64,000 bases of DNA, from positions 28,088,001-28,152,000 of the forward strand of contig NW_024704742.1 of NCBI RefSeq assembly GCF_018977255.1, in the 5' to 3' direction. This DNA is from Callorhinchus milii. Taxonomy: Eukaryota. This document shows, one piece after another, positions 1-64,000 of the stretch (within the stretch, counting starts at the first letter, position 1; every line of letters starts with the position of its first letter). A model generated the notes under the pieces. It searched no databases. It was given only the letters and a program-made list of their open reading frames with translations, and was not told the DNA's origin. The position numbers and the translations under genes are program-made.

Positions 1-2305
1 CTTTCTCTGCTCCAAGGAGAATAATCCTAGCTTCTCGAGCCTCTCCTGATAACTGAAGTCCCTCATTCCTGGTACCATCCTGGTAAATCTCCTTTGAACC
101 ACTTCACTGCTTTGACATTCTTCTTAAAGTGTGGTACCGAGAACTGAAAACAGTACTTTAGCTGAGGTCTAACCAGTGTTTTATAAGGTTCGTCATAACT
201 TCCTACTTTTTTATTCTACACCCCTGTGTATAAAGTCTAGTATCCCATATGCTTTTTTCACAGCTTTATCTACCTGTCCTGCCACATTAAAAGATTTACT
301 TATACGAACCCCGGGTCTCTCTGTTCCTTCACCCCCTTTAAGATTGTACCATCAGCTTATATTGCCTCTCCTCATTTTTCCTCCCAAAATGCATCACTTT
401 GCATTTCTCCACATTAAACTTCACCTGCCACATGTCTGCCCATTTTACCAGTCTGTCTATGTCCTCTTGCAGTTTGCTACTATCCTCACTGTTTACTACT
501 TTTTCTAGTTTAGTACCATCCGCAAACTTGGAAATTGTACTCCCTATACCTAAGTCCAGGTCATTTATATAGATCAAAAACAGCAGTGGTCCCAATACCG
601 ACCCCTGGGGGACACCACTGCACACTTCCCTCCAGTCAGAAAAACAATCGTTCACCACCACTCTGTGCTTTCTGTCTCTCAGCCAGTTCTGTATCCATGC
701 TGCCACTGTCCTTTAATACCATCGGCTTCTATTTTGTTTACAAGTCTCTTATGTGGCACTTTATCAAGTGCCTTTTGAAAATCCATATAAACAACACCAA
801 CTGCACTACGTTCATCCACCCACTCTGTTCTTCATCAAAAAACTATCAGGTTTGTTAGACCTGATTTGCCTTTTGGCTGTCCTTTATTAATCCATACTTT
901 TCGAAGTGAAAATTTATTTTGTCCCGGATTATAGTCCCTAGAAGTTTCCCCACTATTGACGTTAGGCTGATTGGCCTGTAGTTCCCGGGTTTATCCTATG
1001 GCCCCTTTTTGTACAGGGGAGTAACATTTGCAATCCTCCAATCCTCTGGCACCATCTCGTGTCCAAGGAGGATTCAAAGATTGTGACAAAAGCCTCCGTT
1101 ATTCCCACCCTTACTTCCCTCAGTAACCTAGGATGCATCCCATCTGGACCAGGTGGCTTATCTACCTTGAGCACCGATAACCTTTTTAGTACCTCCTCTC
1201 GGTTTATCTTTATCTTATCCAATTTTTTTAGCCTCTCCTCCGATACTGCAGCATTGGCTGCATCCTTTTCTTTTGTGAAGACAGATGCAAAGTGCTCATT
1301 CAGTACATCAGCCATGCCCTCTGCCTCCACAAGAAGATTTCCTCTTTGGTCCCTAATTGTACCCACCCTACTTTTGACTAACCTTTTATTCTTCATATGC
1401 TTATAAAATTCCTTAGAGTCCCCTTTTATGTTACCCGCTAATCTTTTCTCATACAATCTCTTTGCCCCTCTTATTACCTTTTTCAGTTCTCGTCTGTACT
1501 CCTGAGGATTGCAAGACTATATTCTATTTGATTATCTTTTGTATTTTGGACCTGACATTTATCATAAGCCTCCTTTTTCTATTTTATTTTAATCTCAATT
1601 TCCTTATTCATCCAGGGAGGTTTGGATGCCCTACCTTTTCCCTTTGTGGGAATGTATTTGTTCTGTCCCTGAACTATCTTCTCCTTGAAGGCTTCCCATT
1701 GCTCATTAGCTGTTTTACCTGCCAATCTTTCTTTCCAGTCCACCTTGGCTAGGTCCCTTTTTAACTCACTGAAATTAACCCTCTTCAAGTTGAGTATCTT
1801 CACCTTTGATTGTTCCGCTAAGTTTAATGATGTTGTGATCACTGTTGTCCAGATGCTCTCTTACAGGAACCTGCTTCACTTGGCCCACTTAATTCCCCAG
1901 AACTAGATCCAGCATTGTTTTCTTCCTCATTGGGCTGGAAGCACACTGATCCAGAAAGGTATCCTGCACACATTTCAGGAATCCTTCCCCCTCCTTGCCC
2001 TTTACACTGTTATTTTGCCAGTCTATGTTAGGATAATTGAAATCCCCGATTATCACTACTCTATTGGTTTTGCATCTTTCTGAAATCTGACAGATTTGTC
2101 AGATTTGCTCATCTATCTTTGGTGGATTTGGTGGTCTTGAGTATACACCTAACAGAGTAACAGCTCCTTTTCTGCTCCTTAACTCTAACCAAATAGATTG
2201 TGTTTTTGGACCTTCTAGCACATTGTCTCTTTCCAGGGCAATAACCGTGTCGTTAATCAATATTGCCAGCCCCCCCCCTTTTTTCCTTCCCTATCCCTCC
2301 TAAAT
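1..2305 (-). mobile_element. CR1 LINE ORF2 (endonuclease + reverse transcriptase), degenerate; 3' end runs off the window
   Basis: RT motifs GVPQGSVLGPLLFLIYINDLD, SKFADGTKL, KPPGPDGMHPRLLRE in ORFs 338-706 and 962-1456; many frameshifts. Confidence 0.95.
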
Positions 2306-3011
2306 CATATCCGCGCCACAACTGGCACCGCCTTCCATCACCTCCGAAACATCGCCAGACTACGTCACTACCTCACCCCTCATGCTGCTGAAACTCTGGT
2401 CCACGCCTTGATCACCTCAAGGCTGGACTATGGGAACTCTCTCCTCGCCGGCCTTCCTGGCACCTTCCTCCACAAGCTGCAGGTCATTCAGAACTCTGCA
2501 GCTCATGTACTGTCCCGTACCAGGCTTCGCGACCACATCACTCCCACCCTCGCTCGCCTACACTGGCTCCCCATCCCCCAGAAGATCGAATTCAAGATCC
2601 TCATCCTCACCTACAAGGCCACTCACAGCCTTGCTCCCTGCTACCTCTCCGACCTACTATCCCCCTACTTACCTGCCTGTACCCTCCGTTCCTCTGGCTC
2701 CGGTCTGCTCCACATCCCCCGCCCTAACATCGGTGGCTGGGCCTTCAGCCTCTCAGCCCCGAGGCTCTGGAACTCCATCCCCCAGTGCCTTCGCCGCCTC
2801 CTCCCTTTCCTCCTTCAAGGCCAGTCTCAAGACCTTTCTCTTTGACCGTGCCTTCAGCTCCCCTCTCGACTCTCTACCCCCTCCTCGCTTCCTCCCTTCC
2901 CTCCCCTCACCCTGACCATTTCTCCCCTGCTCAGGTCCTGACCCAACTGTCCAGCGCCTTGGGACGTCCTCCTGACATGAAAGGCACTCTATAAATGAAA
3001 TCTTGTTGTTG
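2306..3011 (+). mobile_element. 5'-truncated L2 LINE inserted into the CR1 endonuclease
   Basis: ITSRLDYGNSLLAGLP...LHWLPIPQKIEFKIL; 3' end gggacgtcctcctgacatgaaaggcact...(TTG)n; TSD TAAAT at 2301-2305 and 3012-3016. Confidence 0.95.
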
Positions 3012-3230
3012 TAAATAAATTGTAGCCAGGAAAATTCAGCTCGGATTCCTACCCTTGTTTCAGCCAGGTCTTCGTTGTTGCCACTACATCATAACCACAT
3101 CTTGCAACTTGAGCCTGCAGTTCACCAATCTTATTTATCACACTCCATGCATTTACGCACATGCACTCCAAGACCGACTGAGTCTGATCTGCATTTCTCC
3201 CCCATCTAATCCCTCCTTTTTCTGGACTAC
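3012..3230 (-). mobile_element. Continuation of the same CR1: endonuclease N-terminus
   Basis: CMCVNAWSVINKIGEL...YDVVATTKTWL; joins as PGYNLF-RRDREGKKGGG once the L2 is removed. Confidence 0.9.
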
Positions 3231-6119
3231 TCTTTATTGTGTTACTATTCGTCTCTCCGAATCTTCTATGCAACTTGTTTGTCTTCTCAAATGAGGCTCT
3301 TGTAAGTCTTCTCCTTTATATAGGACTCAAACAAAAGCACCCAGTTTCGACTGGTCAGCAAATTTTTGTTAATCCCCAACAACTATCCCATGATTAACTG
3401 CTAATTGACTTGTTTGTCTGCTTACATGGAAAATTGCCTCAATCTCAAGAAAGATTTCCCACTCTTCTGCTGAATGAAAGAGTTCTCTCTCGCTCTCTGG
3501 TGTCTCTCTTATTGAAAAATTCCCACTCTCACCAAATTCCTTAACAGAAATCTCACTCTGTTCTACCTCACTCAGTTCCCTTCTCATGCTGCTGGGCTCT
3601 CTGCTCAATTATAAAGGAGTCTCATTAAGAAATACTACTAAATATCCCCCAATAAGAATGATTTTTTTTAGCTGTTCATTGCTGTTACTTAATTCCTTCC
3701 TCCAAAGGATACATTTTATTGTTCAACAGACAAGATTAATAATCTAGGCTAAAAATGATGGAATTCACAGAATAAATTGAATGCTGCTCACCTGATAATG
3801 AATGCGGATTAAGGTTTTTATGTCACTAAGGTGAAATTTTTAACATTGGAGAAAAAGACATTGCAATTTCACTGTTTTTAACACAGGTTGTGATATTTTT
3901 TTCTCTCTATTCTGTCATTAACTCTACACATATTTGGATTGGAATTTGACCTGTAATGAATGAAGAATGCTGATCAACAGAAAAATAAAACATTTAAACG
4001 GTGGACACTTATGCTATCACTTTCAGTAAAATACTGTCTGTTTTGAATGATAATATCCTTCCAGCAGTTTAAGGCACAGCCATCTTGTATGGTTTGGTCA
4101 TCGGAGCATACACAAACACAAAAAAGCAGAGGTAGTACAGTATTCATCAAATTGGATTTATACTACAACGTGTTTACCTTCATAAATTATTTTCTACTTG
4201 TGATGTTTCATTAATCGATGATATACTTTGGGGAACAATGCAATACCCAATTTATATTGTGAGAGAAGAAGGCTTGAAAGCTCACAAGTGGCAAGTCATG
4301 AGTGATTTATTAGAAGCTTTCTTGTGATTGGGCTTCACTGTTCTTGGTTTTTCTATTCCTGAAATGCATGTGAGGATGAAGCAATTTAACCCATTTTTAC
4401 CTTATTTTCTAATTTAGATTTTGCTGCAATGTAAAAGAGACAGATAAACAATGGAAACAATTCATTCTTGAGTTCGATTTCAGATTTAGTGCATACTTGT
4501 CATATATCTAGGACCATTCAATGCACCGGTTTGTTGCAGTGACATAATAGTATAGGTGCTGTAGAAGAGATGTTACTTCAACAAAGTCTCGGGAAAAACA
4601 TAAAAAGTGTTTCTGATCTACACATAAGAGAATCTGAAATAGAAATTAATCTGCACTGTAATCCAATGATTTCCAAATGCTTTCCGTTGCTTGCTTTGCA
4701 TTGTTGCATACTGCTTCACATTAGAGATGCTTTCTGGGTATGAATAATAATCATGCACAAATCCTTTCCATTATCTGCCTCTGCTAATGTGCACCTTTCC
4801 ATGTCACAAGTTACTGCCATCTTTAAGGTATCCTGAATTAGATTAAAAATTAAATTCACAGGGCTGTTATGGCATTGAGCATTGTGTGGTTTGATCACTG
4901 AGGCATGGAGATAGTATGAATATTTTGCTGTGCATGAATATGTGAAATGCCAAAAAAACAGAACACATTGGCAAGCTTACCATCATCCACTTTGTGAAAG
5001 GATGGTGCCACTTCATATCTGTGTAACAAGCTATAAATGCAGTGCTGTCTGCTGTAATGGGCTTGCATGCAATGCAGTTGCTTTTCTGGCAGCTATCGGT
5101 AAGGAAGAAACAAGATATCATTATGTCTTGAACTCCATCCTATTACAAAAAATGACAACTGAGCATGTCCTACCAGTTATATGCATGAACAAAGGCAACC
5201 GTGTTGTACGGTGGTAGTGATGGTGACAAAACAATAGGCAGCTTTAAAGCTTTGGCTCTTACGCTGCAGTTTAACCGATGAGAAGGCAAACCATAATTAA
5301 TGAAAGGCAAGATTTATAAAAGTGACACAGAGGAAGCATATTGGTAGTTCATAATTTGAATTGTTAAAGTGACACATTTTCGTGTTCTGAAACATTAAGT
5401 GTGTCATCACTGAATAATTTGTTCAATATGCTCTTTTTCTCAGGAAATAATTCAAAGCTCCAGAATGCATTATTACATTAAAAATGCATTTACTGCTGTT
5501 AGTTATGTCCATGAAATATTGAGAAAAAAGCTCTTGTCTGCTAAAGATGGCAATTTTATATTAATTGCTACCATCGAAGTGTGTTGCCCATCAGATGGTG
5601 AAGCTTACGAAAGTAAACATATTTTTTTTAATCTTAGAAAGGAAGATACATTTTGAAAATGTTGAACAATGCTTTCTTAATTAAAATATTAATTGTAAAT
5701 AGTTAGCCTTATTTAACCTTGAGAAGACCCTGATAGAATAACATAAAACAGACATTACATATCAGTGGGAGCAATTAATGTAAATATTGCACACTTTTTT
5801 GTAAATAGAGGACTCAGAAAAGAACACATGTGCTTAACCCTTTCAGGACTGAATGAGCCTTTTTGTACTACATTTAGACAAACGGATCTGTTGGGACATT
5901 ATATAATGACATAAACAAATGCTGAACCTTAAGGTCACTTAATTTTTTTGGTGAGAAGGAAGAGCGCTGCATTTTTCTAGTTGCTATCCTTCAAATGAGA
6001 TGTTAAACTGTGGTTGGTCTGCCTATTTGAGTTGATGTTCAATATTCCATGGTACAATTTGGAAAGAGAAGGAGGTTTCTCACATTGTTCTAGCCATCAA
6101 CCTACAGCCTTACATCAGC

Positions 6120-6500
6120 ATAGTGCAATGATAGCACTCTTGCCTCAGAAAGTTGTGCGTTCAAGTCCCATGTCAAGACTTGGAATCACATCGTCTAAGA
6201 TGACGTTCCAATGCAGTGCTGGGGGGTGTTGCATTGTCGGAGGAGATGCTGAAACCGAGGTTCCATTCCGTGGGCATTAAAGATACCATGGCACTATTCG
6301 AAAAGAGAAGAGGTTTTCTCCCGATGTCCTGGCCAACAATCCCCCAGTTTGGCCAGTCACTCCACATGACACATTGCTGTGTGCAACTGGCTGCTGTGTT
6401 TTGCTCACAAAATACACAGTCAATCAATATAATCCTGCGAAGCACTTTGAAATGTCTCGATGACATAAAAGGCGCTATACGAAATGCAGGGATTATTGTT
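6120..6500 (+). mobile_element. Old Deu-domain SINE (SacSINE1/AmnSINE1-like)
   Basis: tRNA-like head (tagcactcttgcctc...gttcaagtccc), central aaagataccatggcactattcgaa...tgtcctggccaac, L2-type tail ggcgctatacgaaatgcagg. Confidence 0.8.
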
Positions 6501-7359
6501 CTTAATAAATATGAATATTAACTTGCTGGCTGTTTCTGGGACATTGATGTGTACATATTAGCTGTTGCACTCATGTGCAAATACGGTCACTGCACTGTTC
6601 ACATCCAAACCAGTTAATATTTTGTGACTAAAAGTCCAATATGCCTTAAATGATTTGATATCTGTGGTGAAAAATTGCATTTTTCACCCCTATTTTCATT
6701 AGGCTTTCTACATGAGAAGAATATTGCCAGGCCTGTTGTAGGTCAAAGACAGTAGTTTTGAAGCAGCCTGGAGAGGTTCAGAGTGATGTGTAACCTGGCT
6801 AGATTGAACGTTATTAAATAATGAGATTTTTAAATTGGCCCATTTCAATGAACAATTAACATTTTAGCATTTGCAAAGGTAAAAAATGAGATTGTTAATC
6901 AGCTTAAGTGTGCATGTAGACCTCAAAACTATATATATATATATAAAAAAGAATCATTATTGTTAAACAATTAATGGAGCAGCCTTTCATAAAAAAATTA
7001 GCAAAGAGAATTTGGGCTTTTTGAATGAATGTGCTGCATGAAATGTAGCAATATCCATGCCTTCAACTTGAAGATTAAGATTCAAAATTGGAGAAAATGC
7101 CATATTTCATTTAATTGTGAATCATATCACAAGCTAATTGTAAAGTCATGGGATCACAGTCATAATGCCTCATGGAACAAATTGCACAGTTCACAGGCTC
7201 ATTAGAGAAGTATGGATCAAGAAAGCCCTTTGATCCATATTACCTCTTCCTCCCAGTTCGTGTAAAGCACTTTGAGACGTCCTCCTGATGTGAATGATGC
7301 TGTAGCAAATATAAGATTTTTATTATAATTTTTACAGGTGCAAATACCCAACTTTGGTG

Positions 7360-8260
7360 ATAATAATAATACTTGCATTCTGATATAGCGCATTACAACA
7401 ACAAAAAAAATTACATTTGTAAAGTGTCTTTCATGTCAGGAAAGGCGCTTTACAAAGAGTTATGGACCCAAGCTGGAGGTCAGTGTCAGGGAGGGTGGAG
7501 GGCAGGGAGTGAAGCAGGCAGATCGGAAGCACGGTCGAAGAGAAGGATCTTGTGATGGGTCTTGAAGGTGGCGAGGGAGGAGGCAAGGCCTGTGAGATCG
7601 AGATCCAAAGGGTNGGGGCAGAGTGGCAGAAGGTCCGCCCATTAATAGTGGGTCAAGCGAGGTGGGGGATGTGAAGCAGTTCGGAGCCCGCTGAGTGGAG
7701 GGAGCGAGCAGGATGGTAGAGGGTTAGGAGGTTGCAGAGGTAGGCGGGCGCAAGACCATGGAGGGCTTTAAAGGTGAGGATCAGGATCTTGAACTGTATC
7801 CTCTGTGTGATGGGAAGGCAGTGGAGTTGGGAGAGGATGGGGGTGATAGGGTCACAGAGCCTAGTGCGGGAGAGGAAATGGGCTGCAGAGTTCTGGATGA
7901 TCTGCAGCCTATGGAGGGTGGAGTTGGGAGGCCAACAAGAATGAGTTTGCATTGTCGAGCCTTGATGTAATAAAAAAATAAATGAGGGTTTTGGCGGAGT
8001 GAGACAGTGGCAGAGCCGGGCGATGTTGCGGAGGTGAGGGAAAGCAGAGCAGGTCATGGTGCAAATGTGGGGTAGAAAGGATCAAACAAGACCCCAGAGT
8101 TCTGGACTAGCTTAGAAAGGTGGAGTGGGCAACCATGGATGGTGATGCTGTAAGTGCCTGAGGTAAGGAGCGCCTGATTATGACGTCTTTGAGACGTTTC
8201 AAAGTGCTTCACAGAATAAACTGTAAAGTGTAATGACTGTATATTTTGTGGGCGAAACGT
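7360..8260 (-). mobile_element. SINE 3' part split by an L2 insertion (L2 at 7396-8176)
   Basis: SINE tail 7360-7395 resumes at 8177; TSD ATTA at 7392-7395 and 8177-8180; L2 ORF 7653-8057 (LQIIQNSAA, ITQRIQFKIL). Confidence 0.85.
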
Positions 8261-8842
8261 AATATATAATTATAATAATAACTTTGTGGGTAAAATGTTA
8301 AGAAGATGCAGCACCTTTTTAATTGCCCAAACTGCAAGTTTATATAGGCAAAAATATTACAGCATCAAAACAAGCATTCTCTGTCACATAGTTACTGTTG
8401 TGCATTTGTAAATTTCGAATTAAGAGCTTAAATTTGTGACATTTCATAACAATGTATTGGTGGTGTAAAATGTTGTGAAGCACTTTCAGGTGTTTCAATG
8501 ATGGCATAAAGCACTATATCAAATGCAAATTATAATAAATATGTTGTATTGCATTAATTTATTTTGGTAAGGAACAAATTGGCTTGGATACAAAGTTTTG
8601 TTTCACTGGAGATGAATTCATATTTTACACTTAATTGCATTCTGAATTGAAATTGGGTAAGAGTAACTGTGAAGAAGAACAGTGTGGTTTCCACTGATTA
8701 CTTACATTGTTGTGGTATTGATCTGAGCTATAACGGCCCCACGTAATGTTGTAACAGAGTGATGACATGGCATAGAAAGAGACAAGCAGAAGAAATACAA
8801 GTCTATAAACAAGCAGCCAATGAAGTAAAGGCTATATCTTAA

Positions 8843-9262
8843 CCAGTGAGGCTAGACATAAAGCTGATTGTTGAAGCTGGCAAGTCCAAGGCTGAGCAAC
8901 AAATGCAGTTGCTATATTTGGTACAGCATCTTTCACATCAGGAGGACTTCTCAAAGCGCTTTATCTAGATTGAGATTCAGAAGCAAATAGAACAAACACA
9001 GTTAGGTTTCAAAGTTCACTGATATAAATTTGGTTCTAGAAAATAAGGGTCTACAGAACCATTCACCCAATATTGTGTGGTATTAAGATCATTAAGCAAG
9101 ATATGCAACCAACTATGGAGCACTCAGAGAAGAAATTATTAAGAACCAGATTGCAAGTGATTGGAATCAGGGTTGACAAAATACACAGTAAGCTTCCAAA
9201 ACAAGAAGATTTGACTTTGCAGACAACAAGTGCAATCAAAGCAAGATGAATTGCTGAGCAGC
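8843..9262 (+). mobile_element. Decayed Gypsy-type LTR retrotransposon gag fragment
   Basis: Frame-corrected reading *YKFGSRK*GSTEPFTQYCVVLRSLSKICN/YGALREEIIKNQI/VIGIRVDKIHSKLPKQEDLTLQT fits the Gypsy gag capsid pattern. Confidence 0.7.
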
Positions 9263-9339
9263 TCGGATGCGGAATCCACATTTAGTGATGAGGACAAAGA
9301 ATACAATAATAAAAAACAGGAAGCACTTCGTCGCTTGAA

Positions 9340-9620
9340 CATGACTTCTGGGGATCAGAAGTCAACTGATGTGGACATATAGCCCAGCATCTTGTTTGCC
9401 TTGTTTATTGCTAGTTTGCACTTTTTTTTGACATTGTGAGCAATGAGTCAACACACTTCAATCTTTCACCTGAAGGTTCCCTGTTTGAACATTGCCCAAG
9501 GCTGGAAACTCTGACAAAGCTGTGCTTTCCTGGTAGTGCAGTGTAATGTCAGCTTGGACTAAGAATGCTGGCCACTGGATCAATTTCATTGTCATTGCAA
9601 TGATAATTCAGTTAAGTGTG
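9340..9620 (-). mobile_element. Old CR1 ORF2 fragment
   Basis: Minus strand AINKANKMLGYM...SPEVM. Confidence 0.7.
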
Positions 9621-10189
9621 TTGTGCCTTTGATTTCTATGAGGGAAGGAATAATGGCTCATAGTCGTGAATCATTGATAGAAACCCAAAGCTGTGCATTC
9701 AGCAGCAAAAATTTGGAAGCTATGCTAGACGTTATGCAATTCCCAGGACTGGAGAATAAACCAATTCCAGCATTAAAGAATAAAATTTAACAGGGCAATG
9801 GAGACATCCAGCAGATTTGTAGATGGAAGAAATCAAAGAGAAGCAAGCAAGCAGCCTATATCAACAGTCTGGCCTGAATGTCTGACGTGAAATTTGTATT
9901 TGACACAATATAATGAGTTCCACATCAAATAACATTCTTTATAAGTTGCAAGCTTCTGCCAGTGGCTGTTTAATCTGGCATGTTGTGGTGTCGGATAACT
10001 TGGGGTGGGAAGGATTTAACTGCATAATTTACTGACCTTTGGACATGTCGGTATCTTAACGTCAGATATGCTGCAAATAATAATATAATCTTTGCATTTT
10101 ATACTGTGTGTGAAAAGTGGCATAAAGTTTGTATAAAATATTTGTGGCAAATGAAGCCACTGGAGAAGATGGGGTACAGTAAAACAATA

Positions 10190-10708
10190 TAATAATAATT
10201 GCATTTGATATAGTGCCTTTCACGTAGGTAGAATGTCTGAAAGAACTTCACAAAATATACTGTAAAGTGGAGTAACTTTGTGCCTTGTGGTTGAAACACT
10301 GCAGCCAATTTGTACACAGCAATGTCCCACAACCACAAACAGCTATAAAATGAATGACCAATTTTATTTGGGGGATTGTTGCCCAGGACGCTGGGAGAAA
10401 CAACAACAACAAGATTGCATTTATAGAGCACCTTCACATCGGGAGGACATCCCAAGGTGCTGGACAGTTGGGTCGGGACCCGAGCAAGGGGGAAATGGTC
10501 AGGGTGAGGGGAAGGAAGGGAGAGCGCGAGAAGGGGGTGGAGAGTCGAAAGGGGAGCTGAAGGCATGGCTGAAGAGAAGAGAAACTCCCTTCTGTTTACA
10601 ATTAGTGCCATAGGATCTTGAACAGGCAGATCTTGATTTAACATCTCATCTGAAAGATAGCACCTCCAGAAATACAGCAACCCCCTAGTACTGTATTGAA
10701 CTGTCAGC
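10190..10708 (-). mobile_element. Deu-domain SINE interrupted by a young L2 3' end (10402-10578)
   Basis: TSD GAGAAAC at 10395-10401 and 10579-10585; the insert closely matches the L2 3' ends near 2850-3011 and 37810-37988. Confidence 0.85.
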
Positions 10709-11190
10709 AGCAACAACAACAACTTGCATTTATGTAGCATTCTTCACACAGGGTAGTGTCTTAGAGTGCGTAACAGGTGGGGCTAGACCCCAAGCCAAGG
10801 AGGAAGTGGAGGGATTGAGTCAGAGTATGAGTCTCATGGCAGAGTGGCTGAAAGCATGGCCACTGATGGTGGAGTGGAGGGGATGAGGGACATGCATGAG
10901 GCCAGATGAAAGGGATGGGTAGAGGAGTAGGATGAAAGCAATTTCAAGAGTTAGATAGTTACCAATCCATAAAGTGATTTGTACACGAGTGTGAGAATCT
11001 TGAGATTCTGGCAAGGACTGGGATGTGGAGTTTAATATGGGTGAGGAAATGGATGACAGAGGTTTGATCTAATTGGATGTTATGAATGGTGATGTTGCAG
11101 AGACAGGTGAGAAGGGCATTGGAAAAATAAAGGCGGAAAGTGACAAATATGTGGATTAGGGTACCAACTGTGATGATGGGTGTGAGGTCA
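10709..11190 (-). mobile_element. Old L2 3' fragment
   Basis: (CAA)n tail plus ttgcatttatgtagca; decayed AFSHSA motif. Confidence 0.65.
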
Positions 11191-11219
11191 GCAGAAACTA
11201 TATGGGTTCCAATGATCCC

Positions 11220-12640
11220 AGTGGTTTTGTCTTTACCAAGACTAAATAACTTGTCTAATTACTGCTTAACGCTCATTTCTCTAGCATTAGGGGTCATCTT
11301 TATTACTGATTTCTGCACTGTCTATAGAGTCAGGGCAGCTCTCTATTGTCACAATGACCAGAACCGTGTGCAATACTCCAGGTGCAGCCTTTTCTGAGCA
11401 CTGTGCAGCCTAAGTATGACTGGGGGATCCGAGCTCAACCGATTTAGCAATATAGCCCAGCTCCTGTTTGCTTTGTTTGTTCTGTCTCATGCTGTTTTGA
11501 CATAGTGAGCGATGAGAAAAGTAATACTGCTAGGTCTCTTTCCGTTTCCCCTCGGCATCTTCTATCCTATTCATGGAGCCCATCTACAATTTACATGTGC
11601 CTCCTATTCTTACAAAAGTGCAATACCTTGCATTTATTTGTGTTGAACTTAATTTACCATCATAGAATTATAGAATCATATAATTATACAGCACAGAAGC
11701 TTGTGTCTGAGCTGGCTCTTTGAAAAGAGCTTTCCAAATCAATCGCTCTCCCCATAGCCTTGCAAACTTGTCCCCCCCAAATAATTATCTACTCTCTTTA
11801 AAGGTGTTATCGAATCGGCTTCCACAACCCAGATCCGAACAACTCACTGTGTAAAAAAAATTCTCCTCACCTCCCCTCTGTTTATTTTAACAACTATTTT
11901 AAATCAGTCCCCTCGGGTTACCGACCCACCCAGCAGTGGAAAAAGGTTTCACCTTGTTCACCCTATCGAAACCCTTCAGAATTTTGAAAACTTGTATTAA
12001 GTCTCCTCTTAACCTTCTCTGCTCCAAGGAGAATAATCCTAGCTTTCCTAGCATCTCCTGATAACTGAAGTCCCTCATTCCTGGTACCATCCTGGTAAAT
12101 CTCCTTTGCACCCTCTCCAAAGCTTTGAAATCTTTCCTAAAGTGTGGTGCCCAGAACTGAACGCAGTACTGTAGCTGAGGCCTAACCAGTGTTTTATAAA
12201 GGTTGATCAAACTTCCTGACTTTTGTATTCTATGCCCCTATTTATAAAACCTAATAACCCGTATGCGTTTCTAGCAGCTTTACTACCTGTCCTGCCACCT
12301 TCAAAGATTTACTTATATGAACCCCCAGGTCTCTCTGTTCCTTCACCCTCTTTAAGATTGTACCATCATCTTATATTGCCTCTCCTCATTCTTCCTCCTA
12401 AATTGCATCACTTTGCATTTCTCCACATTAAACTTCATCTGTCACATGTCTGTCCATTTCTGTCTATGTCCGTTTGCAGTCTGCTACTATCCTCCTCACT
12501 GTTTACTACTTTTCCTAGCTTAGTATCATCAGCCCAAGTGCATACTCTATCAAGCTTTCTTTGTAAGACCTTTGCTGCCTCCTCTGATTCGGCGGTTTCC
12601 TCCAAATTTAACTGTTGCATTGAGTTTTCAAATCCAGATG
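11220..12640 (-). mobile_element. Old CR1 (11220-11662 and 12527-12640) with a younger CR1 3' end nested at 11663-12526
   Basis: ORF 11899-12210 LYKTLVRPQLQYCVQFWAPHFRKD; tail catagaattatagaatc; TSD/microhomology CATCA at 11658-11662 and 12527-12531. Confidence 0.88.
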
Positions 12641-13064
12641 ATTAGTATATACAGAAAATTGGAGAAGGTCATAGTACAGAATCAGTGTGTTTAGTTCCTC
12701 CCCCCAGTTTGACCTAGTTCCCCTAAAAACTCTGCTTCCTTTAGTCAAACCAGCGGCATCAGAAGTAACCGAGAAGAGACTGGATTTTTAATAAATAGAA
12801 AGCCTTAGGTTTTCATAGTTTGTGTGAACTTATTCTTAGACACTTTTTGACAAACAATCCAATCCATACAGGTTGTAGGCAGTGTGTAACAAAGTGAGGA
12901 AAGCTGTAATGGAAGTGTCCCTACCCACATCAACTGTAAATTGAGAAACTAGAGTTGACAGATTTTCTACCATAATGAAGATGAGAAAAAGCATTAATCT
13001 TCTAGATGTCTCAAAGTGCTTCACAGAATATACTTTAATGTGAATTGACCGTATATTTGTGAGC

Positions 13065-13860
13065 CTATCACCCTGTTCCTTGCTTGGCTCCCTATCCCCC
13101 AGCAGATCGAATTCAAGATCTTCTTAATTACCTTTAAATTCTTCCCCTTCATCTGTACTAGAGAAACGAATATAATCCTACCGACGTGGTCATTCCCTTC
13201 ACTCAGCGAACACTGGCCACTCCATTTCCCCCACCCTATCCGACTCACCATCAGTAGGTGGGCTTTCAGTCATTCTGTTCCTCTGTGGAGTCCTGTAGCT
13301 CAGTGGTTAGAGCACTCGTCTTGTAAGTAAGACACCTGGGTTCAATTCCAGGCAGGGCGAAACCTTGGGCAAGTTTCTTTACTCCACATGCCTAATAATA
13401 ATCCCACCAAAAAAACAAAACAATTATAAATTGTTCATTTTCGATCCATGACTGTTTGTGGGACACTGCTGTGCGCAATTGCTGCTGTGTTTCGGCCACA
13501 AATATACAGTTCATTCACTTTACAGCATATTCTGTGAAGCGCTTTGAGATGTCCAGAAGATATGAAAAATGCTATATCAAAATGCAAGGATCATTATTAT
13601 TATTACTACCTTTGTGACTTCCTGTAATCTTACCGACCCAGTCATTCCCTTCACTCAGAAAGCACTGGCCTGCTTCATTTCCCCCACCCTGTCCGACTCA
13701 CCGTCAGTAGGTGGGCTTTCAGTCATTCTGTTCCTCTCTGTGGAACTCCATCCCAGAGTTTCTCTAACTCACTCCCTTTCCTCATTCAAGGTTTGTCTCA
13801 AGACGTACCTCTTTGACTGAGCTTTTGGTCATCTTAACCCTCCCACCTCCTTCGCCTCCC
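13065..13860 (+). mobile_element. Old L2 3' fragment hosting a SINE and a local duplication
   Basis: WLPIPQQIEFKI at the start; ggaactccatccc and aagacgtacctctttgac downstream. Confidence 0.75.
13286..13605 (+). mobile_element. tRNA-derived SINE, short subfamily A
   Basis: A box tagctcagtggttag, B box ggttcaattcc, (TAT)n tail. Confidence 0.92.
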
Positions 13861-13864
13861 ATCT

Positions 13865-14236
13865 AGAATCCTGTAGCTTGGTGGTTAGAGCACTCACCTC
13901 CAAGCAAGAGGACCTGGGTTTGATTCTCGGGCAGGGCGACACATTGGGCAAGTTTCCTTACTCTACAACGCTTCTGTTTACCTAGCAGTAAGTAAGAACC
14001 CAGTTGTCAGTCAATTGGCGGATTGTGTTCTGGGGCAATAAGCCCTTAAAAAAAGTAATAAGAATAATTTGGACATTCAATCCATGACTGTTTGTGGGAC
14101 ACTGCTGTGTGCATTGGCTGCCACATTTCGCCCACAAAATATACAGTCAATTCACTTTACATTATATTCTGTGAAGCGCTGTGAGATGTCTCAAAGACAT
14201 AATAAAGGCTATATCAAACACAAGGATTAATATTAA
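13865..14236 (+). mobile_element. tRNA-derived SINE, long subfamily B
   Basis: Same head plus central segment ctgtttacctagcagtaagtaagaacccag. Confidence 0.88.
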
Positions 14237-15269
14237 TGTCTTCTGGCTCAGGTACCTGTGCAATTTTGAAATACCCTCTCGATGTGAATGGCACAATATT
14301 AAATGCAAGAATCATTATTGTGTTAAATTTACCAGCAAACAGTCCTGATGTATCTTACCTCTTACACTTGCAGTAGATGAACCTTCATTTAACACATGCA
14401 GCATGGTTTCAGCTGTATAGGAAATATAAGAATAATATTCCTTGCATTTGAGTGAGTTCCTATGAGGTTGAAATATCTCCAAGTGTCCAAAAAGTTTTCT
14501 GTAAATTGGAGTGGCTGTGTGTTTGTAGGTGACGGACAATTTGGGGACAGTGATGTCCCGCAAACAGATTTGAAATGAATGTCAATCTTGTTTAGCACTG
14601 TTCACCGAGACACCAAGGAGAGACATCCTTCGCTATGAAATAACATGCAATAAGGGTAACAAAATGGTGAAACACCAGAGCACAAATTATTCTGAATTCC
14701 TTAAGATTCAAAGTGACTTCATAGTTGACACTCGTTAAGGAACATGATTGAGAACTACCACTGTTAGTGCAAAAGAAAAGGTAGAATAGAGGTGTTAAAG
14801 AAAAGTGGATGGTATTAGTGCTTTTTGGGTATTCAGGTTGAATAATATCTAGTGAAACATAAATATTCTTAAATCAGAATGTTCAGCATGAATTAATGAT
14901 AGAGAGAGGGAGTTCATGCAAAGAAGCAATTTAAATATTTTTGCAAAAATCTTTATTTATTCACCATTTTTTATGTCCTGAGTTTTGACATCATTTAGCA
15001 TTTTAATTATTTATTTACAATAATAAAGGTTGAAAATATCATGCAAATTGAAATATTGGGAAAATATGAAGGCGGGTGATCTGGTGTGTTATTTGGGTTC
15101 AGCACTATATGATGTTTTGAGTTACTGTCCGAATACAAAACAAATTGATGTGTATGATTGACATGTAAGCAGGTTGTTTGACGTAGACTAGGGTGTTTAG
15201 AAGTAGAGGATATACGTTCAAAACAAGCCAGCCCGAGGCAAAACTGCAGTTTAGGAAGTTTTTTTTGTA

Positions 15270-15410
15270 ACCCACAGAACCAAAGATATTTACAGTACAG
15301 AAGGAGGCTTTTCGACCCATAGTTTCTGTGCTGACTTTGAAAAAGCTATCCATTTAGTCCCATTCCCCATTTAGTTCCATATTTTTCCTTGTAGCCTTTT
15401 ATAATTCTTA
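15270..15410 (-). mobile_element. CR1 3' end fragment
   Basis: Similar to the CR1 3' UTR at about 11663-11800. Confidence 0.6.
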
Positions 15411-17479
15411 CTATAGAGTCGTGGGTATAATGGTTTTGACTCTAAACCAAACCAGCTGATGGTATGTCAATTAATGTCACTGAAAGGGAGCTAGCAGAGC
15501 GAGAGAAAGAAAATGGATGTGGGTGGCATCTTTGATCCCTGAATAGAAGAAACAAGGAGTTGGACAGAGTGAGTGGGGCTGGGGGATAAAAAGGAGGTAA
15601 ATTGTCAGGGAACAAATCTCAGTACAAAAAGATAAGCTTGTGGCAAGTGTGAATTATTGCTCTCCTATTATAATTTGCTTGCAATATGCACATATCACAT
15701 TTATTAGGACATGTAGATATTTATACGGTAAGAATGGGCAGGCATTGACTTAACAAGGCTGTTATTTTGAATAGAGTTGCCTAAGAAGAATTGCATGGTG
15801 GCACCAAGCTGTTCTATTCACGCAAGCAAACCACTCACCACTCAGTGAGAGCCAGGAAATAATGCTCAGCCACATCATATATATATATATTTAAATTATG
15901 TCAGTGGCCTTTCTATATAAACCTTTCATTTTAATGCTCTGAGCACGTTCGATCTGTTAACCTTTTCCTGACCATGAATTTCAGAGATTTCCAATCCTCT
16001 CCAGTAGGGAGATCACAGACTCCATGCATGGGGAAAAGGCAAAGTGTGAATGTTTTGAATCCCCAGCAGATTAACCTGAAGCAGGGCATGACTGGGCAGC
16101 TGAGGGAACATGGGTTGTTTAGAATGCAGACTTGGATTGGGGGCAGACAATAAAGCCTGTTCATGCTGCCCATTCAGCTAAACTTTCTGGCTGTTGCAGT
16201 CAGCATGATTATAATGGAGAAAAACATGACTACTTTCATGTCTCATTCAGGTCATGTTTAAAACAACACGTGCACATCTACATGTTTTGTGTGTTTGTGC
16301 GTTTTGTTTTTTTCCCCCCAGTCATCTTCTGCTCTCTTGTCACACATTGATAGCGGCTTTCAAATAATAATTAAGAAGTGGTGTAATTATTTAGAGTACA
16401 ATTGAAAAATCAGTGCCCGCTCACAGATGAGCTATGGATCCTCTTATAATGCAGAAAATGATCTGTAGATGGCCTTAACGGAGCATGCAGAAAGGCACTG
16501 ACGTGCTGCCGAAAAGCAGGAGACTGTTAATTCTGCTTGTGACTGGCAAAGCACAAATCCGGGGATCATAAATTCTGCTTTCTCAATGGAAGAGACTGTT
16601 TTCTTTAGATATTGCTGCCAGCCGAGACTGCCAGTCCATTGGAAAGCAAAGTAGGGAAGCCAGCCAACATTTAACTGCATTGTGTCCAGCCAGTGCCAGC
16701 TACTGTATTTGAGAAGCTGCCATTTTCTGCAGTAAATCTTGCAAATTATAAATAAAACATAGAAAACAGATGTCCACAGAAGTACTGGAATAATTTGCAG
16801 TGAGGAGCATGTAGTCTAACACATAAATAATACATATATACATATATAAAAACAAAAAAAATGTTTTTATAAAGGATAAGTGGGGTATGGTTTTGAACAT
16901 TGACTTAGAGTCATCAATTGATTGAACGATTTTGATATGTTTAGATTGCAGATTGGTCTGATATCCCATTAAACAAATCATGTTCAAGCATATTGTGTCC
17001 TTTATTATATCATCTAATGAAAAGGATTACAGAATCATTTGTAATTTGTTGGACACTGTTGGACATATTAATCCAAACCTGCACTTTAGGTTCTATTGAT
17101 GGTTGCAAAGTTTTACTGCCATAGGGTGACTACCTACTTAGCTTATTCAATAAAATAAAACAGTCCAGGAAAGCCAAACCTTTCTGAATTGGTAAGTGAT
17201 CTAAAGTAAGTTTCACTATCAAAATTGGTCCCAGCTTTGATAGAATTAAATGTATTCATTGCACACCCCGTCCCCCACTTCTTTCTGAAAAATAAAACTA
17301 AAATAGACTTCTCAACAATTGTTCCTGATTTACAATTCACAGACACAATATTATCTGTAAATGGAAAGGCAAGACGAACATTTATGCATAAATGCATTCC
17401 AAAGCATGGAAGCGTAATGATGTTTCCCCCATACCTGTTGGAGGTGAAATAGAATCAGAAAATGCCATTAAACCTGGAA

Positions 17480-17600
17480 CATTATTGGAATTTTTAAACA
17501 GAGGGTAATTAACAGATGGAACAGGTTGCTAGGATGGCAGGTGGAGGGGAAGACCCTGGACATGTTTAAGAAACAGCTTGATGCTGTAATGGGGGAATAA
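17480..17600 (+). mobile_element. CR1 ORF2 C-terminal fragment
   Basis: QRVINRWNRL...TLDMFKKQLD. Confidence 0.65.
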
Positions 17601-18404
17601 TTGGGTGAATATTGATGAGTTTTGAGATCAAAATAAAATCCTGTAAACTGCGGTGACTCAACAACTTGATAAAGCATGATATCAAATGCAAGGAATTTTT
17701 TAAAATCAAATTGCCCGATCATTTGTGATTTTGTGAGGAGAAAACAAATGTACAAAAAGCATTGCAGTTGGTATGATTCAGGACAAAAGCTGTGTTGCTT
17801 TATTGAGTAATTCTGCTTGTTCTGATACGGGAAATATGAACGACTGGTGCTCAAATGTTATGAGGTAACCCGTGAAAAGTCTATTGTTCATTAAAAATCG
17901 TGCCATGTTGGTAGCTCTGTCGCACTAGCAGCAGTCACCACCTCTGCTGTCACTCGATGTGAGATATAAAGCACGTAATATAACTGCAGCGGAAGAGATT
18001 TGTGCTTGAGTAGGCTTGTTGGTACTTTTCCCTCACTGCGCAGGAGTGATTGGATAATTTTCGTATGTTTTGCTACACCAAGCCTGCATTTAAACACTGG
18101 CCTTTTCACAATCTCTGACACTTTATTGAAAACTATTCAGTACAACATAATTCTCATGCACAAATGGACCCTGAGATATGCATATCTTTTTTGATGAGCT
18201 GACTTTGAGGGAGAGAAAAATAACTCTCTTTGAATTCAAATCTAGCAATCTAGCTGCCTCGCTGAATTTGCTGTTTAGAAAAGCTCCCAACCTCAAAAGT
18301 ACACTCAGGCAGCAGCTGATCTCAGAAAGAACAAATAATGACCTGTTTTCAATATGAGGATATACAATCTTAGTGGCTTTAACCTGTATAAGACATTTAA
18401 AGTA

Positions 18405-18542
18405 ATAAAGGGATTCAATAGGGTAGGTACAGAGAAACTATTTCCTCTGATGCGGGAATCTAGAACAGGGGGGCATAATCTTAAAATTGCGGAAAAGGCT
18501 TGAGAGACTGAATAGTCTACACTTGTTTCTATGTTTCTAAGA
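18405..18542 (+). mobile_element. CR1 3' fragment
   Basis: KGFNRVGTEKLFPLMRESRTGGHNLK plus tail ttctatgtttcta. Confidence 0.7.
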
Positions 18543-18654
18543 CTTAAGGAAGTGTGTACTTTAATCTACAACAGTCAGACATGTTAAAGCCACTAAGATT
18601 GGATATCCCCATATTGAAAATTCAGTTGCAGCATTAAGTGTAATAATCTACACT

Positions 18655-19790
18655 AAATGCAGAGGTTTGACTTGAAGATCCTCATATTGACTTTCAAGTT
18701 CCTCCACACCTTTGCCCATTTTTACCACTGCAATCACTTTCATTGTCCACCATTGTTAACTCTGACTGTGAGGAGATACTGGATTTCCTCAAGTCCCAAA
18801 TCAAGGGAATCTGATCAGCTGCCTCCGCCCTCCCAACCACCACTCCCTCCCTATTTCTCCCCAACCCCCCCATACTCCGACGCTTACCCATCACAGCACG
18901 GAAACTGTTCTGGTCAAGGTGTCCATCTGTGACCAGGGCTCCCTCTGCCTCCTTGTCCTCCACGATCTCTTTGCTGCCTTTGATACCATGGACCACTCCA
19001 TTCTCCTCCATCACCTCTCCTCTCATCTCAACCTTAAAGTTCTGTCTTTGAATGGTTTAGGTCTTATCTCTCATACTATCTCCAATTTGTCTCCGCCAAT
19101 GGTTTCTCTTCCAGCCCCTGCACTTGTGTGGTGTTTCTCAGGGCTCTACCCTCGGCCCCCTCCTCTTCAACCTCTATATGCTCCATGCAGACATGGGAAT
19201 AACTTCCACATGTATGCGGATGACACCCAACTCTATCCCTCTGCCTCTACCCTCGATTCCAGGACAACTGCTGTCCTGACAGAATGCCTGTCAACATCAA
19301 GTCCTGGATGAGAGCTAACTTTCTGCAGCTGAATGCCAGCAAGACCAAGGCCCTCCCGATTGGCTCGCGCCCGCGTCTCTGAAACTGAGGCACTGGCAGA
19401 ATCGCCATCCATGGATGCACACTCCATCTCTCCAAGCCAGTCAGGAACCTGGGCATCTTGTTCGACCCTCAGCTGTCCTTTCTCCTCCATATCCGTGCCA
19501 TGACCCGCTCTGCTTTCCCCCACCTCCGCCACTGCCTCACTCCTCAGGCTGCAGAAAGCCTCATACACACATTCATCACCTCAAGGCTAGACTATGGAAA
19601 CTCCCTCCTTGTTGGCCTCCCCAACTCTTCCCTCCACAAGCTACAGTCATCCAGAACTCTGCGGCTCGAGTCCTCTCCCGCACCAGGCTTTGTGACCCCA
19701 TCAACCCCACCCTTACCCAGCTCCACAAGCTCCCCAACCCTCAGAGGAAAGAATTCAAAATCCTCTTCCTCACTTCCAAGGCCTCTCCAC
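18655..19790 (+). mobile_element. L2 LINE RT region, internally deleted and degenerate
   Basis: DLFAAFDTMDH, FHMYADDTQLY, ITSRLDYGNSLL. Confidence 0.9.
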
Positions 19791-20574
19791 AGCAGACAGG
19801 ATCTTGGTTTAACATCCCGTATGAAGGAAAACATCTCTGTCAATGCAACATTCCCCAGCATTATACTTGGGTATCAGTTTAGGTATGAGTTCAAACTCCC
19901 ACAATTTTATATGACTTTATCTTTATTGTCCATTTTATTGAAAATATGTAATGCATGAACAAATATTGATCTCTGGATTGAACTCCCATTGACGAGAAGA
20001 AAAAACATATTTTGAAACTTGGCTTAAGGGCTAAACTGTGGGTGTTCAACAGAAAGAGTTCTGAAGACCTGGTACTTTTTTTGATTGTTTTTCCCACCAA
20101 TTGTCTCCCATTTTTTTGAAGGCAGTAACTTGTTACCTCAGGCAGTTACTTTAATCCAAGGTCTTGTCTGCCCATTCTTCAGATGGACATCAAATTACAT
20201 GGAATAATATGGCACAGAAACAGACCATTTGGCCCAACTAGTCTGCGCTAGATCCTATGGCACTATTTCAATACATAGTAAAATAAATTTGTAGGAAAAA
20301 TGATCATTCATGGCATAGCTGTTTGATGTGTACATCCAGCCACATTTACCTACAAAATTAATCATTGCACTCAATAGCAATTATTGTAAAGGACATTGAG
20401 ATATTTCAACACAATAAGACACTATGGAAATACAACTTCCCTCTTTTCCTTCCAGGCTATGATTCCACTGTTGCTTTTTGGTACCATGCTCATATATAGC
20501 TTTTTAGCAGGAAGGCTTAATGATGGTCAGCCATCTCTCCTGTGCACTTTCTCATTATGAATTCTAACTGTCAG

Positions 20575-20780
20575 AATGGGCTCAGGTAATGGCACTCTTG
20601 CCTCTGGATCAGAAGGTGATGGGTTCATCCCCCATGTCAGGTCTTGACCTCAAGGTGTAAGCTGATACTCTTGTGCATTTTTGAGTGGGGGAGCGGGGGA
20701 ATACTTGACAGTGATTACATGTGAAGGATTTTGAGATGTTTGGATGTAATGAGACACAATAAAAACACAAGTTCTTCTTT
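20575..20780 (+). mobile_element. Internally deleted Deu-type SINE
   Basis: Head ggcactcttgcctctggatcagaaggtgatgggttc joined to a decayed tail. Confidence 0.55.
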
Positions 20781-20877
20781 GTGAGCAGTTTGCTCAAAGA
20801 CAACCAGCAGAAACTCTAAAGGTTGACAATTATGCCACGAATAAAATTACCACCAAAGATGTTTAACATTACTCGGT

Positions 20878-21126
20878 TAAGAAAAATCCATCTGAGTCTA
20901 GATTTACTCTATTTTCTCAGGATTTTGATTTGCAGTATTTGGTACATCATTGAATTCAGTCCTAACTTTGAATATTTTTTTCTGAAGCTTTTAAATGAGC
21001 TTACAACCAACTTTAAAATTAAGGCTGTATTTAAGAATTTGTCCAAATTCTAATTCAATCCAAATTCTGCACGCTCTGAGTAAATAAAGACCAGAGTGGA
21101 ATTTGTCCCCAGAGAAATTATTCTCA
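20878..21126. mobile_element. Palindromic MITE-like element, copy 1
   Basis: Long imperfect inverted arms; homologous to 49502-49741 (shared tccatctgagtctagatttactct and ccaaattctgcacgctctg). Confidence 0.6.
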
Positions 21127-21559
21127 TTACGTACTTTTGAGTGAGGTTCTGTAGCACAAGTAGAACTTTAACCCCATTGTTCAGTTTCCTGAGACGCCAA
21201 TGTCAATTTCAAAACTTGGATGCAACCAATTATAAAGATTTATTAGGTCTGTCCTACTCAGGTTGTTGCAGGAAGAAGGACCACATGTAAATGCAAGGGT
21301 TGATTTTAGCGATGTACATTTCCTTGTTGCATTGTCCTACTTTTAACATTTTAACACTCATGGGCCAGGGCACCAGCACATGTCCAGGAGGGATTCTGTT
21401 AATGTAGATCTTATTGTTGGACTCAAATGTTACTAAAAATTTAGTCTCCTTAATAGTAATAGTCTATTTTCAGTTATTGCGCTGTCATTTGTGGTTAGCG
21501 TCACACAGTTACAGAACACTGTCACATGATAATTGGTTGTAGTTCTCATTAATTATTTA

Positions 21560-22280
21560 GTGATCCTATGGGATGTGCTCAATTTTAACCATCCTTCGCT
21601 CATATATTAAGGATCTACACAAACCAGTCCAAATGTACAGGATCATTACGTATAATTGAACAATACATTAATAAATCTTGACCCAGATGCATGAATAAAA
21701 CAGTTGGATGTCAAAGCCAGACTGTCCAGAATTCATTGCACCTTGCTACGGTTACCTGTGAGATGTCTCATTTCAAGACAGAAGAGACCTAGCTTGTCCT
21801 GGGCATGGGCAACCTCCTTGGGGTTTGGCAATATAGCCCAGCATCCTGTTTATCTTGGTTATTGCAACCTCGCACAGTATTGACATGTTGAGAGATGTGT
21901 CAATTTATACTCCTAGTCTCTTTCAGCTTCTCCCTTGATAAGTTCAATCCAATCCATGCAACAGGTGGTAACACATTCAACGTGATAATTATCACATAGA
22001 ATCACTTTGCAGTGTAAAGTAGTTACATTTTCAGATGGCACTGAAAATTAGCAGTGACTATGGAAGCAGCTAAGGCAGCAAAGGATTTAGAAAGAGCGAT
22101 GGTATGTGCTTGCTATGTTTACCTTGCATTATCTGTATTGAACTTAATTTAACAGTCATCAGGCCACGTGTATATCCCATCAAGCATTTTGTGATACATT
22201 AGCTGCCTCCTGACATTCCACAGTTCTCCAACTTGGTCTCAGCAGCAAATGTAACTTATCTAGCACTGTGTCTGTGAATT
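21560..22280 (-). mobile_element. Old CR1 ORF2 fragments just upstream of the exon
   Basis: atatagcccagcatcctgtttatc (NRMLGYI on the minus strand); homologous to 11450-11660. Confidence 0.65.
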
Positions 22281-22392
22281 GATTTAACTGTGGTCATTAT
22301 TGTATCAAATTTGTTACAAAACGTGATACATCTCTACATCTCTGCCCATGCGTTCCTTATCCTATGTTTATTTTAGCAATTTCTGTTAATGA

Positions 22393-22665
<273 letters not shown>

Positions 22666-24679
22666 TAACCCACCTCATATTTACTATACAAAACCAGCAA
22701 GGAACCCATAATCTGGGCAGCTCCATCCTGATTCCCACTAGACACACATTCACAGCACACAACTGTCTGTGAAAAGAGTTAAAGCTTATAGGAATCAGAT
22801 GACTGATCACAAGTATTATTGCTATTGTTATTGGTGTTAAAATATTCGGTGGCGCCTGCTGCGAACCAATTTCAGGTTACATGAGAATATAACTGATCTT
22901 ACAAAGGAATTGGTGTTATCCCTTTAAGCGAATCAACTGGAACTTGAAACCAAACAGCAAATGGTTGGATGAATGCTACTAACTGGTGCAGTGTTAATTT
23001 TAATCATTACACTCCCTTAAAAATGGGCTATTTAATACTAGCTTCCTAGTCCATATTCAGATAGCTGGCCTGGAATTTTTCAGAAATCAGAAAAACACAG
23101 GATCAAATCTAAAATGGGAAAAGGAACTATAAGGAGGGAAACACTACCAATGGTACAAAATTAAAGTACTTGCAATAAAATAACAATTTATTCAGATGAT
23201 AGTTTTGGATTAATGGTACAGTAATAGTTACTTCTGATCGTGGATAGATTTGTGTAGCGGGATATTAGTGTTTATTTCACTGTCACATAGCTTGAGCTAA
23301 AATCTTACAACATTGGATGGCCGAAGAAGATACAAATTTCTCTGGATCTGCCATCAATATCAAGGGCAAATGTGTTGAAAAAAAATAAAACAAGCCTGAG
23401 CACATCATTTCAGTAGCACAGACAATCGTTTTAGATCTGAGAACTTCCATTGAAATGTGATGGAAGCAGACACAGATCCCAAACCTTGATGAATTATTTG
23501 TTTTGACCTTTTCCTTGCCAAATCCAAAATCAGTTGGGTTTTACTGTACAGAGATAACTGAAGATATAGTCTTTGTGTATTTCTTCTCTCTCTCGATTTC
23601 AGCTCCAAAAGAGCTGCAGAATTTCAATCTACACCTCCATGAGATTCATGTGTCCAGCTTTCTGTACACTTGAGATTATCAAATGTGGATTGTAATGGCT
23701 GAATCTTTTATTGTACTTCCAATTCCCTTGCTGTCACATAAACAGTATAAATCCACGATAAGCATCAGGGACCTCTGGACATTTGCTGTCACATCAGTGA
23801 AACAGAGAGAACGATGAAGCCATGATCACCAATTCACAATGACAGTTAAGGTCTGTCATTTTCTTGCCCAGCTCTGGCTTTACACAAGGGTCCCTATTAT
23901 ATACTTGAATCCTAGTACTTCTGGGAATGTTGTCATCAAGCAGGGAATGGGATTGGATGAGTTCTTATGCCCAACAGCATGAGGGAGCTAAACTGTCATT
24001 TATAGTTGAACTAAGTGTACGTAGGTTAATCTACTGATGTGAATTCAATCCTCAGCACTGTCGGACTCCAATTCCTTCAGGTAGCTTTCTGTGATGTCAT
24101 TGCTTTCTATTAAAAAATTCAGAGCAGGTATGTAACAGTGGTGATACAACAGTACATGGGGTATTGCTGTTTGTGTGCTTGATGGTGGGAACAGGGGAAG
24201 GTGTGGAGGTTGGTTATGAAAGGCAGCAGGCCAGGTCAAATAGTGGTGAGATGTAGAATGAATAAACATTCGGCAGGCGTTTTTGCTGAATTACGTTTGA
24301 AGATCAGACAATATTTAATTTATAAACAAGGACAAATGCAGAGCTTTGTTGCTGGAACTGTGTGTAAAAGAGAAAACATTAGTGACCCGATGTGCAATAA
24401 CAATTGTGTTCGGTTAAGATTTTAAGACTTATTGCACATCTGTTAACAAGTTTATGTGGTATAAGTTGAAGACAGCTGTATCGTGTGTTCATAAATCCAA
24501 CAATTCAATGTGATTGCCATCCGGCGTGAAGGGCGCTATATAAATCCAAGTTGTTGTTGTTGATTGGCTGTAGGTGAGTCTCTTTTTGGGCTGTTCAGTA
24601 ACAGAATCCAATATTATTTCTGTAATGGTTAAGTTTCTCAACATCTAATGATATTCTTTGTGTTTGATATAGTGACTAA

Positions 24680-24985
24680 CATCAAAAGTTCTCAAATGTG
24701 TCGGGGGTTTGTAAGCAAATTCAGTTGCCAATTTGCAGGCAGCAAGGTACTTACTACCAAACATCCATGAAGTGAATGATCAATTTATTTGGAAGCTTGT
24801 TGGCCAGGACACCAAGAAAAACTAGTTTCTCTTTTCAATGTCGACTTGAGCAGCCAGGTGAGGTCTTGATTTAAGATCTCATTCACCGGAGTGGTCATCT
24901 TAGGCCATGAGTTCAAAGGCTTGAAATGGGGCTTAAATCCACGAACTATGAATCCAGAAACAAGAGTTTTACCAACTGAACTGAA
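24680..24985 (-). mobile_element. Old Deu-type SINE
   Basis: gttggccaggacacc and a reverse tRNA-like head. Confidence 0.6.
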
Positions 24986-26279
24986 ATGCCATGTTTGCAA
25001 AAAATACTGTTTTTTTCAGAACATGGCAGTACTCAGAGTCTGTAGTAAGTTCTGTAATAACAATGTTTCCAACAAGTGACCACTGGAGGGAATGGATGAC
25101 CAGATATCAAATGTCTTGTCCCGTAAGATTACAAACTGATTCACTGTTTACTTGGAAGATGCATTATGGAGATCCACAGACCATGATTTATCTATGTTAT
25201 AATCATATGATACCGCTGTATGATTCCAGTGACAAATGGTAACTGGTCACCTACAACTTGCTGGTACACCTGTAGGACGTGACTGGATGCACATTGGTGC
25301 TGTGATTGCAGAGAGGGCCACGTGACCTTTTCCTGCCAGTGTGCTTGAAAAACCAACTGAGAGAAAGTGACTGCAATTACAGGAAAGTGATGACTGTCCC
25401 CAGTCAGGAAATATGTTTATCGAGAGCACAGTTCAGCCGACAAGAATATGCTGGATTGTTAATGGTTACCGCTGTGCATTGTGCTTTGGAATGTGCTGTG
25501 TTAATCATTTCTTTCACAGTTAATTTGCTTTTACTATTCGTAAGCAGGCTATGAAACCGTCAACATTCTACTAATGTTCACATGTTTATTTCCTGACATT
25601 TGCGTTCCCGGATACACTAGACTAAAGTGAAATCCGTTCGTTTCTGTTGTTTGATTGGCTCTTGCTTTCAGGCAGTGCACCCCCAGATACAGGGTACATC
25701 ACACTGAGTAATAGATGATTCAGAAAGAATTCAGCCACCTGCCTCAAATTTTACTTTACGACTCACCTTGAGGAAGCTCCAGTGCCCTGATTTAGAAGTA
25801 TAATAAATGTACATGACTCAAACCTATTACTATTACGTTAATAAGATGCAAAATAGCAATTGACCAACAGATTTGATAATTATGAATGTTTCGCGAATTC
25901 TGTAATGAAGCAATGCATTTTCCCATTGATTCAAATAATGAGAATTCCCCCTGCCTCCCCCGACTTCAGCAGAAAGGTTGCATCCGAAGGCAGTTTTCCC
26001 CTCTATTGTGTGTGTATGTTGTGTGTGGTTGTGGCGGGGGGTTGCGGGGTTCACACACACATAATCAGTCTTTATGAATAGATGAAAAAGGAGAAAAAGT
26101 ACAATATTTCGTAATGGACTTCACAGTGCATTCAATAATTATTAAACCTGTTCTGAAAACAGCTCACTTTTTAGTTCTGGTTGATTTTCAAAGTCGTGCT
26201 GAATTACTTTTCTGTGCCGCTCTCTCAAAGACTTTCATCAAACAATTCTTCTTCATTTGTAGTTGGTGCTCAACATAAT

Positions 26280-26535
26280 GACCTGGTGCCAAACCCCACT
26301 ATAGGTGCCTCTCACCATGTGTTTGTGGAGCACTCTCCCTCAATCCCTCCGCTTTGCCCCCTCTCTCCATTTTTCAAGTCCCACCTGAAAACCTTCCTTT
26401 TTGACTGTGCTCAGTCACCTCCCCCTCCCCCCCCACACACACACACCCCCAGCTCAGAGTCAGGCTCCATCACTGTTAAGCGCTCTGAGACGCTGCTCTG
26501 CGTGGAGGGCGCTATATAAATACAAGTTGTTGTTT
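26280..26535 (+). mobile_element. L2 3' end
   Basis: FKSHLKTFLFD; tail gggcgctatataaatacaagttgttg. Confidence 0.75.
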
Positions 26536-28809
26536 ACTCAGTGTGCTTGATGCCGACACTGGGAAAGAGGGTGGGGGGAGAAAGAGAGGTGAGGTGAGGA
26601 AAGATACATATTTGGCAAGATTACAAAAGATTTGAATGTAGAAGGGTCCTTTGGCCCATTTGATCTCCTTTTGGAATACCCATTCTCCAGTTCTCCCATT
26701 ACCACATCAAATTGTTTCTTAAATGAATCCAGAGATGTGTGTAATAGGATGGAATTGCCTCATTATAAACGAAACCTCGAAGTAAGGTCAGGAACTGCAG
26801 TGACCAGCTGAATTTCACCCCCAAGGTGCTCAGAATGCAAGAGCATTCCAGATATTTTATCACTGACATCCCTAATTTTCACAAGCACAGAGTTTACCAG
26901 AAGAAAAGACAGTGGAATAGAAAAGGATGCAAGAGGGTTTTAAATGACTCATCACCTAGAGAGGGGAGAACTACGGAATGGGAAAAAAATAAAGAGAGAA
27001 AACATTTTTTGAACAGTATTGAGATATAGTATTAAGACACCTTTGAAATAACTTGAAACTAAAAAATCAATTTTGGCCAGAAACATGAGCTGGTTTGCAC
27101 CAGACCCCTATGGTAAATAAGGAAAATAAATAAAATGAAACATTTAACACAAAAGGCAACCGAGTGTACATGTGTCCCTGTTGACGTTCACACAATTAGC
27201 TACACTCAAAGGTTTTTCTTTTCAATGAGCAGTAAACCTGACATCCTGCCATTTTGTCTGTGTTGCAAAGCCTTAGGGGGAGCTCTCCTTGTTGCTTTGT
27301 GGTCATGGGCTTGACTCACTGCAGATGTTGAGTGCCTACTTGGGTATTAATGCACACAATGAGTTATTTCTTCATTCTCTGCTGGTTACAGAGAGTGGAA
27401 TTTTATCTATATCAGTCAAAAAAACATGGTTGTCCCAGGGCCATCTGGAGGAGCTGATTAAAGCTTCAGTCACCAAAAGCTTCTTCACCAGGTCTGAAAC
27501 CCTGTAAAAGGTTTTGAATGTCATGTCTTGTGCATTCATCAAAAAGCATCAACAATTAAATAAATGACTGGGCAGAGAGAGATAGAGAGAAACGGAACCT
27601 GATGTGTTGAAGTAATGTGTCAATAGACAACATTATATTGTATTTTGTTGTGGGAAAGCATGATTGAAATGTTGAGGGAGTTCCATCCTTTTTATTCGAA
27701 GGAGCGAATGAACACTTTTGAGGTGTCAGAAAGCAGTGGTCAACAGGTGTGAAGAGAAATCTAATTGGTAATTCCTGGCACCAGTAAGTCTTGTTTATGC
27801 CGTAAAATGTCCTCTTCCCCCAACTGTATAATTTAACTAGAGCATAAGAATAACTGTCTTACTTGACATCTCTGGCCCATTGCTTTCCATGTCACAGCAC
27901 TTTCACCCTCCCTATATCTAAGGGTCCATTGTGTTCTGCAGTATATTCAATCTTCTTCTATGTATTTATCCTTAGAATTCACAATCCAGTTTCTAAACAG
28001 TTCTTGTTTTAATGTTTGAAGGTGTTAAACAGCACACAATAGTTGCTTTATTTGGAAGTAGCTACTAATTTGATTGGGGGTAGAATTTCTCTTTCATCTC
28101 AAATCTTGCTCAAGACTTTATAATTCTGTATTCCTATCCTCCTGTTCTGCATTCCCATTCCAAGTCAAGCAACCTTATTGTGCCTAAATCGTCCCTTGCT
28201 CTTAGCATTTTAACATTCAAAGTTTTCTGGCAAGCTAAGGGTATAGACAATCTCCTTGTGCCTGATGGGTTAGTAAGATTTCTGTTTTTTTGACTGTGAT
28301 TCTGAAGTGAACACTAATGTTGCAGTCATAAAGCTAATTTAACATCAGGACAAGCTTTGTTACTGTACTATCAACCCTTTACATCAAAAAAAAGATCAAC
28401 AGTAGTACAGATGTCAAAACCAAGAAAAGCAGCAGTATTAAGAACCAAAGGTATAGCAATTGTTGGAATCTGATTATTTCCACATGAGTAAACAAAGTCA
28501 ATAATAATGTTTGCATTTGATATTGCAACTTATCATGCCTTTGAGACATCACAAAGCTCTTCACAGAATATACTATGTAGTGAATTGACTACATTATGGA
28601 CAAAATACATAGGTAAAAGAAAATCTCTCATTCTCAGCTAAATGGGTGATTAAGGAATGGATTTCAATTACAGATAAATGGGAACTAAATAGACCCTGCA
28701 ATAGGAAGTAGGTTGTCCAATGAAGGGTTACCCATTAACTAAGGTGGCAGAAGGAAGGAATTTGTTCTGTGAATATTGATCATTCATTGAAAATCAGACT
28801 GCGGAGTCA

Positions 28810-29170
28810 AAATGTGTCTCAGCCTGACTCGGTTGGTAGCACTCTCACCTGACTCAGAAATATGTAGGTTCAAGTTCCACAAAGGCACTTGGAATCCATT
28901 CAATCTATGCTTACTCTCCAATGCAGTATTGGAGGTGTGCTGCAATGTCGGAGGTGGTGTCCTTTGGACCACCTATCCAGGTGGATGTCATAATTTGAAA
29001 AGAGAAGGGAGTTTATCCTGGTATCCTAGCCAATGATCCCCTATATAAAATTGGTCAGTCACTTCATGGCTGATTGTGGGACATTACTGTGCACAAATTA
29101 ACTGCTGTGTTTGCCTACAGAATGCAGACAGTCACACCACTTTATAGTGCATCCTTTGAAGTCCTTTGAG
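28810..29170 (+). mobile_element. Old Deu-type SINE
   Basis: Head ggttggtagcactctcacc...ggttcaagttcc; tgctgcaatgtcggaggtg. Confidence 0.7.
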
Positions 29171-29689
29171 TAGATGGGGTACAACTTGACCCTCTGAAAC
29201 TCCATCCAAAATTGCCAATCTCAGTTTCAACCTCTATGAAGTCAGTATTCAAGCAGTGTTAAAGACCTGAAAGTTATCAGGAAACCTAGGCTCCACTTGC
29301 TTGTTCAATGAGCGTTTGTACCATATGAATGTTTATTCTGCATTAATTATCTATTTTACCCAGAGAAATATACAAAATTGGCGGTTTTCAACAGCATAAA
29401 GCATTTCATATTATGCAATTGTGTTAAGTTTCTATGGGTTGCCTGATGGCTCAGTGAGTTTATCCAAATGAGCCTATGGGTCATGCACATTAAAAGAAAT
29501 TTGGCAAACTGGCTTGCAAATGAAGACTGGATTTAAAGCAGCATCCCAAAACTATGCATAATATTAAATTTTAACTCAACGGACAAGGAGACTCCACTTA
29601 CCTCCCCCACCCCCACCCAAGGTCTCCTTGGAGCTGAAATGGTTCCAATGGGACATACTTGGCAATGGAATGTCAGAATCAAATCAATC

Positions 29690-29958
29690 ATCGATGGCCG
29701 GGCTTTCAACCTCTCTGCCCCCACACTCTGGAACTCCATCCCACAGTCCCTTTGCCTCATTTCCTCCCTTGCCTCCTTCAAGGCCGGTCTCAAGATGCTC
29801 CTCTTTGATCGTGCCTTTGGTTGCCCTCCCACCTCTCTGCCTTCCCTCACCCCTAAACCTCCCCCATGCTCGTGTCCCGACACCTAACTGTTCAGCGTTT
29901 TAGGACGTCCTCCCGACGTGAAAGGCGCTCTATAAATGTAATTTTGTTGTTGTTGTTG
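29690..29958 (+). mobile_element. L2 3' end
   Basis: GRAFNLSAPTLWNSIP; ggacgtcctcccgacgtgaaaggcgct plus (TTG)n. Confidence 0.9.
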
Positions 29959-30659
29959 TCTCTTAGCCCAGTTCCTAAGCCTATAGGACTGCAGTACTCC
30001 TGCCTCATGAATAGGACATGAAGTGACAGTCTGGGGTGCTGTGGCCAGGGATTCTTTCCATTCAGCTCATGTTAATCCTGCAAAACCATTCCCTAATAGT
30101 AGGGTGATCCTAGCTGGACAAGCTGCACTAAGTTTTCAATGACAACCTATGTAGTTTTAGATGGTTAAACTCTAATAGTTACCCCTGTGGCCACTAGTGT
30201 TCCCAAGCGTTTACTATTATATTTGGTGTGAAAGAATCCATAACTATTAGGTACAGAAATAACATACAATATTTGCAGTGTTCATAAATGGTTTCTAGAT
30301 TAATGCAGAAACTATGCATTTATGGATTTCTTTTACATGAATGATGGATTTTTATCTACGGATGTATTGGGAAATAAGTACTAATTTTGTCCAAGCTTTG
30401 CAAAAATATTATGTGATTCTGTTATTAGTTTTATAGTATTTCGATCCAGTACTCAATAAGCTAATCGCTCAGCTAGGATTGCATTTGATACATGACAAGA
30501 GGCCTTATTTCCTTCCCAATTGTGAGTTGGGAACAAAATAATCCTTCAGGGTTCTCCCCCTCGGAGGGTGAAGGGATTTTGGATAGGGAATCATTTGGAA
30601 TTATGTATAGTGATAAAGCACAGAAACAGGCCACCCAGTCCACTCCAAGCAGGGGAGAG

Positions 30660-31110
30660 GGAGAAAGGATTTACTGAAAGCATTTCTCCGGGTTGACATT
30701 TGGGCTTTTTACAAAAGGTAAGGGTGTGCAGGTTGAGTGATAAATTAACTAACTGGACTGAAATTCAGCATGGACATTGGACACAGAAGATTATGACAAA
30801 TAGATTGTATGGACAGCTGCAAAGGTGTGTTCTGGGTCCTCTGCTATTTATATTGTTCATAATTTATACAGATGAGGGCAGTTCAGTCATATTATCAAGT
30901 TTGTGCTTGACACGAAGATCACCACTATAAGAGAGATTGATAATGTCCAAAGGAAACCGGGCATGTGATATAGATGTGTTAAAGAAAAGCAGATGGCATT
31001 TAATGTAGAAAAATGTACAGCAATGTACGCTGGTATAGGAAGCATGGCAGTTGGAAAATGTACGGAATGCTCATTAACCAAGGTGAAGATTTTAGTGTGA
31101 TGCTCAACCA
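30660..31110 (+). mobile_element. Old CR1 RT fragments
   Basis: VLGPLLFILFI; QMAFNVEKC. Confidence 0.65.
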
Positions 31111-32225
31111 ACAGTTAAATCCAATCCTTTGTTGAATTTTTGAGCGAGATTTGATTAAACATAAAATTAATATAGGAATTTTCTTCGAACATGGGAGTGG
31201 TGAGTTTCAGAATTTTTTCTCACAAGTAGTTCAGAGTACATTTTTCATAGCTACTCTCTTGCATCTAACTTGAATAATTTAATTGTACTCTGGCATTTAT
31301 AATAATAATAATCCTTGCATTTGATACAGTGCCATCAGAAGGATGTCTCCAAGCGCTTCATAGGATTCACTGTAAAGATTAGAGACTGTTTATTTTGATT
31401 GCAGCCACACTGACATAATGGGCTGAATGGCCTTTTCCTATTCTGTAAATTTCTACAGATCTGTATGTATATGTAAATAACTGCTGTCATACAGTAATAC
31501 TTTTAAAATACATTCAAAAACTTTTTCTTCACTTTATTTCATGATAATATCCTTCAATAATAATCTTGCTTGCATTTTATTACCTTTCATTTCTTACAAT
31601 TAACATTTGACAATTTAGTTACTCTTTTATTGGGAGTGTGTAGACCTGCTTGAATTATTGTCACCTCTTCAGAACATTCTGCTTTCTTGCCTATCTCTGT
31701 GTCATCTACAAACTTAGGGATTCTAATTACTTTGAGGCTATTAATATTATCGCGATCAACACAAACTCCAGATTCTTTTCCTGGGGGATTTTACTTGTTA
31801 GATTCTCTTGAATTGTTTCATTTATAATGGACTCCAGTAATTTTCCTTGCAAACGGACTTGTAATTTTCAGGATCATGTCTCTGACCTCTCTCGGAGATT
31901 GAATTGTCACACTTGCTATCTTCCAGTACTCTGCTGCCACCTGCGATCAATGAGCTTCACATTGCCCATTTAGACCAAGTGCTTTTCAAGCCTTCAGTGT
32001 CCCAGGTTTCCTCATGACTATTTCATTACTGACTCCCATTTTCTCCATACACTCCGTCATTTCTCATTCCAATTCAACTCATTTGAAGTCTCCATCATGC
32101 AATACTTTCTTAAAGGGATGATATGGTACAAACCATAAAAGAACTGCAGAATCATTACTTTCCCCTCGTAAATTGTGATTTCTTTTTCAAAGGTATTTTT
32201 TGCTCCTGTCCCTTTATATATATTG

Positions 32226-32546
32226 TGGAGTCCTGTAGCTCAGTGATTAGAGCACTCGCTTTGCAAGCGAGGGACCTGAGTTCAATTCCAGGCAGAGGGC
32301 GAAACCTTGGGCAAGTTTTCTTACTCCACACGCCTAATAATAATCCCTCCAAAACCAAAAACAATAATAAATTGGTCATTTTCAATCTACAACTGTTTGT
32401 GGGACATTGCTGTGCGCAATTGGCTGCTGCGTTCGCCCACAAATATACAGTCAATTCACTTTACAGTGTGTTCTGTGAAGCGCTTTGGGACGTCCTCCTG
32501 ACGTGAAAAGCGCTATATCAAATGCAAGGATTATTATTATTATTAT
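32226..32546 (+). mobile_element. Young tRNA-derived SINE, subfamily A
   Basis: Near-intact cloverleaf (anticodon arm CTCGC-TTTGCAA-GCGAG), L2-like tail, (TAT)n. Confidence 0.95.
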
Positions 32547-33479
32547 AACCACCTAAATCAAGATTTTTATTTTTACCCTTCAATGTCTGTATAATAATAA
32601 TTATTAATAATAATTACTCCCATTCTCATAATAATGTATTATAATGTATTATTAGAATGGGAGCTAATTATGCGTTCGTATTACATTCCTTCTACGGTAA
32701 ATTTACTACTTGCGAGTCATGAACTCCCAGGTTGGTAAAATCCACAAACATACCGATGAACAAAAAACCAGCAAGAAACTGAGGCCGGGGATTTATGATT
32801 CAATGGCCTTAAATTTCCCAAAACAAAAATTGCAATTAAAGTAACCAATCCAGGTGTCAAAATATGCAAGTTAGATTGCCTTATGTTGTTTGCACCCTTG
32901 GCAACATACCCTTAAAATATTCTATACACGTTCAATTTCTTATTCCAAGATTGATTTTCCCCAGTTATTTTATTGCCTTGAAATTGCTTGTTCTTAATTC
33001 TGAGGCCTGAGATTCCACCTAGCCTTAGCCTGTAAGATCATGTTGTCTTAACATTTAAGATTATGCAAAATGTGAAAAAAATCTTAAATTCACGCTTAAT
33101 ATGGGAGTCGATTTCAGCAGATCTTAAAAAGAACCATTTTCCAAATGAAGTCTGAATTGAAGAGCTTTCCATATTTCTTTGACACTTTAGCTTTAAAACA
33201 ACATAGACTTACTTCTAGGCGAAGACCAGGTGGAATTTCAGGCCTGTGGTTTATTTTCCCCTGCTACAACTTTTGCAACAAGTTCATCTGAACCTCTCTT
33301 GTGATCTTGTCACTCTGATTGTTCGTCCTCAAGTGCTCCCCATTTTCTACTATCTCAGGCTCACAACAAAATACTGTACCAGCAGATCAATACAGTATGA
33401 AATCTAACTAAAGTCAAAGTGTTTATCCACTTCAAGGTTATTGTCCAAACAGATAAATACTTATTGGAATATTGGAAGT

Positions 33480-34430
33480 GAAACTAGGTGGAAATGTACT
33501 ACATGGGCAAGACAGAACTCGCCAACCACGGCATAAGAGTGTTCCGTGTGTAGAAATAGTTTGACAGGATACGCGGTGGTTGAGGCCAGGACAATGGTCT
33601 CTTGAAGGAAATAGATGGATTCTCTGAAGAAAACATATTAAGGTAGCATTCAGAAAGTATAGGACCAAAAGGGTAGAAGGATCTTCTTTGTCTGAACCTC
33701 TCTTGTGATTTTTTGAAGTAAAATAATTCTTTTCTTACCCACCTTTTAATATCATACATCAAGAAACAAGCTTACAAAATCTCCATTGATTTCTTAGCTC
33801 TGATTCAGTGACTCCCAACATCATTCCATTTAATGTTATGGCAATTATAAATCACATTTAATTGTACCTTCTCTCTTTTCTACTGCCCTTCTTATTTACT
33901 CCAGTAATTCTATGATATTTAATTTGTTTTATTAATGAAATTTTGCTAAGAAATCTATAATTATCAGACTTCTAAAACATTAAATGTGTTGAAGAATGCA
34001 TTTCATATGTTTTAGGAAACACAATAATATATTTTCTGTATGTGCAATGTTTTTTAGATTTAAGGTAATAATACATTTGATTTTTTTTTAAATCTGCTAA
34101 ATACTGGCAATTTGATTCTTGTATTTTTTGCCCCAGTGGACAGTAACCATTTCTAGTTATTCACTTCCTTCACTGGTTCCATAGGTTTCCATACAGATAA
34201 GCAATCTTCCTTATTCTGAGGTTAAATCTTTGCCTTTGATTTCCATCAGATCTACTCTTATTAGAAGTGTCATCCCTCCTAGTCTATTTTTCCTATTCAG
34301 TATGAATATTTTAAACCCTACCATATGAAGCTCATACCCACCCTGAGGCAATAATCTGATCATATCTAACTTCTCTGCATATACATAACCTTTAAGCTTT
34401 TGTTTTCCATGATCCATCATTTTGTGTAAA
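33480..34430 (-). mobile_element. Highly decayed CR1 fragments (3' region about 33480-33850; endonuclease N-terminus about 34140-34430)
   Basis: LNGMMLGVTESE; GYELHMVGFKIFILNRKNRLGGMTLLIR. Confidence 0.55.
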
Positions 34431-34604
34431 GTCCAGAATACAAAACATTAAAAAATTCCTACCACCAGATAATAAACAAAACTTTAATTAACACGTGTGC
34501 ATCTCAACATGAATACATATCCTGAGTTTATATTTGTAGATATTAATTTTTCAAATAGAATGGTTTTAGTCTGAAACATTTCACTGTATATATATAAATC
34601 ACTA

Positions 34605-34965
34605 GGAGTCCTGTAGCTCAGTGATTAGAGCACTCGCCTCACAAGTGAGAGGACCTGGGTTTGATTCCCGGACAGGACAAAGCATTGGGCAAGCCTCTGT
34701 TTATCTAACAGTAAGTAGGAATCCAGTTGTTAGTCAATTGGCGAATCGCTTTTCCGTGGGTAATAATTTCTTTAAAAAAATGTAGTCACTCAATCCCCGA
34801 CTGTTTGTGGGACACTGATGTGCGTAATTAGCTGCCGTGTTTCGTCCACAAAATATAGTCAATTCATTCTATACTATATTCTGTGAAGCGCTTTGAGACC
34901 TCTCAAAGATGTGATCAAACACTATATCAAATGCAAGTATTGTTATTATTATTATTATTATTACT
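34605..34965 (+). mobile_element. tRNA-derived SINE, subfamily B
   Basis: ggagtcctgtagctcagtgattagagc head, central segment, (TAT)n. Confidence 0.9.
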
Positions 34966-36899
34966 ATATCAGTAAGGCTTAGGCAGGTTCAAAACCAAAT
35001 AAATTATGCTAGTTATTATGACTTCTGCTTTGCAGCTATCGGGCTGAGAAAATTTACAGTGAACTTATGGCCTCCTTCTGTGCTGTAGGATTCTGAAACA
35101 AATGGTGAATTGCAATTTCAAAATGCTTAGTTTGCTTGTGGTCTTCTTTAGACTTTGCTGGCAAAAATTGTGAATGTTGCACTTTAGACTCCAGCAACTC
35201 TAGAATTTTACTGTTAAAAAATGTTAGTGAATTATTATCTTACCTTGGACATCTCCCAAACTTTGATAGGGTCTAGACCACTCAGGCCCTCCACCAAAGT
35301 TATCTTAATAGCTATCTAATTTCTTCTCAGATCACTGTGTATATGCTGCAGCTGATAATTCATTTTCTGACAATTATCCAATTTTGGGGATCGCAGAACA
35401 CTATCAATTTGCTAGATTCTCAAAACAGTTAATTGGTCATTCAGAAAGCCACCAAGTCAGAAGGAAAAAAACGACAATTGAAAAACTATTAACCAAACCC
35501 TTGTTTATTTTCCCACAAGATTGGTTTGGATGAAGGAGGCCCTTCTGCCCATCCGATCTCATCACTACCAAACACCCATCCTACCATCCCCTCAGCACTG
35601 CATCAAGCTGCTTTTTAAATGGTTTTGTGTCCTAGCCTCTACCCCCTTTCCTGACAATTTGTTCGATTTATTGATTACCCTCTCCATAAAGAAAAACTTC
35701 CTGCTATTTTTCTTGAGATCCTTTTGGGGACTTTAAAAATTTCGGAAGCTTACAAATGAAATGGTTTTCAAAGCTTGCAAACCTGAATTCCCATTTACCA
35801 CATCAAATCCAGTTTGGATACTTCATAAATGAGACCACTATGCCTTTGCACGAAAATACAACAGGTGATATCTCCAAAGACGTGAGGACTAGTCAGATTG
35901 AACAGTGGCAGTAAGTTCATCAGCAGCCTGGAGCTGTGACTGTGCAATTGGATAATGTGGAACATTTGTCTTTAGTCCAGAGCTTGGAATGCTAGGGTTT
36001 TCTCTAACTTCTCAGTAATAGGATGCCAGGAAACTCTATAGACCCACTTGAGGACTGAGAAGATCTGCTAAGGGACAGTGAGGCAGTTACTGATTACATC
36101 TCGAAAGCCAATATCAAACAATCAATGACCTTATTGACCAGTTCCCCCAGTAAATGGCCAGGCACTCTTCTTGTTCGGATGTAGATTAAGTCCTAGATAT
36201 AGTTAGTTGACAGAGATAAAAGGTTTTCATTGGGACACAAGCCGGTAGAGTAGATGGAATAGAAGGTTTTGTGCTCCAGATGCAGCAATGGAAAGATTTA
36301 CATGAAATAACACAACCTGAACTAAACAAATCCTGCATTTTGTTTTCATTAGCCTCTTCGGGCATTGAACTATGTCAAAGATCACAGTAATCTGTTCAGT
36401 TACTTTCTCTTCCTCAAGAAAGCAGGGATATTTAACAACTTTCATTTATGTCGCAGCCCTCACACAGGGTAGCATCCCAGATCGCTTGACATTGGCGGAG
36501 CACGGCGAGGAGCCGGGAGGAGGGGGGAGGTGACCATAGACACGGTTGAAGAGGAAGATTTTCAGGCGCGATCTGAAGATAGGGAAGGAAGGGACAAGGT
36601 GGAGTGATAGAGGAAGAGTGTTTAAGAGTACTTCAGATAAAATGATCCATCTCAAGATCTAATAATTCAGGGAAACAAAGAGAGAGACTGAAATCCTTGG
36701 ACTCTGCTCATTTGTAGCTCAGGTTGCATATTAGTTCTCAGTTGAAAGGTTGGAAAAAATAAATGATTGCTCCCTTTGGCTTACACAATGACTTCCTTCG
36801 TTTGTTTTGATACATCTAATAGGTGACCAGATGATGAACATTTATTTTCAAAGATAATAGGAGATAATTATACAATAACTCTTGGCCTTTTTGTTAAAG

Positions 36900-37275
36900 T
36901 TTGTGTTTGATGTAGCATTTGATGTTGTGCCTAGGATTCAAATTTTGCAGTCGAATGCAGCAGCCATTTTTGCATAGCAGTGTCCCACAAAGAGCGATTA
37001 AAATGAATGACCAATTTTTGACCATTTTATCTGGGGGATTTTTGGCCAGGACTCCCTTCTGTTTTCAAATAGTACCATGAGTTCTTTAACATCCACCAGA
37101 ACAGAGAGAATCTTTGATTAATATCTCATCAATGACAGCACGTTTAAGAATACAACACACCCTCGGCACTGCAATGGAGTATCAGTTTAGACTGTGAGTT
37201 CAAAGACCCTTGAATCTTGAATCTGCAACCTTTTGACTCAGAGATGAGTGTGCTACCAACTAAGCCAGGCTGACA
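36900..37275 (-). mobile_element. Old Deu-type SINE
   Basis: Reverse head tgactcagagatgagtgtgctaccaactaagcc. Confidence 0.7.
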
Positions 37276-37399
37276 ACTATGACATGTATAGCATTGTATA
37301 ATCTCACCCTCTCCGCCTCCTTAAAACTTCTAAATTATCCAAGTAATTACAGTTACATAGATCTGTGTGTAGATATAAGCTGAGCCCAAGGGAGATTTC

Positions 37400-37597
37400 A
37401 GGTGGGTGATTCTCACTCTAGTTGGTTGGGAAAACAATCTGCCAATCGATTAACAAAGGGGTTGCCACTTACTGCTAGATAAGCAGAGGCTTGTGGAGTA
37501 AGGAAACTTGCCTAAGATTTCATCCTGCCCGGGAATCAATCCTGGGTCCTCTCGCTCGCAAAACAAGTACTCTAACCACTAAACTACAGGATTCCAC
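37400..37597 (-). mobile_element. SINE subfamily B, 5' half
   Basis: ctaaccactaaactacaggattcca; cttactgctagataagcagag. Confidence 0.8.
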
Positions 37598-37742
37598 AGG
37601 TTGGCTATAATGGTGCAGGTACACACCATTTCAATTGTTTTTTCTTTTAACATGGTATGAGTATTGCAATATTAGATGTAAAGGGTACCTACAAATTTTG
37701 CTCCTAACTCTTAACTAATTGCTCTTTTAAACCTGTTAGTTT

Positions 37743-37988
37743 AGGAACTCCATCCCCCAGTGCCTTCGCCTTGCTTCCTCCCTTTCCTCCTTCAAGGCCG
37801 GTCTCAAGATCTTTCTCTTCAACCGTGCCTTCACCTCCCCTCTCGACTCTCTACCCCCTACTCGCTCCCTCCCTTCCCTCCCCTCACCCTGATCATTTCC
37901 CCACTGCTCGGGTCCCGACCCAACTGTCCAGCACCTTGGGACGTCCTCCCGACGTGAAAGGCGCTCTATAAATGCAATCTTGTTGTTG
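37743..37988 (+). mobile_element. Young L2 3' end
   Basis: TSD TAGTTT at 37737-37742 and 37989-37994; closely matches about 2768-3011. Confidence 0.92.
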
Positions 37989-38321
37989 TAGTTTGGTGCA
38001 TGTTTCTATTTGTGCCTAATACAGTCGGTACCTATTTTCACATTTTTATAGTACTTAATAAATAAATATATAGCAAATTTAAATTAATACACTTTTGTCT
38101 TGTAGTATTCACCAATTCTAGTATTAATAATAATAATTAACAATAATAATCCTTGCACTTGATATAGTGCATTTCAGGTTCGGAAAATGTTGAAAAGACA
38201 ATTTATTTGTAGGTGAAAAATCAGCAATGATTAGCAAGCAAAATTAACATACAATGTCAATACTCCCATGAGAATCCACGTCTGTAAACCAAACAATGAG
38301 TCTTACACGTAGCATATTGGA

Positions 38322-39340
38322 TGGTCTTCAACATCTATATGCTCCCTCTTGGTGATATCATCCGCAGACATGGGGTCAACTTCCACCTGTATGCGGATGA
38401 CACCCAACTCTACCTCTCTGCCTCCACCCTTGACTCCAGGACCACTGCTGTGCTTACAGAATGTCTGTCAGACATCAAGTCCTGGATGAGAGCTAACTTT
38501 CTACTGTTGAACGTCAACAAGACTGAGGCTCTACTGATTGGATCCTGTCAGCGCCTCCAAACCTCAGGCGCTGTCATGACAGCATCACCATCCACGGAAG
38601 CGCACTCCACCTCACTGAGCCAGTCCGGAATCTTGGCATCTTGTTTGACCCTCAATTATCCTTTCTACCCCACATGCATGCCATGACCCGCTCTGCCTTA
38701 CTCCACCTCGGCAACCTTGCCCGGCTCTGCCACTGTCTCACACTGCAGGCCACCGAGACTCACACGTGCATTCATTACATCGAGGCTTGACTATACAAAC
38801 TCCCTGCTTGTCAGCCTCCTCAAATCCTCTCTCCATAGGCTGCAGATCATCCAGAACTCTGCAGCCCGTGTCCTCTCCCGCACCAGGCTCCGTGACCCTA
38901 TCACCCTCATTCTCGCATGACTCCACTAGCTTCCCATCACACAGAGGATACAGTTCAAGATCCTGATCCTCAGCTTCAAAGCCCTCCATGGTCTTGCTCC
39001 CCCCTATCTCTGCAACCTCCTAACCCCCAACCAACCTGCCAGCTACCTCCGCTCAGCAGGGTGCGGCCTGCTTCACGTCCCCCACCTCGCCCATTCCAGT
39101 ACTCTGCCCCCACTCTCTGGAACTCCATCCCGCAGTCCCTCTGCCTGCCCCCTCCCTTGCCTCCTTCAAGACCCGTCTCAAGACCGTCCTCTTTGACCAT
39201 GCCTTCGGTCACCCTCCTTCCCCCCCTGCCCTTCACTTTTCCTGATCCCGACCCCAGCTCAGGTCACTGATTGTCCAGCACCTTGGGACGTCCTCCCAAC
39301 ATGAAAGGTATGATGCAAATGTAATTTAGTTGTTTGTTGT
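38322..39340 (+). mobile_element. 5'-truncated L2 (RT C-terminal half to tail)
   Basis: FNIYMLPLGDIIRRHGVNFHLYADDTQLY. Confidence 0.95.
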
Positions 39341-39384
39341 TCACAGTGAATTGTACGCTGCTCATTTTGATGATGCTTTGAACG

Positions 39385-39990
39385 GCTTGCATTTATATCA
39401 CGTCCTTCATGTACAATAATGTCTTGGAGAGCTTCACAAGGATGGGGTCAGACACCAAAAAAGGGAGAAGTGGGAGGAGGAGTGGGAAAGGAAGAGGTGA
39501 TCATAGGCTCAATCAAAGAGATAGGTTTTTGGGTGAGATTTAAAGACTGATCAACAACAACAAGATCAAGAGGGGTTAGAAGGAGGAGAACAGATTAGAG
39601 GCATAGTAGCTGAAGGCTCAATTTTGGGGCTGAGGGGGTAGGGGATGCACAGCAGGTCCGAACTAGCCAAGCGGAGAGTGCAACCACAAGAAATGGGTTG
39701 GAGAAGGTCAGGAGATAGGGAGGTGCTTGGACTTGAAGAGATTTATAGATTAGGATCAAGATCTCAAAGCCTTTCCATTGGGAGCCAGGGAGCCAGTGGA
39801 GGTTGGCGAGAATTGGGGTGATGAGCAGGAGGAATTTTGTGTGTTGTTGAGGTATGAGTGGCGGTGTTTTGTATCAGCTCAAGCTTATGATTGGTAGAAC
39901 AAGGGAGGCCGGAGAGCAGTGCATTGGAAAAGTCTGGTTGAGCGGTAACTAAAACTGCAAATGAGGGTTTCAACAGTGTTTGGTATCAAA
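39385..39990 (-). mobile_element. Old L2 3' fragment
   Basis: PDFSNALLSGLP...KLELIQN. Confidence 0.75.
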
Positions 39991-40014
39991 TGGTTCAATC
40001 TCAATGATTTGAAC

Positions 40015-40480
40015 ACCCTGCTTGCCAGACACCCCATTTCCTCACTGTACAAGCTACACAAAATCTAGAACTCTGCAGCATATATCCTTTCTCATACTCT
40101 TATTACTGTCATCCTTACTTGGTGCCACTGCTTTTCCGTCTCCCACAAGATCAAATTCAAGATCCTCATCTTCAAGTTCAAATTCCTCCTCGTCCTTGCC
40201 CCCACCTACCTCAGTGACCTCCTGAAACCCTACAACTCTAGTTGCTGCTACTGTTCATCAAACATTGGCCTGCTTTATGGCCCCGTTATGATCCGCCCCA
40301 CCATTGGTAGGCAAGAATTCAGACAAACTGTTCCTGCTGTTTGAAACTGCCTCCCGGGGTCCCTCTGCCTCCTTATCTTTAAAGCCTATCCGATGACCTT
40401 TCGTTTGAACCTACTTTTGACCACCTTTTCCCCATCCAACCTCCTCAGCTTCCCCCATCTACAACTCGAGCTTGTGTTCG
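40015..40480 (+). mobile_element. Old L2 3' fragment
   Basis: aactctgcagca; atcaaattcaagatcctcatc. Confidence 0.7.
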
Positions 40481-40964
40481 ACTTCTGTGTGTATATGAAG
40501 TTTATGACTCACATGCAGAATAAACACTGTTTCATCCCATAATGGGTCATGGTGCTCATCAGACTATACTCCAATGCTATTTCAATCTTGCGAGAAGATG
40601 ACTCAGTGGGGACCTCATACAAATGTATAACATTTTAAATAGGAATAGTAAACCAAGAAACATATATTTGGATGCACCAAGGCAGTAAAACAGTAGGACA
40701 TGGTTTGGCATTGTCGAGAACATACTGCGACAACATTTCAGAACATACTGCAAGAAGTTTTTATTTACCCGGTGGGATGCTGTGATGGGAGAGGGAGGGA
40801 GAATGGTAGAGTGGATGTTATGGAGGGATAAGGTTAGATAATATTAATAATCATTCTTGGATTTGATATAGCGCCTAATCATGTTGTTGAGACGTCTCAA
40901 AGTACATAAGACTCTGTGGGTCGACTGAACACTAAATCAGAACAAATTTAAAACACGGAAACAT

Positions 40965-41090
40965 TAAGTTGGTCCTCTTACTACGGTTAAAGAGGAGAAA
41001 ATCTGCCAGGGTTCCTGCTCCTGACCCCTCTTTTGCATCGCCTACTGGTTGTTTGTATGTGGCAGCCAGGTGAGGAGACTCAATGTGGAA
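40965..41090 (+). mobile_element. Ancient SINE fragment, AmnSINE2-like
   Basis: aaaatctgccagggttcctgctcctga resembles the AmnSINE2 consensus as I remember it; related copy at 59230-59470. Confidence 0.45.
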
Positions 41091-42837
41091 ACGAGAGGGT
41101 AACCATTATTTGTGGACATTTTGTAACATTATTATATGTACCACAAATATTTTCCATTGAATGAATGCAAGTGGCTCTTTTTAAGTGTTAAGTGAGAGCA
41201 GTTGGATGGTAAGAGGAGCACGGACCAGGAGTTGGGAGGCATAAGGCAGGGGGAACAAAAATGGAACAAACTAAATTTAGAAATTAAACAATACAATTGA
41301 AAGTGAGTGAGGAGAGGAAAGAGTTATGTTGTTTAAAATAATTAAATGCTGGTAGGTTGTACTTGCATTAAAAGCAGATATCGCCCACAAAATATATACA
41401 GACAATTCACTTTACAGTATATTCTGTGAAGCGCATTGAGATATCTCAACAGCCTAAGGAGCTATATAAATGCAAGGATTATTATTATTAGATAGATGTT
41501 TGAAATGTTTTCTTGTTTGAAAAATAAATCCTGTGGGCTATACAATATTGCAATATTATATGTACAGCAAATATTTTTCCACTGATTGTGTACAAATAGC
41601 TCTTTTTAAGGGCTAAGTGAGAGCAGTTAGATAATTTTTACTCTGTTGAAATGTTTAATGAACTGACAAAGTCTGAGAAAGAACGACTGTGTGTTTTCTC
41701 CAGTCAGCTCTAAAAGATAAAGCAAGGTTACATCTTTAACAAGCCGCACAGAAATTATCAATTACATCCGTTAATTATTTCTTCCCTTGTACAGTATCTA
41801 AAGGTCATATCGAGATGGTTCACTTTTGCTACCAGACTCATTAATGAACAGCTATTCCCCACCCTGCTGAAAAACTGAAAGAAATCAGCTTGCATTTTGC
41901 TGGAGAGAAGCTGAATAATGACAAAGATAACTCTAGGCCCCGTAACCCTCATATCTGGCTTGTGCTGCTCTTTTCCCGAAGTTATTTTGTTCAGCACGCT
42001 TTGCATTGCGGTATTCTTGGGTGATCTGATGCCTGCAAGTGTGCTGTATCTCACCAGCACACGTGCATGTACTTCACCCTCAGCATTTTGTCCTTAGCTA
42101 CTAATGTGAAACTGTAAATTTGATTAAGATCAAGGTGGAGCATTATGTACTCAGAATATCAAAATAGTCAGGCTTCATTAAGGCTATTCAGATTTGTGCC
42201 TACAAAAACAGTTCAAGAAAAATACCATAACCTGCAGTTATTTCTTTTATATTATCCTAAAAGCATACTGCTCGATAATGTGTGCTTACCCAGGTAACAC
42301 TGTGCTGCTGCTATCCTCGGTTATTACAGGTTTGAATGTGGTATAGGTTTCAGAGACATTGATGACTATCTCATGATTGTTGGAAAAAAATGTTGGTGAT
42401 GAACTGAGCAATGCCTCTGACACTTCTAGTAATGTTAAAAAGCTACTTTCAGGCATTCGGCAAAGCTGAGCAACTTTCTGTTTAAAATAAATGGGATAGT
42501 GCCTGTAGCTGTTTGATAGAATATGAAATACCTGCTCTTCCTTGAAAGAAATGTGCAGGTCCATGGTTACTTTCTAATTAGGCCACATGTTTATGGGTCT
42601 TTCCAGATGGAAACTGCTCCCTCAGGCTCTATGTTTTATCTGTTGTTTATGTTCTTGTCTCTTTTTTATTGTCTGTTTACATTGCCATTAATTCCATTGA
42701 CTGTTTTTTTTCAAGAGTACCCAGTGAAGGACTTGGGATGTGGACACTGTGGAAAGTTATTAATTTGCTGTAACATGCAATCCATGGACTAATAAGCTCC
42801 AGTTCCCCTTGTTACCTGACATGCTCTGGACATCTCA

Positions 42838-43636
42838 GGTCCTGTAGCTCAATGGTTAGAGCACCTAAAATGCCTGTGTTTACCTCGCAGTAAGTTGGAA
42901 CCCAATTGTTGGTTGATTGTCAGAACTCTGCAGCTCGTGTTCTCTCTCGCAAAAGGCTCTGCGAGCCAATCAACCCCCATTCTTGCCCGGCTTCACTGGC
43001 TCCCCATTCCTCAGAGAATCGAATACAAAACCCTTGTTCTCACCTTCAAAGCCCTCCACGTTCTTGCTCCCCCCCTACCTCTCCGACCCCATAACCCCTT
43101 ATCAGCCTGTCAGCTTTCTCCGCTTGGCGGACACCAGCCTGCTTCAGGTTTCCCGTACTTCCCGCCCCACCATTAGCGATCGGGCATTCAGTATCTCTGC
43201 TCACACAACACCCTCTCACACATTCCCTCCCCCTCACTTGCTTCTTTCAAGTGCCATCTAAAGACCTTCTCCTTCGGCCACCCCCCGCCCTCCACGCCTC
43301 CTGACTTCCAGCTCGGGTCCAAAATCTCCCAACTGCCCAGCGCCCTGGGATGTCTTTCCGATGTGAAGAGTGGTATACAAATGTCATTTGTCGTTGCTGT
43401 TGATTGGCAGGTCACTTTTCGGGGAGGGTAATAATCACTTAAAATAATAATAATTTGGTCACATAATCCATAACTGCTTATGGGACACTGCTGTGTGCAA
43501 TTGGCTGCCGTGTTTCAATCATAAAATATATACAGTCACTGCACTTTACAGTATATTTTGTGAAGCCCCTTGAAGCACCTCGAAGACGTGATAAGGCCTG
43601 TATCGAATGCAAGGATTTTTATTATATTATTATTAT
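42838..43636 (+). mobile_element. SINE subfamily B interrupted by an L2 3' fragment (42924-43398)
   Basis: TSD GTTGATTG(T/G)CAG at 42912-42923 and 43399-43410. Confidence 0.85.
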
Positions 43637-45369
43637 CCAGTGAAAGTGGTGCCTTTGTTTTTTTTTAAAAAGTGAGTTCCTCTGGGAAAAAAAAGTTAAT
43701 TCTTTGATGCTAAGGGGTTTTGACCTATAACTGGCTCAGTATTTCAGACATCTCACTCTGCAAAGTTTAAAATATTGGGGCACAGAAACAAAGATTTGTC
43801 TTTGTTGTATGGGTAGCCTTACAGTGACACTAGGGAAATAATTGAATGGGAGAAAACTGGAAGATATATATAATCTTATATAATAAGATTAATCTTATCT
43901 TCTTTTGGCAGAACAGTCTGATGGTGAGATACTCATCACCTGTATCTTTATTGCTCCGGGCAACAAAAAAAGTGACCGAAAAGTTATTATTTCAACTCAT
44001 TTAGTTCAGAACTGAATGTTTTGTTGTTGTTGTTGTTTCCAAACACGAGTGATATAAACATCGCTGGAATGTATTGGACTTATTTTTTCTTCATGAAGGA
44101 AATGGAAAACTTTGAAACTCGGTCCACTGGCCATCACATTCACTTTGGTGGTGCACACGTTCTGTGTTACGAGTTCATTTCGAACTCTTTCATGGTTTTC
44201 TGCAGATTCTTGCAAAGTGGCATTGGATATGAGTGCACAATGTCAAACAGCAATATTGCAGCGACATAATTGCCTTAAAAGGTCATTAAACTGTCATGAT
44301 AAAAAAAAAGTTTAAAAAGCATTGAAAGTCCTCATGGCATCTTGCAAAATGTAGTGATTTAGAGGCACTGAGAGGATGTAGGCATTTTTAACTTTGAACA
44401 TCCAAGTAACTTGGCAGCCTTCCAAGGATAAAACAGAAGAAAATATTAAAGGTTGGCTTATTGTACTAGGTAAATACTAGAATTTTGAGGAGTTATGGAA
44501 AAAGAAAACAACTGTAAATTTGCCATCTTTCTGATATTCTTTGTCCTGTTCAACATACTTATGATTAGAAATGAGATGTCAGCCATGACCATTTATGGAA
44601 GTGCTAAATAAAATATTGTTGTCTAAAAAAAAAGTATAAAGATCACTGGTGCATATCTAAGTTCACATATACTGAACCTGTTTAAGTGTACAGACATCGT
44701 CATATTCCTTTGGCAAATTTAATTCAGCGGGCGATGCACTCCATTTGAGTTATTTAGTGATAACAGTGGCTAGGATTTATGGAGCAGTGCATAGTTTTAC
44801 TTAAGTGGATGAAATGTGCAATACTGCAAAAAAAGTATTAATAACCAATAAAACATACCTCTGCAGAAACCTGTTATTTTATTTCTGCGCAAAGTCAGAG
44901 AACACAAAGGCTTTCCAGAATAATAATAAGCTATAATGAAAGAAGAAATACATTAATTAATGATAAACTCAATTCTGGATTAGTGTGGACACCTGGTATT
45001 GCCTCGTGTGAAACAAATAATACTGTACATTAATCACCTCTTAAAGTGTATTAATTACACAAGTTTAGAATCAAGGAGTATTCAATCTAATCGTGATTAA
45101 TAGCTCTTAAAATAATGACTGAATTTTTTGTTTTCCCTCCTTTTGTGGCCCCACTTTTTGTAACTGCAAAGAACTTTTGTGCCTTAAAACATCTAAAGTC
45201 TCAAAATTCTGTGCAATTCTCTATCAAAAATTGTTTTGATTGTGACAGAATTTGGGTCAATAGTTTTAAGATGTATTTTGTTAAAGAACACACCAAATTC
45301 CACTGGGGAATTTTTTTTAGCATGAAACACCAAAACATTACATAGTGTTTGTTAAAAGTCCACTCCTCC

Positions 45370-45470
45370 CCCCAGTGAAATTTGCCCAAGGTTTTGCCCT
45401 GCTTGGAAATTGGACCCAGGTCCTTTCGCTTGCGAGGCAAGTTCTCTAACCGATACGCTACAGGACTCCA
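45370..45470 (-). mobile_element. SINE tRNA head only
   Basis: gctacaggactcca; anticodon loop CTCGCAA on the minus strand. Confidence 0.8.
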
Positions 45471-47073
45471 TAACTTCTGTTCCTTCAGTTCTGTCTGCTG
45501 CTTCTTTTTACAGAGTATATCAGCATTATTAGAACAATATAGTACAGAATACTACACATAGAATAAAATACACGATACCTTATTACTGCACTGTAGTATT
45601 TTGGAACAATGGGTAGATTGTGTATTTGGGGCAGATTGTGGGTGTGAGAAAAAGCTGAACAAGAACAGTTTGTGATCTTCCTGAATTCAAGGTGCAACGG
45701 TCTTCAGCGTCCAGGGAAGGTGGAGAATTGGGTAATAATGATTTAATAATTACTATAATTTGATATTAATAATTTAATAATAATAGTCTGCACCTGATAT
45801 TGCAGGATTTACTATAAAATTCACCAAAAAAGAAGTTTTGCTTTCTGAATTTGTCAGCTTGGTTTGGTCCTTTTCTCAGCGAGAAATGTCACTAAAGACA
45901 CCGGCTACAATTTTTTTCATTTGTGAATGCAGCATTTTCAATCCCAGTAACTATAATCCTTTCATTTGAAATAATGCTTTTCGATTTAGGAGGACAGCTC
46001 AAAGCACTTCACGGGATTTTCTGTAAAGTGTAATATCTGTGTTCTTTGCAAGCAATTTTTTATATTTGGGGGCCTGGGAAACAGGAGAATCTTCCTTCAA
46101 TGTAAATCAGAATAGAATACCTGTTTTGATTTGGTGTATTTTGCATGAACCATTGTTCCAATCAAGTCTTTGGCATTGTGGTACTCTAGATACTACAATG
46201 TTAATAGGAATCAAAGTTTCTCTACTCAGAATTTACTTCTAAGGCTGGGGGGATAATCATATTTAATGATACAATTAAATACATTTCAAATTTGTCCAAT
46301 GCTTCAATTTATGAGTCTTCATTTCAAAATGTCGTAATTCAAATGTAAAGTTGAATTGAAATAATGTTGCATCTCTGTGATCATCTCTATTTGAGGACAA
46401 TTAAGGACAATTGTTCATTTAGGAGAAATCATTCTTAAATTAATGATTGACTTTTGAAATGGCATGATGGGGTGCTATAGGGTCTCCTCTGTTCAGCACT
46501 TTTCTGTGTATTCTGTAAGGGCTACTGGGCTGAAAATAGAATTGCTTTGGCAGCCATTGATGCTGCATTGCATACATTTGCCTGTCCCGTACCTCGTTTC
46601 CCTAGCAGATTTATTCTATTTTAGTTTTGGTAGCAGGTAATCAGTTCATACCATAGAGCATGCCACCAATGTAGATTTAAGTGTATTAGTAACTGGGTCA
46701 AAGTAGGAATTAAGCACCAAAAAAGTCAGCTGCAGGATGATTGCAACCTGATGCAAAAGTAATGCTTTATTTTTTGGAATGGAACTTGAAAGGAAGATGG
46801 TCACTAGATTACGCAAGCACCTTGAGTATTTTACCAATTTATTATGTTGTGCTCTCATCTTAAAACAAATGTTGAGCACACCATTCCTGACTGCCACTAA
46901 TATCTGACTGCCATTAGTCCTATTTGCACTATGTTTCTGGTGCCCTGGTAATAATTCAAAGAAATAAACTGGTGGTGCTTAAACCTTTTGCCTGACATCG
47001 GCAAATTAAAATTGATGCATTCCAATGCCAGGCAATGTCAGATCAAAGTGCTGAGGTTTCACTCGTGCAAGAG

Positions 47074-47272
47074 CATTGATGGCCAACCCATGGCCAAAGG
47101 TGGCCCGAGGAGGCGTCAAGAATTGGCCACGGAACATTCCCACTAGTTTTGGTGAGTCTGTGTTCAATCAATATTTTGTTTCCAGTAGCTCCTGAGTAAT
47201 GCTATTTATGGTGTGGCCGTTAATCAAGAAAAACTTATTTAGCTGGCTGACCAAAAAGGTTGGCAACCACTG
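47074..47272. mobile_element. hAT (Charlie-like) non-autonomous MITE, 199 bp
   Basis: Terminal inverted repeats cattgatggccaacc / ggttggcaaccactg; 8-bp flanks TGCAAGAG and TGCTGGAG both derive from TGCTAGAG. Confidence 0.8.
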
Positions 47273-47411
47273 TGCTGGAGCATAGTAAATAGAATCAGAA
47301 CGTGAAAGACATTTTGAATGGCATAAGTAATTATTTCAAACGCAAGGAATATTACTGTTATAACTGCACCTTCCCTGGTAGGAAAATTCTCAAATCCCTA
47401 GTCCCCAAATG

Positions 47412-47788
47412 TGGAGTCCTGTAGCTCAGTGGTTCGAGGACTCACCTCACAAGCAAGAGGACCTGGGTTTGATTCCCAGCAGGGTGAAAAGTTGGGCAAG
47501 TGTCCTTACTCCACGCGCCTGTTTAATTAGCAGTAAATAGGAACCCAGTCATTAGTCAAATGGCAGATCGCTTTTCCGGTGGTAATAATCCCTTCAAAAT
47601 AAATAAAAAGAATTTGGCCACTCAATCCAAGACTGTTCATGGGACACTGCTGTGCACAATTCGCTGCCGCGTTTCACCCACAAAATATACTGCCAATTCC
47701 CTAAACAGTATATTCTATGAGGCGCTTTGAGACCAAAGACGTGATAAGTCGTTATATCAAATGCAAGGATTATTATTATTATCATCAT
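47412..47788 (+). mobile_element. tRNA-derived SINE, subfamily B
   Basis: Full head, central segment and tail. Confidence 0.9.
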
Positions 47789-47794
47789 CTATTG

Positions 47795-48058
47795 TGTGTT
47801 AGCCTGGATAAATTGGTAGTACTCTTCCCTCTGAATCAACAGGTTGTGGGTTCAAGCCATATAATCTAGGTTAGCAGTCTTGATTCAGTGCTGTGGGGTG
47901 TGCTGCATTCTTGGAGATGTCGTCCTGATGAGATATTAAACAAAGGTCTCGACTGCCTGGTAAAGTGTAACCACACTTTACAGTAAATCCTGTGAAGTCT
48001 TTTTGGGCATCTTGGCGACATGATACAGTTCTATATCAAATTCAAGCATTATTATTGT
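47795..48058 (+). mobile_element. Internally deleted Deu-type SINE
   Basis: Head tgtgttagcc...ggttgtgggttcaagcc; tail ctatatcaaattcaagcattatt. Confidence 0.7.
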
Positions 48059-48304
48059 TATAATTGTATTTTTCCTGATAGGACAATTCCAAAATCCCTA
48101 GTCCCCAAATTTCCTGATGTTTGTGTATAACTACATATGACACCATAAAACCTAACCTCTGATATCTACCATGAACCAAATCTCAGGACTGCTTCACAGG
48201 ATTTGTTGACATGTCTGGAAAAGACACCCACAAAATATACTGAAAGGACAATTGTGACCATTTCCAAAAAACGTAAACAATCTGCCTGCTCCCTTCACTC
48301 GGAG

Positions 48305-48585
48305 GTCACTGGTATGCTCTGCCTTGTCCGCTCCATCATCAGCAGTAAGGTCTTCAGCCTTTCTGTCCCCCCTCTAGATCTCCATCCTGGAGTCCCTTTG
48401 CCTTATCCCCTGCCTTGCTTCCTTTTTGACCATGCCTGTGGTCACCCTTTCATTTCCACCCCGCTTGCCCTCCATCCCTATTATCTCCAGTCACCAGTTT
48501 GGGTGCAAACCCTTGCATGTCCAGCATCTTGTGGCATCCTCCCGATGTGAAAGGCTCTACATAAATGCAATTTGTTGTTCTTGTT
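48305..48585 (+). mobile_element. L2 3' end
   Basis: catcctcccgatgtgaaaggctctacataaatgcaatttgttg. Confidence 0.75.
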
Positions 48586-48904
48586 AATGTACCAACAAAT
48601 TCATTGTCTACTTTCTGAATTAGCCAACTTGTGTCTTGAACCTGACAGCTGAACAGCAACAAACCAACCTCCGAATCTGGGTTGCATTATAAACAATTTG
48701 TTAACATGAGAAAAGTAGCTGATAGTAAATTGACTCTTGCATGATGAATTCATGGAAACAAATTCATTCCTGTAATCCTTCTGGTAATGAACTGCATGGA
48801 GGAAAAACAATGCTAACCATGTTATAGCTTGCAATTTCACCTAGCCTTTGCCTGCCAAGGGCATTTGCTCCGAAAATATAAGACTGCGTAATTGTGCAAA
48901 ACAA

Positions 48905-48987
48905 TCTTCAATTGAGTTTTAATTTGGAAGCCAAGCTTCTGAGGTTCTTAAAACGACCTGGCTTCCAAATTAAAACTGGATTGAAGA
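48905..48987. repeat. Near-perfect inverted repeat (29-bp arms, 25-nt loop)
   Basis: tcttcaattgagttttaatttggaagcca vs tggcttccaaattaaaactggattgaaga: 27 of 29 complementary. Confidence 0.9.
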
Positions 48988-49189
48988 ATTTTCCCCAAAT
49001 CATATGATTCTAAGTTTTAAGACAAAACAATAATATTAATCACGTCTTCGAGACGACTCAAACTACTTTACCGAGTATACTGTAAAGTGAATTGACTGTA
49101 TATTTTGTTTGCGAAATGCAGCAGCTAACTGTGAAGAGCAGTATCCCACAAAGAGTCTTGGATTGAGTGAACACATTTTATTATTATTA

Positions 49190-49320
49190 GAGAGGAGGTG
49201 AGAGAAAAAGATAAAATGAGAGAGAGAGAGGATTAAAGCAGAGGCGAAAGAGAAAGAGAGAGGAGTAGAGCAGAGATGAGAGAAAGGAAGGGAGGAGGCA
49301 AGAGAGAAAGGAGAATCTAA
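49190..49320 (+). repeat. GA-rich low-complexity tract
   Basis: Polypurine run with (GA)n. Confidence 0.8.
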
Positions 49321-49501
49321 AAAGGCTAAGGCTGGGTGGAATTCCAGACAAAAATGATTTTTAAGAGAACACTAATAATAATAATAATACTAATTGCATT
49401 GTTCTACACCCATCCACATTGGGAAGACGTCTTAAAAGCACTTTACATGATTTGCTGTGGAGTAACACTATATTTCTACAGCCACTGTTATCACAGTATG
49501 T

Positions 49502-49741
49502 GGGGAGTAATTCCATTTAGGTCTAAATTTACTCTATTAACGTAGTATATCAGAGCCTGCAGAATTTGGCAAATTATTAAATACAGCCTTCATTTTATAA
49601 GCTGGTATTCTACAATTTCTTTTAACAATTGCAGAATATCATCTTCACAGTTAAAACTGCATTCAAGAATTTGGCAAATTCTGAATACTCTGAAATTCTA
49701 CATAAATGGAGCTAATCTGGACCCAGATAAAATTTCTACCA
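49502..49741. mobile_element. Palindromic MITE-like element, copy 2 (about 240 bp)
   Basis: Left ggtctaaatttactctattaacgtagtatatcagagcctgcagaatttggcaaatt pairs with right aatttggcaaattctgaatactctgaaattctacataaatggagctaatctggacc. Confidence 0.7.
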
Positions 49742-50831
49742 CAGAGTTTGTTAGCAGAGGATTTGGATAATGCCATTCTGTTTGCCTTCTCATTACAAGG
49801 GAGGAGCAACTAGCATCAGTGTCATTGTAAATCATTTTTATTAATAACACCAAACTATTTATGAAAGTGAAGCTTTTAAACATTAAGCTATGTGGGACCT
49901 GTTACAAATTGCATTTTAATATGAACCTACCAATTTTAATTAAAATAGACTTTCCCCATAACTCTAAAACTATAAATTATCTTTTTTTAATGAAATATAG
50001 AAAGTATAATTATTATGGAGTTGGAGAACACAGTAATGGATTATGCTATTAACCTCATTTACGTATGCAAATCAAGTTGGTCATATTTTTATAATATTTT
50101 CTGCTGATACTGAGAAATGAATTTTCAGACATGCAATAATATAGTACAATATTCCTAACTAGGAAATAGTACCCTTTTATACATTACCACACAATTCAAT
50201 ACAAGTACAATACAATTTACATGTATAGTGCGTTTCACTTGTAAAAGTGGTCTTGAGAATAACTAAATATCGGCAATAAAAATAACATATATGTAACGGT
50301 CAAACAACATCTGAGAGATGAAAATAGGTTACAAGTGAAGAATGTTTGCGTTTTAGAAAGAGGGCATTCCATGATTGTGCTCATGCTAGCTCCGTTACCT
50401 GTCTTAGCTGTTGCTAGCTCCCTCACTGGGGCAATCTTCTCTAACATTGTTCTGCTGTTTGTCGTTAACTTGTATTGTTAATTTTCCTCAGGCTTTATTC
50501 AATTCTCTTTCAAATATTGTTAGGGTCGCAACTTGGACAACCACTTATTGTGAGTTTTTCCATATCTTAACAAACCCTCTGTGGTACAGCAATAAAATAA
50601 GATTGTATAAAATCAGAGCAAATCTGATATTCTGCTGACTGGCAATCCAATCATCAGGCTAGCTACAGGTCAGCCTATGGTAATAGAGATGTGATAGTTC
50701 ACAGTCTTATCTTTAGTCAGTGTCTTTAACCAGTTAGTGTCATTAGTTATATACTGATTACAATGTTAATTAACAAATCACAGGTCCACAGTTTTCACCT
50801 CTAGTCCCTCCGTAATTATCCGATCAAATCC

Positions 50832-51480
50832 GTAGAACCATAGATATATAGCACAGAAGAAGACCCATTGTTTTTCTGCTGCCTATTTTTACGAGGAGTC
50901 CTTTCAGTCCCCTTTATGTGTCTTTTCCCCATACCTCTGTCATTTACTCTTCTTTAGGTATCTATCTAGTTCTCTTTACCTAATTGCCATACCACCGGAA
51001 GAATATTGCAGCGATGGAAAGAGTACAGCAAACTTTTATCAGGGCTAGCAGGTTACTGGTATCAGGATAGACTGGAAAGTTTAGGCTTTTTTTTCCCCAA
51101 GAGAAGAGATTTTTAAGATGAGACTGACTGAAGGTTTTCAAAATTATAAAAGTGCTTGACAATGTTAGCAAAAAGGGCTGTTTCCACTGGTTGGGGAGTC
51201 TGCGGGGGGAGGGACACAAATACTAGGGGATCTCATGGAAAATTTAGGAGGAACTACTTCACACAGAGGATAGTGGGAATGCGAAACTCACTGTCCAAAG
51301 CTGTGGTTGAATCAGATAGTAAGGACACATTTAAGAGGAAACTGAGGAAGAAGGGAATAGAAGGGTTTGGGAGGGAGTAAGGAATGGGTGGAGACGTACT
51401 AGTTGGGCCGAGTGGGCTGTTTCCATGCTGTACATTGCATGTGAATCTATGAAAGCTAATACGAATTCTGCCTCAACCGC
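50832..51480. mobile_element. CR1 3' end (+, about 50985-51450) nested in an opposite-strand CR1 tail
   Basis: KFRRNYFTQRIVGMRNSLSKAVVE; the minus-strand tail resumes at aaagctaatacgaattctgcctcaacc. Confidence 0.7.
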
Positions 51481-52029
51481 TGTAGTTCAACATCCTCGCA
51501 ACTTGCTTAGCTTAGTGTTTCAGCTGTGAACCTTCATCCAGATCTAAAGAAAGTCGGTTGGAGAACCCTCCACTAGATTGAGGGCAAGTTAGACTCATCC
51601 AAGAAAACAGACATTACAATGACACTGTCTATTACAGGTGTGTGAAGTGTGTGAAGAGGTGTTGAAGAGCTGCATATAACATGAAATTGTTCCAGCCTTG
51701 CCTTATAATGCACCTTTCACATAAGATAAATATTTTGAGGCTTTTCACAAAGATGATGGAAAGGATGGAAAGCATGTAACTCCAAATGGGAGTAGGATAT
51801 CAAGACAAACAGACTGACATATGTAGTCAGTAATATGTATAGGAAATACATTCAGGACACATAACAGGAAGACAGTATTGATTGCCTCCTGCACTGCTCA
51901 AGCTAAGTCCAACACAAGCTTTCAAACTTGAAGAGCACCGTCTTATAACTGTTTTCTTTTTAAAAAAAAACTAGGATGGAAAGATTTGAGGGAACAGAAG
52001 GGTCGATACATCTTGGAGGAGATCAGAGT

Positions 52030-52122
52030 CGTGTTTGGGTCCTGACCCAACTGTACAGCGCCTTGGGATGTCCTCCCGACGTGAAAGGCGCTCTATAAAT
52101 GGAATCTTGTTGTTGTTGTTGT
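52030..52122 (+). mobile_element. L2 extreme 3' tail
   Basis: cagcgccttgggatgtcctcccgacgtgaaaggcgctctataaatggaatc(TTG)n. Confidence 0.9.
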
Positions 52123-54280
52123 GTTTACAGAGAGAACTCAGATATTCAGCCAAGTGTTTCAGCTTGGGAGATGAATGCACTGTGAACAGAACTTTCAATC
52201 TATAATATAGGAGTTTCATTATAAATCACTCGCACATGGAAAAGATTAGGGCCAAAATCAAAAGTGTAGGAAGCAAGGAAGAGACAGGTGTTGCATCTGG
52301 TGTGGTTGCAGGACAAAGTGTTTTTTTGTTCAGTTTGTGGTGCCTTTAGCCAGGGTAACACCATATGCTCAGGATTGATGTTTTTTTGTAAGTCTTTTCC
52401 CAGTGGGTTTGGATGGAATGCAGTACACAGCTGCAGACGGGACCAAAGCAGTTTATTAAAACACAATCAAATGGTCAGTAGGCGATTTACTTTCCTTACA
52501 GAATTTACCAAATGTTACTCTGCAGGCAATTTGCTTGTTATATAGTGCTATACATGGCTTAACATGATATTGATACATTTTCCAGAAGCTGGGCTGATGC
52601 TTCAGGCCTGACTGTGTTACAATTACAGGCCAGACCCAAGACTGAAGCCTCAGGTTTGGTTCTGTCAAATTGAGTTAAAACTAGACAGAAAGAGAGAGGA
52701 AGGAAGGAAGGCAAAATAGAGCCAGGTCAACTCTACAGGGATGAGAAACGGGCAACAACAAACAAGAGAGGTGAAAAGCTTGTTGTCCCTCAAGCCCGTC
52801 ATACAAATATGAATTGACCAGAATTGATGCATATTATCAATCTTACCAAAACCGAATCATTTTCTGCATGTGTATCGATCATAACTGTAACCTTGAAATG
52901 GCAGCAGACTTTCCTTGGAAAACAGATGTTGGCTCTTCATCCATTACCTAATGACACCCTGAGGTGCTATTATGGTAGAGTATTTTTCTTTGCTACAAGA
53001 TGGGGCTTTGACTCCAGCCTCGCAATCACATCCTTGGATTTATATAGGTTTAAAAACGTATTTCAGCCTGAACAAAAGTTTAGAAAAGTTATAAAAGGGA
53101 AGAATGAAATAGGTTAAAAAAAAAGGAGAGAGAATAAAGTAGTTGAGGAAATGGAGCAAATAGAAAAATACTATGTATGTAAATATAATAGGAGGAGCAG
53201 AAGTGAAGTATTGATTTTTATACATTTATGTTAATCCATCAATGGATATACCATCAGTGGCCGTACCTTGAACCACTAACCTCTGGAACCCTCTGCCATA
53301 ATCCCTCTGCCTCAACCCTCTTTAATTATCCTTAAATGCCCCATTTGACCGTGCTTATTATCAGCTCCCCCTTCTCCTTTGCTTGGCATCCAACCCACCA
53401 CTGTGCATCGCTATGAGATGCTATCCTACATGAAGGACGCTATATGAAAGCAAGTCACTGTTGTTTGAAAGTGTGTTTTTCAGAATCTCCTATCTCTGAG
53501 GGTGGTCCAAAGGCCCAAGGAATCTCAGAATCTTATATTTTCTGCAGCTCTAAAAAAAGAGATTAAGTAAATTTGGGAATTTTCAAATTTTTGCCAGGGG
53601 CCTCCTTTATCTAAAGTCTAATTGTAATTACTAAAACTACTAATAAAAAATAATTATTGCACTTGACATAGCATTTATAAGATCAAAGAGTCTCAAAGCA
53701 ATTCACTGGGAATTCCAGCCAAGTATAGTAACTGTGTATTTGTGACAAATGTTGCATCTGTTTTGTGTACCGCAAGATCCTATAAACAATTGTGGAATTT
53801 GTGATCAATTTTTCTAGAGGAATGTTGTCCAGGACTCTAGGAAGAGGTCCCTTCTCATTTTGAATATAGGATACTATATTATAATAATAATTATATTATT
53901 ATTACTATTGTTAGTACTGTAAGCTGAAACATACATGCCTGCTTGGCTCAGAAACATAGGAGATTCCCCAGACCTGACTGTAATCTAAATATGGAAGAAG
54001 TGTGTTAGCCTTGCTCGGTTGTTAGCATTCTCACCTCTGAGTCAGAAGGTTGTGGGTTCAAGGCCCATGTTGGGACTTGGACCTCATGTAGTCCAGGCTG
54101 ATACTTCAATTCGGTCCTGTGGAGGTGAATGGTGCTGTATTATTGGAGGCACCGTTCTTCATATGAAACATTAAACTAAGTTCTGGAATCCTGTTCAGGT
54201 GGACGTTAAAGATCCCATGGAACAACTCAAAAATGAAGGATGTTTCTCCCTGTGTCCTGGCCAACAATCCACAGAATAAA

Positions 54281-55250
54281 CAAAATGCACCATACTGCAG
54301 ATGCTGGAAATCTGAAGCAAAAACAAAAGTTGCTGGGAACACTCAGCAGGTCAGGCAACATCTATGGAGAAAGGAAAGTGAGTCAACATTTCAGGTCCAT
54401 GACCCTTCCATCAGAACTGGGGCAGGTTGAGAGGGAGAGGCTTTTAAGGGCTAACAAAGAGGGGGGAGGCAGGGCAAGGAAGACAAAGGAGAAAATGGGG
54501 TAGAGGACAGGGGATGATGGGTTAAAGCGGTGTTCATGTTGCAAAACAAAGTGGGGATTGCAGCAAAGCAGGGGAAAAGAGGTGTTAATACTACAGAACA
54601 AACGTGGGAAAATTGCAGCAAGACAGGCAGACCAGAGAGAGAAATTATATGTCTGGGACCAAGATGATATGATAATGGTCACAGACGAGGGAGAGGGGGA
54701 AGATGAGCTGTTATGGTCTGAAATTGTTGAAATCAATATTGAGGCCAGAGGGCTGGAAGGTCCCTAGCAGCTAAATGAGGTGTTTTTCCTCGAGCTTGTG
54801 CTGTGGCTCATTGGAACAGCGTAGGAGACTGTGGATGGAGAGGTCAGAGTGCGAGTGGGAGGGAGAGTTGAAGTGGCATTACCATATCATCTTGGTCCCA
54901 GACACACTTTTTCTCTCTCTAGTCTGCCTATCTTGCTACAATTTTCCCCCCCTTTGTTTTGCAGTATTAATACCTCTATTCCCCTGCTTTGTTGCAATCC
55001 CCCCCTTTGTTTTGCATCATTAACACTGCTTTAACTTATCATCAGCTGCCCTCTACCCCATTTTCTCCATTGTTTTCCTTGCCCTGCCTCCCCCCTCTCT
55101 GTTTCCCTTTAAAAGCCTCTCCCTCCCAACCTGCCCCAGTTCTGATGAAGGGTCACGGACCCGAAACGTTGACTCACTTTCCTTTCTCCATAGATGTTGC
55201 CTGACCTGCTGAGTGTTCCCAGTGATTTCTGTTTTCATTTCACAAAGCCC
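54281..55250. mobile_element. Penelope-like element: minus-strand ORF end and 3' region followed by an inverted copy of the 3' region
   Basis: 54711-54878 (-) reads CHFNSPSHSHSDLSIHSLLRCSNEPQHKLEEKHLI*LLGTFQPSGLNIDFNNFRP* (C-terminus of the GIY-YIG endonuclease region); about 54322-54671 is the reverse complement of about 54883-55237. Confidence 0.88.
55138..55174 (+). ncRNA. Minimal type I hammerhead ribozyme motif of the Penelope repeat
   Basis: AGUU-CUGAUGA-A-GGGUC-ACG-GACCC-GAAAC-GUU-GACU: catalytic core, 5-bp stem II, palindromic ACGU stem III, 4-bp stem I. Confidence 0.72.
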
Positions 55251-55737
55251 CAGAATAAAATTGGTCATTCGCTTCATAACTGTTTGTTGGATATTATTGT
55301 GGATATTACTGTACTACTACATTTACCTACAACTTACAAGGTCACTACCTTTTACAATGAAGTACTTTGGGATATCTTCCTGACGTGAAAGGTGCTCTAT
55401 CAAAATCAGAGGTTATTATATGAAGTGCTTAAGCCAACTGTGGTAAACGGCACAACTGTCCATCAAATAGGTTGAAATACTGCGAATAAAAGTCAAATTC
55501 TCTGCTCCCTGTGACTGACCTAACATGAATTTAAGAGAACTTAAGAGAACAGCTATGTTGTAGCTGTTTATGACTTCAGTCTTTCACTAATACTTATATG
55601 AATCCTTATATTTCATATAGTGCTTTTCACATTGGTAGTACATCTCAAATCATAGAATTTATTGTAAATTAGAATGACTGTGTATTTCATAGGCAAATGC
55701 TCCAGCCAGTTTGTGCAGGGCTATTTCCCACAAATGG

Positions 55738-56061
55738 TTATAATAATAATGATAATAATCCTTACATTTGACATAGTGTTTTTCACGTCTTCTCGACGTC
55801 TCAAATTGCTTCGCAGAATAGACTGTAAAGTGAATTGATCGTATATTCGTGGGCGAAACGCGACAGACAATTGCGCACAGCAGTGTCCCACAAACAGTCG
55901 TGGATTGAAAATGACCAATTTATTATTGCTTTGTTTTGGAGGGATTATTATTCGGCGTGTGGAGTAAGGAAACTTGCCCAAGATTTCGCCCTGCCTGGAA
56001 TTGAACCCAGGTGTCTCGCTTGCAAGGCGAGTGTTTTTACCACTGAGCTACAGGACTTCAC
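55738..56061 (-). mobile_element. tRNA-derived SINE, subfamily A
   Basis: Reverse complement of the 32226-type element; tail loop GAGAA. Confidence 0.92.
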
Positions 56062-56064
56062 AAT

Positions 56065-56280
56065 TATGAAGTGAGGCAAAGGAAGGCCAAGGCAAAGGAA
56101 CTCCAAAGACTGGGAGTGACTAGACTGAAAGTCCGACTGCTGATGATGGGGTGGGCTGAATGGGGGAACGTGAAGTAGGCTAATACCTGCCGATCAGAGG
56201 AAGTGGTAAGATTGGTAGGGTTTAAGAAGGTCATAGACGTAGGAATGAGCAAGACCGTGGAGAGCTTTAAAAGTGACAAC
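56065..56280 (-). mobile_element. Old L2 fragment
   Basis: SRTFSLVTPSLWSS. Confidence 0.6.
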
Positions 56281-57374
56281 AATGCAACAAAACTTTTAGC
56301 AACAAAGATAATTCCCACCAATAATAAATTATCACATTGCATGTTTTTGAACTCTTTGGTGTTCAAAGTTGTATCTTGCAGAGCCTTGCTTCTTAAGAAA
56401 TCCAATATGTAACCATTTCCAACAGGACTGTTTAATGAGGAATCGGGGAGTCCGTCACATTGACTGACAGGATCTACTTTTGCATCAGAATTTCCATGAG
56501 TCAGTGTGACGTGCGTTATGTATTTCCGATTAAATAACGAGGTCCACTTGTATTCTCTACTAAGCAATCTCATTCAAAATAGCCTCTTAAAGCACAGCCC
56601 CCGTTAACCATTGAAATTGACAGCACACGGGAAGGCCATTTGTCCTGTCATGTCTGAGCTGGTTGTTTGAAAAGAGCAATCCATTCAGTTCAAGTTACCT
56701 GTTTTTTCTCTAAACATCTGCAAATTACACCTTTTACACATCTAATTCCCTCTTGGCAGCTGATATGGATTCTGCCTCAACCATCGCACCCGGCTAGACA
56801 CTCCATCCTGACAAATATGTGCTAAATACCGAATAAGCTGAATATAATGAGACTAGGCTAAATCCGATGTTTAGTGCTTAGCGTGAACTCCTTTGACTTT
56901 TCTAATTCTGGAACAAGCAGACGATTAAAATGGCTTATTTAAAATAGGATGTATGGGCAAAGTATGGTGTGTTGGCTTGAAACATTGAGCCATGACTCAG
57001 CATCCCACAAATTTCTTCTTCCCCACAATTTTCCCGAAAGACAGTAAATTTCCTACGTTAACTCTAGTATCTGAAGAAGCCTTGCAATTTACTGGCTGCA
57101 TTAAACAATTTTAGAGGGTGATGCATTACTCCCTTTAGATGGTTTCTCGTGGCAGCTCCATAGCAAGGATGGTCAGCAAGGAAAGAGATAGTTTGTCTCG
57201 ACTCCTCATCCATTATAAAATGTATGTTAAAATAGAAGGTAAACTGTGTTACACATTGTTATCGCACCACATACTGCATTTGCCACCCATAGAGTGAAAT
57301 AGTGCAAAAAGTTTTTTTTGTGAGATTTGCAATCCATTCATCATGTATCATATATTACTTACATATATTTATGT

Positions 57375-58925
57375 TACAGTAACTCTGGCACAAATCTTTC
57401 AAAAATCACTGAATACTGGAGAGCTGCCAGGGGATTGGAGAAAGTCAGATGTTACTCCTATTTTTAAGAAAGATAACAAAAATGACCCAGGACACTACAG
57501 ACTAGTAAGTTTGACGTCCATTGTGGGTAAAATTATGGCAACTCTAATTCAGGATAAAATCATGGAGCATCTGGACAGAAATAAAAATATAAATGATAGT
57601 CAATTTGGGTTCATGAAAGGGAGGTCTTGCCAATCTAATTTACTGGTTTTCCTTGACGGTGTGACAAGGGAGCTGGATAATGCTGTTGACGTTGCATATC
57701 TGGATTTCAGTAAGGCCTTTGATACAGTTCCTCTTGAGAGGCTGGTACTGAAAGTAAAGAAAGCGGAATCAGTTGAGTTATATTACAATGGATGTGCAAC
57801 TGGTTGACCGCAACCCAGAGGGTGGTGGTACAGGGAATGTCATCAGACTGGGAAAATGTTACCGTGGAGTTCCACAAGGGCTGTTTTGGGACCTCTTTTG
57901 TTTAATATTTTTATAAATGATCTGGAACTAGGAGTCGCAAGCACTGTGGTTAAATCTGCAGAAGGCACCAAGCTAATGAATGTGGTAGATTGCGAAGCTG
58001 AACAAGGTTCCAGGAGCATTTGAACATACTTGGGAATTGGGCAGATTGGTGGCAGATGGAATTCAATGTGGAGAAATGCAGGCAGATGGAGTTAGGTTAG
58101 AAGATCAGCCATGATCTTATTGAATGGTGGGGCAGGCTCGAGGGACTGAATGGCCTACTCCTGCTCCTAATTCCTATGCTCTTATGTAAAGTACTTCACA
58201 TGGGGACAAAAGGCAAGGGACTATTATTTGAACAGAAGAAAAATAATATGTATGGAAAATGAAAAGGACCTGGGGTCCTGATTGACAATAAATTGAAGCT
58301 CTCCCAACAATGCTCTGAGGCAGTAAGTAAAGCAAACTAGATGCTAGGATGTATCATAAGATCAACAGCAAGCTGAAATAGTGAGGTAATCCTGCAACTG
58401 TATAAATCATTGGTGAGACCATACTTGGAGTACTATGTAGAGTTCTGGCCACCACAGTACAAAAAAGGATATTGGAGAAATCAAGAAGATACAGAGGAGG
58501 GCAACCAAAATGAATGAGAGTATGGAGGGACTGTACTATGAGGAGCTACTAAGTAAATTGGGCATGTTCACACTGGAAAAGAGAAGATTGAGAGGCAACA
58601 TAATTGTTGTCTTTCAGATTCTAATGGGCCTTGACAATATAGATCATGACAGTTTGTTTCAACTTGTCCAGAATAGTAAAACTAGAGGACACGGCCTGTG
58701 ATTAAAAGGGGGCAAATTCGGAACGAATATACCCCAACAGGGAGATGGTTGAAGCAGGAAGTGTTGATTTTTTTCAAACGCATTAGATTAGATAGTTTTA
58801 GGAAATAACATGGGATTTACTACATAGGTAGTTTGGAATATATGTACATGCGACGGTCAGGAAGGTGAAAGGCGAACTAGATGGATCTTGTTTTTTTTTG
58901 TTTATCATTTCTTATGTTCTTATGT
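57375..58925 (+). mobile_element. CR1 ORF2 3' half (RT to tail) with a second CR1 tail nested at about 58081-58186
   Basis: IFQKSLNTGELPGDWRKSDVTPIFKK, QFGFMKGRSCQSNL, YLDFSKAFDTV, LEKRRLRG; tail ttcttatgttcttatg. Confidence 0.93.
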
Positions 58926-59229
58926 TAACAGTGATCTGTATGGTGTACGTTTAATGTTGGACAGGACACTGAGAGAAACTCCCTGCTCCAGATTGCCTCA
59001 CTGCAGAAAGAAACCATTTGGCCCATTGTGCCTGTACCCACTGTGCCTCAGAGCATTGTTGGCAGAGCTGTTTGTTGCCTCCAGATAATTTCATATGTCA
59101 CTGGTGATAATTATCACTTCACACATCATGAATTTCCCCACAAAAAGATTTAATGAGTGGATAATTCTTCCCTGTGGTTTAGAGGATAAATGTACCTTGA
59201 GTAATGCAGGGCAACAAAGTTGGTAATTG

Positions 59230-59470
59230 TTTCAATGTCTGATCTGGGCTGAGCCAGATAATCTCAGTTGGAGAAGCAGTCAGGATGGTGCAATTGACCT
59301 CAGAGACTCTGAGTTAGGAAAGAGCAAAAAAACGTATCCAGAGTTCAGGCACTGGTTACCAGTAGTATTCAGCAGCCCACACTGGGAAATGTAGGTGACT
59401 AAACTGCTTAAAGCAGAATGACTGTATGATAAACTCATACGTAAAGGTTAGTTCAATGTTCAGTATTATT
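59230..59470 (+). mobile_element. Ancient AmnSINE2-like SINE
   Basis: tctgggctgagccagataatctcag...gcaattgacctcag resembles the remembered consensus. Confidence 0.45.
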
Positions 59471-59589
59471 TCATTAAATGTGCCTTTTAAAAATTGCTTT
59501 TACAATCCAACATTTTTTGCAACGTAGGAATTTATGCCATTGTTTTATGTCTTTGGAACGAAAGAAGTTTTTTTACTTATAGTCCTTTA

Positions 59590-59975
59590 TTGAGTGAAAT
59601 TCTCAAGAGTGCTTCACAAATGATTATTGTCAAATGTTCTGCCTTTTTTTGAAAGCAAACATGGCACTTAATTGTGCCAGCAACAACCCACACATAACCA
59701 GAAGGTGAATGATTAATTAAACTGAGGATTACTTGTCTAGTCACCAAGAGAATCTCCCTTCTCTTTTTGAATATTGTCATGAGATCGTTAAAATCCATAT
59801 GAAAAGGTAGGCAGTACTTTAGCTTAGCATCTCAATCGAACGATGACATCTGACAAACAACATTCCTTCAATACTGCACTGGAGTGTCATCAGACTTTGA
59901 GCTCAAGTCTTGACATGGGTATTAAACCCCAAGTCTATTCACCCAAAGACAATAGTGCTGCCAGCGGAGACAAGC
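59590..59975 (-). mobile_element. Old Deu-type SINE
   Basis: ccttcaatactgcactggagtgtca plus a reverse tail. Confidence 0.6.
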
Positions 59976-60179
59976 AAAGTAAAATTAGACAAAGATTTCC
60001 TTTAAACATAGCTTTTATTGTTCCACCAATTATGATCTGAAAGTATTAGATGACACTTAGGGCATGTTATCAAATGATGACCTGCCTCTGAGCAGAAGAG
60101 CATCAGTGTACTAGGAATGGTGCAGGGAATATTTGCTCGGTGGCACTATCTGTGCTACTCTACTGCACTGCAGATTTGA

Positions 60180-60342
60180 TGATGATTGCATTTGATATAG
60201 CGGCTTATCACATCATTGAGACTTCACAAAGCGCTTCACAGAATATATTGTAAAGTGGATTGACTGTCTATTTTGTGGGCGAAACTCAACAGCCAATTGC
60301 ACACAGCCATGTCCCACAAACAGTTGTGGACTGAGTGACCAA
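60180..60342 (-). mobile_element. SINE 3' half, abutted by the following L2
   Basis: ttgcatttgatatagcg...gtcccacaaacag. Confidence 0.85.
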
Positions 60343-61625
60343 CAGCAAAATTACATTTGCAAACATTTGTATAACGCCATTCACGTCGGAAGGATGTCCC
60401 AAGGCGCTGAACAATCAGTGTTTTGGACCCAAACCGGTTGATCAGGATTGGGGAGGGCAGTGGGGGTAAGAAGGTGATCAAAGGCACGGTTGAAGAGGAG
60501 GGTCTTGAGACGGGTCTTGAAGGAGGCAAGGGAGGGGATGAGGCAGAGGGACTGTGGGGTGGAGTTCCAGAGGGTGGGGGCAGAGTGGCTGAAGGCCCGT
60601 CTGACAATGGTGGGGCGGCCGAGGCGGGGTTGTGAAGCAGGCTGGGTGTGAGCAGGTTGGTAGGGGAATAGGTGGTTGCAGAGGTAGGGGTGAGCAAGGC
60701 CACGGAGGGCTTTTAAGGAGAGGAAAAAGGATGTTGAACTGTATCCTCTGTGCGATGGGAAGCCAGTGGAGTCTGGCGAGGATGCAGGTGTTAGGGTCAT
60801 GGAGCCTGGTGTGGGAGAGGATAAGGGGCTGCAGAGTTCTGGATGATCTGCAGCTTATGGAGGGAGAAATTGGGGAGACTGACAAGCAGGGAGTTTGCAT
60901 AGACAAGACTGGATGTTGTGAATGCAAGTATGAGGCCTGTGGTTTGAGATGGTGCTGGAGCCGGGTGATGTTGCAGAGGTGCGGGAAGGTAGAGCAGATC
61001 ATGGCACGGATGTGGGGTTGAAAGGATAGTTGAGGGTCAAACAACACGCCGAGGTTCTGGACTGGCTCAGTGAGGTGGAGCGCGCATCCTTGGACGGTGA
61101 TCATGTCAGCGCCTGAGATTACAGGAGCCAATCAGGAGAGGCTCGGTCTTGTTGACGTTCAACTGGAGAAAGTTAGCTCTCATCCAGGACTTGATGTCTG
61201 ACAGACATTCTGTCAGCACAGCAGTGGTCCTGGAGTCGAGGGTGAAGGCAGAGAGATAGAGTTAGGTGTCATAATAATAATAATAATCCTTGCATTTGAT
61301 ATAGCGCTTTTCACGTCGGGAGGACGTCCCAAAGCACTTCACAGAACACACTGTAAAGTGAATTGACTGTATATTTGTGGGCGAACGCAGCAGCTAATTG
61401 TGCACAGCAATGTCCCACAAACAGTCGTAGATTGAAAATGACCAATTTATTATTGTTTTGGGGTTTTGGAGGGATTATTATTAGGCTCTGTGTGGAGTAA
61501 GGAAACTTGCCCAAGGTTTCGCCCTGCCTGGAACTGAACTCAGGTCTCTCGCTTGCAAAGCGAGTGCTCTAACCACTGAGCTAAAGGTCATCTGCATACA
61601 CGTGGAAGTTGACCCCATGTCGTGG
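60343..61625 (-). mobile_element. L2 RT C-terminal half, interrupted in the YADD motif by a young SINE
   Basis: QNLGVLFDPQLSF, LHWLPIAQRIQF; HVYADD|T split at 61272/61587. Confidence 0.92.
61273..61586 (-). mobile_element. Young SINE subfamily A, slightly 5'-truncated
   Basis: TSD GTCAT at 61268-61272 and 61587-61591; closely matches 32226-32546. Confidence 0.95.
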
Positions 61626-62149
61626 AAAAGGGGCCGGAAGGGAAAACGCAGGAATAAGTTGAATGGAGCATTTTTCTCACTTCTAAAATGACCACATTGT
61701 TTCACAGAACAGACATGTGAAAGGTGAGTCACCCTGCCCTCCAGAGGCTTCAGCCAAGCTAAGCGTCAGACCGTACAGACCAATGGGCTGCAATGTAAAT
61801 GTTTGGAAGCAAACTTCTGAACAACATTAGACTGTTAATTGTTTTCCTAACCTGTTTACGAATACTAAAAACAAATTAACTGTGAAGGAAGTGATTAATG
61901 TGCCATGTTGCAATGCACATCGCACACGGCAGGAACAGTTAACCTGTCCAATCAGATATGCTTCTGTTCTGCCCTGTGCTCTTCTAAATGTGCATCCGAA
62001 TGGTTGGTTTGCATTTTCTGTCTGAGCAAAATGATTGTTTTCCTCTTACCACGTCTGTTCCCCCACAATTCTCCTGTGATGTAAATGTTTTATGAGGCAA
62101 CTTTCATTTCAGTCACTTCAGCTTTATCATGCAGGTAATCATGCCCCTT

Positions 62150-64000
62150 CCATCAAGACCCACGACCCACCTGTTGTGGCATCGGTATTGCCCTCATTTC
62201 CAGGTCCTCACTGGGTCTATCCTCTTACTCCTCTGGATCCTTCTCGTCATTTGAGCACCTCACTCTCTACCATTCCTCCAATCTCTCCTTAAAAATCCTC
62301 CTCATCTATCGTCGCCCTCCCACAAACCCTCCTCCACTTTCCTCTCTTGATATCTCCACCCTCCTGTCTTCCCTCTGCGTCTGTTCTGAACTCCTCATCA
62401 TCTTGAGCGACTTTAATCTCCACTTCACCCCTTCTTGCTCCACATCTGCTGACTTCTCCTCCCTCCTCTCACAACCTCTCCCTCCACATCAACTCCGCCA
62501 CTCACATCCATGGCCACCCGCTAGACCCGGTGATCACCCGGAGCCTTATTGTCTCTGATGTCACCATCACTGGCAAAGATATTTCAGATCACTAGTTCAT
62601 CTCCCTTATCTCCTCCACCCCCCTCCCTGCCACTCACCCCACGTGCATCTCCTTTTGCCCCTGGAGAAAAATCCCCCTCCATGCCCTTTCCGCTGCTCTG
62701 AAAGCATCTGAACTCCTACCCCTCAGGCCCTCCTCCTGCAATGACCTACCCTCTTTGGGCACCTTTTTAAACAACTCCCTCTAGGCTATCCTCAACACGC
62801 TTGCCCCAGTCATCTTCCGAGCTGCCTCTTATTCGCATAAATCCCGCTGGTACATCAGCCACCTCCGCTCCCTCAAATCTCAGGTGTTCCAAATTCATCT
62901 GGTGCAAATCCAAGTTAACGGTTCACCGTCAGATCTCACAGGACTGCCCCAGATCTACTGCTCTGCCCTCACCTCAGCTAAGTCATCCTTCAATTCCAAA
63001 ATCATCTTGGAAGCTAAGGATAACCACCGACTCCTCTTTTCTACCACAAACCAACTCCTCCGTCCACCCTCCCATGCCTCTGCCATCTTCTCTTCCAACA
63101 CCAACTGTGAGGAGATGATGGACTTCCTCAATTTCAAAGTCGAGAGGATCCGCTCTGCCACCTCTAATCACCATCCCCCCACCTTCTGCTCCCCTTCCAG
63201 CACCCCCACTTATTCCTCCCTCCCTCCCCACTCTTGACCCTATCTCCCCCTCTTCACTCACCTCCATCATTTCCCATATAAAACCCACCTGCTCCCTTAA
63301 GCCCATCCCTATCCCTCTCTTCACCTCCCAGCTCCACCTCCTTGCCCCCCCCCCCCACCACTAACAGACCTTGTTAACCTTTCCCTGTCTACTGAAACCA
63401 TACCGATCCCCCTAAAGACAGCCATCATCACCCCTACCTTCAAAAAACCTTCCCTTGACCCATCTCTACTCTTCAACTACTACCCCGTTTCAACCCTTCC
63501 TTTTCTATCAAAGGTCATGGAACGAGTTGTTGCTTCCCAACTTCGCTCTTTCTTCTCTCCGAATTCCCTCCATGACCTCCTCCAATCTGGGTTTCATGCT
63601 GCTCACAGCATAGACACAGCCCTGGTCAAAGTGACAAATGACATTCTGTCTACCTGTGTCTCTGTTTCCTTGTCCTTCTCGACCTCTCGACCGCTTTCAA
63701 TAATGTTGACCACACTATTCTTCTCAACCGCTTCTCATCTCACCTCCACCTCAGTGGTTTTGTTCTTGCCTAGTTCTATTCCTCCCATTCCCACCATCTG
63801 CATTCCCTGGTAACCAACGGCTTCTCCTCTAGCCCCGCACTATCACATGTGATGTCCTTCAGGGCTCTGTCCTCGGTTCCCTTCTCTTCAATCCGTACGT
63901 GCTCCTGTTCGGTGATGTCATCCGCAGCCATGTGGTCAATTTCCACATGTATGCAGACGACACCTTACTCCATCTGGCCGCCTCCACCTTCGACTCCAGG
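62150..64000 (+). mobile_element. Long L2 ORF2 (endonuclease + RT), degenerate; runs off the window
   Basis: SSFEHL, IILSDFNLH, THIHGHPLD, ISDH; QSGFHAAHSIDTALVKVTND, QGSVLG, FHMYADDT. Confidence 0.92.

Follow-up and report, generated by a model that had tools for sequence, protein, structure and literature searches.

Positions 55138-55174 on the plus strand of the DNA analysed here (a stretch of 64,000 nucleotides from Callorhinchus milii, referred to as the window) form a complete minimal type I hammerhead ribozyme of the kind carried by Penelope-like elements (PLEs). We consider it very probable that the motif comes from an endonuclease-bearing PLE, in which it is part of the 3'-terminal module, and that the copy in the window is a dead and old insertion. 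For the host gene, a DIAPH1-like formin, the motif is most likely irrelevant; it belongs to a repeat that has decayed inside an intron of great length. The motif reads AGUU-CUGAUGA-A-GGGUC-ACG-GACCC-GAAA-CGU-U/GACU, the slash marking the predicted cut, and is composed as follows (positions are those of the window).

55138-55141 (+), 5' strand of helix I, AGTT
55142-55148 (+), core box CTGATGA
55149 (+), extra unpaired A between positions 9 and 10.1
55150-55154 and 55158-55162 (+), helix II, GGGTC/GACCC, 5 bp, closed by a 3-nt loop, ACG
55163-55166 (+), GAAA
55167-55169 (+), CGT, corresponding to C15.2, G16.2 and U16.1
55170 (+), position 17, a T (U17); predicted cut between 55170 and 55171
55171-55174 (+), 3' strand of helix I, GACT, 4 bp with 55138-55141, one of the pairs being U.G

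Helix III is reduced to the pair A15.1-U16.1 around C15.2-G16.2, giving the palindrome ACGU at 55166-55169, and the pair at 10.1/11.1 is G55150-C55162. An earlier note on this DNA had described a minimal hammerhead on the sense strand; its strings and coordinates were right, and core, helix II and helix I are all present.

That such an arrangement has arisen without any ribozyme ancestry can be dismissed as practically impossible. A loose pattern (CTGATGA, 8-30 nucleotides, CGAAAC), which matches once in the window, does turn up at least once in 5 of 100 shuffled sequences, and the lack of any score with the Rfam models would also be in keeping with a chance match. The full descriptor, however, which demands the core, a helix II of at least 4 bp, GAAA, paired 15.2/16.2, U16.1, H17 and a helix I of at least 3 bp, has 55138-55174 as its sole match on both strands of the 64-kb window and finds none in 200 block shuffles. 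The motif is moreover the consensus of a repeat family, and a compensatory change between two subfamilies preserves it, so that the family data already refute a chance origin.

Confirmation by hammerhead covariance models, to which the earlier note had looked, did not come. The Rfam models for types I, II and III, HH9 and HH10 gave no match in the window at the gathering threshold, and nothing at E<=10 either in a piece of 1501 nt or in one of 76 nt. In our reading, these models miss the motif because they expect a helix III, which is absent here; the case illustrates that Rfam scans overlook minimal PLE hammerheads.

The motif lies in an insertion that consists of two 5'-truncated PLE copies arranged head to head and joined at 54877/54878. 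The following features were assigned to it.

~54277-54878 (-), left arm, the longer PLE copy, 602 nt, 5'-truncated
~54277-54319 (-), PLE tail extension TCAGATTTCCAGCATCTGCAG..., in the left arm only
54382-54419 (-), damaged hammerhead of the left arm, reading CTGATGGAAGGGTCATGGACCTGAAATGTTGAC
~54696-54875 (-), last ~60 codons of the GIY-YIG endonuclease ORF, within the left arm
54877-55242 (+), right arm, non-coding PLE 3' end, 366 nt, 5'-truncated, without the tail extension
54313-55242 (no strand), inverted repeat of 930 bp with arms at 54313-54677 and 54877-55242

Over ungapped columns the arms are 88.7% identical; transitions account for 28 of the 41 mismatches, and 4 columns of the alignment contain a gap. 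As the left arm encodes the last ~60 codons of the ORF, what looks like a loop in the inverted repeat is just the surplus by which the longer copy exceeds the shorter one. In those passages of the PLE literature that were used for comparison (among them parts of PMC8557442, PMC2377424 and PMC4350176), PLE insertions are described as 5'-truncated, as being often accompanied by a second truncated copy that lies inverted and head to head with the first, and as bearing a tail of 30-40 bp at one end only. The insertion in the window shows these published traits and is thus one ordinary PLE insertion. A tandem duplication of ~53 nt in the PLE 3' untranslated region (TCCCCCCCTTTGTTTTGCA...) was also seen in both arms, at 54945-54973 and 54998-55026 (+) and mirrored at 54557-54572 and 54612-54627.

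A damaged mirror copy had been announced at about 54380-54420 on the minus strand, and it was indeed found at 54382-54419. Its defects are an extra G inside the CUGAUGA box, C11.1>U, a C>U exchange in the loop, and C15.2>U, which destroys the CG palindrome. Three of the four differences between the motifs of the two arms are CpG to TpG changes. The only CpGs of the right arm are the three in its hammerhead, while the left arm has a single one, located elsewhere, and none is common to both. These counts are so small that chance alone suffices to account for one intact and one broken arm, which fits the chance CpG decay that the earlier note had allowed for.

From this anatomy, and from published PLE structures, we infer a single retrotransposition event in which target-primed reverse transcription, switching strands on the way, would have copied the 3' end of one PLE RNA two times, once in each orientation. 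The outcome would have been the 602-nt minus copy and the 366-nt plus copy, which meet at 54877/54878, and a tail extension confined to one end of the insertion. Since then the arms have diverged to their present identity and the left hammerhead has been deprived of an intact core and of its CpGs, while the right hammerhead has kept every defining position by chance, like about one in eight copies of the family.

That family is large. Copy numbers were counted in the 991.5-Mb Callorhinchus milii assembly, where a 16-nt tail anchor has 5778 exact genome matches (none for the reversed control) and the last 166 nt of the right arm gave 3333 first-look candidates. The motif is situated ~70-100 nt from the family's 3' end. 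A search for the exact intact 35-nt motif that accepted any base at position 7 and in the loop returned 446 copies genome-wide, 341 belonging to the subfamily of the window (the window copy included) and 105 to a second one; the reversed motifs used as controls returned none. In the family consensus the box is CUGACGA, from which the CUGAUGA of the window differs by a CpG transition at the free position 7.

To judge integrity, copies were sampled by the tail anchor, which lies outside the hammerhead; the first 100 listed places yielded 101 copies. The hammerhead stretch is present in 87 of the 101, and all 12 core positions are kept in 32. The number falls to 29 when at least 4 pairs of helix II are required as well, and to 17 when the CG (or another) palindrome at 15.2/16.2 is added; 12 copies are intact in every respect. 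The window copy surpasses 89 of the 101: its core (12 positions) and its helix II are complete, and it retains three CpGs as well as the CG palindrome. Measured against the average copy of the family, a yardstick proposed in the earlier note, it therefore belongs to the fully intact minority, but it is not special, as hundreds of exact intact copies exist genome-wide. The window locus shows no sign of selection on the hammerhead, its integrity being what chance would give according to both the sampled copies and the CpG tally.

The two subfamilies differ at 10.1/11.1 (G-C versus A-U) and at 1.1 (G versus A), and the second has the loop AUC. Among 43 rows the pair at 10.1/11.1 is GC in 26, AU in 8 and GU in 6. 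These subfamily changes are compensatory and, as differences between master copies, lend support to both helix II and helix I. The covariation score is 0.184 versus 0.153 +/- 0.013 and was reached by 5 of 500 shuffles, a modest support, since a single inherited event is involved. Copies of the second subfamily were seen at loci L045, L047, L054, L064, L074, L078, L089, L092 and L093.

Longer copies extend upstream into an ORF, and in one of these the motif lies ~210 nt downstream of the ORF end. One longer copy has an open frame of 470 aa (P0121) that contains YIDD and a GIY-YIG-like VVYCIHCSRCGPLYIGES. Pfam gave no match at E<=0.01 for P0121 itself, and none for the short ORF fragments of locus L005. 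P0121 has 28 long relatives (E from 6e-119 to 2.5e-40) and is 43% identical to residues 486-900 of one of them, the 904-aa P0127, in which Pfam RVT_1 (389-576) and GIY-YIG (809-888) both score above the cut-offs. The nearest Atlas clusters of P0121 carry RVT_1, GIY-YIG and HTH_animal, which we take as a lead only. It is thus supported, by way of the longer relatives of P0121, that the family is an endonuclease-bearing PLE with a reverse transcriptase and a GIY-YIG domain at the C-terminus. The link of the motif with PLEs, drawn in the earlier note, is upheld by this ORF and by a minimal-hammerhead anatomy of PLE type.

All seven loci inspected for a full-length copy of the pLTR-ORF-pLTR form (L105-L111) proved to be truncated or inverted; with no full-length copy bearing direct pseudo-LTRs among them, the term "pLTR" is used by analogy. 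Among the copies seen, the longest open frame is the 470-aa one, and none is intact when compared with the ~890 aa of the relatives. Many copies are tiny head-to-head palindromes, always minus then plus, with anchors 78-181 nt apart (on C1, for example, 2986084/2986162, 4537535/4537629, 10597256/10597386 and 11916817/11916947). As these are frequent, the inverted form is the rule in this family and not a peculiarity of the window. Direct pairs of family members at 3.7 and 5.9 kb are unrelated short copies and not tandems. As a clean and countable example, a PLE hammerhead module is present in this one genome in thousands of dated copies.

The surroundings of the insertion contain one exon of the host gene, a set of matches to the tRNA model, and fragments of other elements.

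22411-22662 (+), host exon of a DIAPH1-like formin, encoding a portion of its FH2 domain, Pfam E 5.5e-28
13289-13360, 32233-32295, 34608-34679 and 47415-47487 (+), tRNA-model matches, near-identical
37520-37593, 55986-56057 and 61519-61590 (-), tRNA-model matches, near-identical
341-712 (-), open frame with Pfam RVT_1, E 2.7e-12
38300-38683 (+), open frame with Pfam RVT_1, E 7.1e-08
57298-57804 (+), open frame with Pfam RVT_1, E 1.4e-13

The exon has its best protein match, at 99% identity, in the diaphanous homolog 1-like protein of Callorhinchus milii, and mapping of that protein on the assembly places the next exon at C1:28238550. The element is therefore located in an intron of 127,887 nt, with the motif on the sense strand, as had been claimed. 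The seven tRNA-model matches (35.7-52.8 bits) are most likely the heads of a tRNA-derived SINE family, and the repeat at 55740-56000, adjacent to the element, is present again in the majority of the 36 loci retrieved. The three RVT_1 frames are other retroelement fragments in the intron and its flank, outside the PLE copy. Four sequence runs, represented by contigs whose origin from RNA is a guess, cover ~55150-55235 at the level of the family only, with next to no cover on the unique flank at 55300-55345.

Although the motif lies on the sense strand of a host intron, self-cleavage of the DIAPH1-like pre-mRNA is unlikely. The part of the intron inside the window was scanned with the loose descriptor, and the ~86 kb downstream for the exact intact motif only. 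A second minimal hammerhead is absent from both strands of the 64-kb window by the full descriptor, the other family copy being antisense and broken, and from 25.2 to 29.2 Mb on C1 the exact intact motif does not occur a second time, so that the intron holds no further copy of it. The 961-nt RNA from 54290 to 55250 is predicted to fold into a single hairpin of 360 bp that leaves none of the bases of the hammerhead free, all of them pairing with the upstream arm (-661.2 kcal/mol, z -47.8). Secondary-structure energies of -14.5 kcal/mol for the double hammerhead versus -26.1 for the best dimer fold indicate that the former is not the favoured fold, weak evidence to which we attach little weight, as such monomer and dimer energies cannot judge the tertiary fold of a ribozyme. 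Activity of minimal hammerhead dimers is reportedly described by Lunse et al. 2017 too.

Cleavage is improbable because the motif is a monomer without helix III, no sense partner was found for it, and it would be buried in the hairpin; the earlier proposal of a potentially self-cleaving motif in the host pre-mRNA is for these reasons, and in view of the antisense upstream arm, not plausible. A lone monomer of this kind would need a second sense copy. Transcription, moreover, reaches the antisense arm before the motif, and the two are predicted to zip up, so that the present role of the motif for the host gene is probably nil. Since the upstream arm is antisense and pairs along 360 bp, including it in a construct should inhibit cleavage and not help it. 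In principle, a PLE protein or RNA provided in trans by another copy could supply what the monomer lacks, and folding during transcription could give the motif a brief interval before the hairpin closes.

An active ribozyme that cuts the 128-kb intron, be it unaided, helped by a PLE protein or paired in trans with RNA of other family copies, and so affects expression of the DIAPH1-like gene, would have in its favour that the defining core positions and helices are all intact on the sense strand, that partner RNA could come from hundreds of intact copies elsewhere, and that protein-assisted cleavage has been published for one PLE (in the part of PMC11167929 consulted). We nevertheless regard it as highly improbable: besides the missing helix III, the predicted burial and the lack of a sense partner in the window, the family looks old, with no intact ORF seen, and the integrity of the motif matches chance expectation. 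Furthermore, according to PMC4209133, a single minimal PLE hammerhead showed no cleavage in vitro, and dimers and trimers cleaved weakly.

The significance of the locus might alternatively reside in the inverted repeat of 930 bp, which could act as intronic double-stranded RNA and as a substrate for editing or small-RNA pathways. The predicted hairpin is very stable indeed, and the head-to-head form is common in the family; yet in published accounts, as far as their passages cover it, this form is a by-product of the manner in which PLEs insert, and there is no hint of selection. There is very little chance that this is what matters at the locus, and we retain the reading as a dead PLE copy.

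A further feature of the family concerns the place at which its copies have their 5' ends. Sequences resembling a promoter are found directly upstream of the motif and at its start.

55108-55115 (+), TATA-like TTTAAAAG, at -30 to -23
55136-55142 (+), initiator-like CCAGTTC, with its A at 55138; overlaps the start of helix I

Compared with consensus sequences, TTTAAAAG and CCAGTTC resemble a TATA box and an initiator. Of the 101 sampled copies, 25 lose their similarity to the family at 55137-55139, 39 do so at 55135-55142, and just 2 around the predicted cleavage site (55169-55173); another 23 are long copies. TTAAAA at about -30 is preserved in the 17 long family copies listed, CCAGTTC spans the hot spot in long copies, and the axis of many of the short head-to-head palindromes coincides with the start of helix I. 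5' ends at the equivalents of 55135-55142 were noted, for instance, at loci L010, L012, L015, L016, L019, L025, L029, L033, L034 and L036. For Drosophila Penelope, the literature passages at hand give a start site 46 nt before a 75-nt intron, the end of which abuts helix I.

The hot spot of 5' ends, the TATA- and initiator-like sites and the start in Drosophila Penelope together indicate that the copied RNA may have the hammerhead as its first 37 nt. We tentatively suggest, as a possibility that is clearly less likely to be right than wrong, that it forms the extreme 5' leader of the family RNA, which would start from the TATA-like and initiator-like sites at helix I, that the minimal unit copied by the PLE reverse transcriptase is this RNA of ~100 nt, made up of hammerhead and tail, and that the head-to-head palindromes arise where the enzyme reaches the 5' end and turns back. 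Such a position of the hammerhead was not met in the passages of the PLE literature compared here, and may exist in print. Apart from this suggestion, and as part of the reading as a PLE hammerhead that we consider very probable, the motif of the active element would have been located at the very 5' edge of a ~100-nt reverse-transcribed unit, and cleaved RNA would rarely, if ever, have been the template. If the leader interpretation is true, cleavage would strip the cap and 33 nt, and the 2 copies that start at the cleavage site, against 25 at the 5' edge, would mean that the ribozyme product is not the template for transposition. The hammerhead would then have a role other than processing of the 5' end of the template, such as a switch between translation and copying. 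The family copies would show where the copied RNAs began, uncleaved, which bears on what hammerheads do for PLEs.

It is another matter whether the right arm in the window is a transcription unit of its own, producing an intronic sense RNA from 55138/55139 with the hammerhead as its first 37 nt. The same observations speak for it: the TATA-like sequence and the initiator-like CCAGTTC with A at 55138, the TTAAAA kept in long copies, the 25 sampled copies that end at 55137-55139, and the Drosophila Penelope start site shortly upstream of the hammerhead, as given in part of the literature. We nonetheless find it improbable. The promoter evidence consists of consensus matches, whereas the published Penelope promoter is, in the passages seen, TATA-less and internal; the hot spot could instead mark a stop of the reverse transcriptase or a template switch; and the window copy is old and may be silenced. 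For the window itself we therefore keep to the reading as a dead PLE insertion, and it is with the known hammerheads of such elements that the motif compares best.

Minimal hammerheads of metazoan PLEs are characterised, in the part of PMC4209133 (Cervera and De la Pena 2014) consulted, by an extra base between 9 and 10.1, a G10.1-C11.1 pair, a palindromic 15.2/16.2, a short helix I of 4-5 bp and an enlarged helix II. The motif in the window agrees with them in its type I topology, conserved core, one-pair helix III and 4-bp helix I. It has C3 U4 G5 A6 N7 G8 A9...G12 A13 A14 as well as A15.1, U16.1 and H17, and shares the unpaired base between 9 and 10.1, G10.1-C11.1 and the palindromic C15.2-G16.2, a palindrome that allows a double hammerhead to be built from two copies. 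The same source describes hammerheads near the PLE end, genomes with thousands of truncated copies that are for the most part solitary or inverted, and consensus families with compensatory changes inside one genome, all of which recur here. A difference is that helix II has 5 bp, compared with 6-8 bp in the examples given there. The text of PMC4209133, so far as consulted, does not name the present family of a chimaera-like genome, and its supplementary figures may depict it among fish families.

The Poseidon element PAc of Anolis carolinensis offers a second comparison. According to the sections of PMC11167929 consulted, its hammerhead cut only when the protein was present, insertion in vitro could do without the hammerhead, and none of the reads had an end at the cleavage site. 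PAc and the present family are both EN+ PLEs with a hammerhead and a tail signature from internal initiation of reverse transcription, and for both there is no evidence in these data of cleaved RNA as the template. The ORF of PAc starts inside its hammerhead; a corresponding start at the ATG of the window motif was considered and rejected, since that frame stops after 19 codons.

Known vertebrate intronic hammerheads are likewise of type I and on the sense strand of an intron. They differ in being canonical, with loop-loop contacts, a stable fold, conservation at orthologous sites and detection by Rfam, while the motif in the window is minimal and repeat-borne, with no sign of conservation and no Rfam score. 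Animal non-LTR retrozymes, in the passages of PMC7229834 and bioRxiv 10.64898/2026.07.22.740005 consulted, are short, non-coding and provided with type I hammerheads, and are thought to depend on PLEs; the latter source reports that they are depleted from introns in Xenopus. Family copies of 97-104 nt, made up of the hammerhead plus tail, look like such non-autonomous units. Retrozymes, as described there, are direct tandem repeats that give rise to circular RNAs, whereas the family copies examined are single or inverted and never tandem; the window contains one inverted pair and no head-to-tail tandem. Taken together, these comparisons identify the motif in the window as one of a kind already known, carried here by a repeat that is ordinary and decayed.
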